This document shows positions 1 through 61,464 of a DNA stretch of 61,464 nucleotides, piece by piece. Where the stretch lies: positions 1-61,464 of IMG/VR virus record IMGVR_UViG_3300031673_000040; one strand, 5' to 3'. The stretch comes from a virus. Below the pieces are notes generated by a model that worked only from the letters and a program-made list of their open reading frames with translations, was not told where the DNA came from and searched no databases. Numbering within the stretch: position 1 is the first letter of the stretch; each line of letters starts with the position of its first letter. The translations under genes and the position numbers were made by a program.

Positions 1-118
1 TTGTTAGGTGAGGTTATGAACTACTGGCCTATGTTTGTTTAACATAGCAATGATTTTATTCTCAACCCCTTCATCTAATTTAAATGCGTTACCGATGAAA
101 AGACCGTCGTTTATTTTT
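1..118. repeat. Left copy of a 118-bp terminal direct repeat, identical to 61347-61464. Either a circular-closure overlap or a short DTR.
   Basis: Read directly: ttgttaggtgaggttatgaac...gaccgtcgtttattttt occurs at both window ends. The repeat lies inside the 3' end of minus-strand ORF 4-996. Confidence 0.9.
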
Positions 119-996
119 TCATCATAGCCCTCATAACAGGGTTGGCCCTCTTCCCACAAAGAATACATCAAACACAACAAATCTAGACTGCTGTTGCCAA
201 GTTCTTCCAGTTCCGCCACTCTTTCCATCAGCAATCGCTCTCTCTTTTCAATGCCACGGAAAGAGTTTAATCGCTGCTCCAGTTCCGCTATACGCTGGTT
301 GGCGGCGTTGTCGATGATAGCTTCGAGTTCGGCAATCTTCGCCTTCAACTCCACCTCAGACGGTATTTGCGCGTGTAGGTAGAGCTTTCTCCATCCGGTA
401 GTCCATGTTGCGTTACCCCGATATGGAATGATTCGCAATGAAAGGGAAGTTGTATCCTGTACGTAGACAGGCTCCTCCGCATCAGCCACACGTATGCGAT
501 CTTCCAGTTGCTTGTTACGCCGCTCCACTACTTCTACCAAGTCCAGCAGTTCCTGTATGCGCTGGTTGTCGGCGGAGAGTTTGGTATGCTCCCTCTCTAT
601 GCACGCAACAGCTAATTCATTCTGCTGTTGTTTCAGATTGATATTTGATTCCAGCTTGGCAATTTCGTCCAAGTATTCGTTTCGTGTGGCAGTATCTTCC
701 GCGATTATCTGATTGTAAGTGCTTCGTACTTGATTCAGAGTTGCTTCCAGTTCCTTGTTGCGCTGGTTGGCTGCGGAGAGTTGCTGTTCTTGCTTCTCCG
801 CCAAATCATTCAGTTCATCTTTATCCGAAGCCAGGCTATCAATATCCGGCTGCATCACAGCTTTGGCGGCTTGCCAACCAAGTTCACGCTGCCACGCCAA
901 CTGTCTTAACTCCTCAGTTATTGTTATGTCATCAGGATGATAATTAAATTCCCAGTGATGCCACACTAAAAATTCCTCTCGTTGCTTGTCCATCAC
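4..996 (-). CDS. Hypothetical coiled-coil protein (330 aa)
   Basis: Long ORF with an E/L/Q/R-rich heptad-like core (AELEQRLNS, LEDRIRVAD). Same strand as its neighbours. No catalytic motif recognised. Confidence 0.6.
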   Translation of the reverse strand: MMDKQREEFLVWHHWEFNYHPDDITITEELRQLAWQRELGWQAAKAVMQPDIDSLASDKDELNDLAEKQEQQLSAANQRNKELEATLNQVRSTYNQIIAEDTATRNEYLDEIAKLESNINLKQQQNELAVACIEREHTKLSADNQRIQELLDLVEVVERRNKQLEDRIRVADAEEPVYVQDTTSLSLRIIPYRGNATWTTGWRKLYLHAQIPSEVELKAKIAELEAIIDNAANQRIAELEQRLNSFRGIEKRERLLMERVAELEELGNSSLDLLCLMYSLWEEGQPCYEGYDEKINDGLFIGNAFKLDEGVENKIIAMLNKHRPVVHNLT

Positions 997-1055
997 TCTC
1001 TCCTAAATAATGACCCTCACGTTAGCAAATGCTGACAGAATATACTCTGGTCGCA

Positions 1056-1448
1056 CTAGTAAAGACCTTTCTCGACTATTTCACGAAGATCATCCAGGCC
1101 GGGTACTGTCTCCAGTGCGAACTCATCCAGGCGAGTTATACTGAATTTGACGTCTTCCAGGGTTGAATCAGTTGCGTCGCCAGTTTCAATCCTCACGCGC
1201 TGCAATGTGAGATGATCTATGAGTGCAGCAATCAGCCAGGTTTTGTCGTAACCAAGTAGTGGATCTACTTCAAGGGCAAGGGATGGGGTTGTGGCGATAG
1301 GTGGGTCGGGCTTTTCGGGCTTCCATCTGCCGAATGGGTCCCGCTGAAACATGTTTGTCAGTTTCTTGCTGAGGGTTGACGACTCTTCTTGATTCAGACC
1401 ACGGGATGTTCTGAAGGTGATGGAGTAGTGGTGTTCACTCATCGTCAT
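1056..1448 (-). CDS. Hypothetical protein (130 aa)
   Basis: ORF in the leftward operon, directly downstream of a small RHH-like ORF. No motif recognised. Confidence 0.5.
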   Translation of the reverse strand: MTMSEHHYSITFRTSRGLNQEESSTLSKKLTNMFQRDPFGRWKPEKPDPPIATTPSLALEVDPLLGYDKTWLIAALIDHLTLQRVRIETGDATDSTLEDVKFSITRLDEFALETVPGLDDLREIVEKGLY

Positions 1449-1529
1449 ACCTGCTGGGAATGCGGGCGCCGTTGTGTGAGAATAGCTTTGCCAGTAAGGC
1501 TAGGAGCTTGCCCCACAGTCCAGACAACA

Positions 1530-1709
1530 TTATATGCTGTCCTTCGGTGGGAGTGCTCCTGTACGCTTGTACTGTTCGATGGAAGCTGCCAAACTGCGAT
1601 TGGCGAATTCAGTGAAAGACATTCCGTGTGCGTCCATGACAGAACGCATTGCGTCATACGTCCGTTGAGGGACATGGATATTCATTTTCTTTTTCTCGAT
1701 TGCTGCCAT
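1530..1709 (-). CDS. Small ribbon-helix-helix (Arc/CopG-like) DNA-binding protein candidate (59 aa; below the ORF-track cutoff)
   Basis: My translation: MAAIEKKKMNIHVPQRTYDAMRSVMDAHGMSFTEFANRSLAASIEQYKRTGALPPKDSI. It shows the beta-alpha-alpha pattern typical of RHH proteins. SD taggag lies 8 nt upstream of the ATG at 1709. Confidence 0.5.
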   Translation of the reverse strand: MAAIEKKKMNIHVPQRTYDAMRSVMDAHGMSFTEFANRSLAASIEQYKRTGALPPKDSI

Positions 1710-1747
1710 GATACTACTCCTAGATTTATGTTGTGGCTATGAATATA

Positions 1748-1776
1748 ATGTTACGCAAGATGCTTGTAGATTGCAA
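1748..1776 (-). promoter_or_regulatory. Sigma70-like promoter candidate TTGCAA-17-TAACAT upstream of the RHH ORF
   Basis: Minus-strand reading ttgcaa tctacaagcatcttgcg taacat. It lies about 35 nt upstream of the ATG at 1709 and contains the recurring caagcatctt motif. Confidence 0.4.
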
Positions 1777-1804
1777 TAGTCTTTATTAGGATAGACTGCA
1801 CTGG

Positions 1805-1984
1805 TTAACCAAACACAAGTCTCCAGCACCACTTCAAGAAAACCCAAGTGAAAGGTAGTTGGAACGGATCCTCAAGTTTCATATAACGACCTGATGGATC
1901 GCCACGGTATGCAAACAGTTGGATGCTGGTGTCGTACGGGTCACGACAGTTGCGTCCGCTAATTGGGTCAGGAAGGTTTATCAT
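1805..1984 (-). CDS. Possible small ORF (59 aa) downstream of def
   Basis: My translation: MINLPDPISGRNCRDPYDTSIQLFAYRGDPSGRYMKLEDPF... It starts 9 nt after the def stop. The SD is weak. Confidence 0.3.
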   Translation of the reverse strand: MINLPDPISGRNCRDPYDTSIQLFAYRGDPSGRYMKLEDPFQLPFTWVFLKWCWRLVFG

Positions 1985-1992
1985 TTGGGTTC

Positions 1993-2418
1993 CTATATAA
2001 TTGTAATGCCGTTGAGGTGGTCCACTTCGTGTTGTATGCAGTACGCGAACAAGCCCGACGCCTTAAACTTGATGGGCGTCCAGTCTTCATCGAATCCCTG
2101 TACGGTGATTGCTTTGCTCCGTTCCATTGGAACTGTCTTACCCGGAAAGGACAAACATCCTTCTACGCTTGTCGTATTGCGAGCGCTGCGTTTCGAGATA
2201 ACGGGGTTGATTAGAGCTTGCTTCATCCCGGCAACATGAACAACGATAACACGTTTCAAGACGCCTACTTGGTTAGCTGCAAGTCCAATGCCTTTCCCCG
2301 CATACATGAGGGCGAACATTGCGCCGATTAACGGTTTGACGTCTTCACCAGCAGGAACGTCTGCTGCGACGCTGGACAGTTCAGGGTTGCTGCGTCCGTT
2401 TAAGACGTTCAAGTTCAT
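1993..2418 (-). CDS. def: Peptide deformylase
   Basis: All three PDF motifs are present: GIGLAANQVG, EGCLSFPG and HEVDHLNG. Confidence 0.9.
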   Translation of the reverse strand: MNLNVLNGRSNPELSSVAADVPAGEDVKPLIGAMFALMYAGKGIGLAANQVGVLKRVIVVHVAGMKQALINPVISKRSARNTTSVEGCLSFPGKTVPMERSKAITVQGFDEDWTPIKFKASGLFAYCIQHEVDHLNGITII

Positions 2419-2522
2419 TTTTCTTTTGCTCCTTTACTTCATCACGTACGATTATAATATAGTAGCAGAAATACATCGCCACTACCCATGCTGCAACTAC
2501 CTTAACGACTTCCCAATTCATG

Positions 2523-2963
2523 TTAGTATCTTTCGGTTGGTTGTAGGGAATCTACTGGAACGGGTTTTACTACCAAAGCTTTCGTATTCTGCTCACACAG
2601 GTCCGAGTCAGGATAACCACCATACTCGTCATAGTCCTGATGCCATTTGTGGTTCGCTTCAATAGCTTTTCGCAGGAATTCGACTTCCGCAAGCGCTGCA
2701 TTGAGTTCTTTCCCACAGTCTTGGTATAGGTCGAAATTGTACGCTGCTTCATGCAGCTTCTCTGCTATGAAGACTTTGAGCGCTTCGATACGCTTATCTT
2801 GCTTTTGCATCCCAGCTTGGTACGATGTTATTTGGTGCATCGCTAAAGCCAAACGTGACTGGAGCGGGATTAGTTCTTGCAGACGCTGTGACTGCTCTTT
2901 GATTATGGCGGATTGGCGGTTGACGAGCTCTGCCATTTCAAGATAACTTAGGTGTTCAAGCAT
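2523..2963 (-). CDS. Hypothetical coiled-coil protein (146 aa; internal start chosen)
   Basis: Start MLEHLSYLEM is preceded by SD aaggaa. The longer ORF-track version would overlap the SleB-like gene by about 100 nt. Confidence 0.55.
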   Translation of the reverse strand: MLEHLSYLEMAELVNRQSAIIKEQSQRLQELIPLQSRLALAMHQITSYQAGMQKQDKRIEALKVFIAEKLHEAAYNFDLYQDCGKELNAALAEVEFLRKAIEANHKWHQDYDEYGGYPDSDLCEQNTKALVVKPVPVDSLQPTERY

Positions 2964-2974
2964 TTCGATTTCCT

Positions 2975-3445
2975 TTATAGTTGTGCAACAAGATTGTTTG
3001 GTTGTTTTCTTGGTACTTCTTTGTAGAACATGTGCGCGCCTATCCTTACGGTGAATTTCATGCGAGTTGAACGCGCCCATCTGGGATTACTTGTTACAGT
3101 GTGATAATGGTCTGCACCATGCGTTGGGTCTGTGTAGCGCTGGCGGATGAGATGTACAGCCAGTACTCTGATGTTGCGCCAGACATGCCCGGGTCTGGGT
3201 TTCGGGAGATTTTGGTCAGTCCAGGAAAACTGCGCATGTTGGTAGACAATTTCGCAAATCGTTTTGTGCTGGGCATGGGCTCTGTTAAGCGTAACTGCGG
3301 CGACAGCTATTTGTCCTTTGATTGACTGTCCGCGGGCCTCATGGTAAATGTTCTTTGCAAGACAATTCGCTTGATGCTGCGTTGGGTGTGCTTGTGCGGT
3401 TATAGGTAAGAGTGCTAACATTGCGAAACAGTATCGTATGTTCAT
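2975..3445 (-). CDS. Exported SleB-family cell-wall hydrolase (Hydrolase_2-like) with a cleavable signal peptide
   Basis: N-terminus MNIRYCFAMLALLPITAQA-HP is a Sec signal. The core NIYHEARGQS...AVAAVTLNR...QFSW resembles SleB/CwlJ-type hydrolases. Confidence 0.75.
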   Translation of the reverse strand: MNIRYCFAMLALLPITAQAHPTQHQANCLAKNIYHEARGQSIKGQIAVAAVTLNRAHAQHKTICEIVYQHAQFSWTDQNLPKPRPGHVWRNIRVLAVHLIRQRYTDPTHGADHYHTVTSNPRWARSTRMKFTVRIGAHMFYKEVPRKQPNNLVAQL

Positions 3446-3681
3446 TCTTCAACCTCCTTTAGGTAGTTTAACCAGTATTCAATCTCTTCCTGGTCTTTTT
3501 GGTATTGCTTCCTACGCTCCTCCAACTCCTCAGGTGTAAACCCGATTCTTTCCCTTCCTCCATCGTCAGGAGCCAGTCTAGCAAGGGCCGTCTTAAACAA
3601 GCTTTCACGTTCTCTTAATGCCGACTTCCGCGCTCTTTTCAGTCTTTCAGCGTTTGCACGTTGTCTTTGTTCGCGATTCAT
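3442..3681 (-). CDS. Hypothetical basic/acidic helical protein (79 aa)
   Basis: ORF with an ATGA-type overlap to the downstream gene. Charged helical composition. Confidence 0.5.
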   Translation of the reverse strand: MNREQRQRANAERLKRARKSALRERESLFKTALARLAPDDGGRERIGFTPEELEERRKQYQKDQEEIEYWLNYLKEVEE

Positions 3682-3740
3682 CTGTCAGGATCCTTTGCTT
3701 ACGTTTTGCCATGTTATACAGGGCTGTGCAAGATGTCAAG

Positions 3741-3802
3741 CTATCTGTTTTTAAATTTGTCTGTTTTTGATTTTGTCTGTTTTTGATTTTGTCTGTTTTT
3801 GA
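3741..3802 (+). repeat. Iteron cluster A: one degenerate unit plus three tandem 16-bp units TTTTGTCTGTTTTTGA
   Basis: Read directly: ctatctgtttttaaa, then tttgtctgtttttga three times. The same motif recurs at 5521-5600, and inverted at 53621-53640. Confidence 0.85.
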
Positions 3803-3919
3803 AAACGGGTGCGGGTGGGTTGTAGTGCGACTGAGATACAACGGAGAAAGGAATTATAACAAAGGCTTCCTTTCTAAATAATCGTACTAATCCCACCTAA
3901 GATAAGGTGGGACAGTAGA

Positions 3920-4129
3920 TTAGTTTTCTCTTATACAGCGATTTGCGGTTGCTTGTTGGTACGCACCAGTTATCGTTGGACGCGTGTATTCAATTGCTGG
4001 GAAAACTCTGTTGAATCTGCCCCAGCCAAACAATCTTGGACTAAGGCATTTTGCGGAATGCAGAGTTGTTGTAAGTATTCCGCCGATTTGACGACCAGTT
4101 GCAATGTCTACTACAATAAAGCGGCTCAT
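3920..4129 (-). CDS. Hypothetical protein (69 aa; start MSRFIVVD)
   Basis: ATGA overlap with the upstream 31-aa ORF. The ORF-track version is 9 codons longer. Confidence 0.4.
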   Translation of the reverse strand: MSRFIVVDIATGRQIGGILTTTLHSAKCLSPRLFGWGRFNRVFPAIEYTRPTITGAYQQATANRCIREN

Positions 4130-4221
4130 GCTACGCCACCATGACGGATAATCCACAAACGCACATACTGGATGCGAATGTGGGCTTGTTGCTGGTAATC
4201 TGCTGCGCGATCGTTTGTCAT
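4126..4221 (-). CDS. Possible small ORF (31 aa)
   Basis: My translation: MTNDRAADYQQQAHIRIQYVRLWIIRHGGVA. Strong SD aaggagag upstream. Its stop overlaps the next ATG. Confidence 0.35.
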   Translation of the reverse strand: MTNDRAADYQQQAHIRIQYVRLWIIRHGGVA

Positions 4222-4231
4222 GTTGCTCTCC

Positions 4232-4315
4232 TTAGATGTGGATGAACAGGAGTACTGCTAACGTAATGGCGATAAGTACACCACCAAGATAGCATTCAAG
4301 ATCATTGCGATTCAT
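4232..4315 (-). CDS. Possible small membrane peptide (27 aa); first gene of the leftward arm
   Basis: My translation: MNRNDLECYLGGVLIAITLAVLLFIHI. SD ggag lies 7 nt upstream. It is the first ORF downstream of promoter 4356-4384. Confidence 0.35.
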   Translation of the reverse strand: MNRNDLECYLGGVLIAITLAVLLFIHI

Positions 4316-4355
4316 TTCATACTCCAAGATAAGACACTAAACTTGTGTCATACAT

Positions 4356-4384
4356 ATTGTTGCACATTGCATAAGGGTATGCAA
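4356..4384 (-). promoter_or_regulatory. Leftward promoter candidate TTGCAT-17-AACAAT, overlapped by the palindrome TTGCATA-AGGG-TATGCAA (4367-4384)
   Basis: Minus-strand reading ttgcat acccttatgcaatgtgc aacaat. A perfect 7-bp inverted repeat overlaps it. A near-identical element lies at 59290-59318. Confidence 0.5.
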
Positions 4385-4585
4385 TAGTCTAACGCGTTTA
4401 TAGTGCATGTATATATGAATGGCTAAAATCTGGCATTTGTGGCGCTGTATATGCACGTTTGGCGCGTTTGCGACCGCTGGTTGATGTAATGGCATGGGCC
4501 AGCAAATCTACTTACTGTTGCGCGTTTAAACAAACGGGAATAATTAGGATTGGTTGCACGGGTTAGCTGAGTGTTACATAATCCA

Positions 4586-4614
4586 TTGACTTAGAATGTG
4601 CGATATGCTTTAAT
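4586..4614 (+). promoter_or_regulatory. Sigma70-like promoter TTGACT-17-TTTAAT firing rightward into ORF-free DNA
   Basis: Read directly: ttgact tagaatgtgcgatatgc tttaat. Near-consensus hexamers with 17-nt spacing. Confidence 0.55.
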
Positions 4615-4664
4615 ACGCAACGCACATCTCCCTGCGCTTGTTCTGTAAGATAAGATATTTATCT

Positions 4665-4691
4665 GTGGTTATGGTGGTTATGGTGGTTTAT
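4665..4691 (+). repeat. Tandem 9-bp repeat GTGGTTATG x3 (third unit GTGGTTTAT)
   Basis: Read directly: gtggttatggtggttatggtggtttat, followed by tagtgggggg. Confidence 0.85.
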
Positions 4692-4891
4692 TAGTGGGGG
4701 GATGGAGCTGAAAATTGCTGTAGTATCAATGGGTTAGAAATGTAGTGTCCTCAAGTTTTATCCTTAGGATGGTCCGGTAAAAGTTTGTTTGTAATCAGTA
4801 GGTTACGTGACAGATTGCCCTGGGAAAACGTCCTGTCAGATTTGCAAATTACATGGAAGAATTGTGGTAAAAAAGCCTTTTAAATCAAAGG

Positions 4892-4918
4892 GCAAGGGGA
4901 TTATTGTCCCTGCTTTTT
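4892..4918 (+). terminator. Rho-independent terminator candidate
   Basis: Stem gcaagggg/tccctgc (one bulge, one G-U pair) followed by ttttt. Confidence 0.4.
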
Positions 4919-4945
4919 GTCGCTATACACGCGGGACGTGTTGTG

Positions 4946-4979
4946 AAAAATTTTTTTTAAAAAGGTCAAATTTTTGAAA
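4946..4979. other. A/T tract (possible DNA unwinding element)
   Basis: Read directly: aaaaattttttttaaaaaggtcaaatttttgaaa, inside the ORF-free repeat region. Confidence 0.4.
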
Positions 4980-5007
4980 GGGCGACGGTTTATTAGGGCG
5001 GGACTGT

Positions 5008-5200
5008 TTCAAGTTGTTGAATGGTAATGACAATCTTACAACGGTTTTTTTGTTTTTGTGGGGAATTTAAAAATCTGTCGCGACTGTTTGTTAGGATAAA
5101 AGTAGTTTAAGTTATTGAATAGTAATGATAATCTGGTGGTGGTTCTTGTTTACGTGTTTTGGGAAATAATCTGCTCTAGTACGCGAACTGTTACAAAGCA
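5008..5200 (+). repeat. Two to three degenerate ~95-bp direct repeats
   Basis: aagttgttgaatggtaatgacaatct...ttttgtggggaat...atctgtcgcgactgtt aligns with aagttattgaatagtaatgataatct...gttttgggaaat...atctgctctagtacgcgaactgtt. A partial third unit (gcgttttgggaagat) follows. Confidence 0.6.
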
Positions 5201-5261
5201 AAGTGTTAGAGCGGAAATGTCTTGCGTTTTGGGAAGATTTATGATAGTAGATTGTGGATTT

Positions 5262-5270
5262 GGGGGGGGG
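5262..5270 (+). repeat. G9 homopolymer followed by GGGTTGTGGGTTG (G-rich block)
   Basis: Read directly: tttgggggggggatt ... gtgggttgtgggttg (5291-5305). Confidence 0.8.
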
Positions 5271-5304
5271 ATTGTGGAGAAGAAGCGGTTGTGGGTTGTG
5301 GGTT

Positions 5305-5318
5305 GCCGGTTGGCGAAT
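5305..5318 (+). repeat. 14-bp repeat GCCGGTTGGCGAAT, copy 1
   Basis: An identical 14-mer lies at 5775-5788. An inverted 11-mer, cgccaaccggc, lies near 6901-6912. Confidence 0.8.
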
Positions 5319-5520
5319 TTGCGGATTGCTTACGTATTAGGAGCTAATTTCATTTTTAAAAACTGTCACGACTTTAATGCCTCTTAGCTGTCGTCAACGA
5401 TTCATTTCAAGAGCGAAGTCATCCTGTACAGAATGCTCGCGTATATAGAAAGGCAGCGCAAACACTGGTCATCGCCAACTGGCAACTGTGCTAACCCAAC
5501 CAGACTCCGCGGAATTTATT

Positions 5521-5625
5521 TTATCTGTTTTCAATCTAAGGTAGACGGAATCTTGTCCCATAGAACTTTTGTCTGTTTTTGATTTTGTCTGTTTTCAATC
5601 TTGAAGACGCGGTATCTTGAAGACG
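5521..5625 (+). repeat. Iteron cluster B (four TCTGTTTT units) plus a 12-bp direct repeat ATCTTGAAGACG x2
   Basis: ttatctgttttcaatct; ttttgtctgtttttga; ttttgtctgttttcaatctt; then atcttgaagacg at 5598-5609 and 5614-5625. Confidence 0.85.
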
Positions 5626-5654
5626 GGAATATAAGCAGACTCTTATGCCATTTT

Positions 5655-5683
5655 ATCGTCACCGGTTGACGATATCTCGTCAC
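5655..5683. promoter_or_regulatory. Overlapping inverted repeats built from TCGTCA/TGACGA half-sites
   Basis: atcgtca-ccggt-tgacgat, followed by gacgatatctcgtcac. Confidence 0.6.
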
Positions 5684-5692
5684 TCGCCAACT

Positions 5693-5736
5693 GTCATCTT
5701 CTAGTCATCTTCTAGTCATCTTTCCGTCATCTATCA
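5693..5736 (+). repeat. Four tandem 11-bp repeats (one helical turn): GTCATCTTCTA x2, GTCATCTTTCC, GTCATCTATCA
   Basis: Read directly. The array is flanked by the TCGTCAC palindromes at 5655-5683 and 5818-5835. Confidence 0.85.
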
Positions 5737-5774
5737 GAAGCGGAATAACCTTACCTATCACTCAACTATTCTCC

Positions 5775-5788
5775 GCCGGTTGGCGAAT
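5775..5788 (+). repeat. 14-bp repeat GCCGGTTGGCGAAT, copy 2
   Basis: Identical to 5305-5318. Confidence 0.8.
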
Positions 5789-5817
5789 GCGAATGCGTCT
5801 TGCTCGCATCTACAGAG

Positions 5818-5835
5818 GTGACGAGATCTCGTCAC
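5818..5835. promoter_or_regulatory. Perfect 18-bp palindrome GTGACGAGATCTCGTCAC (operator-like)
   Basis: Read directly. Related to gacgatatctcgtcac at 5668-5683. Confidence 0.7.
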
Positions 5836-5929
5836 GCGTAAAGACCCACTAACTCAGAAGGGCTTGTAACCCATTGATTCTATTATGCTTTTCTTGAGCA
5901 CCTTCGCCGGCCAGTACCTTACCTAGGTG

Positions 5930-5946
5930 CTAGAAACGCCGTAAAC
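5930..5946 (+). promoter_or_regulatory. Conserved intergenic box, copy 1 (CTAGAAACGCCGTAAAC)
   Basis: Matches the CTAAACGCCGTAAACG box also found at 16374, 30941, 44121 and (degenerate) 49839. All five copies are in the same orientation. Confidence 0.6.
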
Positions 5947-6113
5947 AGCGTTCTGACGCCTGCCGCTACAAGCGCCGCCAAACGGCGGTTCTATTGGTAG
6001 CACTCGCTAACCGAAACAGCATTGGCACGGTCTTTGCTACGTGTGCGCGTTCTTTTAATATACCAGCGCGTTAGACCTTGTTACAATTTGTTACACTTTA
6101 CATGCACAAGACT

Positions 6114-6142
6114 ATAGCATTTTGCATAGGTTTGGGTATAAT
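6114..6142 (+). promoter_or_regulatory. Weak promoter candidate (-10 TATAAT at 6137-6142) for the 6320 gene
   Basis: The -10 hexamer gggtataatgg is perfect, but the -35 is poor. Confidence 0.3.
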
Positions 6143-6319
6143 GGTAACTGTACCTTGTAGCTGAGGTGCCGCCGCCCAGTGGTCTGATACGCGAAGGCTC
6201 GTCGCGTAAACAATGACCTAATCATGGCCGCCGTTGAATTCGGCATATTTACAACCCACGTTGGCAATATCAGGCTGCAATCGTGCAGTCTGCAAAATAA
6301 ATGAAAGTGAGAAATTACC

Positions 6320-6667
6320 ATGAAAAAGACTACCAAAACCGCAGCCCAAGCCGTAACCGTCGCGTTGCCTGTGTCGCCAGAAATGAAGAGCTTAGTCGAG
6401 CAGATTGGCGGCGCTGTTAGCGTACCTGTACCGGCCCACAAGAAATCGGCCAAACAGTTTATTCGCGAGACGTTGTCAGTTGAAGGCGCGAAGTTAACGG
6501 TTGAAGAAATGTGCAAACAGTCAGGCTGTACCCCGGTGAATATTCGTACAATGCTGTCCGACCTGCGTTCGCCAAAGTATGCAGGCAAAGCCGGCGTCTT
6601 TATCACTAAGTCAGTTCGCGACGGTGATAAGACCTACTACATGAAAGCGACACCAGCTGCACAGTAG
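6320..6667 (+). CDS. Small wHTH-like protein, paralogue A of the DLRSPKY family (DUF3489-like architecture)
   Basis: C-terminal domain FIRETL...LTVEEMCKQSG..VNIRTMLSDLRSPKYAGKAG...YYM. It shares this domain with ORFs 57587-58096 and 50350-51039. SD gtgaga upstream. Followed by a strong terminator. Confidence 0.75.
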   Translation: MKKTTKTAAQAVTVALPVSPEMKSLVEQIGGAVSVPVPAHKKSAKQFIRETLSVEGAKLTVEEMCKQSGCTPVNIRTMLSDLRSPKYAGKAGVFITKSVRDGDKTYYMKATPAAQ

Positions 6668-6683
6668 TAAGAACCACGTATCA

Positions 6684-6712
6684 AAAAGCGCACCAATTCG
6701 GTGCGCTTTTTT
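6684..6712 (+). terminator. Rho-independent terminator
   Basis: aaaagcgcacc aattc ggtgcgctttttt: GC-rich stem followed by a T6 run. Confidence 0.85.
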
Positions 6713-7011
6713 ACGACTGCGCATTTTACATAATATAGTATATGCGTTTAAGCAAATAACTATATGCTAATATACGAGTGATAGTGAGTACTCACTGGCA
6801 CACAGCGCACCATTATGGTGCAGACAGGACGGCGGGCCCGTCTCCCCTAGATGACGGCAGAACCCAAGTTTGGTTCCTTATGCAATCTTATGCAAGCAGA
6901 CGCCGCCAACCGGCGCAACCCATTCCCCACTCCAAATTCCACACACGCCACGCCACCTCGCCAACCGTCAATCCAGGACTGCCATTCGGCGAACTCCCAC
7001 AGAACTTTTCC

Positions 7012-7040
7012 CAACACAAAACCTGTCCATGTGTTATAAT
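7012..7040 (+). promoter_or_regulatory. Extended -10 promoter candidate (TGtTATAAT) upstream of terS
   Basis: catgtgttataatggg has TG one nt upstream of a perfect TATAAT. The -35 is poor. Confidence 0.5.
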
Positions 7041-7082
7041 GGGTTTCAGACTGCAAATTCCACGAACGACGAAGAAAATTTT

Positions 7083-7634
7083 ATGGCCCTGCGTTTAAAC
7101 CTGACGAGTGACGAACTTCAAGAACTCTCATCAAAGGAAGAGATCTACCACGCCCGCGAACACTGGAGAGAGCCAACAACACCTACCATAAGAAAAGTCC
7201 TTGATAAGTATCCGGGCTTCCAGCCTAACAACCTGCAAGCGACGCAAGTAGCACAACTCGTTGGCCTTGGCCTGACTGCAAAAGACATCTCAGCATCCTT
7301 ACTGATAGACCCTGTGCTCTTGAAGTTCTACTATAAGCGCGAACTCGAAGTAGGTTCAGCGCAAGTCAATGCAAAGGTCGCCCACGTCGCCCTAAAGATG
7401 GCACTAACTGGAGAAAGCCCGACCATGACGCAATTCTGGCTCAGTAGACGCGCCGGTTGGAAGGAAACGACTGTCACGGAATCAACTGTTGAAGTCCGCG
7501 ATGTCAGTGAAGCACGTAACAAACTTCTTGGCCCAAAGCCGAAACCGGCAATCGAGGGCGAGTACACAGAGGTTGTACTGGATAAAAAAGTCGAACCTTC
7601 GATCGCCGCACCGTCAACGGACACTCGCCAATGA
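7083..7634 (+). CDS. terS: Terminase small subunit candidate (183 aa; internal start MALRLNLT)
   Basis: HTH-like segment LGLTAKDISASLLID and the C-terminal FWLSRRAGWKE motif, which is common in small terminases. Its position upstream of terL fits. The 71-codon N-terminal extension in the ORF track is Pro/Thr/His-rich and implausible. Confidence 0.55.
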   Translation: MALRLNLTSDELQELSSKEEIYHAREHWREPTTPTIRKVLDKYPGFQPNNLQATQVAQLVGLGLTAKDISASLLIDPVLLKFYYKRELEVGSAQVNAKVAHVALKMALTGESPTMTQFWLSRRAGWKETTVTESTVEVRDVSEARNKLLGPKPKPAIEGEYTEVVLDKKVEPSIAAPSTDTRQ

Positions 7635-7903
7635 TAGATCTCGGAGACAACCACTTCGCAACAATCGTGGTGTTCAAAGACGATACACATGCTGCTATTG
7701 AAGTTGCACACAAGACTCCGTCGGGTGCTGACTGTCTCGAGTTCATCGCTATTACAGACTCCGCTTGGTCAAAAGAATTCAAGCCCGGAACGATCACAAC
7801 TTGGGAGCTGTTGTCCAAGGACCCACTGACACTCAGCCCGAGCCTCCTCTGCGGATGCGGGGATCACGGATTCATCCAAAACGGAAAGTGGGTAAAGGCA
7901 TGA
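7631..7903 (+). CDS. DUF6527-like protein, paralogue 1 (90 aa)
   Basis: C-terminal LTLSPSLLCGCGDHGFIQNGKW. ATGA overlap with terS. Confidence 0.55.
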   Translation: MIDLGDNHFATIVVFKDDTHAAIEVAHKTPSGADCLEFIAITDSAWSKEFKPGTITTWELLSKDPLTLSPSLLCGCGDHGFIQNGKWVKA

Positions 7904-8244
7904 GACTCACAGACTTAGAGCCGCGCTGGTTTAGCGTTGGTGGCACAACTGGAATCGCTGGAATTTCGTTTGTATGCCCACACTGCAAAGCATTAGGGAT
8001 GGTAAATCCGGCTCGTCTAGGCGTGCGGATTGACCATGCAACTCCACATATTATTAGTGTTAGTTATGACCACGACATAACCCATGTACCCAAGTCTGAA
8101 CAGGTTTGGCAGATAACTGGTGATGCGCCGACTTTCGATGGGGAGATTCACGGCGGCTTCGATAGCATCTCGCTTACGCCCTCTGTTGACTCCAGTAAAT
8201 CGGGGCACTGGCATGGGTTCGTCAAGAATGGAGAAATAAAGTGA
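7900..8244 (+). CDS. DUF6527-like protein, paralogue 2 (114 aa; start MRLTDLEPRW)
   Basis: FVCPHCK near the N-terminus and C-terminal SLTPSVDSSKSGHWHGFVKNGEI. ATGA overlap with the upstream gene. Confidence 0.55.
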   Translation: MRLTDLEPRWFSVGGTTGIAGISFVCPHCKALGMVNPARLGVRIDHATPHIISVSYDHDITHVPKSEQVWQITGDAPTFDGEIHGGFDSISLTPSVDSSKSGHWHGFVKNGEIK

Positions 8245-8657
8245 CCTGGCCCTGCCGCCTTATTGAGTGGACTGGCGAAACAAAGAAAGCTGACCTGCGG
8301 GTTGGCGATATGTTCTTCGCTCCGCACTATGCGGACGATGTCGGTTACTGGCCCTTTATCTACTCGCGCGAGAAACTCCTCTCAGACTACTACAAGACAT
8401 GGAATAGCGAGCGACGTCCTATACTTATGTGGATGCCCGGGCAGTTTGTTCTGTGTTTGGATGCAATGTGGGGAAGCCCCAAAGGTCTATACGGCGGACA
8501 CATTGTGACAGGTGACGCCCCAAAGATCACTCTTAATGAAGAAATCATATTCGCGGACGTCTACCGCGGCACCCTTGTTGATGGAGTCTTATCGGAAGAT
8601 CTAAATGGTAGAAAATACAGAGACAACGGCGAGTGCGCTACAACCACAAGTTCCTAA
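8241..8657 (+). CDS. Hypothetical protein, possibly a third divergent paralogue (138 aa)
   Basis: GDAPKITLNEEI...YRGTLVDGVL resembles the C-terminal pattern of the two preceding ORFs. Confidence 0.5.
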   Translation: MTWPCRLIEWTGETKKADLRVGDMFFAPHYADDVGYWPFIYSREKLLSDYYKTWNSERRPILMWMPGQFVLCLDAMWGSPKGLYGGHIVTGDAPKITLNEEIIFADVYRGTLVDGVLSEDLNGRKYRDNGECATTTSS

Positions 8658-9981
8658 AGATGATCCAAGCCAGTATAGCGATGCTGAAATCTTTGCTCTG
8701 CTCCCTTATGTCGAGCGCGAAACGAGGATCGCAGGGCTTACAGACGAAGAATGCGCTGACATTCTCTACGATTGGTCGTGGCACTCAAGACCAAACCAGC
8801 GACCGCCAGCAGAATTTGTCGCCGGGCAGAAAACAACCTGGCTTGTCGTCGCAGGACGGGGATTTGGTAAGACGCGTTGCGGAGCTGAATGGGTACGAAG
8901 TAGAATAAAGACGTCCGAATTCGTCAATATCATTGGTGCAACAGCTTCTGACGCCCGTGATATTCAGATTGAAGGCGAATCGGGCATACTTAGGATTTGC
9001 CCGCCAGACGAAAGGCCGGTTTACGTCGCCTCAAAAAGGCAGCTACAATGGCCGAACGGTGCGATAAGCCTTGTTTTCACCGCCGACGAGCCGGAACGCT
9101 TGCGCGGAAAGCAGCACGGAGGCATCTGGGCTGACGAATTGGGTGCTTGGCGGTACGAAGAGGCCTGGGATCAGGCGCAACTTGGCTTGCGGTTAGGTCA
9201 GAACCCACAAGCAGTCGTAACAACAACGCCAAGACCGACGAAATTGGTCAAGAATTTGATGAAAGATGACTCCACTATCATTACGAGAGGGTCAACTTAC
9301 CACAACAGAAGCAACCTGGCGAAGTCATTCTTCTCCCAGATCATTAAAAAGTACGAAGGAACACGTTTAGGCCGGCAAGAACTCATGGCGGAGCTGTTAC
9401 TGGACAACCCAGGCGCTCTGTGGCATCAAGACATGATAGATTCTTTGCGCGTTAGCCAGTATCCAAGCCTTGTTCGCATTGTAACAGCGTTGGATCCGTC
9501 GGTTGATGATGAAGGGGACAAGGATGAGGCCGGCATTGTTGTTGCGGGGATAGACGGAAACGGGCATTGTTACGTTCTGGACGATTTGAGCCTTCACGCA
9601 TCACCGGATAAGTGGGCGAGAGTAGCGATTAACCAAGGGCACCACAAGCATCTTGGAGACAGACTGGTGGCAGAGGTCAACAACGGCGGAGCTCTTGTAG
9701 AAAGCGTACTTAGAACCGTCGACGCAAGCCTACCTTATACTGATGTACGCGCAAGCCGCGGAAAAAGAACACGCGCAGAGCCTATTTCGGCTCTGTATGA
9801 ACAAGGTAGAGTGCATCACGTAGGCTTCTTTCCGATTCTAGAAGACGAACTGTGCAACTGGGATCCGCTTATAGACGTAAAATCACCAAACAGACTAGAT
9901 GCTCTGGTCTGGGCAATAACAGCACTAACAGACCCGAACTTTGACTCGGGCTTAACCTTTGGATCGATAGGAAGAAAATGA
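8605..9981 (+). CDS. terL: Terminase large subunit
   Basis: Walker A VVAGRGFGKTRCG and Walker B-like IWADELGAW. Nuclease-domain acidic motifs ALDPSVDD and AEVNNGG. Confidence 0.9.
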   Translation: MVENTETTASALQPQVPKDDPSQYSDAEIFALLPYVERETRIAGLTDEECADILYDWSWHSRPNQRPPAEFVAGQKTTWLVVAGRGFGKTRCGAEWVRSRIKTSEFVNIIGATASDARDIQIEGESGILRICPPDERPVYVASKRQLQWPNGAISLVFTADEPERLRGKQHGGIWADELGAWRYEEAWDQAQLGLRLGQNPQAVVTTTPRPTKLVKNLMKDDSTIITRGSTYHNRSNLAKSFFSQIIKKYEGTRLGRQELMAELLLDNPGALWHQDMIDSLRVSQYPSLVRIVTALDPSVDDEGDKDEAGIVVAGIDGNGHCYVLDDLSLHASPDKWARVAINQGHHKHLGDRLVAEVNNGGALVESVLRTVDASLPYTDVRASRGKRTRAEPISALYEQGRVHHVGFFPILEDELCNWDPLIDVKSPNRLDALVWAITALTDPNFDSGLTFGSIGRK

Positions 9982-11324
9982 AAAAGCCCACCCTGTTGCA
10001 GCGTTTCGGCCTCTATCTTGCGAAAAACAATCACGCATCACGCGAATCAGAGATTTACCCGCGCCTTTTCAACATCTTCAGTAAAGGGCGTGCTCTTCCC
10101 AAGCAAGCGCCTATAAAACTGCGAACGCTTACACGAACACCGTACGCCAGACGCGCAATCAACGCAATTAAGGATCCTATCAAGCAGATGCAGTGGGACA
10201 TACGCCCGAAAAAGGGCGTAAAGATGAACAGCGAACTACAAAGGCAGATTGCTGCGGCGACCGCTGTATTCGAAGCTCCAAACAACGACGATGACTTTAT
10301 GACGTTCGCTGAACAGGTGCTGGAAGACTACCTTGGAGTGAGCGCAGGCGTTTACGAACAGCGCTTGACTGGCGATCCACTCCGCCCGATGAACTTGTAC
10401 GCTGTGGACGGGCAGTCAATTCAGATAATTCCCTCGTGGTCAGGTAACATTAAGGAAGACCACTACCAACAAGTGAACGCACTCGCAATCGGCGCAGGAG
10501 ATACAGGCGTTCGCTTTGCTGACGAAAACATGGTGTACTTCCGACCCAACCCAACATCAGAAAGTCCTTACGGCTACGGACCACTTGAGATAACAGCGAG
10601 GAGCATCTCGCGACAACTTGGCGTAGGCGCTTTCGCGGGTGACGCAGCATCCAACGCATCTCCACCGAACATGCTGTACATGGGCGCAGCAGACAACGCA
10701 GCAATTCAGCGCTTTCGCGACTACTGGCGCGACGAGATTGAAGGTCAAGGCATGACGCCCATTGTTGGTGGAGCGGAAACACCTTCCGCTATCAAATTGC
10801 ATTCCGGGGATGACAAAGCACTGTACCTTGAATGGCAAGGGTTCTTGATACACGAAATCGCAACAGGCTTCAACCTGTCCGTTCTCAACTTCAACCCGAT
10901 GCTTAATTTCAGCGGAGACATTGCAGACATTGCGCAGAAGCAAGACTGGCAACATGCTATCCGGCCGTGCGCAAAATCCTTGCAGTCATATTTCACCCGC
11001 CATACTATAAATAAAGGAATGGGATTCTACAGTCTCGAATTCAAATTCGACGGTCTTGATAGAGAGGACGAAAAAGAACTCGCTGAGATCTACAAGATCT
11101 ACTACCAGAACAACCTGACTACGCCGAATGACTTCCGCGTTAACAAACTCGGCATAGAACCTTCCGACAATGACTGGGCAGACAAGACTTATGGCGACAT
11201 GCAAATTGCCATCGGCAATGCACGACGCGGATCTGACGCAGGTAGTGCTGACCTTCTGGACAATCCAGCAGATGTAAAAAAGAAAGAAGCAGCACCGAAT
11301 CGTACCTACCCGAGTAGGGGCTAG
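9978..11324 (+). CDS. Portal protein
   Basis: A 448-aa ORF immediately after terL with an ATGA overlap. Size and composition are typical of portals. Confidence 0.8.
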   Translation: MKKPTLLQRFGLYLAKNNHASRESEIYPRLFNIFSKGRALPKQAPIKLRTLTRTPYARRAINAIKDPIKQMQWDIRPKKGVKMNSELQRQIAAATAVFEAPNNDDDFMTFAEQVLEDYLGVSAGVYEQRLTGDPLRPMNLYAVDGQSIQIIPSWSGNIKEDHYQQVNALAIGAGDTGVRFADENMVYFRPNPTSESPYGYGPLEITARSISRQLGVGAFAGDAASNASPPNMLYMGAADNAAIQRFRDYWRDEIEGQGMTPIVGGAETPSAIKLHSGDDKALYLEWQGFLIHEIATGFNLSVLNFNPMLNFSGDIADIAQKQDWQHAIRPCAKSLQSYFTRHTINKGMGFYSLEFKFDGLDREDEKELAEIYKIYYQNNLTTPNDFRVNKLGIEPSDNDWADKTYGDMQIAIGNARRGSDAGSADLLDNPADVKKKEAAPNRTYPSRG

Positions 11325-11375
11325 AATCAAGGACCCACCAGCCATAACCCAGTCTTAATATCTCAATAAAAGGAC

Positions 11376-11403
11376 TTGCAATTCCTCATATAAAGTGTAC
11401 AAT
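11376..11403 (+). promoter_or_regulatory. Sigma70-like promoter TTGCAA-16-TACAAT
   Basis: Read directly: ttgcaa ttcctcatataaagtg tacaat, in the 147-bp gap after the portal gene. Confidence 0.5.
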
Positions 11404-11471
11404 TAGAACTGCAGAGCAACGCGCAAAATACACATCGTACCCAGTAGGGTTAATCAAACAGGAGTAACGTT

Positions 11472-11702
11472 ATGACCACAGCATCGGTTCTTCAAGCAGT
11501 GGCTCTGACTACTGCAGAAATCGCAGCAGCAGCAGTCGCAGATGCAGCCGCAGGCAAAGTAGGCCCAGACGCAGTAGGCTTACTGGAGTCCGCAAAGCAA
11601 GACATCGACGCAGCAAATCGCAAAATGAATATCGTTGCAGGGCTGATCGGCGCCGGCGCGAATAAAACTGCGATCCAAGCGATGGTAACCGCAATGACCT
11701 AA
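11472..11702 (+). CDS. Hypothetical Ala-rich protein (76 aa)
   Basis: SD caggag upstream. Lies between promoter 11376 and terminator 12077. Confidence 0.55.
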   Translation: MTTASVLQAVALTTAEIAAAAVADAAAGKVGPDAVGLLESAKQDIDAANRKMNIVAGLIGAGANKTAIQAMVTAMT

Positions 11703-11769
11703 GTTTCAAATCCGGGCGCCAGTACGGGCCCTCCTCTTTCCGTAGTTCTTTAACAAGGAGTACACTCGC

Positions 11770-12075
11770 ATGAACAACTTTCACACAGTCGGCGTTCTCG
11801 ATGGATCAAACATATCGAACGACGACCGCGTCACACTCGGCATCCAAAAAGCAGTGGCAAATGTTATCGGCGGAGGTGCAGGCCTCTCAGTTACAACCAC
11901 TGTGACTTTCTCGAAGGAGCTGCCAGCAAACTACGCTGTCGCAGTGACGCCGAATCAAGACGCAACAGCTTACGTCACAAATCGCACTTCGACGGGTTTC
12001 GACGTTGTGCTTTCACCGCGTCTCGCAGCAAACACCCTCGCAGCCGGGGCATTCGACGTATTGGTGGTCGCGTAA
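11770..12075 (+). CDS. Hypothetical virion-associated protein (101 aa)
   Basis: SD aaggag upstream. Beta-rich composition. Followed by a terminator. Confidence 0.55.
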   Translation: MNNFHTVGVLDGSNISNDDRVTLGIQKAVANVIGGGAGLSVTTTVTFSKELPANYAVAVTPNQDATAYVTNRTSTGFDVVLSPRLAANTLAAGAFDVLVVA

Positions 12076-12076
12076 T

Positions 12077-12103
12077 CTAAACGGTCGAAGGCCGACCGTT
12101 TAG
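12077..12103 (+). terminator. Stem-loop terminator candidate
   Basis: ctaaacggtcg aaggc cgaccgtttag: perfect 11-bp stem, followed by ttacgttt. Confidence 0.6.
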
Positions 12104-12123
12104 TTACGTTTAAAGGAGAAAGC

Positions 12124-12408
12124 ATGGACTGGCATCACATCGTACCCTTCGCAGCCCTATTTTCAGAAGAAGTAGCGCCAGCAAATAGGCCGATGCTTAC
12201 GCGTCTTACAGAGCAAGCTCTTGTGGGAGTTTTCGCAGCAGGCGTTACCCTCTACGCGGACAACTTGGTGACACAAGACAAGATTGCTAACTTAACAGAA
12301 CAAGTATCAGAAGTAAAGACAGTCGTCGTGCAGATGCAACGGGATCTTTACATACCCAGGTCTGACGAATCAAACCCGTACAGAGCTCTCCCGTATAAGG
12401 GAAGATAG
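12124..12408 (+). CDS. Hypothetical protein with one hydrophobic helix (94 aa); possible holin/antiholin partner
   Basis: SD aaggag upstream. Hydrophobic segment ALVGVFAAGVTLYA. First gene of the lysis block. Confidence 0.5.
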   Translation: MDWHHIVPFAALFSEEVAPANRPMLTRLTEQALVGVFAAGVTLYADNLVTQDKIANLTEQVSEVKTVVVQMQRDLYIPRSDESNPYRALPYKGR

Positions 12409-12914
12409 TGCTATCTTACGCAACAGACGATATTCGCTTTCGCGCAGCGCTACGTAGAAAGGTTAGAAGCATGAATGTTCTCGAATACACGAAACGCGGA
12501 GCAGACGGCATCTTCGGTGACTTTACATTCGACGGAGAGTCTACTCCATTCATGAAGACGCTAACCCACGCGTATCTTCAAGAAGACGGAAATTACATCC
12601 CTATTGTAAAACCAGGAATCTACACCTGCCAGCGCGGGCAGCACTATCTAGACAATCCACGCGATCCAAGCAATCCAATTCCAATCGTAACATTTGAGAT
12701 CCTAAACGTTCCGGGGCATAGTGGTATTCTTATGCCTCATTGGGGAAACTTCAACAGAGATTCTGCAGGTTGCACTCTTTGCGGCAAGGAAATCATTACC
12801 TACGACCAACTCGGCGATGAGATGCTTACTCAGTCGAAAGTTACTTTCGGACTCTTCATGGCCCGTATGGAAGGTATAGACTCTTTCCCATTGCAGGTTG
12901 TAGACAACTCATAA
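12408..12914 (+). CDS. DUF5675/YkuD-like putative peptidoglycan-acting enzyme (endolysin candidate)
   Basis: IPIVKPGIYTC...VPGHSGILMPHWGNFNRDSAGCTLCG carries the H-x-G-N...G-C signature of L,D-transpeptidase-fold proteins. GTG start; an alternative ATG lies at 12471. Confidence 0.55.
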   Translation: MLSYATDDIRFRAALRRKVRSMNVLEYTKRGADGIFGDFTFDGESTPFMKTLTHAYLQEDGNYIPIVKPGIYTCQRGQHYLDNPRDPSNPIPIVTFEILNVPGHSGILMPHWGNFNRDSAGCTLCGKEIITYDQLGDEMLTQSKVTFGLFMARMEGIDSFPLQVVDNS

Positions 12915-13138
12915 TGGAAACAGGCTTCTCTTGGGTTAAAAAGGGCTTCACTGCAGAAGATGGTGGTATGGACGACGCGCGTGTCGCAGCAATGCTTATC
13001 GTACTCGCATTCGTAGGGGTTTCAATCGGAATGCTCATTGTATCGCCTGCAACATTTACGTTGCGCGATTTCGGTGTAGGTGCCGCTGGAACAGCGACCG
13101 GAATCGGCGCGTGGTTTAAACTTCGTGGGAGCAATTGA
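12914..13138 (+). CDS. Holin candidate (74 aa, two TMDs)
   Basis: Hydrophobic segments VAAMLIVLAFVGVSIGMLIV and FGVGAAGTATGIGAWF with a charged C-terminus. TAATG overlap upstream. Confidence 0.6.
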   Translation: METGFSWVKKGFTAEDGGMDDARVAAMLIVLAFVGVSIGMLIVSPATFTLRDFGVGAAGTATGIGAWFKLRGSN

Positions 13139-13629
13139 TGCCTACTTTTTTGACGCCGTACCTGTTAGGTATAAAGATTGCAATTGCGCTTCTTCTTGCC
13201 GCCGGCATTGTAGGCGGAACACTTTACGCGTCGTCAACCTACTACAATAAGAAAGCAGACGACAAGCAGCTTCTGCTAGATAAGATAGCGCAAACCCAGC
13301 TCTTGCACAACCTTCAAGTGCAAGCGACTTTCGCAGCAAAATTAACAGCAGCAGGAGAACAACATGCTCAAGATCTTGGTAATGTCGATATTCTTGGTAA
13401 TGCCCTTGTTGGGCTGCAAATCCATCCCCCAATATGTCCCCGTACAACAAGAAGCCGCACCGCAGGTAGCACCCGTGAAGACAATGCCTACAGGCTGGCC
13501 CTTGCCAGAGATGACAAAGCTTTGGCAGAATTTAAGCTTGGGATGGACGCAATCGGAAAGCGCTGCGCAACCCTCAACATCGACGCAATCCAGCACAATA
13601 AAGTCTGCGAAGCCGCAATAGCGCGTTAA
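13138..13629 (+). CDS. i-spanin (Rz-like)
   Basis: N-terminal TMD LLGIKIAIALLLAAGIVGGTLYA followed by a coiled-coil periplasmic domain. Contains the embedded lipoprotein ORF. Confidence 0.7.
   Translation: MPTFLTPYLLGIKIAIALLLAAGIVGGTLYASSTYYNKKADDKQLLLDKIAQTQLLHNLQVQATFAAKLTAAGEQHAQDLGNVDILGNALVGLQIHPPICPRTTRSRTAGSTREDNAYRLALARDDKALAEFKLGMDAIGKRCATLNIDAIQHNKVCEAAIAR
13364..13621 (+). CDS. o-spanin (Rz1-like), fully embedded in the +1 frame of the i-spanin gene
   Basis: Lipoprotein signal MLKILVMSIFLVMPLLGC (lipobox LLGC), followed by a Pro-rich mature part. Confidence 0.7.
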   Translation: MLKILVMSIFLVMPLLGCKSIPQYVPVQQEAAPQVAPVKTMPTGWPLPEMTKLWQNLSLGWTQSESAAQPSTSTQSSTIKSAKPQ

Positions 13630-13690
13630 GTCTATATCCTTTAAATAAATCCTTGACGTCGCTAAAACATACCGTATAATAAGGACTATC

Positions 13691-15283
13691 ATGGCACTTT
13701 CAAAAGATCAGCGCGATGCACTCTCGTCGGACGACTTCGCCGTACCGTCAAAGCGCGAATTGCCTATCCATGACGAAACGCATGTGCGCCTCGCTTGGGA
13801 TATGGTAGAGCGCACAGCAGATCTTACGGATTCCGAGAAAGCAACGGCCCGCGCAAGGATTCTGAAGAAAGCAAAAGAACTTGGCATGAGTACAAAGGAA
13901 TGGTCTGCAGGTGCCATAACCGCCTATGCAATCCCAGAATTAAAGAAGCTACCACTTCACGATCGTGAACACATTTTAATGGCTGCGAACGCTATTAACA
14001 CTGTTAAAGGGATAACAGATAACCAGCGTATCGAGGGCCGCATAAACATCGCCGTAGAAGCAGACCGTTATGGTCTTAATGTGAAGGCAGCAAGAAAGAC
14101 GCACCTGCACTTCGAGAGCATGGCGATTGAGATGCCTACTGTTGTTGACCATCCGAACAGGCATCCATTCTCAGGTGTACTCACGCGCTTGGATATTGCA
14201 AGCGATTTTCCTGTAGGTGGTACAACTTCCAAGAAGGTTGTCATACCCACCGCAGTAGCGGAAGCAGCTATACCTTCTTTGCTCGGCATGGCAGTAGACC
14301 ACACAAAAGATTTCAAAGGTCACGATCGTAAGCAAAAGATCGGGATCATAACAGAAGCATTTATTGGTGAAGTAGACGAAGTTTTAGGTACTCCCCTTCA
14401 CATAGCCGGATTTTTCTATGCAGCAGATTTCCCCACAGAAGTCGGGCGTATTCAAGCTGAACGCGAACTCTTAGGCTTCTCTTATGAAGCAGAAGCGTTT
14501 GTAGCCAGTGTGAATTCCGACCCTTGGGTTTGTACCGCTTGCGATTTCACAGGTGCAGCAGTCCTTTATAAGGATAAGGCGGCCTTTACATCAACATCCA
14601 TCCACGCATCAAAAGACACAGGAGAATCTACCATGACCGAAGCAGAAATCAAGGCTCTTCAAGCAAAAGCAGACAAAGCAGATGCTCTCGAAGCAGCAAA
14701 CAAAAAACTCACGGAAGAAGCTGCACTTGCTGCCGAAGCCGCTCTCAAACATCAGACGCAAGCTGCAAGCCTGCAGAAGCTCGTCAAGCCCCACGCTGAC
14801 GCTCTGCGTTCTGCTGCAACCAACATGGTATCAGCAGGTATCGGCGCAGCAAGCGAAAACGGCCATGCTGCTATCCTGAACAAGATGGCTGACCAGATGG
14901 AAGCTCAATCAGTGATGGGTAAGATCCCCAACACGTTTGACAGTTACTTCTACGGAAGCGCTGCTCCTGAAAAGCAAGTTCAAGAAGCCGCTGCAAAATT
15001 GGCCGCTGAGGCAAAGCAAAAGGACGAACTCGCCGCTATGCAAACCAAGCTGGATGACGCTCTGAAAGCGAAAGCCGCTCTCGAAGCTGGTGCAAAAGAT
15101 GAAGGCAAGAAGAAAGCCTTGAACGCGTCCGCTGCCGCCGGCCTCAAGAAATTGGGACTTGCCGAAAGCCCAGAAGGTATCACCGTCGCAGTGTTGGACG
15201 CAGCCTGCAAGAAAGCAGGTATGTCAAGCGTGGATTCAATCTCGCTGAAAATCAACCTTCGCGCAGCCGGCGCGCTCGTTTAA
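13691..15283 (+). CDS. Head scaffolding/maturation protein (possible protease-scaffold fusion)
   Basis: Two N-terminal LPIHD/LPLHD repeats and an Ala/Lys/Glu-rich C-terminal coiled coil. Lies immediately upstream of the capsid gene. Confidence 0.55.
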   Translation: MALSKDQRDALSSDDFAVPSKRELPIHDETHVRLAWDMVERTADLTDSEKATARARILKKAKELGMSTKEWSAGAITAYAIPELKKLPLHDREHILMAANAINTVKGITDNQRIEGRINIAVEADRYGLNVKAARKTHLHFESMAIEMPTVVDHPNRHPFSGVLTRLDIASDFPVGGTTSKKVVIPTAVAEAAIPSLLGMAVDHTKDFKGHDRKQKIGIITEAFIGEVDEVLGTPLHIAGFFYAADFPTEVGRIQAERELLGFSYEAEAFVASVNSDPWVCTACDFTGAAVLYKDKAAFTSTSIHASKDTGESTMTEAEIKALQAKADKADALEAANKKLTEEAALAAEAALKHQTQAASLQKLVKPHADALRSAATNMVSAGIGAASENGHAAILNKMADQMEAQSVMGKIPNTFDSYFYGSAAPEKQVQEAAAKLAAEAKQKDELAAMQTKLDDALKAKAALEAGAKDEGKKKALNASAAAGLKKLGLAESPEGITVAVLDAACKKAGMSSVDSISLKINLRAAGALV

Positions 15284-15325
15284 AACAGCAGTAAGTACAA
15301 TCGCACACAATTTAGGAGAAATGCA

Positions 15326-16324
15326 ATGAAACTCGGAATCGAAGCAAAAGCAATCACCATGGAAGCCGCAGCCGACTATCTCGGTAACGGCGCAATCGAA
15401 ACGCCTGATTTTGAGACCGAAATCACGGACGTTGTTCGTCGTTCAACCTTCGCGTTGCAGCGCTTCGCTGGCATTCCTGCAACAGGTCACCCGCATCGCT
15501 ACTTCGAGCAAATTGCAATCGCTCAAGCAGCTTCGACCGACCCACGCAACATCGCTGCCGTAGCATCCGGTCCAAATCGCGTGGAACGTCCTGCGTTCAT
15601 CAAAGCGATCGCAGCACAAACCAACTTTGGTCTGTTCGACAAAGAGGTTACCGAGCAGCAAGGCCGTTTCACCAACGTCATCGCCAAAGACATCACCGAC
15701 ATCCTGAACTCTGTTCAGATCAAGTCAGCAAAGATGATCTGGAGTGGTGCGGATACCAGTCTGTCCTTGCCCACCAGCACGGACTACATGGGCGCCTTCA
15801 TGCAGGTTACCAATCAACTGCAAATCGCCCTGGGCGCATCTATCATCGACGGCCTGAAAACTGCTGTTGCAAACATGATCGCCAACCAGTCCTTCGAAGT
15901 GATGCCAACAGCTATCTTCCTGTCGCCAGTACTGGGTGACTTGATTGACCAAGAAGCCAAAGCCGCTCACCTGAACCTGAAAGAAGTGGATGTTGTGGCA
16001 GGCGTCAAAGTTTCTGCCCTGTCTACGCAAGCAGGTATCATCCCGCTGGTGCCGGATCCTTACATGCCCAAAACATCGGACACATCGTATGGGTTCGCAG
16101 CCCCAGGTGCAGGTAACAGCAACTATCTCGCCATGATCTGCATGGAGTCGATGGTTGAGCGTCCCGTTATCTCAGGCGCAAACCACAACCCGAACCCTCG
16201 CCTGTTCCAGTTGGGCTTGCTCGGTAACCTGTCCGGCCAGTACGTCGGCTTGAAGTTTGATACAATAATCTTCAAGGGCCCGACCTACGCTCACGTAGCG
16301 GTCGCTGTTACACGTCCAACGTAA
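15326..16324 (+). CDS. Major capsid protein
   Basis: A 332-aa ORF after the scaffold gene, with SD aggaga and a downstream stem-loop. The call rests on position and size. Confidence 0.75.
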   Translation: MKLGIEAKAITMEAAADYLGNGAIETPDFETEITDVVRRSTFALQRFAGIPATGHPHRYFEQIAIAQAASTDPRNIAAVASGPNRVERPAFIKAIAAQTNFGLFDKEVTEQQGRFTNVIAKDITDILNSVQIKSAKMIWSGADTSLSLPTSTDYMGAFMQVTNQLQIALGASIIDGLKTAVANMIANQSFEVMPTAIFLSPVLGDLIDQEAKAAHLNLKEVDVVAGVKVSALSTQAGIIPLVPDPYMPKTSDTSYGFAAPGAGNSNYLAMICMESMVERPVISGANHNPNPRLFQLGLLGNLSGQYVGLKFDTIIFKGPTYAHVAVAVTRPT

Positions 16325-16341
16325 TAGCGTGATTTAGGTTT

Positions 16342-16369
16342 GCTGGGTGATACTAACACATCACCCAGC
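16342..16369 (+). terminator. Stem-loop after the capsid gene (terminator or RNA-stability hairpin)
   Basis: gctgggtga tactaacaca tcacccagc: perfect 9-bp stem, with no clear T-tract. Confidence 0.5.
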
Positions 16370-16373
16370 ACTT

Positions 16374-16390
16374 CTAAACGCCGTAAACGC
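16374..16390 (+). promoter_or_regulatory. Conserved intergenic box, copy 2 (CTAAACGCCGTAAACGC)
   Basis: Identical over 17 nt to 30941-30957. Similarity continues for about 50 nt (GCGTAGCGCGTCTAA...TTTAGTGG). Confidence 0.65.
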
Positions 16391-16431
16391 AAGCGTAGCG
16401 CGTCTAATAACGGGATTTAGTGGGGTTTATA

Positions 16432-16656
16432 ATGGTATTATGGCGAGTTGGTGGCTATCATCACATAAAAGAGTTCACAGTAGTTGTAAGACCCCATGTG
16501 CTTTTTCCAGATTCATCTGATTGGGTCGATGCCTCTGGAAAACCCATACAGTTCAGTATCGTATTTAAGTATGGTAAGACAGATGACTTACCAAGCAATC
16601 TCGCCCAGTACCTACTGGATGCAAAATTAGCGCAGGAATCAAGACTGATACTTTAA
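16432..16656 (+). CDS. Hypothetical protein (74 aa)
   Basis: ATG at 16432; the ORF track uses GTG at 16420. Confidence 0.45.
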   Translation: MVLWRVGGYHHIKEFTVVVRPHVLFPDSSDWVDASGKPIQFSIVFKYGKTDDLPSNLAQYLLDAKLAQESRLIL

Positions 16657-16657
16657 A

Positions 16658-17563
16658 ATGCCTGTCCAAACGACATATCTCGCATCAGCAGACTATCCAG
16701 GCGTAGGCTTGCCTACAGCAACGACAGCAGATCAGGTAAGCAGAGCATCGGACATAATTGACGCCTACCTGCAACGGAATGAAGGCCTGCTGTGGACACC
16801 AGACGCGAATGGAGCGCCCTTGTGCATGACGAGGCAGCAACCTCTAGCAAGTAGGACTCTCGTTGGAGCAATAGCTGCAGGCGATCTTGTACCCGCTGTT
16901 CTAACCGGAGGCCCTGTACTTACCATTGGCGACCCACTCGTGCTTAACAGAACTGGAAATACAGCAGAGATTTGCAAAGTAGAATCAATACAAGACAGCA
17001 CACACGTAATCCTATTAAAAGTCGCGAACAATCACGCAGCAAATGAAACAGTCGAATCGGGTTTGCTTATCGAGCAAACTGTAAGGCTGCCAAAGAATAG
17101 AAGCATCGCGACAGTAAGTAAAGGCCCTATTGCATCTGTTTTCTCAATGATGGGCCGCATTTCTTACTCAAGGCGCGGAGATCCTCCTGGACTGATGCAG
17201 GAGTACGCAATGCTACAAGCAACAACCGCCTTCGGCGGAGCACCTTCGTGGCAGGACATTGTTGTCCAGCCGAGTGATATAGAAAAGAATACAAATCAGA
17301 TCTGGTGCCCGATCGGTATTTTGATGGTTCCTTATTCCGAGGTTAAAGTAGCATACATAGGCGGGTATATCGCTGCTGCACTTCCTTTCCAAGTGAAACA
17401 AGCCTGCGCGAATGTGATTATAGCAATCGGAGAATCTCCAGCAAGCCCAAATATGAAATCGTTTAAGGCAGGCGATACGCAAATGACTCGGTTCCTGGAC
17501 TCTGTTATAGACAACGATACGCGTACCTTACTCGCACCTTACGTTTCGAAACTTTACGGCTAA
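16658..17563 (+). CDS. Hypothetical virion protein (head-tail connector region by position)
   Basis: A 301-aa ORF tightly packed between the capsid and head-tail joining genes. Confidence 0.55.
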   Translation: MPVQTTYLASADYPGVGLPTATTADQVSRASDIIDAYLQRNEGLLWTPDANGAPLCMTRQQPLASRTLVGAIAAGDLVPAVLTGGPVLTIGDPLVLNRTGNTAEICKVESIQDSTHVILLKVANNHAANETVESGLLIEQTVRLPKNRSIATVSKGPIASVFSMMGRISYSRRGDPPGLMQEYAMLQATTAFGGAPSWQDIVVQPSDIEKNTNQIWCPIGILMVPYSEVKVAYIGGYIAAALPFQVKQACANVIIAIGESPASPNMKSFKAGDTQMTRFLDSVIDNDTRTLLAPYVSKLYG

Positions 17564-17564
17564 C

Positions 17565-17906
17565 ATGGCAGACCTTATCTATAACAGGACAGCGATATTC
17601 AGCAGATCAACGCTCGTAACGGACGCGACAAATGGTTCGAGGATGGTGCCTGTGGTAACAGCGAGCAACGTGCCCTGCGCCATACAGTCCGGAAGAACAA
17701 GGCACGCAGGATCGCAAGCAGTTCCGGCCGGTGTGCAGACAATAAACACAAACGACATGTCTGCCTGGGTGCTGATAACAAGGCAGGTACTGGACGTAAA
17801 ACAGAATGACAATGTGGTAGACGATTTGGGAAGGCAGTGGATTGTTGTAACAGCGTACCCAACGTCTTTTGGAAGTCAAGTAGGACTTAACCCGCTACAA
17901 CCATGA
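17565..17906 (+). CDS. Head-tail adaptor/closure protein candidate
   Basis: A 113-aa ORF overlapping its neighbours. The call rests on position only. Confidence 0.5.
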   Translation: MADLIYNRTAIFSRSTLVTDATNGSRMVPVVTASNVPCAIQSGRTRHAGSQAVPAGVQTINTNDMSAWVLITRQVLDVKQNDNVVDDLGRQWIVVTAYPTSFGSQVGLNPLQP

Positions 17907-18343
17907 TAGCGTCGAATCACAATTTAGCAGTCGCGGACTTAAATGCGATACTTAACAGGACGCTTGATTTCGTGCCTGTATTCGATTTCATAGGCGCACA
18001 TGTCGTTGCAGAAGTAAAAGACAGGATACAAAATACAAAGTTGGATCCAGCAGGAAACGAGTGGGCACCTTGGCGCCCTATGACAGAGACTTTACGTACT
18101 CTCGCAGGTAATGTGGAGCAAGGTCTTCTTTGGGACACAGGAGATTTGCTGGACTCTATACATGAAGAGGTAGATGGTTCTTTTACGCTTGCTATAGGTT
18201 CAGATTCAGAGTACGCCGACGCTGTGCAAAATGGAATAGAGGGTAAGCAAGTGGCGCGTGAGTTCCTGGGCTGGACCGACGAGGATATAGTGTTTGTACG
18301 CGAAACAACGTTAATGTATCTTGAAATGGGTGTTTTACTTTGA
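17903..18343 (+). CDS. Virion morphogenesis / tail completion protein (Mu gpG / PF05069-like)
   Basis: NEWAPWRPMTETLR...GLLWDTGDLLDSI...YADAVQNG...REFLGW fits the virion morphogenesis family pattern. Confidence 0.6.
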   Translation: MIASNHNLAVADLNAILNRTLDFVPVFDFIGAHVVAEVKDRIQNTKLDPAGNEWAPWRPMTETLRTLAGNVEQGLLWDTGDLLDSIHEEVDGSFTLAIGSDSEYADAVQNGIEGKQVAREFLGWTDEDIVFVRETTLMYLEMGVLL

Positions 18344-18771
18344 CAGCAATCGCATCCTTGATGGAACAACTGTACACTCTGGTTAGCGGAGTTACGAAGC
18401 TCGCGAACTCGACGGGAACATCTGTAAGTACAACGTACCCAGATCCGACGTCAGTGTCCATCCCATTACCAGCAGCATGGATCGCGTATGCAGGTTCAGT
18501 TCCACAGGATAAGATTCAAGGAGGAGTCGTACCTAAGCAGTTGAGTTTAAAGAATATCTTTGTAGTGATGGTTTACCTGGATAACACTCAAGGGCAAGAT
18601 GCTCTTATAAATGCCCAGTTACCTATTTTAGACGCTGTCGTTGAAGCGATAAGAGGTGTAGAAGCCACAGCAACGAAGTTCAGATTCAATTTTGAAGGGC
18701 AGCGCCTTCACTCTGTAACAGCAGCAAGGCTCGCATACGAGCAGCGATATAGTGTAGTGACTTACAGCTAA
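18340..18771 (+). CDS. Tail terminator candidate
   Basis: A 143-aa ORF upstream of the major tail gene, overlapping the previous stop. Confidence 0.5.
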   Translation: MTAIASLMEQLYTLVSGVTKLANSTGTSVSTTYPDPTSVSIPLPAAWIAYAGSVPQDKIQGGVVPKQLSLKNIFVVMVYLDNTQGQDALINAQLPILDAVVEAIRGVEATATKFRFNFEGQRLHSVTAARLAYEQRYSVVTYS

Positions 18772-18781
18772 GGAGAAGAAA

Positions 18782-18985
18782 ATGCTACAAGAAATTACTC
18801 TGCAACAGGATCACAAAGAGGGCGACGTTCAGCACTATAAAGGGCAGACCGTAATGCTCCCTAAAGAGACAGTGGAGTGGCTTAAAAGCGTAGGTCTCGC
18901 GCAGCGCGCCGAAGCAGTTATCGTGGTTGAAGCGCAAGAAGTAGAGGTAGAGCAACCCGTAAAGAAGAGTAGATTCGAAGAGTAA
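18782..18985 (+). CDS. Hypothetical protein (67 aa)
   Basis: SD aaggagaag upstream. Confidence 0.5.
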   Translation: MLQEITLQQDHKEGDVQHYKGQTVMLPKETVEWLKSVGLAQRAEAVIVVEAQEVEVEQPVKKSRFEE

Positions 18986-19016
18986 CTTAACCACGTAGAT
19001 TATTAAGGAGAAACAA

Positions 19017-20066
19017 ATGTACAATGACGCGAATTACGGCCTCTTCCAAGGCTCTCTGTTTATGCAACGCCGCTCCATCAACGGAGGCCCAATAGGCCCG
19101 ATGTTGCAAGTTGGCGACGCTGACAAGTTCGAAATCTCACCTACACAAACTTTCGACGACATTGCAGAAAGCCGTTCCGGACAACGCATGACCGCAGCCC
19201 ACACTCCGACGAAAACAGACGTCAAAGTGAAAGCGAACCTACTGTTTAGCAGCAAGCAGAACCTTGTTGCTGGCCTCTGGGGTACTGATACGGGCGCTGT
19301 TCCCGCTGGTACTGTTACTGCAGAAGTGCAAAAAGCATACAACAACTCGCTCGTACCATTGGCAAACCTGGGCGTGAGTTCGGTCGTCGCAACCCTTGCT
19401 GGTGTGACGGGAACGATTGCTTCTGTCGCAGTAACCGCAGGCGGCACTGGCTACACCCCGGGTCTGCTCGCAATCACGTTTGCCGGTACTCCAGGCACAG
19501 GCGCCACTGGTTTCGCAGTCGTCAACGCTGCAGGCGTCATAACAGGCGCTTATGTCACTGCTCCAGGATCTGGTTATGCAGCACCAACCGCCACTGTAAC
19601 AGGCGGTGGTACAGGAGCAACCTTGGTCGCGAACATGGGCGCAGCAGCGCTTGTTCTCAACACAGACTACACTGTGGACGCAGCAAATGGATCACTGACC
19701 ATTCTGCCAGGAACAACTCTCGTTCCTGCTTACGTGGACACGTACCAAGTGGGCCCAACTTCGGGCGGACAGGTCAGCATTTCCGTCGCCTACGCTTACG
19801 CTGCTTACACTGGCAAGGTGGAAGCGTTCACGTCCGGCATCCAGTACTACACGATGCGCTTGCAAGGATTCAACATCGCAAACAACAACCAGCCCGTTGT
19901 CTGCAACGTCTACCAAGCAGCTCTGGACATGACCAAGATGTTGAGTCTGATTGAAGCAAAGCACAACTCCATTGAGTTGGATGGTATGCTGTTGCAAGAC
20001 ACTCTACGTCCGTTGCCAACCGCCGCAGCGCCTTACTCGCAATTCTTTAACATCGTAAAGGCGTAA
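19017..20066 (+). CDS. Major tail (tube) protein
   Basis: A 349-aa ORF with SD aaggaga, directly upstream of the frameshifting chaperone pair. Has a central Gly/Thr/Ala-rich repeat (GGTGYTPG ... GSGYAAP). Confidence 0.65.
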   Translation: MYNDANYGLFQGSLFMQRRSINGGPIGPMLQVGDADKFEISPTQTFDDIAESRSGQRMTAAHTPTKTDVKVKANLLFSSKQNLVAGLWGTDTGAVPAGTVTAEVQKAYNNSLVPLANLGVSSVVATLAGVTGTIASVAVTAGGTGYTPGLLAITFAGTPGTGATGFAVVNAAGVITGAYVTAPGSGYAAPTATVTGGGTGATLVANMGAAALVLNTDYTVDAANGSLTILPGTTLVPAYVDTYQVGPTSGGQVSISVAYAYAAYTGKVEAFTSGIQYYTMRLQGFNIANNNQPVVCNVYQAALDMTKMLSLIEAKHNSIELDGMLLQDTLRPLPTAAAPYSQFFNIVKA

Positions 20067-20102
20067 GAAGCAGTTTCCCATAACCCATAGAAAGATATAA
20101 TC

Positions 20103-20591
20103 ATGTCCGATCTCGACGTACTTTTCCCATCGGGCATACCAGTAACCATAAATGGCGAGACCTTAACGGTCTTGCCGTTTACATTTGGTATGCTACCTAG
20201 CGTTACGAAACACCTCGTACCCATCGTCAACGCACTCGCGGAATCAGGTCTTGTAGGCTACGTACTCGACGAAACCACGAAAATGAAATCTATTCAGATT
20301 TCGAAAGACTGGGCGCAACGAATCCCCGCCATTCTCGAAGCGGGTGGGGAGAACGTTATCGCGCTTGCAGCATTGGCGATCAGTAAGCCACGCGCCTTCC
20401 TGGACACAGTGCAACTCGACGAAGGCATCAGTCTCGTCAAAGCTATTGTTGACGTTAACATGGATCTGATAGCAAAAAAAGTCCTGCCGATGATGCCAGT
20501 GGCTCCGGCCCCAGCGCAGGATGGGGAGACATTGTCGGACTCCTCAAAAGTGGAGGACACAGCAACAGCGAAATCGCCGGATACACATTAG
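20103..20591 (+). CDS. Tail assembly chaperone (G-like, zero-frame product)
   Basis: Lies between the major tail and tape measure genes. Contains the slippery heptamer A AAA AAA. Confidence 0.7.
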   Translation: MSDLDVLFPSGIPVTINGETLTVLPFTFGMLPSVTKHLVPIVNALAESGLVGYVLDETTKMKSIQISKDWAQRIPAILEAGGENVIALAALAISKPRAFLDTVQLDEGISLVKAIVDVNMDLIAKKVLPMMPVAPAPAQDGETLSDSSKVEDTATAKSPDTH

Positions 20592-20737
20592 CACAGATTC
20601 GCTTGCATCTTAAAGCGCTTGAAAGAAGGCTGAACAGGCACAAAGTAGAAAGTATGCAAGCAGTCCGACTCGCAGTATGGGCGGATCCAGAAGATCTCTC
20701 AAAAGAAGTTGCACGTTTATTAAGAGGTGACCCTTGA
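20103..20737 (+). CDS. Tail assembly chaperone, -1 frameshift product (GT-like)
   Basis: A shift at 20474-20480 opens a -1 frame running to the TGA at 20735-20737. It encodes ...SPADDASGSGPSAGWGDIVGLLKSGGHSNSEIAGYTLAQIRLHLKALERRLNRHKVESMQAVRLAVWADPEDLSKEVARLLRGDP. Confidence 0.6.
20474..20480 (+). promoter_or_regulatory. Programmed -1 ribosomal frameshift slippery site A_AAA_AAA
   Basis: The zero frame reads GCA AAA AAA GTC (frame checked from the 20103 start). Confidence 0.6.
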
Positions 20738-23700
20738 GCGAAATGTTCATAAAGATGCAGTTGAGCTTGACGGACGTTGCTTCGGGGCCGCTTGCAGCTT
20801 TCATCGAAAAACTAAACTCTGTGGATGGTGTATTGACGCGAGTTAATGCGCGTCTTGCAGGTTTTTCTGAGCAAATGGCGAGCTTGGGAACAGCAGCAAC
20901 TTCTGGCACAGGCGGTGTCTCAGCTCTTGAAGAAACTGTCCTCGCGCTATCAACAAGCCTTATGGCGATGGAAGCTAAGTTGTCGGCAGGTGTGCTCGGC
21001 TTCACGAACCTAGCATCCTCCGCTCTGGAAGCTTCTACAGCAGTTGAGGCATCATCAGCAAAGATAGCAGAAGCCGGCGCAGTCGTCGCGGGCGTCAATA
21101 AAGAGGTCACAGGTCTTAGCGGCTCACTAAAACAGATGGCTGCCTTGTGGGGTGCGTTTGAGGTTAAGAAAGGCTTAATGGGGTCTGTGCATCAAGCAGC
21201 AGTTCTCCAGCAAGCCCAGATGCAACTACGCTCGTATAACCTAGGCTCGCAAAAAGAGCAGGGCGTCTTTTCGGGCGCTCGTAATATGGCAGACAATACG
21301 CCATACATGGACTACAACTCGTCTCTTAAAGCGTACAACGCAGCTTTAGCGGGTACTGCGACACCTTCCGATATATCAAACCACACGTTAGACAAGATCG
21401 TGCCATTGCTCGCAATGGTCTCCAATAACCTCATGCGCCTCGGCATGAAGGGAAACATGGAAGACAATGTACGTAACCTAATGGCGGTAATGGAGGTACG
21501 TCAGCAGGTAAACGATCCAAAAGCAATGGCAGAAACTGCTGGTTTACTGCAAAAAGTCGTAACCGCATCAGGCATGAAACTGAACGTGCAGGACATGGAA
21601 ACTGTCATGCGCCAGATTAAGTATGGCGAAGCAATGCACCTATCAAACGAAGGTCTTTATAAGTTAATGGCTTTCGTAGAGCAGTTGAAGGTGGCAGGCG
21701 GGGGCAGTGGAGGTGCTCGCGGCGTGTCAATGGCGGGAACCGCGATAACCGCGATCATGCGTTGGGCGCTTGGCGGCCGCATGAATAAACAAGCAGCAGA
21801 TGTTCTCGGTCAAATAGGCGTACTAGATCAAGGACATATTCTTCACGATAGCAGCACAACAAGCACAAATGTCGCTCCAGGCGGGCTTATAAACTCACAA
21901 CTACTGCAAGAAAGCCCAATCGACTGGATGCACAAGTACGGGCCCGCCTTCTTGGCGTATACTCAGAAACACGCAGAACAATACTACAAGGGAAAAAGCA
22001 CAACAGACCCAATAGCTCAAGAAGAAGCTCTGCAAAAGCTAGGCGTTATTCTTACGAGTTCACAAGGCGGCCAGAATGTTGGCGACATGCTTATACGGTC
22101 AATGACCCCACGCTCTTACGAACGTATGTCAAACGTAGCCAACCTAGCAAAGAATTCCCTAGGCCCTGAGGCGTTAAATGCTCAGATACAAGCTACTTAC
22201 GTACAGAATGTAGCAAACTATGATGCAGCTTTCCACAAACTCGCCGTAACAGTGGGCAACACTGTTCTACCTGCATTCACAAGCCTAATTGAGAACCTCA
22301 CAGTACTCATCGAGAAAGTTAACACTTTCGCAGAAAACCACTCTTTTATAACACAATTGTCTTTTTGGGGTATCGCAATAACAGGGGTCGCTACAGTGGC
22401 GAAGACAGCTTTCGCACTCTTTGGATCCGGCGCAACACTCCTTCCTTTTATACTTGAAAAGCTATCCGGCGCTGTTCTGCTCCTTGCAGGCAGGGTAACA
22501 CTTCTCGCAGGCGCTTTTACAGCAGGCTGGGAATTCGGTACCTGGATAGACAACCTAAATATCTTCGGAGCAACGTTAAATAAGTGGATCGATCGCCTAC
22601 TCGTTTTCTTAGGCTTAATGTATGAGGCGAAAGGCGACTACCCAACAGCAAGGAGCAAGACACCCTGGAGAACATCGCACTCTAGCGCACCCGGAATATC
22701 AGCACCCTTTATGCCGATATCGGCAGGATCAGATACGGGCGAAAAAGCGCACCCGCATTCAGCGGACATAGCAAAGATGGCAAATTACAGAAACGAACTT
22801 AAGAAAGAGCAAGTTCTCCGCGACCCGAATAATTCCAACTTGCGTAATCTTGAATTAGACAAAGAGTTCTGGCAAAAGAAAATAGCAATCGGTAGGGCAG
22901 GAGCTAAAGAACTCCTGCGTATGAAAACAACAGAGTTAACCCTGGAACTCGCTATCATAAAGGAGAAGCGTAAGGAAGAACTGCAAATAGCGATGCAAGA
23001 TGCACAAGAGAAGCAACGCCTCGCAATGGGCGGCATTCAAGCAAAGGGTGTTGCTGCAAACCAGCAGTATTCCATGGGCATAATAGATAAGAATCAACTG
23101 CTTACGAAACTGAAGGCAATTGAGGACGAAAAATACGCGCTGACAGAAGCAGGTCTCGCTAACGAAGCACTCTTACAGAAAAACAATGCTGTTAAATACG
23201 ACGCTATACTTAACAAAGAATTAGACGCGAAACGCGCTCACGAAGCTGCCATTCAAGCTCTTGACAACAAAACAGCTCTTGAAGCCAACAAGCTCTGGAT
23301 GGGGACCCGCAACGTAATGGAAAGCTCTTTCACAGGTCTGATGGTCAGCTTGGGTAAGGGTACGAAAGGTCTTGCGCGCTCTGTAGACGATATGCTGAAG
23401 TCTATCGAAAGCGGTATGCTCAATCTCATCGCAAAAGATCTTTCTAATCAGCTGATGCAGTCACTTTTCGGCGGCAGCAATACAAGCCCAACCGGCGGCC
23501 CATCATCGGGCGCGTTAGGAGGCTTGGTTGGTGGTATAATGAGTTTGTTTGGCGGAGGAGCAGCGGGAACAGCGACAGCGAGCATGATGATGGGGACGCC
23601 TATGGCGATGGGCGGAGCAGCAGGGTACACGTCAATGATTCCAGGCTTCGCAGTAGGGACAGATTACGTACCTCAAGACATGCTCGCTATGGTACACAAG

Positions 23701-23871
23701 GGAGAGCGGATAACGCCCGCAGCGTTCAACAAACCGAACCTAGCATCAGAAAAGCAGGTTACGAATCACAACTATTTTTCGCTAAATGAACCCGCGAATC
23801 AGAGAACACAGTCTCAGATTGCGGAGCACGTCGCAAGAGCAACGCAGTCAGCTTCTAGGAGAAACATGTAA
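20734..23871 (+). CDS. Tape measure protein
   Basis: A 1045-aa ORF, helical and Ala/Gly-rich, with a C-terminal Gly-rich hydrophobic region. Canonical position. TTG start at 20734 or ATG at 20743. Confidence 0.9.
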   Translation: MSEMFIKMQLSLTDVASGPLAAFIEKLNSVDGVLTRVNARLAGFSEQMASLGTAATSGTGGVSALEETVLALSTSLMAMEAKLSAGVLGFTNLASSALEASTAVEASSAKIAEAGAVVAGVNKEVTGLSGSLKQMAALWGAFEVKKGLMGSVHQAAVLQQAQMQLRSYNLGSQKEQGVFSGARNMADNTPYMDYNSSLKAYNAALAGTATPSDISNHTLDKIVPLLAMVSNNLMRLGMKGNMEDNVRNLMAVMEVRQQVNDPKAMAETAGLLQKVVTASGMKLNVQDMETVMRQIKYGEAMHLSNEGLYKLMAFVEQLKVAGGGSGGARGVSMAGTAITAIMRWALGGRMNKQAADVLGQIGVLDQGHILHDSSTTSTNVAPGGLINSQLLQESPIDWMHKYGPAFLAYTQKHAEQYYKGKSTTDPIAQEEALQKLGVILTSSQGGQNVGDMLIRSMTPRSYERMSNVANLAKNSLGPEALNAQIQATYVQNVANYDAAFHKLAVTVGNTVLPAFTSLIENLTVLIEKVNTFAENHSFITQLSFWGIAITGVATVAKTAFALFGSGATLLPFILEKLSGAVLLLAGRVTLLAGAFTAGWEFGTWIDNLNIFGATLNKWIDRLLVFLGLMYEAKGDYPTARSKTPWRTSHSSAPGISAPFMPISAGSDTGEKAHPHSADIAKMANYRNELKKEQVLRDPNNSNLRNLELDKEFWQKKIAIGRAGAKELLRMKTTELTLELAIIKEKRKEELQIAMQDAQEKQRLAMGGIQAKGVAANQQYSMGIIDKNQLLTKLKAIEDEKYALTEAGLANEALLQKNNAVKYDAILNKELDAKRAHEAAIQALDNKTALEANKLWMGTRNVMESSFTGLMVSLGKGTKGLARSVDDMLKSIESGMLNLIAKDLSNQLMQSLFGGSNTSPTGGPSSGALGGLVGGIMSLFGGGAAGTATASMMMGTPMAMGGAAGYTSMIPGFAVGTDYVPQDMLAMVHKGERITPAAFNKPNLASEKQVTNHNYFSLNEPANQRTQSQIAEHVARATQSASRRNM

Positions 23872-24536
23872 TGTCGTTTTCAGAAGAAAGATTATGCGAT
23901 GGGTACATCTGCTATAACACAGAAGGTGGGCCTGAGTACTCAACAGACGTTGTCGTCCTGAATTCAGGACGAGAACAACGCAATCGCAACTGGCAGTACG
24001 CGAGAGGCGCGTGGAATTTTGGCGACCGCAAATTACCCGACACAGAACTGTACGAAATAATAAAATTCTTTCGCGCCCGTGGAGGTAAGGCTGAAGGTTT
24101 CCGTATGCAAGACTGGGCTGACTATCAAGTGCTTGCGACAGAGGGCATACTCGCCATCCCAGGCACAAACTTAGGGAATGGTAACGGAACAGCAACTATT
24201 TTCCAAATGCAGAAAGCCTACGCTAATGGCCTGGAAACAGACTACCGCATTATCGCAAAACCCGTAACAGGGAAATGCACGTTCTACAAAAATGGTGTAC
24301 TTCTTGTAACTGGTACTGACGTAACTATCGACTACACGACAGGCCTTGTTACCTTCGCTGTGGCTCCCACAATAGGTGCGATTCTGACCTGGGCAGGGCA
24401 GTTTGACGTTCCAGTGCGCTTCGATACGGATACGCTAAAGTCTAGGTTCGACAGCGCAGAGGTCATAGTCCCAGGTACACTCGGCACGAAATACTTCTAT
24501 CTCAGCCAGCTTCCACTCGTAGAGATCCCAGTGTAA
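23871..24536 (+). CDS. Distal tail protein (DUF2460 / RcGTA-like)
   Basis: A 221-aa ORF with an ATGTAATG junction to the tape measure gene. Order and size match the GTA-type tail module. Confidence 0.7.
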   Translation: MSFSEERLCDGYICYNTEGGPEYSTDVVVLNSGREQRNRNWQYARGAWNFGDRKLPDTELYEIIKFFRARGGKAEGFRMQDWADYQVLATEGILAIPGTNLGNGNGTATIFQMQKAYANGLETDYRIIAKPVTGKCTFYKNGVLLVTGTDVTIDYTTGLVTFAVAPTIGAILTWAGQFDVPVRFDTDTLKSRFDSAEVIVPGTLGTKYFYLSQLPLVEIPV

Positions 24537-25387
24537 TGAAAACCGTCTTCGGGTCTTCAGATAGTGGCGCTGCGTTCAAAGCGCACCTCGCTCAAGAAAC
24601 AACTACCCTTGCAACACTTCTCAAAGTGACGCTAAAAGATGGCTCTGTACGTGCGTTTACAGACGCATCTACAGACATTGTTTTCGGCGGGATAACTTAC
24701 TCCACATCAGATGGTTACAATCCGTCGTCAATAACCTCCTCATCTTCAATGAAGGTTGATAATCTTGAGATAGTCAGCATACTACAAGCTCCAGCTATAT
24801 CAGAAACAGATCTTATAAATGGAATCTGGGACTATGCAAGACTTGAGTTATTGCTCGTAAACTACATGGATCTTACTATGGGCTACGTGTACCTCAAGTC
24901 AGGATATCTCGGACAGGTAGTAACAAAGCGTAACGATTTCACAGCAGAACTTCGTGGCTTAACGCAGGCACTACAGCAGCCATTCGGAAGAATGTTAAAC
25001 TCATCGTGTGATGCTAATTTTTGCGATTCACGCTGCACTCTTAATCCAGTGGCCTATACGCATACAGGTGCGTTAACGTCTGTTACAGATGGTAGGTACT
25101 TCGTGGCAACAAGTCTCACGCAAGCAAACGGATACTTTACGAATGGAATCATAACGATGACGAGTGGCGCAAATATAAACATCGCTATGGAAGTGCGCTC
25201 TTTTGCACTCGGCGGAGCACTTGTGCTGCAAGAGCAACTGCCCTTCTTGCCCGCAGTTGGGGATACTTTCTCTATCATTGCAGGCTGTCTAAAGACGCGT
25301 GACGCTTGCCGCATCTTTGGAAACGTTGTACACTTCCGCGGTTTTCCTGACGTACCAGGCCAAGATCGCATGATTTCGGGGACATGA
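24536..25387 (+). CDS. Tail protein (DUF2163 / BR0599-like, RcGTA-like)
   Basis: Cys cluster SSCDANFCDSRCTL...GCLKTRDACR, typical of BR0599-family phage proteins. Conserved gene order. Confidence 0.7.
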   Translation: MKTVFGSSDSGAAFKAHLAQETTTLATLLKVTLKDGSVRAFTDASTDIVFGGITYSTSDGYNPSSITSSSSMKVDNLEIVSILQAPAISETDLINGIWDYARLELLLVNYMDLTMGYVYLKSGYLGQVVTKRNDFTAELRGLTQALQQPFGRMLNSSCDANFCDSRCTLNPVAYTHTGALTSVTDGRYFVATSLTQANGYFTNGIITMTSGANINIAMEVRSFALGGALVLQEQLPFLPAVGDTFSIIAGCLKTRDACRIFGNVVHFRGFPDVPGQDRMISGT

Positions 25388-25821
25388 TGCTAACTCGCGA
25401 CGATATTGTAGCTGAGGCAAGAACGTGGTTAAAGACTCCGTTTCACCACTGCGGCAGAGTTAAAGGCGCAGGTGTTGACTGTGTTGGTCTTGTTGTGGGC
25501 GTAGCGTCGAATCTAGACTTAAATATCGTTGACATGCTAAAGTATCCAAGAGCACCTATGAACGGTATACTCATGCTACAGATTGAAGTGCAAACAGATG
25601 CAATAACATTCGAGGAAATACTTCCGGCCGATTTACTCGTTTTCCACTTCAATGGTCACGAGCCACAGCACGTCGCTATCGTTACTGAGGTAGCTCCAGT
25701 CCGAATAATACATGCGTATATGACCGCCAAGAAATGTATAGAACATGAGCTAGACCAAGTATGGATCGCTCGCCTTATGTACGCCCGTAGATTTAAGGAG
25801 TTATCTTGTCAAGCCAACTAA
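25384..25821 (+). CDS. NlpC/P60-family cell-wall peptidase (tail-associated)
   Basis: HHCGRVKGAGVDCVGLV contains the catalytic Cys. HVAIV contains the His. Confidence 0.8.
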   Translation: MMLTRDDIVAEARTWLKTPFHHCGRVKGAGVDCVGLVVGVASNLDLNIVDMLKYPRAPMNGILMLQIEVQTDAITFEEILPADLLVFHFNGHEPQHVAIVTEVAPVRIIHAYMTAKKCIEHELDQVWIARLMYARRFKELSCQAN

Positions 25822-28800
25822 TAATCGCAGGTGCGGGAGCAGGTATAGGCTTCCTAGTTACTGGGAGCCCAATGGGCGCGAAAGTAGGCTTTATGGTCGG
25901 GATGGCACTCGGCGCACCCACGCACGACGGCCCGAAACTCTCAGACTTGCGCGTAGGAAACTCTAGCGTAGGCATGGCGATCCCATTGATATACGGAACA
26001 GCTCGCGTTACTGGCAATCTTATCTGGTCTACACCATTCAACCAAACGCAGTCGGGATCCAGCGGTAAGGGCGGAGGTCAAGTAAACTACAACTACACCG
26101 TAAACTGTGCAGTCGCAGTTAGAGACGGCCCTATCATAGGCGTGCGGCGTATCTGGATCAACGGAAAACTCTGGTATTCAGTACCTAACATAGCATCACA
26201 GAATAACCTTAACGTTCCAATAGGCGGTATCTGGGTTGGCTACGACGGCACAACCTGGACGCCGCCGTCATCTCCGCCAGGCAGCTATACGCCTTATGGA
26301 ATATCCTTCACAGTGACACCGCAGATAACAGCAACAATCGACGGCGTTGCAACGGACATGCTTGTGCAGATAACAAACGTTTCAACCAAAACATTCTTCG
26401 TCCAAGTCTTCCATGTATTTAATGGCGTAAAGACGGATGTTGGTGCGCTCATAAATTGGGAAGCACTCGCACCGGGCGGTATTTCGAACGCGGAGATTCA
26501 AGCAAGCAACGCAGCGCAAGCAACGAATACCGCAGGAACATGGATGACGTTTCACTTGGGTTCAGAAACGCAAACACCTGACACTCTGATACAAGCGTAC
26601 GAAGGCGACTTAGGCACTGCTGCAAACTTTGCATCTGCCGGTGCGCATACAACAGGGGCAACATCTATTCCAGTGGGCGGAGTTATCGTAAACACCGTGC
26701 ATAAATCTGGGCACTCCATAAAGTACTATCATCACACTGTAAATCCAACAGGTGCGCTTATCGCGAACGACCAGATCAAATTCGCAGGAGACACACATAC
26801 ATACACGATTTTAACAGGGACGAATGGGCCTGGTACGATAACCCTAACAAGCGGCCTTCTTTCTAACATAGCTGCCGGCGCAGAAGTAACTGTGGTAGGT
26901 AATTCGGGTACGAGCAACATGACGCCCGGCTATCAGGGAACGTCATACGTCGTCTTTCAAGACTTCGGTTTGGACATAAGCGGAAACAACCTACCTAATT
27001 TTGAGTTCGAGGTCGTACAAGGCACAACTGCGTTAAGCGACATTGTGTCAGACATCTGCACAAGATCTGGCCTCACATCAGGGCAGTTAGACGTTTCGCA
27101 ACTGGCAGCGGACACCGTAAGCGGATACACAATCGCAGACAGAATGTCAGCGCGTGACGCATTAACGCCTCTCGCACACGCTTATTTCTTTGATGCGGTT
27201 GAAACAGACAATGTAATACGCTTCGTAAAAAGGTCAAACGCAACCGTAGCCGCGACGATTCCGGAAGCAGATTTAGCTGCACACGACTACGGAGCAACGG
27301 TGCCAGAACAACTTAGCGTTACGCGAACGCAAGAACTAGAACTACCCCTTGAGATAACAGTTAAGTTTCCGAATACGAATGCTAACTATCTTATGGGTAG
27401 CCAGTATGCGAGAAAAGTTACGTCGCAGTCTCAGTTAAGGCAGAATGTCTCAATACCTATTGCAATGACTGATAGCCAAGCCCTTCTTATAGCGCAGACG
27501 ATGGTACACGCTGCGTGGGTAAATCGTGATGCCATAGACTTCCAGGTTGGTATGAAGTACGCGTTACTGGATCCAACAGATCTCGTAATCGTGGAGAAAG
27601 GAGCAAACGCGTACGAAGTTCGTCTACACGACAAGGAACACGCAAAACCCGGCATCATAAAGCTCAAAGGCGTTCGCGACGATGTTGACCTTTACGGAAA
27701 CGCAGCCAACCCACTCATAGATACTGTTATAGCTCCGTTGCAGGCGCAAGTGGACCCAGGCTACATTGACGCGCCCATGATTTTCGATGCTCCAGCCCCA
27801 GCAACAGCAAGCGGCTACGAACTCTGGATTGCTGCTTGCAGTGCGAATCCAAATTGGGGCGGTTGTGATGTTTTCTTCTCAACAGACGACCTTAACTATA
27901 CGTGGATAGGTAGGTCTTTTGGTTCAGCAATTGGATCGCTGACAGCTCCACTCGCGTCAGCAGCAGACCCAGACTTAACCAACACACTTAGTGTAGATCT
28001 ACTCGACCCAGCAGCTACCCTGAGCCCCTGTTCAGCAGCAGACCTCATTGCCCTATCAAATCTTGCTTACGTAGACAGCGAACTTGTCGCTTACGAAAAC
28101 GCTGTGTTGACAGGTCTGCAGAATTACAACCTCACAACTTTGCGTCGTGGCGCTTATGGCAGTCTTCCGAGCGCGCATTTAACTGGCGGAGTTTTCGTCG
28201 CCATAGATAAGAACGTAATAAAGTTTCCGTACTTACAGAAGCTTATTGGCACAACTGTTTACTTCCGCTTCCCAAGTTTTAATATAAAAGGTGGCGGAAG
28301 TCAAGATCTCACGCAAGTTAACCCGTACACGCACATCGTCGGCACAGTGATTGGCTTCCCGCCGAATGTAACAAATTTCTCTGCACAGCAGAATGGCGGT
28401 GTTGTCGTGTTCAAGTGGACGGACGTGCAAGATCTGTCGCCTCTCGTCTATGACATTGGCTATGCACCTCAAGGCACAAGTGACTGGTCTCGCTTTGAAA
28501 TTCTTACAGAAGCAGCAAAAGGCACTGAGATGACCAACGCTGCTGTACCGCCGGGTACGTGGGTATTTGGAATCAGAGCGCACGACATAGCTAACAATCT
28601 ATCGCCCGTAATCGCAACTTTTAATCTCGTTGTTAAAGATTTAAATTTGTCGATAATACACGACGTAGAAGAAGTTGGTTGGAACGGCACTCTTGTTGGC
28701 TTGAAAGAACACTACACGGGCTTACTGATCCCCGACAGCCAGAGCACTGGCAGCTTCTACACTGGAGGCACTTACACTGGATGGGAGTGGATTGACCAAT

Positions 28801-29345
28801 GGGTTGTTGATCCCGTCACATATATAGAATACGATACGCCAGTCTTAGATGCAGGGTACGACGAGCAATTGCGTGTCTGGAAAACGCTAGGTCTCGTATT
28901 GGGCGTGGGGCAAACAGGCACGCCGGAAATGCAAGCCTTTATAGACACATGGCTAACAGGTGCAGCAGATCCCGCAGTTTACACGCCTTGGGTGATTGGC
29001 ACTCTTTACATGCGCTATATAAAAGGACGCATTTCTGCCAGCATCACGCAAGGGAACTTGTTTATGCTAACGGATTACACCTTGAACGTAGATATGTCGC
29101 CTGTTACAGAGGTTCCGCCTACAAATATAACAGTGCCTGGCCCCAATACAGTGCTTACGCTGTTCCCAGCACCTTTCCACTACGCGCCTTTCGTCGTACC
29201 CGTTGTGGTATCTGGCGGAACAAGCGCAACAGCATCAGATTTTCATCAAAATGGTTCAGGCCTGTGGGATGGCTGCATCTTCCACGTCTGGAATGGTTCT
29301 ACCGAATCAGGCGGCGTCCTGACTTATACCGCAACTGGCGAATAG
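25806..29345 (+). CDS. Host specificity / central tail protein (lambda J / RcGTA g15-like)
   Basis: A 1179-aa ORF after the NlpC/P60 gene. SD aaggag precedes a TTG start. Confidence 0.8.
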   Translation: MSSQLIIAGAGAGIGFLVTGSPMGAKVGFMVGMALGAPTHDGPKLSDLRVGNSSVGMAIPLIYGTARVTGNLIWSTPFNQTQSGSSGKGGGQVNYNYTVNCAVAVRDGPIIGVRRIWINGKLWYSVPNIASQNNLNVPIGGIWVGYDGTTWTPPSSPPGSYTPYGISFTVTPQITATIDGVATDMLVQITNVSTKTFFVQVFHVFNGVKTDVGALINWEALAPGGISNAEIQASNAAQATNTAGTWMTFHLGSETQTPDTLIQAYEGDLGTAANFASAGAHTTGATSIPVGGVIVNTVHKSGHSIKYYHHTVNPTGALIANDQIKFAGDTHTYTILTGTNGPGTITLTSGLLSNIAAGAEVTVVGNSGTSNMTPGYQGTSYVVFQDFGLDISGNNLPNFEFEVVQGTTALSDIVSDICTRSGLTSGQLDVSQLAADTVSGYTIADRMSARDALTPLAHAYFFDAVETDNVIRFVKRSNATVAATIPEADLAAHDYGATVPEQLSVTRTQELELPLEITVKFPNTNANYLMGSQYARKVTSQSQLRQNVSIPIAMTDSQALLIAQTMVHAAWVNRDAIDFQVGMKYALLDPTDLVIVEKGANAYEVRLHDKEHAKPGIIKLKGVRDDVDLYGNAANPLIDTVIAPLQAQVDPGYIDAPMIFDAPAPATASGYELWIAACSANPNWGGCDVFFSTDDLNYTWIGRSFGSAIGSLTAPLASAADPDLTNTLSVDLLDPAATLSPCSAADLIALSNLAYVDSELVAYENAVLTGLQNYNLTTLRRGAYGSLPSAHLTGGVFVAIDKNVIKFPYLQKLIGTTVYFRFPSFNIKGGGSQDLTQVNPYTHIVGTVIGFPPNVTNFSAQQNGGVVVFKWTDVQDLSPLVYDIGYAPQGTSDWSRFEILTEAAKGTEMTNAAVPPGTWVFGIRAHDIANNLSPVIATFNLVVKDLNLSIIHDVEEVGWNGTLVGLKEHYTGLLIPDSQSTGSFYTGGTYTGWEWIDQWVVDPVTYIEYDTPVLDAGYDEQLRVWKTLGLVLGVGQTGTPEMQAFIDTWLTGAADPAVYTPWVIGTLYMRYIKGRISASITQGNLFMLTDYTLNVDMSPVTEVPPTNITVPGPNTVLTLFPAPFHYAPFVVPVVVSGGTSATASDFHQNGSGLWDGCIFHVWNGSTESGGVLTYTATGE

Positions 29346-29354
29346 GAGAATAAC

Positions 29355-30551
29355 ATGAGTGTAGCATCGTGGTTACAAACAGTCTGGGCAACAATGACTT
29401 CAACAGCGTACAAGAATGTGATTGATGCAAACTTCGCAGTTGCGCAGCGCATGGTAGATAACTTCGCACCGCGAGAGCAAGCAGCACCAAACATGACAAT
29501 CCTGCTGGATGCCGGACATACTTATGACGGAACCACGCTGACAGAGGTTGTTGCACAAAGCACCGCAACCATTGCTACCCCAGCAACAGGCTACATGCGC
29601 ATAGATCGTATTGTGATAGATAGCGCTGGGGTGAATTCTGTGATAACAGGAACTCCTGTAACATCTGCCCCTGTTGCTCCAGCAATAACTTCAGGAGCCT
29701 TCCCTGTGTGTCAAGTCTTATTGGATGCGACCAGCGCACCAGTCACCGCAATTGTCAATTCAATGATAACAGATGAACGGGCGTTGGCGGTTGGGTATGC
29801 TGTGAATGCCGCGAATGCACACTATGCAATCGCAGGCAAGAACGTAGGTATCGCAGCTGATACAAATCTTGAGACTTGGGCTGATAGTCTACCAAGATGC
29901 GGGATGTATGATATTTACTTGTCAGTGGCGCAGGGAAACTTACCTACCAGTTGGTGGCATATTGAGTTGCAGCGTCATTCAGGTGACGCTGCTGGAAACT
30001 TATACCATATCATCACTGCAAAAATCCTGGGTGCAGGATCAGGACTAATGTATACGAATACTTGTTATGGTGGAACTTGGTCAGGCTGGATACAGGTTGT
30101 CACTTCGATTGGCGGATTGATTTCAGCGAATGGTGGCCAGATACAATTCCCCGCAACGCAGAATCCAAGTGCAAATGCAAATACGCTGGATGATTATGAA
30201 GAAGGAACGTGGACTCCCAATGTTGGGGGCACAGCAACTTATGGTTTCCAATCTGGTGAGTATATTAAAATAGGTAGATTTGTCTCGCTCCACTGCGATA
30301 TGACAATCAATGCTATTGGTTCAGGCTCTCAGTATATTATTTCTGGTTCTCCCTTTGCGGGAGGTGGTGGTGCTGGAGCCGTTTCATTCACTTCGGCTTT
30401 AGTAACCAGTATAGTGTCTATTTCTGCTGATTATGCTAATGCAATATATCTATTTAGTAGAACTGCGGCATCAACAAGTAATTCGTATGTAAATGTTCTC
30501 GGTAATTCATCAAGAGTAATATGCAATATGTGCTTTTTGGCTACCAATTAA
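29355..30551 (+). CDS. Tail fibre protein
   Basis: A 398-aa ORF after the J-like gene, with SD taggaga. The C-terminal half is Gly/Ser/Thr-rich. Confidence 0.6.
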   Translation: MSVASWLQTVWATMTSTAYKNVIDANFAVAQRMVDNFAPREQAAPNMTILLDAGHTYDGTTLTEVVAQSTATIATPATGYMRIDRIVIDSAGVNSVITGTPVTSAPVAPAITSGAFPVCQVLLDATSAPVTAIVNSMITDERALAVGYAVNAANAHYAIAGKNVGIAADTNLETWADSLPRCGMYDIYLSVAQGNLPTSWWHIELQRHSGDAAGNLYHIITAKILGAGSGLMYTNTCYGGTWSGWIQVVTSIGGLISANGGQIQFPATQNPSANANTLDDYEEGTWTPNVGGTATYGFQSGEYIKIGRFVSLHCDMTINAIGSGSQYIISGSPFAGGGGAGAVSFTSALVTSIVSISADYANAIYLFSRTAASTSNSYVNVLGNSSRVICNMCFLATN

Positions 30552-30568
30552 ATACAAGGAGAAACACT

Positions 30569-30817
30569 ATGATTACCAAGCAAACAGTATTAGACCAAAT
30601 TGAATTAACTCGCACTGGACATACGCAAGTTCGTATAGCCCTTGAACTTGTCGAGGACGGGAAAGTCATCAGCAGCAAGTGGCATCGCACAGCCATAGCG
30701 CAGGATGGGGATGTAGATGCACAGATGGCAGCAGTCAACAACCATCTTGCACAAATGGGCGAACAGCCTGTCAGTGCAGAAGATATTGCAAAGATAAAAT
30801 CACACCATCAGATTTAA
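30569..30817 (+). CDS. Hypothetical protein (82 aa; start MITKQTVLD)
   Basis: SD aaggaga lies 6 nt upstream of the ATG at 30569. Confidence 0.5.
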   Translation: MITKQTVLDQIELTRTGHTQVRIALELVEDGKVISSKWHRTAIAQDGDVDAQMAAVNNHLAQMGEQPVSAEDIAKIKSHHQI

Positions 30818-30940
30818 TCAGGAGGGCAAATGAACCCAGAGCGCAGAAATACAACACTCACTGAGCAAGACATTGAAAAGCTCCGTTATTGCGCGTTGCT
30901 TACGGTTTGAGCCATGACACTGACATACCTACCACGCAAT

Positions 30941-30957
30941 CTAAACGCCGTAAACGC
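30941..30957 (+). promoter_or_regulatory. Conserved intergenic box, copy 3 (CTAAACGCCGTAAACGC)
   Basis: Identical 17-mer to 16374-16390, with about 50 nt of extended similarity. Confidence 0.65.
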
Positions 30958-31017
30958 CCGCATAGCGTGCCTAAAAGTGGGTATTTTAGTGGTTTGGTGC
31001 GTTAGCGCACACCCAGC

Positions 31018-31046
31018 TTGCTAATGTTAACAATCTACATTAAAAT
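31018..31046 (+). promoter_or_regulatory. Sigma70-like promoter TTGCTA-17-TAAAAT for the replication module
   Basis: Read directly: ttgcta atgttaacaatctacat taaaat, 30 nt upstream of the helicase ATG. Confidence 0.5.
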
Positions 31047-31076
31047 GCTGGCATACAGTCATAACAGGGTTACATA

Positions 31077-32588
31077 ATGCTAGACACCTACAAGTTCAAG
31101 TCTGAACCATTTGTACATCAGCGCGAAGCTCTCGAAATATCAAGCGAACGTGAGTATTATGGTTTACTTATGGAGCAAGGAACGGGGAAGTCAAAGCCCA
31201 TCATTGATAATGCGGCCATGCTGTATTATGCTGGAAAGATAGACTGCCTCATTGTTGTAGCCCCTAACGGAGTTCACAGGAAATGGATACGTGAAGATCT
31301 TCCGCTAAGTCTTCCTGATGATATAACATTTAAATACGCAACGTGGCAGTCAGCATCTACGAAGGCTGTCAAGCAGGTCGAAACACTATTTGAGCCAGGT
31401 CCTTATCTCCGTATCATAGCAATAAACGTCGAAGCATTCAGCGGCGACGCTTCAAAGAAGTCTAAAAGAGTGCCAAAGGGCGTCGCAATTCTCCGCAGGC
31501 TTTTATCTACTTTTGATTGCTTCTTGGCGATTGACGAATCAAGCTACATCAAGTCACACGACTCATCCAGAACAAAGAACATTATTGCCTTGGGTGACGA
31601 TGCAAAGTACAGGCGCATTGCATCGGGCACAGCTTCTCCAGAGTCCCCAATGAACCTGTTTAGCCAGTTCCAGTTTCTTGACGACAGCATTCTTGGGAAG
31701 TCATTCTTTTCGTTCAAGAACCAATACGCTGTTGTACTGCCGCCCTCATCGCCACTTGTTCAAAGCATCGTTAAAAAGCACAGTCTTCGCTTTGCACCAC
31801 AGCTTATCGCTGAGGACCCAATTACAGGACAACCGCAGTATAGGAACTTGGATTTATTGAAGAATCTTATAGCTCCCCATTCGTATAGAAAGCTCAAGTC
31901 AGAGTGCTTCGACCTTCCAGAGAAGCTATACAAAACCCGATACTTCGAGATGGAAAAAGAGCAAGCAAAGATGTACCATGCTCTTAAGACGCGTCAAAAG
32001 GCGGAATTTCTCGGCAACACGACAACTGTCATCCAAAAGATAACCCTGCTTATGCGTCTGTCCCAACTTGTCCGCGGTTACATGCTAGACCACGAAGAGC
32101 GTCTGATACGTTTATTCGAGCCGCACAAGAATCCCGCTATCATCGAAATGCTGGAGGCATTTCAGGACAGGACTGAAAGAACAGTTATCTGGTGTCGATT
32201 TAAGCACGAAGTAATTGACGTTCTCACAGTGCTTGGCGACCGCGCAGTTCCTTATTACGGCGAAACGCCTAATGATGAACGTGAAAGAAACCTAAAACGT
32301 TTTAAAGATGGCGACGTGCAGTTCTTCGTAGGCACTGTGGACGCTGGCGGTATCGGAATCAACATGGCAGAGTGTAACAACGTATTTTTCTTCTCAAACC
32401 AGTTCTCAAGTGGTAAACGCTTGCAAGCAGAAGATCGTTGCCACAGATTTGGATCTGAAGGCTCGCATGTTCTGTACGAAGACTTAGTCTGCCCGGACTC
32501 GATTGACGAGTATATACTAGCTGCCTTGCAGCGCAAGAAGGAAATGTCCGAGTATCTTATGGATTTCGAGGTCGTGTATGGAAACTAA
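31077..32588 (+). CDS. SNF2/DEAD-like helicase
   Basis: Motif I MEQGTGKSK and motif II AIDESSYIK. C-terminal helicase domain with VDAGGIGINM and QAEDRCHR. Confidence 0.85.
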   Translation: MLDTYKFKSEPFVHQREALEISSEREYYGLLMEQGTGKSKPIIDNAAMLYYAGKIDCLIVVAPNGVHRKWIREDLPLSLPDDITFKYATWQSASTKAVKQVETLFEPGPYLRIIAINVEAFSGDASKKSKRVPKGVAILRRLLSTFDCFLAIDESSYIKSHDSSRTKNIIALGDDAKYRRIASGTASPESPMNLFSQFQFLDDSILGKSFFSFKNQYAVVLPPSSPLVQSIVKKHSLRFAPQLIAEDPITGQPQYRNLDLLKNLIAPHSYRKLKSECFDLPEKLYKTRYFEMEKEQAKMYHALKTRQKAEFLGNTTTVIQKITLLMRLSQLVRGYMLDHEERLIRLFEPHKNPAIIEMLEAFQDRTERTVIWCRFKHEVIDVLTVLGDRAVPYYGETPNDERERNLKRFKDGDVQFFVGTVDAGGIGINMAECNNVFFFSNQFSSGKRLQAEDRCHRFGSEGSHVLYEDLVCPDSIDEYILAALQRKKEMSEYLMDFEVVYGN

Positions 32589-32931
32589 AAGTAGAGTCTT
32601 TATTGTGTGCGAACCTACGCGGATCGAAAATGGTCAGCAGATAAAGTCTGTAGATTTGTCACCCGCGGCTAAATGGGGCGAGATAATTATCGTCTTGCAA
32701 ACCAGTCAAGCGATGGTTGCACCTTCTGCAATGATAAAGACAATCAACGACGTGCTACACGACTTTAGCGATGACGACTACATTGTGCCGGTTGGAGATC
32801 CAATCCTGATGTGCGTTGTGGCGAGTATAGCAGCAAGAAATAATAACGGTCGCGTGAGATACCTTAAGTGGGATAGACGCAACCGTGATTATATGGTCAT
32901 TAAGACCGACATTAACAGCATCACATACTAA
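32578..32931 (+). CDS. Hypothetical protein (117 aa)
   Basis: ORF overlapping the helicase stop. Confidence 0.5.
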   Translation: METKSRVFIVCEPTRIENGQQIKSVDLSPAAKWGEIIIVLQTSQAMVAPSAMIKTINDVLHDFSDDDYIVPVGDPILMCVVASIAARNNNGRVRYLKWDRRNRDYMVIKTDINSITY

Positions 32932-32941
32932 GGAGTAAAAG

Positions 32942-33457
32942 ATGGACATAAATAACGAGCAGTTGAAGTTAATCTCTGACTTGGCACACCGCCAGGTGCG
33001 CGAGGAGCGAGAAGTAGCAGACCTGACAGCTTCTCTAAAGCTCGCAACAGAGAAGTTGCGCTATGTGCAGGAAGTACTCCTGCCCAATGCAATGCAGGAA
33101 GCAGGCTTCTCCGAGTTCACGTTGGACTCTGGCGAAGGTATCGAAATTAAGCGCGACATTCACGCAAGCATTTCGGAAGAACGTTTCCCGATTGCAAAAG
33201 CATGGCTTCAAGAAAACGGCTACGACGGTATCATTAAGCACGTTGTGTCGCTGTCTTTCGGCAAGGGTGAAAATGACGCTGCGGAAAAAGCGGTTACCGC
33301 ACTCGTCGCAGAGGGTTTCACGCCTTCTGATAAAGAGTCTATCCATCACAGCACCTTGAAGGCAACAATGAAAGAGCTTCTCGGTAACGGCGTGGATGTA
33401 CCCATGGAAGTCTTCGGAATCCATGAAGTTGTAAAAGCGAAAGTCTCTGTTAAATAA
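32942..33457 (+). CDS. Hypothetical protein with an N-terminal coiled coil (171 aa)
   Basis: SD aaggag upstream. Confidence 0.5.
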   Translation: MDINNEQLKLISDLAHRQVREEREVADLTASLKLATEKLRYVQEVLLPNAMQEAGFSEFTLDSGEGIEIKRDIHASISEERFPIAKAWLQENGYDGIIKHVVSLSFGKGENDAAEKAVTALVAEGFTPSDKESIHHSTLKATMKELLGNGVDVPMEVFGIHEVVKAKVSVK

Positions 33458-33485
33458 CGTTGTTCTTTTTCGAGGTAATATAATC

Positions 33486-34298
33486 ATGGCAAAAGCAAAA
33501 ACCGAAGTCGCAGTTAAAGAGGAAACAGGTGTGGCGACCCTCACCCCATCTCAGTTGGCAATCCAAACAATGCTCGCAGAAAACTCTGGTTCAGGGTTTG
33601 AAGAAGCGGGGATGGAAAGCTTTGCTATTCCTTTCATTTCAATTCTCCAAGCACTGTCTCCGCAGTGCAAGAAATCTGAAGGCGCTTACATCCCAGGTGC
33701 TGAAGAAGGTATGTTCCTGAATTCCGTAACGCAGGAAGTTATGAACGGCGAAACAGGTATCGACTTCATTCCCGTTTACTTCTCACAGCGTTTCATCGCC
33801 TGGGGACTGCGTGAAAAGGGCGGCGGGTTCAAGGGCGAGTATTTGCCTACGGATCCAATTGTTGGTCAAACAACTCGCGATGAAAAAGGTCGTGACATCC
33901 TGAACAGCAACAGCGAAGTACAACTGGTCGATACGCGGACGCATTATGGCCTACTCAAAGCAGACGATGATTGGGCGCCCGCAGTTTTGAGCTTCTCATC
34001 AACCCAGGTTAAGAAGTCCAAGCAGTGGATGTCTCGTATGCAGCAGATCCGCATTCAGGGCCTGAATGGGCCCGTACCAGCACCGATGTTCTCGCGCATC
34101 TGGAACCTGCAATCCATTCCCGAAAGCAACGACCAAGGTTCGTGGATGGGCTACAAGATCGGCAACTCAACGCAGATTGAAGACGAGCAACTCTTGCTCC
34201 GTGCAATGACCTTGAAGGAACAAGTACAAGACGGATTGGCAAAAGCGTCGTACGAAGATCCTACCAAGACTGTCAAAGACGAAGACGAAGACTTCTAA
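33486..34298 (+). CDS. Putative ssDNA-binding / recombination-mediator protein
   Basis: The C-terminal acidic tail KDEDEDF resembles the SSB protein-interaction tip. Lies in the replication module. Confidence 0.4.
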   Translation: MAKAKTEVAVKEETGVATLTPSQLAIQTMLAENSGSGFEEAGMESFAIPFISILQALSPQCKKSEGAYIPGAEEGMFLNSVTQEVMNGETGIDFIPVYFSQRFIAWGLREKGGGFKGEYLPTDPIVGQTTRDEKGRDILNSNSEVQLVDTRTHYGLLKADDDWAPAVLSFSSTQVKKSKQWMSRMQQIRIQGLNGPVPAPMFSRIWNLQSIPESNDQGSWMGYKIGNSTQIEDEQLLLRAMTLKEQVQDGLAKASYEDPTKTVKDEDEDF

Positions 34299-34361
34299 AG
34301 CGTCAAGTAGTGCAACACCCACGGTGCAGGGGCATCGTGGGAACCTACTTGAGAGCTACTA

Positions 34362-35873
34362 ATGGGTCTGGAAACTGATTTCTTTGAGCTATACGGCGGC
34401 CTTAACAGAGCATACGGCACTTACGTTCAAGGGCAAGTAAACGAAGTCAAGAATAAGATGGAGGGTAAGGCCCAGACCGTTTCGGGTACTTACGAACCTA
34501 GACTGTGGATTTCGCACCTAGCAGGTGACAAGGGCATTGGTGTAATTCCCATCACCGACGAAGCGACCTGCAATTGGGGCGCTATAGACATTGACGTCTA
34601 CCCACTCGATTTAGAAGCACTTGAAAAGAAACTGCAACAACTGAATTTTCCACTCGTTGTTCTCAGAACAAAGAGCGGCGGTGCGCACCTGACCATGTAC
34701 TTGAAGACGTACATCAGCGCGTCAACCGTCAGATCAAAACTCACAGAGTTCAGCGTAGCACTCGGCTATGGCGGTGTTGAGATTTACCCAAAGCAAACGA
34801 AACTTGCAAACGGGCGCGACACAGGCAACTGGCTCAACATGCCCTACTTCAATGCTCTTAAGACAACGCGCTATGCAATAAAAGACGGCGCACCTTTGTC
34901 GGTTGACGAGTTTGTTAAGTACGCAAGATCCAAAGCTATATCAGCAAAGCAACTCGCAGAATTCGAGGTAAAACTAAGCGATACGTTCGCTGACGGTCCG
35001 CCATGCCTGCAGATAATGGCAATGAATGGCGTCCCTGAAGGTGCTCGTAATAACGCGCTTTTCGCCATGGGCGTTTACGCCATGCTGAAATACGACGACG
35101 GCTGGGAAGCAGAGCTAGACTTAATCAATCGTAATGTGATGGTTCCGCCTTTGGCAGTGCGTGACGTTCAGATGATTGGGCGTTCACTTAGCAAGAAGGA
35201 CTACTTTTATCCCTGCAACAAGCCGCCATGCGTAAATCTGTGTAATAAAGATCTGTGCAAGAAACGCAAATTCGGTATAGCAGAACTCGACGCAAAAGAC
35301 CTCGGAATAAACCTTGGCGATCTTATAAAGGTAATGACAGATCCGCCTATTTGGTTTATTGACGTTGAGGGTGTTCGTATCGAGCTAGACACAGAGGATC
35401 TGGTAAGTCAGGAGCGATTTAGGAAACTTGTTGTATCTGCAATTAACAAGCTGCCTGGAAAGATTAAACTCGCTGATTACGAAAAGATGATTCGTGATAA
35501 ACTTGAGAATGTGCAGCTACAGGAAGCACCTGTTGAGTCGGGAACAAAGGGACGGATATCTTTCCATATCGAACAGTTTTTCAATGTCACAACACCTGCT
35601 CGTATTAAAGATGAAATCATCCTAGGTAGGCACTGGACAGATCCAAGCTCAAACGTTACGCATTTCCGTGGTGCGGACTTACTACGCTATCTCGAGATGC
35701 AGGGCTTGCGTTTAGATTCAAGACGCGTTTGGATCCTGCTAAAAGACATAAAGGGTGAGCAAGGAAATCTGAAGGTTAAAGGACGTGATGTACCTACCTG
35801 GAGTCTAGTGTTACGCAACGATGAAAATGAGTCTTTTGAAGTACCTGAAATAACTGGAGATACTACGTTTTGA
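34362..35873 (+). CDS. Primase-polymerase (AEP-type) / replication initiation protein
   Basis: GIGVIPI...NWGAIDIDVY contains the DxD motif. KSGGAHL contains the His motif typical of prim-pol domains. Confidence 0.6.
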   Translation: MGLETDFFELYGGLNRAYGTYVQGQVNEVKNKMEGKAQTVSGTYEPRLWISHLAGDKGIGVIPITDEATCNWGAIDIDVYPLDLEALEKKLQQLNFPLVVLRTKSGGAHLTMYLKTYISASTVRSKLTEFSVALGYGGVEIYPKQTKLANGRDTGNWLNMPYFNALKTTRYAIKDGAPLSVDEFVKYARSKAISAKQLAEFEVKLSDTFADGPPCLQIMAMNGVPEGARNNALFAMGVYAMLKYDDGWEAELDLINRNVMVPPLAVRDVQMIGRSLSKKDYFYPCNKPPCVNLCNKDLCKKRKFGIAELDAKDLGINLGDLIKVMTDPPIWFIDVEGVRIELDTEDLVSQERFRKLVVSAINKLPGKIKLADYEKMIRDKLENVQLQEAPVESGTKGRISFHIEQFFNVTTPARIKDEIILGRHWTDPSSNVTHFRGADLLRYLEMQGLRLDSRRVWILLKDIKGEQGNLKVKGRDVPTWSLVLRNDENESFEVPEITGDTTF

Positions 35874-37393
35874 AGATAACCAATAACCAACGCCTTATTC
35901 TTGGACCTCCGGGTTGCGGGAAAACAACAAGGTCGTTAAACCACATTAGCGATGCGCTTGAAAACCGATATGAGCCTGACACGATAGCGTTCGTCAGTTT
36001 TACGCGCAAGGCGATTTTTGAAGCGACGGATAGAGCTTGTACCAAGTTCAATCTGATATCCAACGACTTACCTTATTTCAGAACAGTTCATTCTATGTGT
36101 TTTCGTGCGCTACGCATGTCCAAACAAGATATGATGGAAAGAACAAAGTATAAAGAGCTTGGAGACATTCTTGGTTACAAATTTGAAGGTACATTCGATG
36201 AAAGCGAGACTGGACTGCCTGTTGGGGATGAGCGCGGAGATCGGTTACTGTTTCTTGATAATTTTGCTCGCATAACCTGCAGAAGCCTGCGTGAGACGTG
36301 GGAAACAGCGGACTCGGGTCTCGACTGGTACGAACTCGAACGCCTTAGTAAAACCCTTGCTGCATACAAAGATAAGAAGTGTTTACTAGACTATACTGAC
36401 TTGCTAACGCGTTTCGTTGCGCGAGATAAACCATTACCGATAAAAATGGCAATTGTAGACGAAGCACAGGACTTATCTACGTTACAATGGCAGGTCTTGA
36501 AAGTCGCTTTTCGTGACTGTGAAGAACTGTACATTGCCGGTGACGATGACCAAAGCATTTATCGTTGGTCAGGTGCGGACATCGATACGTTTTTGAGCTT
36601 GGAAGGAGAGCGGGAAGTGCTACATCAGTCGTACAGACTTCCAAGAGCAGTGTACCAGAAAGCCCTGCGTATTATAACGGATGTTCCGAATCGCTTTGAA
36701 AAGCCATTTGCGCCTCGTGACTGTGAAGGAAGCATTGACAGATTGCCAACAATTGACTATGCTGTTATCAAACCAGAAGAATCAACAATGATTCTGGTTC
36801 GAAATGTTTTTCTTTTGGCGCGGGTGCAGAATCTACTGAAAGGGCAAGGGCATCCATTCCTTGGCAGGCACGGGTACTCTAGCATAAAGAGAGAACACGT
36901 AGACGCGATATATTGCTGGGAAGATCTGCAAAAGGGTCGCACAATGCCTCTTAAACGGGTTCAGAACATGTTCGACCACATGCTTGTCGGGAAGTTTCTC
37001 GCACGGGGTGCTAAGGCCAAGATGAATGCTGCTGATAAAGACCTGCGCTTTACTCAAGAAACATTGAAGAAGGAATATGGTCTTCTAAAGTACGATCTGT
37101 GGCACGAAGCGCTTGAGGGTATCGAACTACCAATGCGAGCGTACTACCTGTCTATAATGCACTCGGGAAGAAAGCTTACCGAAGTACCTAAAGTTACGAT
37201 TCAGACGATCCACGGCGTCAAAGGGGGTGAAGCGGACCATGTAATTCTGTTGCCAGATATGTCACGAAGGACGTATGATGATTATGTGAAAAATCCAGTT
37301 GATGAATTAAGAGTAGCGTATGTTGCAGTAACGAGGGCGAAAGAGAAGTTGTCCATTATATCACCAAGCTCGCAACGGGCTTTTCAATACTAA
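35870..37393 (+). CDS. UvrD/Rep-family (SF1) DNA helicase
   Basis: Walker A GPPGCGKTT, motif II IVDEAQDLS, IHGVKGGEADHV and YVAVTRAKEKL. Confidence 0.85.
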   Translation: MKITNNQRLILGPPGCGKTTRSLNHISDALENRYEPDTIAFVSFTRKAIFEATDRACTKFNLISNDLPYFRTVHSMCFRALRMSKQDMMERTKYKELGDILGYKFEGTFDESETGLPVGDERGDRLLFLDNFARITCRSLRETWETADSGLDWYELERLSKTLAAYKDKKCLLDYTDLLTRFVARDKPLPIKMAIVDEAQDLSTLQWQVLKVAFRDCEELYIAGDDDQSIYRWSGADIDTFLSLEGEREVLHQSYRLPRAVYQKALRIITDVPNRFEKPFAPRDCEGSIDRLPTIDYAVIKPEESTMILVRNVFLLARVQNLLKGQGHPFLGRHGYSSIKREHVDAIYCWEDLQKGRTMPLKRVQNMFDHMLVGKFLARGAKAKMNAADKDLRFTQETLKKEYGLLKYDLWHEALEGIELPMRAYYLSIMHSGRKLTEVPKVTIQTIHGVKGGEADHVILLPDMSRRTYDDYVKNPVDELRVAYVAVTRAKEKLSIISPSSQRAFQY

Positions 37394-37403
37394 GGAGTAG
37401 AAA

Positions 37404-38153
37404 ATGTCAAAAGCATTAGTTGTTTTATCGGGCGGGCAGGACTCCACAACCTGCTTATTCTGGGCCCTGTCACGTTTTGACGAAGTTCATGCAATAACTG
37501 TCAACTACGGTCAAAGACACATAATCGAGATAGAAGCTGCGAAAACTGTTGCTTCAATGGCGAAAACTGCGTCACACGAAATCATTGACCTGCCCGGCGT
37601 ATTGCAATCCGTTTCTCCTCTAACGAGTAATGCACCGCTTGAGAAGTATATTAACGCAGGGCAGATGGCGGAAGTCATTGGTGACAGAGTGGAGCTTACT
37701 TTCGTCCCAATGCGCAACATATTTTTCTTTACACTGGCGATGAACAGGGCTGTTGCACTCGGCTGTGCTGCGCTCGTAACCGGCATTTGTCAAGAAGACA
37801 ACGCAAACTATCCTGATTGCACTGAGCAGTTCCGTAACGACTTTGAATGCACTGCGAATTTCTCATTGGGTAGGAATGAAACTAACTGGATAGAAGTCAT
37901 CGCTCCTCTGATGTTCAAATCCAAGAAGGAAACTGTGCTGCTTGCGCGTGACCTGCCCGGCTGTTGGGAAGCTCTTGCGCACACGCATACGTCGTATGAC
38001 GGTAAGTACCCACCGACGGACATGAACCACTCCAACGTCCTTCGCGCAAAGGGTTTTGAAGATGCTGGCTTGCCTGACCCACTTGTTCTTCGCGCTATAA
38101 AAGAGGGTTTAATGGCGGTTCCGGATACACGGAATTACGATGTCATTGCGTGA
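37404..38153 (+). CDS. queC: 7-cyano-7-deazaguanine synthase (QueC family; atypical C-terminus)
   Basis: PP-loop VVLSGGQDSTTC, YGQRH and YPDC. The C-terminal region HTHTSYDGKYPPTDMNHSNVLRAKGF lacks the Cys cluster. Confidence 0.85.
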   Translation: MSKALVVLSGGQDSTTCLFWALSRFDEVHAITVNYGQRHIIEIEAAKTVASMAKTASHEIIDLPGVLQSVSPLTSNAPLEKYINAGQMAEVIGDRVELTFVPMRNIFFFTLAMNRAVALGCAALVTGICQEDNANYPDCTEQFRNDFECTANFSLGRNETNWIEVIAPLMFKSKKETVLLARDLPGCWEALAHTHTSYDGKYPPTDMNHSNVLRAKGFEDAGLPDPLVLRAIKEGLMAVPDTRNYDVIA

Positions 38154-38346
38154 GTGCATAGACGGCCCTTTAAAAGGAGCTGTTTTTAATCTACCGGAAG
38201 GAAGGGCCTCAGCGTTCTTTCATCGCCGGGAAGGGACTGGTCGTTACCTGCCGGTTGGCGACAAGTTCTTGAAGTTTGAATACTGGCGTAAAATGTCTGA
38301 TAAAGAAATAAAGGAGATGCAAAATGTCACGGATAACACAGTTTAG
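38140..38346 (+). CDS. Hypothetical small protein (68 aa)
   Basis: ORF overlapping the queC stop by 14 nt. Confidence 0.4.
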   Translation: MSLRECIDGPLKGAVFNLPEGRASAFFHRREGTGRYLPVGDKFLKFEYWRKMSDKEIKEMQNVTDNTV

Positions 38347-38506
38347 AAGTCTATCTGATCGAGAGCTACTTGCACTCGCAGAGAAAGACGTTCTGCCCAA
38401 CTTCATAGGGACACAGCGCCAGCAGGACATCGTTGTCGAGCTTGTCCAGCGACTCGCAATAGCAGGCCGCCGAGAGCCTAACGTAGGCGGGAAGGGCATA
38501 CTGTGA
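38324..38506 (+). CDS. Hypothetical small protein (60 aa)
   Basis: SD aaggag lies 7 nt upstream. GTGA overlap with queD. Confidence 0.5.
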   Translation: MSRITQFRSLSDRELLALAEKDVLPNFIGTQRQQDIVVELVQRLAIAGRREPNVGGKGIL

Positions 38507-38949
38507 TAACCGCCGAACGTTACCATGACATATCCGCCGGTCATCGCGTGTTTGGGCACGAAAGCAAATGCGCACACCTTCATGGACACAACTATCGTAT
38601 ACACTTCAAGATAGCTGGTGCTCCAACGGAGGACAATCAGGAGGGCTTGGACACTGTGGGTCGTGTTATCGACTTCTCCGTTATCAAAGAAAAACTCTGC
38701 ATGTGGCTCGAAGAGAAGTGGGATCACAAGTTCCTTGCTTGGAAAGAAGACCCATGGGCTGATTACTTGTACCAGATTGACCGTCAAGGCCTTGTCATAA
38801 CGCCGTTTAACCCAACTGCTGAGAACATGGCACACTATCTTATGTTCACTGTCGGACCCGAGCAACTTAAAGGCACTGGTTGCGTTCTCATATCTGTACG
38901 CGTTGAAGAAACGCGTAAGTGTACAGCAACCTCGGAGATATTCGTATGA
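38503..38949 (+). CDS. queD: 6-carboxy-5,6,7,8-tetrahydropterin synthase
   Basis: HRVFGHESKCAHLHGHNY contains the Cys and His-x-His Zn site. The size is typical of QueD/PTPS. Confidence 0.9.
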   Translation: MITAERYHDISAGHRVFGHESKCAHLHGHNYRIHFKIAGAPTEDNQEGLDTVGRVIDFSVIKEKLCMWLEEKWDHKFLAWKEDPWADYLYQIDRQGLVITPFNPTAENMAHYLMFTVGPEQLKGTGCVLISVRVEETRKCTATSEIFV

Positions 38950-39845
38950 GCAAGGAAAAGTACTATCTAAATCATCGTGAGATAGAGCGTCTGGCGTCTG
39001 CGGCAATAGCTCCTCACTTGATTCGTAGGGACTGCCAAACAACTGTTTACGCTGTCCCGAGAGGAGGTGTTCCAGCGGCCTACGCAATGGCCGCCGCCGG
39101 TCTCAATATACGTCTTGTTGACGTACCCGAAGATGCCGAACTGATAGTTGACGACATAATTGCCAGCGGCGCAACACGCGAACGTTATGCGCACCTAAAA
39201 GTACCGTTCGTATCTCTGATAGACCAACGAAAAGAGTCTATTTATTCTGGGAGATGGATTGTCTTTCCGTGGGAAGCAACTGACAAGAAGGATGATTCGT
39301 TTTCCGATAACATAACTCGCCTTTTGCAATTCATTGGCGAAGATCCGAAACGTGGCGGCCTAATTGAAACGCCTCAACGTGTCGTTAAAGCATGGGAAGA
39401 ATGGACGAGTGGCTATGGAAAAGATCCTGCAAAGATCCTTAAGGTATTTGACGACGGCGGCGAGTCTTACGACCAAATCGTCCTTGTCAGAGATATTCCT
39501 TTCTACAGCCATTGCGAACACCATCTCGCTCCTTTTTTCGGTACTGCTCACGTTGGGTACATTCCTAACGGGAGCATTGTTGGTCTTAGTAAGCTGCCTG
39601 AGGTTGTTGATATTTTTGCTAGACGTCTACAGGTACAAGAGCGTCTCACTAATCAGATTGCTGACGCTATTTGGGATAATCTGAAACCCAAAGCAGTGGG
39701 CGTTGTTGTGTCTGCTCGGCACTTGTGCATGGAATCACGGGGCAAGAAAAAGAGCGGTAGTTCCACTGTAACGAGTGCGCTGCGAGGAACAATGCTTACC
39801 GAACCTGACTGTCGTGCGGAGTTTTTCAACTTGATTAAACTGTAA
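38946..39845 (+). CDS. folE: Fusion protein: N-terminal type I phosphoribosyltransferase-like domain + GTP cyclohydrolase I
   Basis: N-terminal part: VPRGGVPAAY...ELIVDDIIASGAT (PRPP loop). C-terminal part: ETPQRVVKAW, FYSHCEHHLAPF and LQVQERLT (GCH-I). ATGA overlap with queD. Confidence 0.85.
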   Translation: MSKEKYYLNHREIERLASAAIAPHLIRRDCQTTVYAVPRGGVPAAYAMAAAGLNIRLVDVPEDAELIVDDIIASGATRERYAHLKVPFVSLIDQRKESIYSGRWIVFPWEATDKKDDSFSDNITRLLQFIGEDPKRGGLIETPQRVVKAWEEWTSGYGKDPAKILKVFDDGGESYDQIVLVRDIPFYSHCEHHLAPFFGTAHVGYIPNGSIVGLSKLPEVVDIFARRLQVQERLTNQIADAIWDNLKPKAVGVVVSARHLCMESRGKKKSGSSTVTSALRGTMLTEPDCRAEFFNLIKL

Positions 39846-39854
39846 CCTGAGGTA

Positions 39855-39883
39855 TTGCATAAGATTACGTGTTGTGCAATAAT
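39855..39883 (+). promoter_or_regulatory. Sigma70-like promoter TTGCAT-17-AATAAT
   Basis: Read directly: ttgcat aagattacgtgttgtgc aataat. Shares the TTGCATAAG core with the leftward operator palindromes. Confidence 0.5.
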
Positions 39884-39900
39884 ACAACTACTCAGGCGCT

Positions 39901-39926
39901 GTGGTGCGAGGAACAGTTCGCACCAC
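39901..39926 (+). other. Perfect 9-bp stem-loop in the folE-ligase gap
   Basis: gtggtgcga ggaacagt tcgcaccac, with no T-tract. Confidence 0.5.
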
Positions 39927-39954
39927 AACCGATGAGTCTATAACCGGAGGAAAT

Positions 39955-40857
39955 ATGAAGCCAATGAAATTTGAAAGTCTTATGGATCGCGATGGTAGCG
40001 TTCACCTGGAGCGCGTGATTTATCCGAAGTACGGCAGTGCAAAGATAGACGGTAATCGCTTGTATGTGGAAGATGGGCAAGCAAAGGCGTCGTCCGGTAA
40101 GCCAACAAAGAACGCGTACATTCGTGAATACCTGAGCAAGCCTGAGTTCGACGGTCTTGACGGTGAGGTGGTTGTCGGATCACCAACAGCAAAGGACGTT
40201 CGGCGTCGCACAAGTAGCGGCGTAAGCACGCTCTTCGGCGAACCTGACTTCACCTTCCTTGTGTTTGACGACAGAACAAACCCTAACTTAGCATTCATGC
40301 AGCGCCTTGAAAATGCTGCCGATCGTGTAAATGCTTTTGACGACAAGCGCATAAAGCTAGTCCCACATCTTCGCATAAGCGACATCTCTGACCTGCTCGG
40401 ATTCGAGAGCAAACTGCTCGAAGTAGGCTGGGAAGGCATCATGCTCCGTGACCCACTTGCGCCCTACAAAGCGGGAAAGACAACGGTTCGCGAGAATTGG
40501 GGCTTCAAACTGAAACGGTTTGAGGACGGCGAAGCAGTTATTATCGGTTCTTACGAAAGGATGCACAATGACAACGAAGCTACCACAAACGAACTTGGCG
40601 GTACCAGTCGTTCGTCGCACGTTGGAAATAAACGACCTGCAGGAGATCTTGGAGGCTTGGAAGTCCGGGATGTTAAAACCGGGGTTGAATTTAGTGTGGG
40701 AACCGGGTTTGACGCCGCAGTTCGTGTGGTTCTCTGGAACGAGCGTGAGACCCTTGAGGGGCGAATTATCACATATAAGCATTTCCCTATAGGTGCGAAG
40801 GACAAGCCAAATCTACCGTCATTCGTTGCATTCAGGGACGAGGATGATATATCGTGA
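39955..40857 (+). CDS. lig: ATP-dependent DNA ligase
   Basis: Adenylation motif SAKIDGNR (KxDG), plus EGIMLR and FKLKRF. SD ggagga upstream of the ATG at 39955. Confidence 0.85.
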   Translation: MKPMKFESLMDRDGSVHLERVIYPKYGSAKIDGNRLYVEDGQAKASSGKPTKNAYIREYLSKPEFDGLDGEVVVGSPTAKDVRRRTSSGVSTLFGEPDFTFLVFDDRTNPNLAFMQRLENAADRVNAFDDKRIKLVPHLRISDISDLLGFESKLLEVGWEGIMLRDPLAPYKAGKTTVRENWGFKLKRFEDGEAVIIGSYERMHNDNEATTNELGGTSRSSHVGNKRPAGDLGGLEVRDVKTGVEFSVGTGFDAAVRVVLWNERETLEGRIITYKHFPIGAKDKPNLPSFVAFRDEDDIS

Positions 40858-41195
40858 TTGGCGCACTTGGCGACCTTGTGTCGCAATACCTTTCAGTACC
40901 AAGAGAAGTCAGAGCGGCGGGTATGCCGAGTGACGAAGTACGCTGCATCGGTTGTAGCACCGTAGCAAAAGGAGAGGTAGAAACGCAAGCTCTGTTTTAT
41001 CACAGTAAAGCAGACACCCATAAACCAAACGGGATAACAGTGTGTAGGAAAGCAGGATCCGTCTTGCAGCCCTGCAAAGCATGTACCTGTAAAAAGCAAA
41101 GGAATAGTCGTGAACGAAACAAACAGCGAAAATCTAAAAGCACTCGGCAGCAGCACAACGTACTCGTACGACAAGCCCAACCCGGAACTCCTTGA
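40854..41195 (+). CDS. Zn-ribbon-like basic protein (113 aa), overlapping queF by 86 nt
   Basis: CIGC ... CKAC Cys pairs. GTGA overlap with the ligase stop. The Lys/Arg-rich tail is read in an alternative frame of the queF 5' end. Confidence 0.4.
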
Positions 41196-41529
41196 GTACT
41201 TTCCGTGCCCATTTGACGACCGCGTCGGCGGCTTGGTTCAGATTGAGGCGCCTGAGTTTACAAGCCTTTGCCCAAAGACGGGACAACCTGACTTTGCGAA
41301 GATCGTCATTGACTACATTCCCGAAGAGCGTTGCGTGGAATCGAAGTCCCTGAAACTGTACCTGGGTTCTTTCCGTATGCACGGCGAGTTCCACGAGTCT
41401 TGTGTTGCGCGTATCCATCGTGACCTGGCTTTGCTTCTGCGTCCTAAATGGTTGCGGGTTCAAGGTCAATTTACGCCGAGGGGCGGCATCAAGTTCTGGC
41501 CTACGGTTGAAAAGAACTGGACTGAATAA
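41110..41529 (+). CDS. queF: NADPH-dependent 7-cyano-7-deazaguanine reductase (unimodular YkvM type)
   Basis: Catalytic-Cys motif [14 protein letters not shown], QueF motif ESKSLKLYL, and TPRGGI. Confidence 0.9.
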
Positions 41530-42602
41530 TGTTCACCCGCACATACGAGCTATCCCTCAATAAAGGATACGTTGCTCATTGGGGACTCGCGGAAGCTGTG
41601 CGGGAACTTATACAGAACGCGCTGGACAGCGAATCACCCTTTGTTTATGAATTCAAGAATGACGGTGACGAGCATACTCTCAAGTTGCGTTCTGAGTTTA
41701 CGACCTTGTCTCCACAAACGCTGCTTCTTGGTTCAACAAGTAAAGCGGACAGCGAGGACAGCATCGGCAGTTTTGGCGAGGGCTACAAAATTGCGCTACT
41801 TGTTCTTACGCGACTGTTCAAACCCGTTAGCATCGCCAATGGAGATAAGTTGTGGGAGCCGCGATTTAAGTACAACTCCAAATTCGAGCAGGAACTTCTT
41901 GTTGTTGAGGAAAGCACACTGGCTTATAAGAATACCGGGCTTACGTTTGAGATACGTGGGTTGACGAGTGACGAGTGCGACGACATACGCGACTCCTGCT
42001 TGCGTATGCAGAGCGACATTGGGGCGATAAAGCAAACGCCATACGGCGACATCCTGCTTGAGCGTCCAGGTAAGCTCTACGTCGGTGGCCTGTTCATTTG
42101 CTCTACAGAACTCATACACGGCTACAACATCAAACCGTCCAACATCAAGTTGGAACGCGATAGGCAAACCGTCTCGTCGTGGGAATTAAGCGCCACGACG
42201 ACGAACATGTGGTACGCGACCGAAGAGTATGAAACGATCGCAAACATGATTAACGAGGGCGTCCCAGATGTTGCAGATGCCCAATGGAGTTCGCCGGCGC
42301 TTGTCAAAGAAGCATGTTACAGACTTTTCCGTGAACAGCACCCCGGTGCAATCATTGCGGAAAATCAAACTCATCTTAAAGAGCTTGTTGCCAAGGGTAT
42401 GGAAAAGGTCGTTTTCATAGGCGGGTCTATGTACGCAAACGTATCCAGTTCAAGAGCATACAGAAGCGAAACCCGTGTTGCTGTGGAGTCGATAAATGAC
42501 CGTCTTGTGCGGTGGCTTGGCGCAAATCGTGGTAAGATGCAAGCCGCTGCGATTGTTGCTTTTAAAGAACTGATTAGCGAATCGAAAGGCTGGCATAAGT
42601 AA
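41529..42602 (+). CDS. GHKL (Bergerat-fold) ATPase-like protein, function unknown
   Basis: N-box ELIQNALDS (ExxxNAxD) and G2-like box IGSFGEGYK (compare Hsp90 IGQFGVGFY). TAATG overlaps with queF upstream and dpdA downstream. Confidence 0.55.
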   Translation: MFTRTYELSLNKGYVAHWGLAEAVRELIQNALDSESPFVYEFKNDGDEHTLKLRSEFTTLSPQTLLLGSTSKADSEDSIGSFGEGYKIALLVLTRLFKPVSIANGDKLWEPRFKYNSKFEQELLVVEESTLAYKNTGLTFEIRGLTSDECDDIRDSCLRMQSDIGAIKQTPYGDILLERPGKLYVGGLFICSTELIHGYNIKPSNIKLERDRQTVSSWELSATTTNMWYATEEYETIANMINEGVPDVADAQWSSPALVKEACYRLFREQHPGAIIAENQTHLKELVAKGMEKVVFIGGSMYANVSSSRAYRSETRVAVESINDRLVRWLGANRGKMQAAAIVAFKELISESKGWHK

Positions 42603-43552
42603 TGCCTACCGTTAACTACTACTTCTCCGGCATTGGTAACTTCTCTGTTGAGCAGAAGGAGAAGCTATCAGGCTTATGCGAGTACCGTCTGCAATCGTGT
42701 CACAAGGAGTACGTGCGACAAACAGCGGACTGGATGTACTACGCGTCGCAGCATAAGAATACAGTTGAAATCATGCTGGACTCTGGTGCATTTACTGCGT
42801 GGAACAAAGGCAAGGTTATTGAGCTTGAACCCCTGATACAGGTGTATGGTGAGATGATTGAGAAGTACGAACATGGCTTGCGTAAGGTTTGGTTGATTAA
42901 CTTGGATAAGATTCCGGGTGAGCGAGGTAGAACAGCAAGCCACGAAGAACTCGAGGAGGCAATGCGTGAATCAGATAGAAATTACGAAATCCTTGTTAAG
43001 CATTTCGGCGATCGTGTACTTCCTGTATTCCATCAAAACGAGCCGAAGGAAAGGTTACGCAATGTCTGCCAAATGGCGGACTACATTTGTATCTCTCCAA
43101 GGAACGACGTCGCGGAAAAGTTCCGTATCTCCTGGGCGGCGGAAGTACATACGCTCCTTCTTAACGAGCCTAAGAGAGTACGAACTCATGGACTTGCGAC
43201 GACAGGGATGCACATGCTCAGAAACGTTGATTGGTTTTCGGCCGACTCTGCTTGGTGGATGCAAACCGCGATTAACGGGTCAATCTTCTACCTGGCACAC
43301 GATGGAGACTTACGCACAATCCAAGTATCGGAGAGAGCTGGTGCTCGTAAAGATGCGGGACAGCATTATACAACAATTCCGAGAGCAATGCAGAAAGTAA
43401 TAGACGACCGTCTTGCTATTCACGGAATCACAATTAAAGAAGTTGCAGAGCACCATACGCCAAGGTTCGTCGCCTGCATCTACGAAGTTCTTGAATGGCT
43501 GAAAGTGGCGAAGCCGAAACCGCTACACCACGTAGGATTATTCGACCTATGA
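42602..43552 (+). CDS. dpdA: DpdA-like DNA-guanine transglycosylase (TGT superfamily)
   Basis: IMLDSGAFTAWNKG matches the catalytic Asp-Ser-Gly motif of TGT/DpdA. Supported by the que gene context. Confidence 0.7.
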   Translation: MPTVNYYFSGIGNFSVEQKEKLSGLCEYRLQSCHKEYVRQTADWMYYASQHKNTVEIMLDSGAFTAWNKGKVIELEPLIQVYGEMIEKYEHGLRKVWLINLDKIPGERGRTASHEELEEAMRESDRNYEILVKHFGDRVLPVFHQNEPKERLRNVCQMADYICISPRNDVAEKFRISWAAEVHTLLLNEPKRVRTHGLATTGMHMLRNVDWFSADSAWWMQTAINGSIFYLAHDGDLRTIQVSERAGARKDAGQHYTTIPRAMQKVIDDRLAIHGITIKEVAEHHTPRFVACIYEVLEWLKVAKPKPLHHVGLFDL

Positions 43553-43809
43553 TATACGTTCTAGCATGTTGCCAAGCCTGTGCAGAAGTTGTTGCTCGAG
43601 ATGCAGGTATCGGCTATAGCAGATGGCAAAGTGTAAACAGCGCGGAAACTCTCCGTGGCCTACGCAACGTAGAGGTGCTATGCTGCACGAATTTAAGCAG
43701 TAGACGTGACTACAACGAACTTTACGAGGAACTTAACGTTCGTGGGATAACATGTAGGGTAATTGTCCATAATGGCTTTAAACAAGAAGGAGTGCAAAAT
43801 GCAACGTAA
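43549..43809 (+). CDS. Hypothetical protein (86 aa; start MIYVLACC)
   Basis: ATGA overlap with dpdA. Confidence 0.5.
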   Translation: MIYVLACCQACAEVVARDAGIGYSRWQSVNSAETLRGLRNVEVLCCTNLSSRRDYNELYEELNVRGITCRVIVHNGFKQEGVQNAT

Positions 43810-44077
43810 AGAAGTATATGAGGCGATAGACAGCGAACGCGAATACCAGATTCGCAAATGGGGAGACAACGCAAAACACGGTCACGAAGTAGGCGCATAC
43901 CTTACGCTGCTTCGCAGACATCTCGCCTTGGCGGAAATTCACTGGTCGCAGAGCGGCACAGACTATTTGGCACTTGACGAACTGCGGCAGATCCTAGCTA
44001 TCGGCGTTTCCTGCGCGGAACAGCACGGTATTAACTTCCGAAGCCCGCACATTTCGGTTGCATCGAAACGCACGTAG
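43799..44077 (+). CDS. Small all-alpha protein, possibly of the MazG-like NTP-pyrophosphohydrolase superfamily
   Basis: SD aaggag upstream. EAIDSEREYQIRKWG...YLTLLRRHL resembles phage dNTP pyrophosphohydrolase N-termini. Confidence 0.35.
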   Translation: MQRKEVYEAIDSEREYQIRKWGDNAKHGHEVGAYLTLLRRHLALAEIHWSQSGTDYLALDELRQILAIGVSCAEQHGINFRSPHISVASKRT

Positions 44078-44120
44078 CGCGCAAGGTTTGCTGGTTGGCA
44101 TACTAGCATCAAAGCAGCAT

Positions 44121-44137
44121 CTAAAACGCCGTAAACG
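44121..44137 (+). promoter_or_regulatory. Conserved intergenic box, copy 4 (CTAAAACGCCGTAAACG)
   Basis: One extra A relative to copies 2 and 3. Lies 42 nt upstream of the mazG-like ATG. Confidence 0.6.
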
Positions 44138-44178
44138 TTAACGTACAGCCCCGCAAGTGGCAGAAAGAGGTGTATATC

Positions 44179-44550
44179 ATGCACATTGTAACTGATATTG
44201 AAAAAAGACACGCTGAGATGGTAACGCTCCTCGGCAAACCTGGCGAAGCTATATGCTTTACACTAACGCCTGAGGACGCGCACATCTGGCACATGGCAAC
44301 CGGCATATCTGGTGAGGCGGGTGAGATACTGGACGCTATCAAAAAGGTCGTAGTCTACCGCAAGCCCATTGACCGCGAAAACGTCATTGAAGAACTCGGC
44401 GACATTGAGTTCTACATGGAGGGCTTGCGTCAAGGACTCAATATAACTCGCGAAGAAGTTCTCGAGTACAACTATCACAAGCTAATGAAGAAGAGATACC
44501 CTAACGGTTACTCTGACCAAGCGGCACAGGCAAGGGCGGACAAGCAATGA
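44179..44550 (+). CDS. mazG: MazG-like nucleotide pyrophosphohydrolase
   Basis: SGEAGEILDAIKK ... EELGDIEFY ... NYHKLMKKRY: the EExxE/D metal-binding helices. Confidence 0.8.
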   Translation: MHIVTDIEKRHAEMVTLLGKPGEAICFTLTPEDAHIWHMATGISGEAGEILDAIKKVVVYRKPIDRENVIEELGDIEFYMEGLRQGLNITREEVLEYNYHKLMKKRYPNGYSDQAAQARADKQ

Positions 44551-45089
44551 GACTAATCGGCCTAGCAGGACCAGCGGGGTCTGGTAAAGACACAATAGCG
44601 GACTACCTTGTCGAAACGTATGACTACGATAAGATGTCATTCGCAGCACCCATCAAAGACGCACTCTGCGCAATGTTCAATTGGGATCCAAGTAAGTTGA
44701 ACGACCGTGAGTGGAAGGAAGCTGTGCTCCCTGATATTGGCAAGAGCCCGCGTCAACTGATGCAAACCCTTGGTACAGAATGGGGGCGCAATCTTGTCAA
44801 CCCTCATTTGTGGCTAATCATCGCAAAAGGTGAAATCGAGTATGCGCAGCATCACGATTTTGATATCGTTGTATCTGATGTCCGTTTTGAGAACGAAGCT
44901 AAAATGATTCGTGAGATGGGCGGCGTTATTTGGCACATAGAACGCGATCCAAAAGCAGCTAAGATGGCACATGCAAGCGAAGCTGGAGTTGAGCGAACGC
45001 TTGACGACGTTCTTTTTCTCAATACCGGGACGATTGAGGCTGCGTACGGTATTGCTGATTTTATCATCGAGGCTTTCCCGACATGCTAG
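44547..45089 (+). CDS. Deoxynucleoside monophosphate kinase
   Basis: P-loop GLAGPAGSGKDT. The size and FENE/DVRF pattern resemble phage dNMP kinases. Confidence 0.65.
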   Translation: MRLIGLAGPAGSGKDTIADYLVETYDYDKMSFAAPIKDALCAMFNWDPSKLNDREWKEAVLPDIGKSPRQLMQTLGTEWGRNLVNPHLWLIIAKGEIEYAQHHDFDIVVSDVRFENEAKMIREMGGVIWHIERDPKAAKMAHASEAGVERTLDDVLFLNTGTIEAAYGIADFIIEAFPTC

Positions 45090-46045
45090 ATACTCTCCAG
45101 TTGGTCTTTGGAGCAGTTGCGACCAAGGATATTCAACCTGTTCTTACGCATGTGCTTATCTACCCCGGGCGACTGCAAGGGGGCGACGGTATAATAACGA
45201 TTGATGCACCGTTTGACTGTGACCTACCTACGATGGCAGTGCCCGGACAGAAATTTCTCAACTCTGTTATAGCGTGTGACGGTACGCCGAAGCTTGCTGT
45301 AACTGACGGCGGAAAAATGTCAATCAAGAAAGGTTCGTTCAAAGCATACCTGTCCACATTGCCAGCCGAAAATTTCCCCATGGATGAAAAGAAAGGTGAG
45401 CCGCAGAAAGTTCCCGATACGTTTTTGCTTGCACTAAAGTCGTTAAGACCATTTGTGTCCAAAGATGCCAGTCGCCCTTGGTCAATGGGCATAAAGTTTT
45501 CTGGATGTTTTTGTTTCGCAACAAACAATATCGTGCTTGCTAGGCTTCCCATCGACTGGACGGCACCCGACATTGTCCTGCCTGCTGTTGCCATAAATGC
45601 TCTTATAGAAATGCGTGAGTTACCTTCAACGATGTATGTTGAAGAAGGCTCTGCTACGTTTGAGTACAACGATGGGTCGTGGTTAAAGACTCGCACAACA
45701 ACCGCCGAGTGGCCGAATGTCGAAGCGATGCTGGAAAAGTTCTTATTTGACCTAGATCCTGTCCCTGAGGGCTTGCTGGCGGCTTTGCGCAAGGTGAAGA
45801 AGTTCTGCACCAACGTCAAGTTCCCACAGGTAACACTTAGCGAGGAAGGGGTATCGTCCGATGACGGCGGCGGTGACATTGCGTCGGTTGAAGGTCTCAA
45901 GTTGCATAAGAGCCTCTTCAACGCAGACATGCTGGAACTCGTTCTCGAAAGTGCAACCCATGTGGATTTCTCGGGGTACCCTTCCGCTTGCACCTTCTCA
46001 GGTGCAGACAATCTTGTTGGATTATTTATTGGAGTAAAACCTTGA
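45083..46045 (+). CDS. Sliding-clamp (DNA polymerase III beta)-like protein
   Basis: The N-terminus LQLVFGAVATKDIQPVLTHVLIY...GIITIDA parallels the beta-clamp N-terminal pattern. A 320-aa ORF upstream of the polymerase gene. Confidence 0.45.
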   Translation: MLDTLQLVFGAVATKDIQPVLTHVLIYPGRLQGGDGIITIDAPFDCDLPTMAVPGQKFLNSVIACDGTPKLAVTDGGKMSIKKGSFKAYLSTLPAENFPMDEKKGEPQKVPDTFLLALKSLRPFVSKDASRPWSMGIKFSGCFCFATNNIVLARLPIDWTAPDIVLPAVAINALIEMRELPSTMYVEEGSATFEYNDGSWLKTRTTTAEWPNVEAMLEKFLFDLDPVPEGLLAALRKVKKFCTNVKFPQVTLSEEGVSSDDGGGDIASVEGLKLHKSLFNADMLELVLESATHVDFSGYPSACTFSGADNLVGLFIGVKP

Positions 46046-46173
46046 AGAAAACAGCAACACCCACATTCCCAAAGTCCAAAGCGCCCACCGGCAAGACGCA
46101 GTGTGACGAGTGCAAACGGTTCATAAAAACCAAAGGTATCGCAGACCACATGAAAAACGTCCATGGCAAGTAG
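46042..46173 (+). CDS. Possible mini zinc-finger protein (43 aa, TTG start)
   Basis: CDECKRFIKTKGIADHMKNVH has CxxC-x12-H-x4-H spacing. SD ggag lies 8 nt upstream. TTGA overlap with the clamp stop. Confidence 0.3.
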   Translation: MKKTATPTFPKSKAPTGKTQCDECKRFIKTKGIADHMKNVHGK

Positions 46174-48073
46174 GCCAGATGATATTGGTATGTTCTGGGA
46201 GGACATACCAACTGAAAAGGGAGCGCGTGGCGATGTATACAGACCACAGCCACCAATACCCGACACCGGATGGAGACCACCATCTGACTTTCCTAACCTA
46301 AGAGATGCTGGCGTAATATGCTTGGACGTAGAAACAAACGATCCCGACCTGCGCTCAAAAGGGCCCGGCTGCCGGCGTGACGGCTACATTGCGGGTATCG
46401 CAGTTGGTACAGATGATGGTTATCGCGGGTACTTCCCAATACGACACAAGCTAGGTGGCAACCTAGATCCTGACCAAGTGAAGACTTGGCTGTCTGACCA
46501 GCTATACGGTACGACAATACCTAAGGTTGGAGCCAACCTGCTTTATGACTTAGATTTCTTAACAGCGGAAGGAGTGGATTGTGGCAATGGGCCGAACTAT
46601 GATGTGCAGAATGCAGAGCCACTTCTTGATGAATACAAGAGGAGCTATGCTCTTGAGATACTTGGGCAAGAGTACTTGGGTGAGGGGAAAACGTCGGAAG
46701 CACTTTACCGTTGGTCATCTGCAGCGTATGGCGGCAAGCCGGAGGCGGGAGAACAGGCTCGTAACATCTGGCGGTGCCCTGTGCAGCTTGTCGGGCCGTA
46801 TGCCGAAGGGGACGTCGATCTTCCATTACGCATATTTGAGAAGCAGAAACAAAGGCTTGAGGCTGAGAACCTTTGGAATGTATTCGATCTTGAGACGCGC
46901 CTAGTCCCAATGCTGCTCGCCATGCGTCAGCGAGGAGTTAGAATTGACTTTGAACAAGCTGATATCGTAGAGAAGCAATTGGGTGTTTTCATTCTTGAGC
47001 TACAAAAGGACCTTGGGAAACTGAACGTAAACTCATCTGATGAGATCTCGAGGCTGTGCGACAAGAACGGCATACACTACCCAAGGACAAAGCCAACCGC
47101 CAACTATCCGAAGGGGCAAGCCAGCTTTCAGAAGGACTGGTTAAAGAACCATGACCACCCGCTTATGCAAAAGATATCTGAGATGCGGACGTATCTCAAG
47201 TACCGCGACACCTTCATAACGTCCTACTTACATGGGAATCAGATCAATGGCCGCATACACACGTCGTTCAATCAGTTACGAAGTGACGAAGGTGGGACTG
47301 TCACAGGACGCTTCTCTTCCTCTAACCCTAACCTACAGAATATACCTAAACGAGGAAAAGGGAAAATCATGCGCTCACCTTTTGTTCCTGAAGTGGATGA
47401 GGATCTTGTACGTTTCGATTGGTCGCAAATTGAATTTCGACTCCTCGTCCATAAAGCTGTTGGGCGAGGGGCGGAAGACGCTGTGCGACGTTACAATCAA
47501 GACCCCACGACAGACTTTCACGAGTTCGTAATCGGCTTAACCGGCTTGGAACGCGACTATGCGAAAAACATCAACTTCGGGTTTGCTTTTGGCATGGGCA
47601 TCGACTTGCTTTGTAAGATACTTGGTGTTGATAAGGAAACCGGGCTCGGTATTATCGACCGTTATCACAAAGGTGTTCCGTTTGTGAAATCGACAGCCGA
47701 CGCTGCATCAAGGGCCGCTAAAAACCGCGAGATGATTGTGACCATTGAAGGCCGGCGTGCTCGCTTCCCAGACGGTGAGTATACGCACAAGGCTTTGAAT
47801 CGCTATACACAAGGCAGCTCTGCTGATATAATGAAACGCTCGATGGTTGAGATATGGGAGTCCGGTATTTGTGATGTGCTGGGCGCGCCTCTGCTAACTG
47901 TACACGATGAGTTGGTATGGTCTGCGCCAAGAACGCCGGCTGCGAAGGAAGCATTGCGCGAAGTCAAGAATATCATGGAGCATACTGTAAAGCTGAAAGT
48001 ACCTACTCCGGTAGCAATGGAGATAGGATCTACGTGGCATAACTGTAAAGAAGTAGCGGGGTATCTTGAATAA
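46163..48073 (+). CDS. polA: Family A DNA polymerase with a 3'-5' exonuclease domain
   Basis: Exo I CLDVETND. TGRFSSSNPNLQNIP, motif A DWSQIEFRLL, motif B RDYAKNINFGFAFGMG and motif C VHDELV. Confidence 0.95.
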   Translation: MASRPDDIGMFWEDIPTEKGARGDVYRPQPPIPDTGWRPPSDFPNLRDAGVICLDVETNDPDLRSKGPGCRRDGYIAGIAVGTDDGYRGYFPIRHKLGGNLDPDQVKTWLSDQLYGTTIPKVGANLLYDLDFLTAEGVDCGNGPNYDVQNAEPLLDEYKRSYALEILGQEYLGEGKTSEALYRWSSAAYGGKPEAGEQARNIWRCPVQLVGPYAEGDVDLPLRIFEKQKQRLEAENLWNVFDLETRLVPMLLAMRQRGVRIDFEQADIVEKQLGVFILELQKDLGKLNVNSSDEISRLCDKNGIHYPRTKPTANYPKGQASFQKDWLKNHDHPLMQKISEMRTYLKYRDTFITSYLHGNQINGRIHTSFNQLRSDEGGTVTGRFSSSNPNLQNIPKRGKGKIMRSPFVPEVDEDLVRFDWSQIEFRLLVHKAVGRGAEDAVRRYNQDPTTDFHEFVIGLTGLERDYAKNINFGFAFGMGIDLLCKILGVDKETGLGIIDRYHKGVPFVKSTADAASRAAKNREMIVTIEGRRARFPDGEYTHKALNRYTQGSSADIMKRSMVEIWESGICDVLGAPLLTVHDELVWSAPRTPAAKEALREVKNIMEHTVKLKVPTPVAMEIGSTWHNCKEVAGYLE

Positions 48074-48534
48074 TGGCATTCTTATGCGTAGCACATCAGG
48101 AAAGCGACCAAAAGGTCTGTGAGAAGTGTGGACTGGTATGGGACATGAACGATAGTAATCCGCCATTCTGCGGTGAGGTATACAGGAAAAGCTCGCGGGC
48201 GCTAAAGCGTAGCCGTCAGACGAAACTCGAAAGCACAATAGAGATAGCGAGCAACATCGGCTCTGGTTTCTTTATATCAATGGTACTTTACAGATTTGTT
48301 GTTTTTCCTTACATGCTTAAGATGGGCGCAGGGCAGCAGGCATTCTGGATTACGCTCTTATTCACAGTTACCTCTGTTATCAGGAGCTATGTATGGCGGC
48401 GTTTCTTCAATGCCGAGCTGCATAAAATAGTACACCAGCGCGTGGGTAGGTTTGTTGCGTGGTGTGCTAGTATCAAGTCACCAAAGAGAACGCAGCAAAC
48501 AGCCATTAAACGTACCAAAAAGCGCAGAGTATGA
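48073..48534 (+). CDS. Membrane protein with an N-terminal Cys pair (153 aa)
   Basis: CEKCG...FCGE, followed by two hydrophobic helices (GSGFFISMVLYRFVVF, AFWITLLFTVTSVI) and a basic tail. Confidence 0.5.
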   Translation: MAFLCVAHQESDQKVCEKCGLVWDMNDSNPPFCGEVYRKSSRALKRSRQTKLESTIEIASNIGSGFFISMVLYRFVVFPYMLKMGAGQQAFWITLLFTVTSVIRSYVWRRFFNAELHKIVHQRVGRFVAWCASIKSPKRTQQTAIKRTKKRRV

Positions 48535-48944
48535 GTGAAAAAACACTACGCCACAGCGTTCGGGATATCTTAAAACCCGGATTTGTTTTACAGGTTGAGA
48601 ACGCAATGGCGACGGGCACTCCCGATACGTATGTCGGTCTTCAGGAATGGCATGGCTGGCTCGAATTGAAGTTCGGTACAGAGGTTCCTGCACGCCCAAC
48701 TACAGGTGTTTTCACTTCTTTGAACAGGGGCCTTGAGGTAGAACAGGAAGCGACGTTGTTTAAAATGTGGCAGCATAGCCCAGGGTCGGCCTGGGTGTAT
48801 GCGAGGTTAAACAAGGACTGTTTTTTGGTGCCCGGCAATCGGGCCTACGATTTCAATGCTTTTACACTTGCAGAGCTCCAACCGTTCGCGTGTGGGTTAA
48901 ACTTCCTCCGCGAACGGTTGGCGGTGCTAGGTAATCTTAAATAA
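48531..48944 (+). CDS. VRR-NUC / PD-(D/E)xK nuclease
   Basis: GTPDTYVGLQEWHGWLELKF contains the D...E-x-K catalytic pattern. Confidence 0.6.
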   Translation: MSEKTLRHSVRDILKPGFVLQVENAMATGTPDTYVGLQEWHGWLELKFGTEVPARPTTGVFTSLNRGLEVEQEATLFKMWQHSPGSAWVYARLNKDCFLVPGNRAYDFNAFTLAELQPFACGLNFLRERLAVLGNLK

Positions 48945-48966
48945 AGACGAAGAGTGTATGCGGGAG

Positions 48967-49734
48967 TCATCTTAAATTTAAGATCTTGTGTAGTTGCAGA
49001 GATAGCTTGTGTCCGTGTTTCATGCAGAGGGTCACAGCGAGCTCCACATTCGCTTGCGTAGCAACTCCATCGCGCATGTGGGTAGTAACATCCTCATGTA
49101 CGTAGTACTCTTCCATAGGCTGGAGATACACTTGACGGTTGGCGAGTACTTTCTCGCTAGGCGGCGCCAGTGCTGCGCTCTTCTCACCTGCTTGTGTGTT
49201 CGTTATGGGTATGCCATGCTCTTCTGTATGATCGTCGAATGTCGATATAAGATACTTGTACGCGTCTGCATTTGCTTCAACCCGCGGATGCAACTTGGGT
49301 GTTTTTGGAGACACCACAATCAATGTCTCAAGGCGGTTGCCAAGCTCCGGACGCAGGTCTTCCTCAAGCAAGCTCTCAGGCCATACAGTGCCCGCTGTCT
49401 CAATCTGCACTTGCATTCCGTTCTCGCGTAGAGCACGAATCAATGGGGCTATCTCTTGCATCATTGGCTCGCCGCCGGTTAGCACAACAAGACGGTTACC
49501 AAACTCGATGCAGTCGCTAACGATGTTTTCTACGCTGACAACTGACGACGACTTCGTGTCGAAATCAGTATCACAGAAAGTGCAGCGCAGATTGCAACCG
49601 CCCAAGCGAACAAATGTGGCGGGTGTGCCAGCAAGCGGACCTTCGCCTTGTATGGTTGGGAACAGTTCACGCAGGAGAAGGAACCCTTCTTCTGGCAGGT
49701 GTGACTTCTTAAGTACTGGGTTATTTCCGAACAT
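48967..49734 (-). CDS. queE: 7-carboxy-7-deazaguanine synthase (radical SAM)
   Basis: GGCNLRCTFCDT contains the CxxxCxxC cluster. Also LTGGEP. SD aaggagga upstream. Confidence 0.9.
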   Translation of the reverse strand: MFGNNPVLKKSHLPEEGFLLLRELFPTIQGEGPLAGTPATFVRLGGCNLRCTFCDTDFDTKSSSVVSVENIVSDCIEFGNRLVVLTGGEPMMQEIAPLIRALRENGMQVQIETAGTVWPESLLEEDLRPELGNRLETLIVVSPKTPKLHPRVEANADAYKYLISTFDDHTEEHGIPITNTQAGEKSAALAPPSEKVLANRQVYLQPMEEYYVHEDVTTHMRDGVATQANVELAVTLCMKHGHKLSLQLHKILNLR

Positions 49735-49838
49735 ATATCCTCCTTATAACTACTTGATTATTAACGTGAATCCGGGGCATTTAAACGCGTTTGTAGCGCA
49801 CGGTTTGCCAGTTGATATACGTACCACTACCAGCATAT

Positions 49839-49855
49839 CTAAACGCGCTTAAATG
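49839..49855 (+). promoter_or_regulatory. Conserved intergenic box, copy 5 (degenerate: CTAAACGCGCTTAAATG)
   Basis: Same orientation as copies 1-4 although the flanking genes are on the minus strand. Lies 16 nt from the terminator hairpin. Confidence 0.4.
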
Positions 49856-49870
49856 AGCGCATACAGTGGC

Positions 49871-49896
49871 AAAAAAGCCCAGATTAACTGGGCTTT
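49871..49896 (-). terminator. Rho-independent terminator of the leftward early transcript
   Basis: Minus-strand reading: aaagcccag ttaat ctgggcttttttgcc. Confidence 0.8.
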
Positions 49897-49915
49897 GTGT
49901 GACATGTTGCATGTT

Positions 49916-50275
49916 TCAGAGTGCTTTAACTTCGTCGAACAGCTTGCGCAGTTCGGCGGTTGCTTTACGCATTTCTTCGGCGGCGCCAGACAGAAGACTT
50001 GTTCCTGTGCTGCCCATGTGTGCTTCCAGGTGCGAGACCCACAGGTGAAAACGAGACTCAAGACTATCTTCTGTTTCCTGTACGACTGTCTCGATACTGA
50101 CTTTAGCGCCTGTGGCAGCATCTGCTGCTGCTTGCTCATCTATCGCCAGTTGTGCTGCTGCGGTTGCTGCTTCATCTGCTGCCAGTTGCTCTGCTGACGC
50201 CGCTCCCGACTTATCTGCTGCCTCTTTTTCCTTCGCTGCTGCGAGTGCTGCTGCTTGTTCTGCTTTCGTAGCCAT
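49916..50275 (-). CDS. Hypothetical Ala/Glu-rich helical protein (119 aa)
   Basis: SD taggag upstream. Followed by the terminator. Confidence 0.6.
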   Translation of the reverse strand: MATKAEQAAALAAAKEKEAADKSGAASAEQLAADEAATAAAQLAIDEQAAADAATGAKVSIETVVQETEDSLESRFHLWVSHLEAHMGSTGTSLLSGAAEEMRKATAELRKLFDEVKAL

Positions 50276-50349
50276 GTTGTACTCCTAAGATTTTGAAAGT
50301 AAACTGCCGCTGGATAGCGGCAGTTTCGTTGCTTGGTGCTGCCAGGCGA

Positions 50350-51039
50350 TTACTTTGCTTTTTCGGCTTTGGCTGGCTTCGCTGCGGGTGCTGCTTTTGC
50401 TTCTGCAGGCTTGGCTTTGTCCGCTTCAAGTTTGGCAACTGCCGCTTCTGCTGCTTTCTTGGCCTTAACGGCGTCTGCTTCTGCTTTCTTAGCTGCGGCT
50501 GCGGCTTCCTTCGCTTTTTCTGTGTCTGCGGCGAGCTTTTCGGCTTCACCAGTAGACAGGTGTCCGTACATACCATCGGCCAGGCGGGTCAGGTTCAGAA
50601 CGTCGCCGGGCTTGCAGTAGGTTGGGGAACGCAGGTCGCTGATTGCAGTAGTAACCGATACTTTGGTGCCTTCGGTCAGTTTGCAGATGTCGTCAACAGA
50701 GTGACGAGCACCCGGAACAGCGAACAGTTCACGGATCAGGGTTTTGACACCCTTCGTGCGGACTTTCGGTGCTGGCTTTTCCTTTGCTACTTTGACGGGC
50801 TTGCAGGCGATTTCATACGCACGAGCCAGTTGTTCATCGGCGGGCAGGGTTGCGACATCAGCGTTGGTTGCAGCGATAGCCAAACGTACATCTTCAGCCA
50901 GCGCAGCGAACTCATCAGCGTTTGTAACGACGACGCCACCGTGTTCCTTGACGAACTCAGCACCCTTTTCCGCCGAGGCGACGAACTGGGTAACACGTTT
51001 TGCGGTAGTGTCGATAACGAGCACTTTATTTTTTGCCAT
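50350..51039 (-). CDS. wHTH-like DLRSP-family protein (paralogue C) with a histone H1/AlgP-like Lys/Ala/Pro tail
   Basis: Start MAKNKVLV with SD aaggag. Domain LIRELF...SVDDICKLTEG..VSVTTAISDLRSPTY. Tail KAKPAEAKAAPAAKPAKAEKAK. An in-frame upstream ATG at 51270 is an alternative start. Confidence 0.7.
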   Translation of the reverse strand: MAKNKVLVIDTTAKRVTQFVASAEKGAEFVKEHGGVVVTNADEFAALAEDVRLAIAATNADVATLPADEQLARAYEIACKPVKVAKEKPAPKVRTKGVKTLIRELFAVPGARHSVDDICKLTEGTKVSVTTAISDLRSPTYCKPGDVLNLTRLADGMYGHLSTGEAEKLAADTEKAKEAAAAAKKAEADAVKAKKAAEAAVAKLEADKAKPAEAKAAPAAKPAKAEKAK

Positions 51040-51274
51040 GATACAGATCTCCTTTATGAGGTTAATTGCTATTGGGTCTCCACCATGTAGTTCTCCTGCT
51101 TTTGCAAACGAGTCGACAATGTGGTGGAGTTCACTGTCTTCTCTTATACACCGTTGCATTCTTGGAGGATCAAGAATAATTTGAATAGAGGGTTTACGTA
51201 CGATTGTGAAGCCACCTATCCTCAGGTAGTACTTCCTTCCTGAATCGTAAAACGCGTAAAATTCCATCATTTGT

Positions 51275-51303
51275 ATAGTACCCTAAATAGGTGTATCTGT
51301 CAA
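51275..51303 (-). promoter_or_regulatory. Strong sigma70 promoter TTGACA-17-TACTAT
   Basis: Minus-strand reading: ttgaca gatacacctatttaggg tactat acaaATG. The in-frame ATG at 51270 lies 4 nt after the -10. Confidence 0.6.
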
Positions 51304-51313
51304 CGGAAACATA

Positions 51314-52150
51314 TTACCGGGCGGTGTGGCAGCATCCTAGCAGGACTGGCTTGCCGCAGTGTGGGCAATACGTGCCTTTAAAGATGCTTATAACTGTTGA
51401 ATCGTGGCCGGTTGGCATGTCCATGCCGTAGAAGACGCGCTGCTCGATATTCGAGAAGTCATGCCCGTAGCGTTTCTTGAGAATACGCTGCCTGCGAGCA
51501 TAGTCCTCGCGCTGCCTTGCGTCGTAATCGACACCAAGCGAACCGAGCCTGCTTGTTATTCCGGAGACAGCTCTTCCATGCCGTTTGGCGATTTGACTGA
51601 GGCTCATGCGATACTCCCATGCGAGCAGAAGTTCCTTGTCCTCTTCCTTCGACCACAGGGCATTCTGACGCGGCCACTTGCCCATCCAGGTTGGGTACTC
51701 GACAGGTTTAAATTCACGACCGGGTTTAGGGCGGTTGCTCTCGTTTGGCTCTGCACTTGAGAAGCGCCCGGTGACGGTGCCTTCGGGTTGATGGGTGCGA
51801 CTGCGCACGAGCTCGATAACACCAAGCGAAACAATACCAGACGCGAGAACCTTAACAATTCTGCTTTTGTCGTATGTACCTAGTTGGAGCCCACGGACAT
51901 TTTCGATAGCTTCCACCTCAGTCATAAGGATAAACTGCGCTTGGCCTTTGCGAAATTTCTCAATGAGGCGGCGTGGAAATACGTGCTTCCACACCGCGCG
52001 GATTTTGTCAAGCTCGATGTAGTTCAAATACTTAAGATTGTACTCTACATCTGCCATATGCTCTTGCGTACAGCACACGATAATAATGCTGCACTTGTGC
52101 CATAACGGTGTACGACGTAAACTTGCGAGATGCTTAAATAGCTCTTCCAT
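51314..52150 (-). CDS. Hypothetical protein with a Myb/SANT-like HTH, a PolA-like TGRFSS motif and a C-terminal Cys/His cluster
   Basis: Start MEELFKHL with SD ggaggg. Contains GTVTGRFSSAEPNESNRPKPG, WSKEEDKELLLAW...SLSQIAKRHGRAVSGITSRL and YCPHCG..LGCCH. Confidence 0.6.
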   Translation of the reverse strand: MEELFKHLASLRRTPLWHKCSIIIVCCTQEHMADVEYNLKYLNYIELDKIRAVWKHVFPRRLIEKFRKGQAQFILMTEVEAIENVRGLQLGTYDKSRIVKVLASGIVSLGVIELVRSRTHQPEGTVTGRFSSAEPNESNRPKPGREFKPVEYPTWMGKWPRQNALWSKEEDKELLLAWEYRMSLSQIAKRHGRAVSGITSRLGSLGVDYDARQREDYARRQRILKKRYGHDFSNIEQRVFYGMDMPTGHDSTVISIFKGTYCPHCGKPVLLGCCHTAR

Positions 52151-52166
52151 ATTCCCTCCGGTTATA

Positions 52167-52385
52167 TTAGTGAGACGTTGTTGGTACATCAGACTCTTCT
52201 GCTGCGAATATTTTGCATTCATTCAAGAGCACATTCATGTCTGCTTGTTCGTCTATTATTGCCATTAAGACTGTTGCTACACCCGAGTAAAAGGCGCCTT
52301 TCAAAACAATTGCATCTTCCTGTGACGTACCTGGTACGATTACATTTGCTTGGAAGTCGTACCACCCTTTTGCGATCTGTGTCAT
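52167..52385 (-). CDS. Hypothetical protein (72 aa)
   Basis: SD aaaggaaag upstream. First ORF after promoter 52408-52437. Confidence 0.5.
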   Translation of the reverse strand: MTQIAKGWYDFQANVIVPGTSQEDAIVLKGAFYSGVATVLMAIIDEQADMNVLLNECKIFAAEESDVPTTSH

Positions 52386-52407
52386 GTGCTTTCCTTTTAA
52401 TAACTAC

Positions 52408-52437
52408 ACTATAGCGCATCTTCGCTATCTGTTACAA
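52408..52437 (-). promoter_or_regulatory. Promoter candidate TTGTAA-18-TATAGT
   Basis: Minus-strand reading: ttgtaa cagatagcgaagatgcgc tatagt. Adjacent to the aagatgcttg motif. Confidence 0.45.
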
Positions 52438-52445
52438 GCATCTTA

Positions 52446-52661
52446 TCACACGTAATGAATGCAGACTTCCTTTTCGGTTGTAAGAAGCCTGCAAGCTGTA
52501 AGACCGCTGTTCTTGTTTACCACATGGAGTTCGCGTAAGCACTCTTTTCGTCCTTCCTTCATGCAGGCGCGAAGGAATGTGAATGCTTTAAGCGTAGCGG
52601 CCTCTAAGGTGCGGTAGTATCCTTTGCGATGCGGAAACTGCACAGTGTAGTGGGCTCTCAT
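52446..52661 (-). CDS. Hypothetical protein (71 aa; start MRAHYTVQF)
   Basis: SD aggag upstream. ATGA overlap with the exonuclease stop. Confidence 0.5.
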   Translation of the reverse strand: MRAHYTVQFPHRKGYYRTLEAATLKAFTFLRACMKEGRKECLRELHVVNKNSGLTACRLLTTEKEVCIHYV

Positions 52662-53341
52662 TTTTGGCGGCTCCTGAATGCTTTCTCCAAGTAAGGGTCC
52701 TTGTCGTCTTGCCTGAGGTACCATTGCACGTAGTCACGAGGCACATCTGCAATAGGTGTCCCTTTCCACTTGCCGAAGGCCATGACGGTTGGGATGCGCG
52801 CGAGCTCCGATATGGTATAGAGCTCTTCCCATGTCTGCGCACCTGTTTTCTCGACTATCTTCATCAGGATAAGCGTGGTGTTCTTTATGTAGGCAAGTGC
52901 GGAGTGGGCGTTGACGAGTCTGTCGCGAGCTGTGTCACGGTACAAGTAGTACATCATCGCCGACAGAGTATGGCTGCCTACGTCTGGGTACAGATAACGG
53001 CACAGCGCGAGAGTGCAAATGCGCTTCGCTTGAGTGAGGGGAACAACAAGGTCCACGTCGAAATCAACTTTGTGGCCGATGACATATTCGCAGTCGGGAA
53101 ACTCAAAAGCGGAGCTTGGCTCGCAATCAAGTAGGTCCTCGTCCATGATATGGTGGACCCCCATTGCGCCGAACGTGATCGGCTTCGTGGGCTTGTAGCG
53201 TTGCTCGAAATCGCTGTCCGGATTTGGGCGTATGGCGTAATTAGGCAGCGGCCGGTCGGCGAGGACGAGATACGCTGCTTCAATAATCTCTGCGTCATCT
53301 ATGCCGGTTGTTTCTGTGTCGAAAACGATTGCTGGTATCAT
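52658..53341 (-). CDS. DEDDh 3'-5' exonuclease (ExoX/DnaQ-like) with a DUF3820-like C-terminal domain
   Basis: Start MIPAIVFDTETTG (Exo I) with SD gaaggag. GHKVDFD (Exo II-like). C-terminal MAFGKWKGTPIADVPRDYVQWYL. Confidence 0.8.
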   Translation of the reverse strand: MIPAIVFDTETTGIDDAEIIEAAYLVLADRPLPNYAIRPNPDSDFEQRYKPTKPITFGAMGVHHIMDEDLLDCEPSSAFEFPDCEYVIGHKVDFDVDLVVPLTQAKRICTLALCRYLYPDVGSHTLSAMMYYLYRDTARDRLVNAHSALAYIKNTTLILMKIVEKTGAQTWEELYTISELARIPTVMAFGKWKGTPIADVPRDYVQWYLRQDDKDPYLEKAFRSRQK

Positions 53342-53620
53342 TTGTTCTCCTTCAGAAAATACAATGGGTATCGTACTTTCCAAAGCCGCCTCTTGCGAAG
53401 CAACCTCAGGGTAGGAAATACGTTTTAGCTTTTCAAAGCTCCTACCTATGATAGCGGTCTCTCTCAACTCCCCGATACTACATGCTCGTTTGCATAGCGA
53501 ACATAGACCATTTAACCCTCGGGGCCAGCGGGGCACCTAGACCGTTCCCATTGAAGTCCGTCGACCTCGCCGGATTTGGCTTTTACTACTAGGCATTTGC
53601 TACCACTCCATAAGACACTA

Positions 53621-53640
53621 ACAAAGATTGAAAACAGACC
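53621..53640 (-). repeat. Isolated inverted copy of the iteron motif (GGTCTGTTTTCAATCTTTGT)
   Basis: Its reverse complement matches tctgttttcaatctt at 5524-5537 and 5589-5601. Confidence 0.7.
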
Positions 53641-53743
53641 TTTGTAATGCCCTACAGGGTGGTTCATCTTTTCAGCTCGAGGCTTAGTAGGATGCTACAA
53701 CACCTAGGGTTTTCGCTATGCGGGATACCCTAAACCCTCGCCC

Positions 53744-54730
53744 TTATGCCAACATCAGCATGGCGTTATCCCATGCTTTTGCCTTGATTGCTGCGGTTTC
53801 TCCAAACTGTGCTTTATCGAAGCGGCCGTCGATCGTCTTGTGCCCAGTGTGGTAGTCGAAGTACTCTGTTGTCGCATTTATCATGCCCCACAGAGTTTTC
53901 TCGGATCCAGGCAGTGTGGAACCCTTTCCATGCCCAGAGTACAGTGCGTGGACGAACTTCATAACGCGGGCGTCAGAAGCACTTTGGTCTTCCACGGATT
54001 CCTTGGGGTCACCAAACGTGTCGATAAGCCACGAGAGTTCTTCGGACTTTGTCAGCTTGCGGTTGGCGAGATGCCTTGCGTCTTCGATGAATACGTCCCA
54101 CGAGTTGCCCGCGAGGCCGAGTTCCTGCTTGACTTTACTCGCATCAAAGATGGTTGAGTGCGGGACGCTAAAGCGTGGGCGAGTGGATCCGTTTGCGTTC
54201 TGAATGGCGACGCGGAGTGTATTGTTGCAGACGACGCGGACGCTGGTGAATTGCGCGACTGTTGCCATGCTACCATCACACGCCGTAGACAGCAGTAAGT
54301 AGCCGTCAACTTTGTCGCCCTTGCCGACCTCATCACTCTTGCCCATTTCAGCCAAAGCCCAGAACTTCTTGCCACCAAACAGTACGCCAGCAGTCGACAT
54401 CTTGAAGCCGCCGGAGTCAATCAAGTCACGATAAAACTCAAGCACCGTTTCGGGCTGTACAACTTGATAGCGATCGCTGACAACAGCAAGTCCTGCGCCG
54501 GTGTCAGAACGGTACAGCACTTTCTTTTCTGGGAACGACATGATGTCGTCGTGGAAGCGATTACTGTACTCAACAACCGAATTTTCGATTGTCCAGTTCA
54601 TGCCAGCTTGTTCGCGCCAGAGTTCCAATGGTGCGTCGGGATCCATTGCGTGTCCGAGTGAGTGCCACGGTGTTTCGCCAACGAATGCCATGTTAGCGCG
54701 GTTGTTGCTCATATCTAATTCGTGTGCCAT
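53744..54730 (-). CDS. DUF932-family protein (phage/plasmid-like protein)
   Basis: A 328-aa ORF. The N-terminal MAFVGETPWH and the overall pattern are recalled from DUF932/TIGR03299 proteins. Confidence 0.65.
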   Translation of the reverse strand: MAHELDMSNNRANMAFVGETPWHSLGHAMDPDAPLELWREQAGMNWTIENSVVEYSNRFHDDIMSFPEKKVLYRSDTGAGLAVVSDRYQVVQPETVLEFYRDLIDSGGFKMSTAGVLFGGKKFWALAEMGKSDEVGKGDKVDGYLLLSTACDGSMATVAQFTSVRVVCNNTLRVAIQNANGSTRPRFSVPHSTIFDASKVKQELGLAGNSWDVFIEDARHLANRKLTKSEELSWLIDTFGDPKESVEDQSASDARVMKFVHALYSGHGKGSTLPGSEKTLWGMINATTEYFDYHTGHKTIDGRFDKAQFGETAAIKAKAWDNAMLMLA

Positions 54731-54809
54731 TTCATTTCTCCTTAGGTTGTCGGTTTACTGTGTCTCCTCAGTGTATGGAACCGGAAGCACCATCCCGGTC
54801 CCATACAGT

Positions 54810-55007
54810 TTAACAGGTTCTTGGAACAGGTGCGTGAAGCGGGAAAACGGGAAACATTGCGCCACGGATGCAGCGGTCGACAGGCTCCATGCCAACATAG
54901 TGCAGGGTTGACGGATACTCTGGGAATGCTGCTTGGGCTTTGCGACGTGTCGGAAAGTCATGTACGACGCCCTTACCATCTGTTACTTTGTGTGATACTA
55001 ATGACAT
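54810..55007 (-). CDS. Hypothetical protein (65 aa; start MSLVSHKV)
   Basis: SD aaggag lies 7 nt upstream. Confidence 0.45.
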   Translation of the reverse strand: MSLVSHKVTDGKGVVHDFPTRRKAQAAFPEYPSTLHYVGMEPVDRCIRGAMFPVFPLHAPVPRTC

Positions 55008-55089
55008 TTGGAACTCCTTTGGTTGTTTATCGTATGCTACAGTAACCATATTATACAAGATTGTGTATTCTTGCAAGCATCTTTTGTAA

Positions 55090-55518
55090 CTATTTGTTGC
55101 GTGGGTAGTACTGGGTTTCTGACAGCATTGCATCCTCGACAGCTTCTGCGGATAGGCGCGTTGCTTCTTTATAGTCATCGGTTGGCGGTGTGTCGAAGTA
55201 GAACAGAACCTGCTTTCCGTTAACATTAAGAGGGAGCGTAGCGCCCTCATTCGGGTTTTCGTTTATCAGCGTACCTACAATCTCGTAGCCTACGCCATTC
55301 GCTTTCTTAAACCCTCTGTTCTTGTAAGAGTAACCATCGTTACGTTGCGTTGCTTTGTGGAGTTCGCCACGAGCGCGTTGCACCGAAGCGTAGCCTTCGC
55401 CATTCGGCCCTCTATCACGGCGGGTTAAGGGCTTCTTCATAAGAGCACCAAAGCAAAGACAAAAGCCGTCAGGTATGCCAGCACCAGAAAGCACCAACTC
55501 GTTATCACAAATTTGCAT
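55090..55518 (-). CDS. Hypothetical protein (142 aa)
   Basis: SD gagg upstream. No motif recognised. Confidence 0.5.
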   Translation of the reverse strand: MQICDNELVLSGAGIPDGFCLCFGALMKKPLTRRDRGPNGEGYASVQRARGELHKATQRNDGYSYKNRGFKKANGVGYEIVGTLINENPNEGATLPLNVNGKQVLFYFDTPPTDDYKEATRLSAEAVEDAMLSETQYYPRNK

Positions 55519-55525
55519 TTAAGCC

Positions 55526-55702
55526 TCATCTGTTAGGGATTACTTTCGCGAAGAGATCGTCCACGCGCTTTACTAAATCCTGCACCACAAGGCGCTCTTC
55601 TTCTGTCCAGCGAGCGACAAGCACCACTTGGTGCAGTTCTTCACGAGCGGTCATTAAGTGCTTTGCGAGTAGCAGTTTATTCGCTTGGTAAGCTGTAATC
55701 AT
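55526..55702 (-). CDS. Hypothetical helical protein (58 aa)
   Basis: ATGA overlap with the thyX stop. Confidence 0.45.
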   Translation of the reverse strand: MITAYQANKLLLAKHLMTAREELHQVVLVARWTEEERLVVQDLVKRVDDLFAKVIPNR

Positions 55703-56409
55703 GTCTGTCTTTCCGCAACAAAGAGTTCCCAAGTTCGCGGGAAGTTCGTTTCGATAAGAGCACCAACAGCTTCGGCGTACTGGCGGATTTCCCATTGGGC
55801 GGCTGGATGTGCGCGAAGGGTTAAGAAAGCAAGCCAGTTCCGCAGGTTGGCATGTGCTCTCATTCGCGAGTAGCGAGCGACCGGTACTGGTAGGCGCGCA
55901 AGTTCTTTAGGGACGCCCATACGCAGGCCGTTCTCATATGCTATCTGGGCTGTGGAATAGGCGCTCTCCAAATAGCGTTGGAATGCTTCTGCTTTTCCGA
56001 CAGTCATCGGCTCACCACTTCCTTTAGCTTGTTTATTCGTCGTTGCTGTGTTCGCACCGAGCATAAGACGCTCCACTGTCGGGATATAGTTCTCATCCGG
56101 CAGTGGTATGTATCGCGCAGACATTTCATTGTAGCTCTGTGTCCGGTGACGGTGCCACTCGCGGAACACAAAGATCGGCGCTTTGACTTCGATAATCATG
56201 CCGGCCATCTCAAACGGAGTCATGTGCTTATTATTGTACAGGTAGGCGAGCAATTTCTCATCACCTGCTTTTTCGCTGTCGCCCCATCCAAGGAAACCCT
56301 TGTCGGTTGACATCCGGGCGGCTTCAATGATGCTTTCATCCTTGCCATACACCTCTACGAGTTGCACGTATCCTGTATCTAATACAGGTACTTTTTTGTA
56401 GTCAGACAT
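55699..56409 (-). CDS. thyX: FAD-dependent thymidylate synthase
   Basis: ThyX signature EWHRHRTQSYNEMSARY (RHRxxSxxxxSxR). Confidence 0.92.
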   Translation of the reverse strand: MSDYKKVPVLDTGYVQLVEVYGKDESIIEAARMSTDKGFLGWGDSEKAGDEKLLAYLYNNKHMTPFEMAGMIIEVKAPIFVFREWHRHRTQSYNEMSARYIPLPDENYIPTVERLMLGANTATTNKQAKGSGEPMTVGKAEAFQRYLESAYSTAQIAYENGLRMGVPKELARLPVPVARYSRMRAHANLRNWLAFLTLRAHPAAQWEIRQYAEAVGALIETNFPRTWELFVAERQT

Positions 56410-56596
56410 TTTATTCTCCGTTATTAAATAGGTCCGGCTTATCGCACCTACATGAGCCAGAACTCATGCAGGGGCCGGGTACGGTGGTTTCTTTTTCCTT
56501 TTACCGGCGGTGTTCTGCGGGCGGTGCTACTCTGAAAGGGAGAGGAAAACGCCACTGGTTCCGTTATTAACCCCACGGTGACCTAGGGTCTGAAAC

Positions 56597-56923
56597 TTAT
56601 TCGAGTGTTGCGAACTGTCTGTAAGCTGGTGCAATGTCGCGTAAGCTCGAAACACCGCCGATTTTATGGTCAAGGCTCCACAAGCGACGTGGTACACTTG
56701 GCATTACACTTCCGTCGGCGAGGCGACTGCGGATACGGCGGGAGCATTCCCGAGCGCCTTGGTGCGGCTTGTATCCAACTTTTTCGCGGTAGCGGGCTTT
56801 CTTCTTTGCGCGGCGGAGCGGTGTGTCCTTCACCTTCGTCGGCAGTACATCAAACATGTTTGTGGAAAGAGCCATCCCTACACCGAACAAGGACAGTATG
56901 TTACGTACTCTTGCATTGCGCAT
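56597..56923 (-). CDS. Hypothetical basic protein (108 aa)
   Basis: SD ggag lies 7 nt upstream. Lys/Arg-rich. Confidence 0.5.
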   Translation of the reverse strand: MRNARVRNILSLFGVGMALSTNMFDVLPTKVKDTPLRRAKKKARYREKVGYKPHQGARECSRRIRSRLADGSVMPSVPRRLWSLDHKIGGVSSLRDIAPAYRQFATLE

Positions 56924-57040
56924 TATATTCTCCAGTTATGTGATGTTTCAAGTGTCAAAATCTGATGCTATAGTGCCATTATACGCTGATTTTAGCGGGT
57001 CTTGCCAGTGCTTTGATGGTACAGTAGCCAGTGCAAAAAT

Positions 57041-57229
57041 CTACTGCGCAAAATGCTTTGAATAAATGCGACCCAACCATTTAACTTGGTTGTCGGACAT
57101 GAACGAAACTTGCTTACCGTCGTTAGAACGCTGCCACATGTCTTCAATGAAGTCTGTCTCAGCATCGTTAAGGTCGTTAGTACCTACCAGACCTGCTACT
57201 TGCTTTAGTGCATTATTCGTCGAAATCAT
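57041..57229 (-). CDS. Hypothetical protein (62 aa; start MISTNNALK)
   Basis: SD ggaggg upstream. ATGA overlap with the upstream gene. Confidence 0.5.
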   Translation of the reverse strand: MISTNNALKQVAGLVGTNDLNDAETDFIEDMWQRSNDGKQVSFMSDNQVKWLGRIYSKHFAQ

Positions 57230-57585
57230 TTGCAGTGCCCTCCGATTTCGAATGGATTGAGCAGGTATTGGCATATTACATGCGCAACCTTACTTCTCCA
57301 CCCAATTGTGTGTAGATAGCTGGTTAGTCGTTCTGTCAGCGTATAGCAGCCATTCGGCGGCCATTGCAGGAACAGGATCGTTCCTAAAATTGCATTGAGA
57401 TAGATAACGTCAGCAAACAGGAAGAGCAGACCGCCCGGCGTAGCCAGTATCTTAACCCACATTGCGAGCGCCTTGGTGTGCCATTGCAAGTAGAGCGCAG
57501 CACACCCAAGATAGAACCACCAGAAGATGTAGGTTATCAAGAGTACAGACCACCAAGTGATCGGGATGCTGAGGTGCAAGACCAT
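57226..57585 (-). CDS. Integral membrane protein (119 aa; three or four TMDs)
   Basis: Start MVLHLSIPITWW with SD aaggag. Trp/Leu-rich hydrophobic helices. Confidence 0.6.
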   Translation of the reverse strand: MVLHLSIPITWWSVLLITYIFWWFYLGCAALYLQWHTKALAMWVKILATPGGLLFLFADVIYLNAILGTILFLQWPPNGCYTLTERLTSYLHTIGWRSKVAHVICQYLLNPFEIGGHCK

Positions 57586-57586
57586 G

Positions 57587-58096
57587 TTATGCTCCTTTTT
57601 TGGTTGGGTTAAGAGCTGCAATGGCTGCTGTCTGCTCAGGACTGTACTGATATAAAGAAAACCCGCGATCTTTGACCAATACAGTTACGAAAGGTCCCTC
57701 CGCGCCACAGTACTTCGGAGAGCGCAGATCCGCCAAGCATGTGCGAATGTTGATTTCGCCTTTCTTTGTCAGTTCGCAGAGTTCTTCAACAGTGAAGCGC
57801 GGATACTTTACTTCATCTGCTTCTATTGAAGGCGTACCGAGCAAGCGACGCAGCATGGGTTTCGCGCCGGTTGACGTACCACCACGCAAGCGTCTGGGAT
57901 GGTTTGATGCCAGTCTGTCCAGCATGTCTACCTCAGGTGGGATAGCGGCGTACGTTGTTTGCTCACCTGCAAGGATTGCAGCACCTTGTTCGGCGAGTGG
58001 CGGCGTCATGTCTGCTTCCTTGTAGACTGCCATGAGTCCTTTGTCTACCTGCTTTGCTGGTTTTGTACCACGAAGTTTGTCTGCTGCTTTGCTCAT
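57587..58096 (-). CDS. wHTH-like DLRSPKY-family protein (paralogue B)
   Basis: C-terminal FTVEELCELTKKGEINIRTCLADLRSPKYCGAEGPFV...YQY. Confidence 0.7.
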   Translation of the reverse strand: MSKAADKLRGTKPAKQVDKGLMAVYKEADMTPPLAEQGAAILAGEQTTYAAIPPEVDMLDRLASNHPRRLRGGTSTGAKPMLRRLLGTPSIEADEVKYPRFTVEELCELTKKGEINIRTCLADLRSPKYCGAEGPFVTVLVKDRGFSLYQYSPEQTAAIAALNPTKKGA

Positions 58097-58365
58097 TTCA
58101 CTTTCCTTTCTTTATAGTTAAGACGATTTACATCTGCTTGTGCTTTACGAAACTTCTTCTTTGCGTCTAAGTAGCGTTCGTGCGCTTTCTCGAGACTTAA
58201 ACGTGCAACCTCACGGTTGGTACTTGCGACCTGCAATGCGTCCTCAGCAGCTACAAGAACGCGACGCAACCTACCTCCAGGTAAGCGGGTAATAAATAGG
58301 GCGCTCATTGTTTTGCTCTTTTTGCTGAGCTCTAGAAGACACTGCTGGTGCGGAAATAGGTTCAT
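58093..58365 (-). CDS. Hypothetical basic helical protein (90 aa; start MNLFPHQQ)
   Basis: SD aggag lies 6 nt upstream of the ATG at 58365. It overlaps ORF 58271-58474 by 95 nt, so one of the two may be spurious or shorter. Confidence 0.4.
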   Translation of the reverse strand: MNLFPHQQCLLELSKKSKTMSALFITRLPGGRLRRVLVAAEDALQVASTNREVARLSLEKAHERYLDAKKKFRKAQADVNRLNYKERKVK

Positions 58366-58474
58366 TGCTTTCTCCTGGATCACTTTCACATGCTGCGGAA
58401 ATTAGTTTTGCGATGTTGCGGAGGTAGTCGTCTGGTACAGGAGTGCCGTCAATGAATTTGGCTTCGAAGATCAT
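58271..58474 (-). CDS. Hypothetical protein (67 aa)
   Basis: ATGA overlap with the stop of the beta-barrel gene. Confidence 0.4.
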   Translation of the reverse strand: MIFEAKFIDGTPVPDDYLRNIAKLISAACESDPGESNEPISAPAVSSRAQQKEQNNERPIYYPLTWR

Positions 58475-58989
58475 AGTTTGTACCTCAGTTGAAGACCTGC
58501 GAAGCCTGTTGCTTTAACTCCGTTGACGGTGGCAGTTGGAACAAGGATGAGATTTACGCCGAACTTATGCACGTCGAAGCGTACTTCCGCTCCTGCCATT
58601 GCAACGACAGGCGCAAGAAGGTAACCTGTCGCGACGTCCACAATTGGCCCTATAGAAATATGCTGTGCCTTGAACAGCATGTACGCATAAGACGCGTAAG
58701 CAGACACCCTTGAGACGCTGTTATTATAGAAGCCTACTTCGTAAACAGAACGCTCGTGTACGCGCTCGTAGCCTAGTCCGAGATTGTATTCATTGAGAGG
58801 CGGAGTCCCTGTGTTCCATGCGCAGATCTCAGAGCTACCCGCGAAAGTGCATACAGGCGTTGTGGGAGGCGAGCCTTTAACATCAGATCTATTCCAATGA
58901 TACGATGTTGTGTTCAGGACGATAAAGTCCGCTGCGTGGGCTGCCGGTACGGCGAGGAGCAATGTTACAGCAAGAAGGTAGTTTTTCAT
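58471..58989 (-). CDS. Exported beta-barrel-like (outer-membrane type) protein, 172 aa
   Basis: Signal peptide MKNYLLAVTLLLAVPAAHA-AD. Alternating hydrophobic strands (LGLGYE, YEVGFYN, AYASYAY, GFAGLQLRYKL). Confidence 0.6.
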   Translation of the reverse strand: MKNYLLAVTLLLAVPAAHAADFIVLNTTSYHWNRSDVKGSPPTTPVCTFAGSSEICAWNTGTPPLNEYNLGLGYERVHERSVYEVGFYNNSVSRVSAYASYAYMLFKAQHISIGPIVDVATGYLLAPVVAMAGAEVRFDVHKFGVNLILVPTATVNGVKATGFAGLQLRYKL

Positions 58990-58990
58990 G

Positions 58991-59245
58991 TTAGGAGTGA
59001 AACTCGAATTCTGCGCCCAGTTTCCTTTGGATGCAGCTAATTGTAACCCCGTTCCCGAGATGCGCCCAGCCGCAGATAAGCAGGAACTCAAGCCAGCCAT
59101 CTGCACGGCGTGGGTAGACCCAGATATGTGCTTTGTGTGCTTGTTGCTGGAAGACTGCTTTCTGTATTACTTGAGAAAGGAGCGATGTTGCATCACTGTC
59201 GCCGACTGCATATTCACGATTGTGAATTGTTATTTTCGTATCCAT
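58991..59245 (-). CDS. Hypothetical protein (84 aa)
   Basis: First ORF downstream of the operator/promoter element at 59290-59318. Confidence 0.45.
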   Translation of the reverse strand: MDTKITIHNREYAVGDSDATSLLSQVIQKAVFQQQAHKAHIWVYPRRADGWLEFLLICGWAHLGNGVTISCIQRKLGAEFEFHS

Positions 59246-59289
59246 TATAAGAACTCCTGTTTATATGCTGGCGGATAGCCAGTGATTAC

Positions 59290-59318
59290 AGTGTGCCACA
59301 TTGCATAAGGATATGCAA
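59290..59318 (-). promoter_or_regulatory. Second copy of the leftward promoter/operator element (palindrome TTGCATA-AGGA-TATGCAA at 59301-59318)
   Basis: Minus-strand reading: ttgcat atccttatgcaatgtgg cacact. Matches the 4356-4384 element at 22 of 24 positions. Confidence 0.45.
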
Positions 59319-59441
59319 GCATCTTATGTAAATAAATTGTATATCGCGTAACCAGCGACGAATGCAGCTCCAGCACAAAAGACGTAGAACAGAAACATCC
59401 CTGTGTTGTAGATGTCATCGTCGAACTGGTCGTCGGGATCT

Positions 59442-60161
59442 TTAGCCACTGATTGCCTCGCGGGTTTCGTTTGTTACTTGCTGGTTGAGAGTTATGCGCT
59501 CACCTGCGGCGCGGCCCTTTGCTGCAATGTCAGAGGCTCCTTTTGATACAATTTCTTGCTGTTTCGAGCTACCGAACTTCTCTGAAACAGCAGCTTTCTT
59601 TTGGTCTACCACGACCAATGCGGTCCCAGTCCCCGCCTGGAATGCCACGTTGCGTTCTTCACGGAGCACGAACATCCGCCTTTGCAAGCTGCCGGCTGCG
59701 GCTTTCCTGTACGTATCAACGTGAACGCCTACGTTGTCGCGCTTACGCTCTTTGTCTATTGCTTCCATGAGATAGCGCAACAACCAACTGGCGAGCATTA
59801 CGTCTTCACGCACACCACAGAACAGAACGCGCTGTACCTTCAGATTATCTGCGTAAGGTGCTCTTATCTGTACAATGTGAAATACAGTATCTGTGAAGGA
59901 TTCAATGCCGGCTGCGAGTAGATTGATCCAGATGGGAACTTTGACGCCGTGCTCCAGTTCCATGAGTTCGCGGTGGAAGTCATAGCCAATGTCTGCGGCT
60001 GTGTTTACGTCAGAGAGTTCGAGGCCGTGCTTGCGCATGAGGGCTTCCGCCTGCCGAAGGGCGGTTTCCGCTTCATTCTCATTACCACGTCCGTCTTGTC
60101 CCATTGCAAGCAGCTTACGGAGTTTCGTTACTACGTTATCATCAATATTCTTCATTGTCAT
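59442..60161 (-). CDS. DUF2786-domain protein (239 aa; start MTMKNIDD)
   Basis: VTKLRKLLAMGQDGRGNENEAETALRQAEALMRKHGL is the DUF2786 hallmark. Confidence 0.6.
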   Translation of the reverse strand: MTMKNIDDNVVTKLRKLLAMGQDGRGNENEAETALRQAEALMRKHGLELSDVNTAADIGYDFHRELMELEHGVKVPIWINLLAAGIESFTDTVFHIVQIRAPYADNLKVQRVLFCGVREDVMLASWLLRYLMEAIDKERKRDNVGVHVDTYRKAAAGSLQRRMFVLREERNVAFQAGTGTALVVVDQKKAAVSEKFGSSKQQEIVSKGASDIAAKGRAAGERITLNQQVTNETREAISG

Positions 60162-60397
60162 TCTCCCGATCTGTGAATTGATTAAAACCGGCGAGAAAGG
60201 TGACTGCTCGAACGAAAGCTGCATATACTGCGATGAATACAATAATCTTAAGTGCGGTTATCATGGCTAACTCCCGGAATATGCTGATTAGATAACCAGT
60301 GCATTCAGTATGGCACAATAAATAATCTTATGCAACTATCTTATCAATCATTTGTGCGTCTGTCAGTGCTTCATTTGCTGCCATAGTCATACTCCTT

Positions 60398-60703
60398 TCA
60401 CGGTTGTATGTTGCGTTCTGTATATCCTTGAGAGAACAATCTTTCTATCCTCTCCAAGCGCTTTATCTCTGCCTGAAGATGCTCAATACGCTCTACGTAG
60501 AATTTGCAGTCCTCAGCAGTTACAATCTCTAAGAGTTCGTGACTTTCAAACCCCTGTGAAAACTGAGGCACCCTTTCTTCTGTAAACTTCATTACTATCT
60601 GTACGCGAAGCTGCTCGTTCTCCTGCTTGGCTGCGGCGAGTTTTATCAGCAGTTCGTCATTTCGATGCTGCAATTCCTGCTCTCTATTCATGCTCATAGT
60701 CAT
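60398..60703 (-). CDS. Hypothetical coiled-coil protein (101 aa)
   Basis: Leu/Glu/Gln heptads. SD aaggag upstream. Confidence 0.5.
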   Translation of the reverse strand: MTMSMNREQELQHRNDELLIKLAAAKQENEQLRVQIVMKFTEERVPQFSQGFESHELLEIVTAEDCKFYVERIEHLQAEIKRLERIERLFSQGYTERNIQP

Positions 60704-60715
60704 ACTCCTTAAATT

Positions 60716-61159
60716 TCACAATACGCTCTCATCTCGTTTCTCCTTCAGTTCTTCTTCGGTTGGTCGGCGGCAGTATTTCCATTTGCTTGCTCCATAATAC
60801 TGATGAGTCCAAGTCCAAGAGGTTACGCCGTTATCGAAACACCAAGCTGCACCATCTATCTCTTTATAAAAATATCTTTTGCTCCACTTAGCACGATCAT
60901 CGCTAACCATCACCCTATCATCAGTCTTGAAGTCAGCGTAGGGTGATACTTCGATGAGGTCCCATACGGAGTTACCTTTGCTTACGGAGAAATACCCATC
61001 TTCTGTGAACTTCAAAACTTCCCCATTTTCAATCTCAATAGCTACAGGATAGTTACCAGTGCAATCAATTCCCAGCACTCTCCTGAAAGCTACACCATGA
61101 AACAGTCCATCCGGCGCACTGCTCTTGTACTGCTTTCCCATTTCTACTTTCTTATTCAT
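60716..61159 (-). CDS. Hypothetical protein (147 aa)
   Basis: Trp/Tyr-rich globular ORF. SD aaggaga upstream. Confidence 0.55.
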   Translation of the reverse strand: MNKKVEMGKQYKSSAPDGLFHGVAFRRVLGIDCTGNYPVAIEIENGEVLKFTEDGYFSVSKGNSVWDLIEVSPYADFKTDDRVMVSDDRAKWSKRYFYKEIDGAAWCFDNGVTSWTWTHQYYGASKWKYCRRPTEEELKEKRDESVL

Positions 61160-61331
61160 GGTTGTTCTCCTTACAATTAGTTAAGTAATACTTCCCTCGC
61201 CAATAGTGCATTGTTACTGTACAGCCAGAATCTTCAACAACTCGCTTAACGCCAAATAATCTAGCAAAAAGTATCGTCCACTGACTAGCTCGCATAGTTG
61301 CCAATGCTGCGATTACAGGACTATCATTCAT
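61152..61331 (-). CDS. Possible small ORF (59 aa; below the ORF-track cutoff)
   Basis: My translation: MNDSPVIAALATMRASQWTILFARLFGVKRVVEDSGCTVTMHYWRGKYYLTNCKENNHE. SD aaggag upstream. Its stop overlaps the next ATG. Confidence 0.4.
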   Translation of the reverse strand: MNDSPVIAALATMRASQWTILFARLFGVKRVVEDSGCTVTMHYWRGKYYLTNCKENNHE

Positions 61332-61346
61332 GGTTAGTCTCCTTGT

Positions 61347-61464
61347 TTGTTAGGTGAGGTTATGAACTACTGGCCTATGTTTGTTTAACATAGCAATGAT
61401 TTTATTCTCAACCCCTTCATCTAATTTAAATGCGTTACCGATGAAAAGACCGTCGTTTATTTTT
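61347..61464. repeat. Right copy of the 118-bp terminal direct repeat (identical to 1-118)
   Basis: Read directly. Confidence 0.9.

Follow-up and report, generated by a model that had tools for sequence, protein, structure and literature searches.

In GHKL proteins, the N-box glutamate serves as the general base and the N-box asparagine as a Mg ligand, while the aspartate of the G1 box binds adenine. A gene for a protein of this type lies between queF and dpdA in the IMG/VR virus record IMGVR_UViG_3300031673_000040, which was analyzed as one stretch of 61,464 nucleotides (hereafter, the window). Among DNA transglycosylases, bacterial DpdA acts in a complex with DpdB, whereas the DpdA2 of phage VH7D by itself inserts preQ1 into E. 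coli DNA (PMC10516641). The original prediction regarded the product of the window gene as a possible ATP-dependent partner of the adjacent DpdA, or as a possible enzyme for a further modification step. The description of a GHKL-fold gene without a G1 box, lying close against queF and dpdA in the same orientation, holds; the role as a DpdA partner is not supported. The gene is probably an ordinary member of PHROG 6077, a mobile accessory gene of early replication and recombination regions rather than a dedicated partner of DpdA.

The ORF encodes 357 amino acids from an ATG start (41529..42602, + strand; ORF list). Its start codon (41529-41531) has one base in common with the TAA stop of queF (41527-41529), and its own TAA stop (42600-42602) has one base in common with the ATG of dpdA (42602-42604), each junction reading TAATG (41527..41531 and 42600..42604, + strand). 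The ORF, both junctions, and the nature of the two neighbors had been predicted correctly. The upstream gene (41110..41529, + strand) encodes a unimodular preQ0 reductase (Pfam QueF, E 1.4e-31), whose translation may in fact begin farther downstream than the GTG of the longest ORF; the queF of a sister phage has been called at 136 amino acids. The downstream gene (42602..43552, + strand) encodes a TGT/DpdA-type DNA transglycosylase (phrog_887, E 4.7e-45), for which tblastn returned 145 phage records annotated as queuine tRNA-ribosyltransferase or DpdA, the DpdA of phage Iggy among them. As for the proposed translational coupling, both single-base overlaps exist, but they are not a special sign, because overlaps of 1 or 4 bases occur at 14 of the 60 junctions between same-strand neighboring ORFs in the whole window.

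Direct Pfam scans of the flanks reveal further deazaguanine genes dispersed across the replication module. On the + strand these are queC (37404-38153; Pfam QueC, 3.7e-48), queD (38503-38949; Pfam PTPS, 4.1e-22), and folE (38919-39845; Pfam GTP_cyclohydroI, 1.2e-69). A radical-SAM ORF on the opposite strand, 5.4 kb off (48967..49734, - strand; Pfam Radical_SAM, 8.9e-11, and Fer4_12, with a CxxxCxxC motif), is the probable queE, judging from the pathway context. An ATP-dependent DNA ligase gene (39901..40857, + strand; Pfam DNA_ligase_OB_2 and DNA_ligase_A_M) is likewise interleaved in this set, between folE and queF. Since the deazaguanine genes of this lineage are interleaved in the same replication and recombination region, queF and dpdA probably flank the GHKL gene by chance, and its position between them looks like the outcome of gene shuffling. 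Among GenBank phages, megablast found nothing that matches positions 37400-43600, and the phage of the window is thus considered uncultivated.

The AlphaFold2 model of the 357-aa protein has a mean pLDDT of 90.4. Foldseek searches with this model, which had been proposed as a check of the GHKL assignment, matched Hsp90 (E 1.7e-6), MORC4 (E 2.2e-6), Topo VI-B (E 7.9e-6), and ParE/GyrB (E ~3e-4 to 1e-3), with probabilities of mostly 0.99-1.00 for the cellular GHKL proteins and TM-scores of just 0.26-0.42. Judged from the predicted structure, the GHKL (Bergerat) fold is real. Sequence was compared in two alignments, one of 56 homologues with 52-67% identity (A1) and one of 56 diverse sequences with 27-54% identity (A3). 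Searches of PDB chains with the protein or with either profile found nothing significant. Pfam HATPase_c_3 (PF13589) matched residues 67-122 only, with 18.2 bits (E 0.0027) against a gathering threshold of 25 bits, and NCBIfam P_loop_sacsin matched weakly from the N-box to the G2 box (residues 23-87), with 20.3 bits (E 5.7e-4) against a curated cut-off of 50.

Conservation in both alignments confirms the N-box and G2 box of the original prediction. The N-box (motif I) is ELIQNALD at residues 26-33 (41604..41627, + strand), or ELIQNALDS when extended to residue 34. The G2 box, or ATP-lid loop (motif III), is IGSFGEGYK at residues 79-87 (41763..41789, + strand), is preceded by an STSK motif, and aligns to IGGFGLGSK of T4 RIIA and IGQFGVGFY of HtpG. 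Residues E26, N30, D33, G80, F82, G83, E84, G85, and K87 are invariant in A1. In A3, E26 and N30 are each kept in 55 of 56 sequences and D33 in all 56, which gives the ExxxNxxD signature of GHKL proteins; G80 and G85 are invariant and G83, E84, and K87 are present in at least 90%, which gives GxxGxG.

The canonical DxGxG box, by comparison, is absent, as had been noted at the outset. At its position (motif II), residues 53-60 read LRSEFTTL (41685..41708, + strand), a degenerate segment at the end of the 48-55 strand of the AlphaFold2 model. In hhalign, this segment stands opposite RDFGPGM of RIIA, with S55 opposite the G1 aspartate (RIIA D81). Column 55 of A3 holds Ser in 29 sequences, Asn in 16, Thr in 8, and Gln in 3, with Asp or Glu in none of the 56, and both glycines are absent too; the DxGxG of the GHKL superfamily, in which Asp binds adenine N6, is therefore lacking. 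Because Ser, Asn, Thr, or Gln replaces the adenine-binding residue in every member examined, the alignments suggest that the family may have a ligand other than canonically bound ATP. In the motif IV region, G137-L-T139-F is kept in close relatives, and A3 has Asp, Gly, or Asn at 137 and Thr in 24 of 56 sequences at 139.

The boundary between the two domains falls at LERDRQTV (residues 208-215; 42150..42173, + strand), where R210-D211-R212 is invariant in A1 and A3. The remaining residues, 216-357 (42174..42599, + strand), form a mostly helical C-terminal domain that was also modeled separately (residues 208-357, pLDDT 89.4). Foldseek found no structural relative of this domain in the PDB (best E 1.4, TM <0.25). 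A weak precomputed Pfam tag, PF25856 (MPN635_N), was dropped as direct Pfam scans did not reproduce it. The PADLOC scan of the 357-aa protein gave one trivial match, TmtA (E 0.015).

At the family level, the profile match, the model, and the Foldseek results all describe a stand-alone GHKL-fold protein that belongs to PHROG 6077, with phrog_6077 matching over the full length (E 8.5e-95; residues 4-356 aligned with positions 2-364 of the 366-position profile). The family is very large in phages and prophages; its proteins have ~360 residues, with a Bergerat/GHKL domain in the N-terminal part and a helical domain in the C-terminal part. A word search found 746 homologues. Representative clusters number 3,435 with the E-value limit set to 1e-3 and 1,124 with the limit set to 1e-30, and nearly all full-length top matches have 345-401 residues. 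GenBank members are labeled "HATPase," "histidine kinase-like ATPase," "hypothetical protein," and once "RIIA lysis inhibitor," and a homologue from a metagenomic phage carries the label "sacsin-beta sandwich." The window protein is 43-46% identical to homologues in Pseudomonas phages Epa43, Epa5, PaMx11 (gp71), and AIIMS-Plu-RaNi, 42% to Ab18 ORF34, and 28% to MS_040 of Vibrio phage VPMS1.

The distribution of the family is patchy and accessory over unrelated phages and prophages, and its settings recur. Ligase is a recurrent upstream neighbor in PaMx11/Ab18-type phages, where the order in PaMx11, Ab18, and PAKlein3 is ligase, a small ORF, the GHKL gene, then a hydrolase and an exonuclease. 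VPMS1 has primase, Dda, DenV, GHKL, DUF2815, and PolA. Metagenomic relatives with 63-67% identity have ThyX, HAD_PNKP, SDR, GHKL, RNase T, and Pol III alpha, and another locus (P0025) has GIY-YIG, GHKL, PDDEXK, VRR-NUC, and SNF2. At 29 IMG/VR loci the GHKL gene is followed by phrog_7838, "exonuclease," with a Gp157/Mu Gam-like gene next in 25 of the 29, a recombination-type module; elsewhere the family is also found among SSB-like genes.

A general link to DNA hypermodification was raised by the 5-AcNmdU of PaMx11 and by ThyX, Nmad5, HAD_PNKP, and SDR near some relatives. The reconstitution of the PaMx11 steps used gp46-48 and, for the kinase, M6 gp54, and had no part for the GHKL homologue gp71 (PMC8989533). 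This link was rejected because the PaMx11 steps could be reconstituted without gp71 and because the largest neighborhood class, that of the exonuclease and Gp157/Mu Gam-like genes, is without modification genes.

How such a protein might work can be outlined by analogy with GHKL proteins, from which we infer a nucleotide-regulated switch. Once ligand occupies the pocket of the N-box and G2 box, the lid would shut and the N-terminal domains would dimerize, and R210-D211-R212 may sense the bound phosphate. The C-terminal domain would then engage the target, which could be DNA ends, recombination intermediates, or a host factor. Phage DNA transactions, at close to an even chance, are the favored target; RIIA-like counter-defence is a less probable one, and targets of some other kind are slightly less probable still.

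Under the best-surviving alternative, which is possible though unlikely, the protein is related to the T4 RIIA N-domain but short, carries its own variable C-terminal domain, and counters abortive infection by the host or a prophage, and does not act on phage DNA. The patchy accessory distribution is consistent with this, and the nearest annotated structures in BFVD are RIIA N-terminal domains (Foldseek E 1e-9 to 1e-7, TMq ~0.44). Alignment of the family profile to a profile of nine RIIA N-domains by hhalign reached a probability of 92.6-94.2% (E 1e-7 to 5e-7), which argues, at the level of sequence profiles, for homology between the N-terminal GHKL domain and the RIIA N-domain; with the single T4 RIIA sequence, 22-46 aligned columns gave a weak probability of 40-70%. 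T4 RIIA resembles the window protein in its Bergerat fold, its RE..N..D N-box, and its STK...IGxFGxGxK lid motif, and the motif S-[ST]-S-K-A-x-S-x-D-x-I-G-x-F-G-x-G-x-K is common to T4 RIIA and the family. However, the confident alignment is limited to the generic GHKL core, and RIIA keeps a canonical DxGxG, with D81, G83, and G85 invariant, where the family has Ser, Asn, Thr, or Gln in place of the aspartate. RIIA also has an invariant PSRE motif (S277, R278, E279), and the family has an RDR motif. An equivalence of RDR and PSRE was considered and is unsupported, as the only alignment that paired them was non-significant. Furthermore, RIIA is paired with rIIB and is two to three times as long: T4 RIIA has 725 residues and other sampled RIIA ~640-920, compared with 357 here, and the large, different C-terminal region of RIIA is replaced in the family by a 140-residue helical domain of its own. 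No RIIA PHROG matched the 357-aa protein, the best match being PHROG 6077 (unknown function), and the neighbors of the family are consistently DNA-metabolism genes.

An improbable alternative is a pseudo-ATPase or scaffold, in which the Bergerat fold was kept, nucleotide binding was lost with the G1 aspartate, and the protein became a structural adaptor. The lack of Asp or Glu at the G1 position in all 56 diverse members and the sub-threshold HATPase_c_3 and sacsin scores are consistent with this reading, under which a pocket lacking the aspartate could be wholly unable to bind nucleotide. Set against it, the N-box Glu, Asn, and Asp, the lid glycines, and RDR are invariant or nearly so over 27-67% identity. 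Ligand or phosphate chemistry is favored, since this conservation is hard to explain otherwise.

The least successful alternative is the one originally proposed, that the protein is an ATP-dependent partner of DpdA, similar in function to DpdB, or carries out a further step on preQ1-DNA. The shared orientation and single-base overlaps with queF and dpdA speak for it, as does the DpdA-DpdB complex of bacteria (PMC10516641), and the queF-GHKL-dpdA arrangement is kept, with both overlaps, in the sister phage (L084, 67% identity). However, this phage is the only one of eight close relatives with context read (58-67% identity) that has the arrangement. The expected enrichment of homologues beside dpdA in other phages did not appear: across flanks of up to 10 kb per side, dpdA or queF was found at only 1 of 80 IMG/VR loci with a homologue, and at that locus the homologue is encoded on the opposite strand, at a distance of 6.6 kb. 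Among the matches listed for GenBank, no accession was common to GHKL-positive (88 of 114) and DpdA-positive (95 of 145) phages; these DpdA searches used the window DpdA as query (tblastn/phmmer), which very divergent DpdA3 and DpdA4 might escape. In neither of the two other lineages whose DpdA is nearest does a GHKL gene separate queF from dpdA. In one (L015), the order is folE, ligase, queF, dpdA (68% identity), dNMP kinase, a clamp-like gene, and PolA, with a queF-dpdA gap of ~200 nt; the GHKL gene has the opposite orientation and is separated from dpdA by 6.6 kb. In the other (L091), queF abuts dpdA (45% identity) and there is no GHKL homologue within 10 kb. Searches of Pfam, NCBIfam, PHROG, and PADLOC found no homology to DpdB, DpdC, Que enzymes, or DpdL/M/N, and returned only GHKL/sacsin-type matches (sub-threshold in Pfam and NCBIfam) or matches of unknown function. 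In addition, short overlaps are common in the window, the DNA ligase gene is inserted in just the same way between folE and queF, and a phage DpdA2 shows activity by itself (PMC10516641). Co-occurrence disfavors the proposal, and both of its forms, the partner and the pathway enzyme, are unsupported and very unlikely. Co-option into the preQ1-DNA pathway in the lineage of the window and sister phage alone, for example for clamping or opening DNA or for sequence targeting, would explain why the tight overlap was retained between queF and dpdA, but this too has very little probability.

A phage-specific ATPase partner of DpdA, if true, would alter the picture of phage DNA transglycosylases as enzymes acting by themselves, and the evidence leaves this picture standing. 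What remains is a common, uncharacterized family of phage GHKL proteins whose nucleotide pocket is systematically altered and whose C-terminal domain is an orphan; the family recurs in replication and recombination regions, including those of the cultivable phages PaMx11, Ab18, and VPMS1. As such, it is a reasonable target for work on phage "dark matter," but nothing about it is surprising or confined to this locus.

Compared with known systems, the protein resembles bacterial DpdB only as a concept, that of an accessory factor whose gene neighbors a dpdA; no relation in sequence or fold was detected between the GHKL protein and the ParB-like DpdB, and across the phages compared the GHKL gene shows no co-occurrence with dpdA. 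The Hsp90-like repeat of sacsin (SRR) resembles it weakly between the N-box and the G2 box, with a score far under the cut-off. Hsp90, MORC, Topo VI-B, and GyrB match it at the level of the fold and in the N-box and G2 box, but the family has no G1 aspartate, and its C-terminal domain is not a recognizable transducer or middle domain. The other members of PHROG 6077 have the same ~360 residues, the same motifs, and no structural difference from the window protein; only the setting differs, with ligase, exonuclease, or polymerase genes as neighbors elsewhere and queF and dpdA in the window.

The ORF list contains the predicted 357-aa ORF at 41529-42602 (+), and both junctions are present in the sequence as originally described, with TAATG at 41527-41531 (+) joining the queF stop to its start and TAATG at 42600-42604 (+) joining its stop to the dpdA start. 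The upstream neighbour is QueF (Pfam, E 1.4e-31), and the downstream neighbour is a TGT/DpdA-type transglycosylase (phrog_887, E 4.7e-45) whose tblastn matches include phage Iggy genes annotated as DpdA and transglycosylases from the phages 9g, Dp-1 and phiSM. Standard profile libraries barely detect the intervening protein, with Pfam HATPase_c_3 at 18.2 bits (threshold 25) and the NCBIfam sacsin ATP-binding-like domain at 20.3 bits (cut-off 50), and none of the PDB chains searched by sequence matches it. Modelling with AlphaFold2 from 56 homologues gives a confident structure (mean pLDDT 90.4, pTM 0.80), which Foldseek matches to Hsp90 (E 1.7e-6), MORC4 (E 2.2e-6, TMq 0.42), Topo VI-B (E 7.9e-6), ParE and GyrB, with a probability of 0.99-1.0 for most of these. 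The GHKL call is therefore correct, and a GHKL-type fold is confirmed at the level of a predicted structure. Residues 216-357 form a confidently predicted helical domain (pLDDT 89.4 when modelled alone) that resembles no PDB structure (best E 1.4, TM <0.25).

The N-box (ELIQNALDS) and the glycine-rich lid, or G2 box (IGSFGEGYK), are not chance strings, as their residues are conserved across homologues. No substitution occurs at E26, N30, D33, G80, F82, G83, E84, G85 or K87 among 56 homologues with 52-67% identity; D33, G80 and G85 are also invariant in a wider set at 27-54% identity, in which each of the other motif residues is retained by at least 90% of members. Where the two domains meet, an R210-D211-R212 motif is likewise invariant. 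The lack of a DxGxG (G1) box, rightly pointed out in the original prediction, extends to the whole family, in which column 55 (nt 41691-41693) is never Asp (S in 29, N in 16, T in 8 and Q in 3 of 56 diverse members). Because profile-profile alignment places LRSEFTTL opposite CRDFGPGM of RIIA, the T4-type protein with an N-terminal GHKL domain, S55 corresponds to the adenine-binding Asp. This position is substituted though the N-box, G2 loop and RDR motif stay invariant, which suggests altered ligand specificity or a pseudo-ATPase.

The central idea of the original prediction, that this protein could be an ATP-dependent partner of DpdA, is not supported. The flanks (up to 10 kb per side) of 80 IMG/VR loci with homologues of 42-60% identity were searched by tblastn and phmmer with DpdA, QueF, QueC, QueD and FolE of the window. 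Only one, L015, carries any of these genes, and in it 6.6 kb separates dpdA from the GHKL gene, which is on the opposite strand. Among eight close relatives looked up for gene context, the queF-GHKL-dpdA order occurs only in P0002 (67% identity), which belongs to a clear sister phage (L084) syntenic over 13 kb from helicase to PolA. Four others (P0004, P0006, P0007 and P0012; 63-67%) lie in the order ThyX, HAD_PNKP, SDR, GHKL, RNase T, Pol III alpha; P0025 is flanked by a GIY-YIG gene and a PDDEXK exonuclease, and P0011 and P0018 have small ORFs around them. The original prediction named a lack of enrichment next to dpdA in other phages as refuting the partnership, and in these loci the homologues are not enriched there. 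A DpdA homologue is found in 145 GenBank phage records versus 114 for the GHKL family, and no accession is common to the matches listed (95 and 88, respectively).

The closest DpdA relatives provide a natural experiment on this link. L015, whose DpdA is 68% identical to that of the window, keeps the window order of folE, ligase, queF, dpdA, dNMP kinase, clamp-like gene and PolA, with a gap of only about 200 nt between queF and dpdA. In L091 (DpdA 45% identical) the order is queD, queC, folE, queF, dpdA; here queF lies directly beside dpdA, and a GHKL homologue is absent from the surrounding 10 kb.

The TAATG overlaps reflect tight packing, and queF, GHKL and dpdA are probably co-transcribed, but of the 60 junctions between same-strand genes in the window, 14 have overlaps of 1 or 4 bases, among them some upstream of the replication genes (20.7-25.8 kb) and the one joining primase and helicase, so such overlaps are no sign of partnership. 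The window order is queC, queD, folE, DNA ligase, queF, GHKL, dpdA, MazG, dNMP kinase, clamp-like gene and PolA, in which the ligase is as "wedged" among deazaguanine genes as the GHKL gene. A radical-SAM ORF of 254 aa at 48967-49734 (-) (Radical_SAM E 8.9e-11, CxxxCxxC), 5.4 kb beyond dpdA on the opposite strand, is probably queE, which would complete the preQ0-to-preQ1 pathway, with its genes dispersed through the replication module.

Several neighbouring ORFs have features of their own. The folE ORF (38919-39845, +; 308 aa, GTP cyclohydrolase I at aa 130-306) has an N-terminal extension of ~125 aa with a weak phosphoribosyltransferase-like match (Pribosyltran, E 5.8e-4, aa 75-90). This extension is kept in L084 and, for the most part, in L091, where the alignment begins at aa 43, and it may represent a PRTase-like domain fused to an enzyme of a phage deazaguanine pathway. 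Between ligase and queF, a Cys-rich 113-aa ORF (40854-41195, +; CxxC...CxxC..C, basic tail) without a family match overlaps the longest-ORF queF start by 86 nt; L084 has a short ORF at the same place (30% identity), and phages PaMx11 and Ab18 have a small ORF of unknown relationship between ligase and GHKL gene. The 320-aa ORF between dNMP kinase and PolA (45083-46045, +; weak DnaN match, TIGR00663, E 7e-4) may be a sliding clamp; L015, L084 and L091 keep it beside PolA. The primase (34362-35873, +), whose gene shares 4 bases with that of a UvrD-like helicase, has an AEP-TOTE domain (PF22548, E 3.3e-9), an archaeo-eukaryotic primase type known elsewhere from the TOTE conflict system.

Across unrelated phages, the GHKL gene sits in the early replication/recombination region. 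In PaMx11, Ab18 and PAKlein3 the order is ligase, small ORF, GHKL, then hydrolase and exonuclease; in VPMS1 it is primase, Dda helicase, DenV, GHKL, DUF2815, PolA. A phrog_7838 "exonuclease" follows in 29 IMG/VR loci, in 25 of which the next gene matches Pfam Sipho_Gp157 and the PHROG "Mu Gam-like end protection", and other relatives neighbour RNase T and Pol III alpha, or PDDEXK, VRR-NUC and SNF2. Several of these genes are also found in the window, which encodes a DNA ligase, SNF2 helicase, AEP primase, UvrD-like helicase, ThyX, DUF932 and RNase T. In five loci (L085-L088 and L104; 63-67%) the gene comes after those for ThyX, HAD_PNKP and a short-chain dehydrogenase, and L085 also encodes an Nmad5 domain protein upstream; this may be another nucleotide-modification setting, unrelated to deazaguanine. 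Most simply, an accessory gene already resident in the module came to lie between deazaguanine genes in a single small clade.

This genomic context makes a role in DNA transactions plausible, at somewhat under an even chance. Conservation of the N-box Glu/Asn/Asp, glycine lid and RDR motif across 27-67% identity speaks for genuine chemistry on a ligand or phosphate; as in all characterized GHKL proteins, ligand binding would be expected to drive lid closure and N-domain dimerization, and the orphan C-terminal domain would engage the target. The S/N/T/Q residues in place of the adenine-binding Asp suggest non-canonical nucleotide recognition, or binding could be lost altogether. An RIIA-like counter-defence role, to which the closest annotated relatives, RIIA proteins, point, is somewhat less likely. 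Co-option of the protein as a DpdA partner in this lineage only is very improbable.

Expression of DpdA2 from Vibrio phage VH7D on its own leads to preQ1 insertion into E. coli DNA (PMC10516641); an ATPase in dpdA clusters of phages is mentioned neither there nor in the paper on Iggy. PaMx11, whose homologue gp71 is 44% identical to the window protein, makes a thymidine hypermodification whose steps were reconstituted from gp46-48, with the kinase step by M6 gp54, without gp71 (PMC8989533).

Overall, the gene adds a member to a phage family that is known and widespread but still uncharacterized, matching PHROG 6077 of "unknown function" over its full length (E 8.5e-95). The family is large (746 homologues by word-indexed search; by exhaustive profile search, 3,435 representative clusters at E<=1e-3, of which 1,124 reach E<=1e-30) and stand-alone in architecture, since nearly all full-length top matches are 345-401 aa. 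GenBank carriers include Pseudomonas phages Epa43, Epa5, PaMx11 and Ab18, Vibrio, Pseudoalteromonas and Edwardsiella phages, and Pectobacterium, Cronobacter, Erwinia, Klebsiella and Escherichia phages with genomes of 137-155 kb; homologues are labelled "hypothetical protein", "HATPase", "histidine kinase-like ATPase" and, once, "RIIA lysis inhibitor". The best matches among viral structures (BFVD) are uncharacterized family members (TM 0.6-0.8), followed mostly by RIIA proteins (E about 5e-9 to 1e-7, TMq about 0.44), and the family profile matches an RIIA N-domain profile built from nine phages with a probability of 92.6-94.2% (E 1e-7 to 5e-7). Both share the lid motif S-T/S-S-K...I-G-x-F-G-x-G-x-K. 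However, RIIA retains the canonical DxGxG box and a PSRE motif and is two to three times longer; the GHKL protein is therefore RIIA-like at the domain level only and falls outside RIIA.
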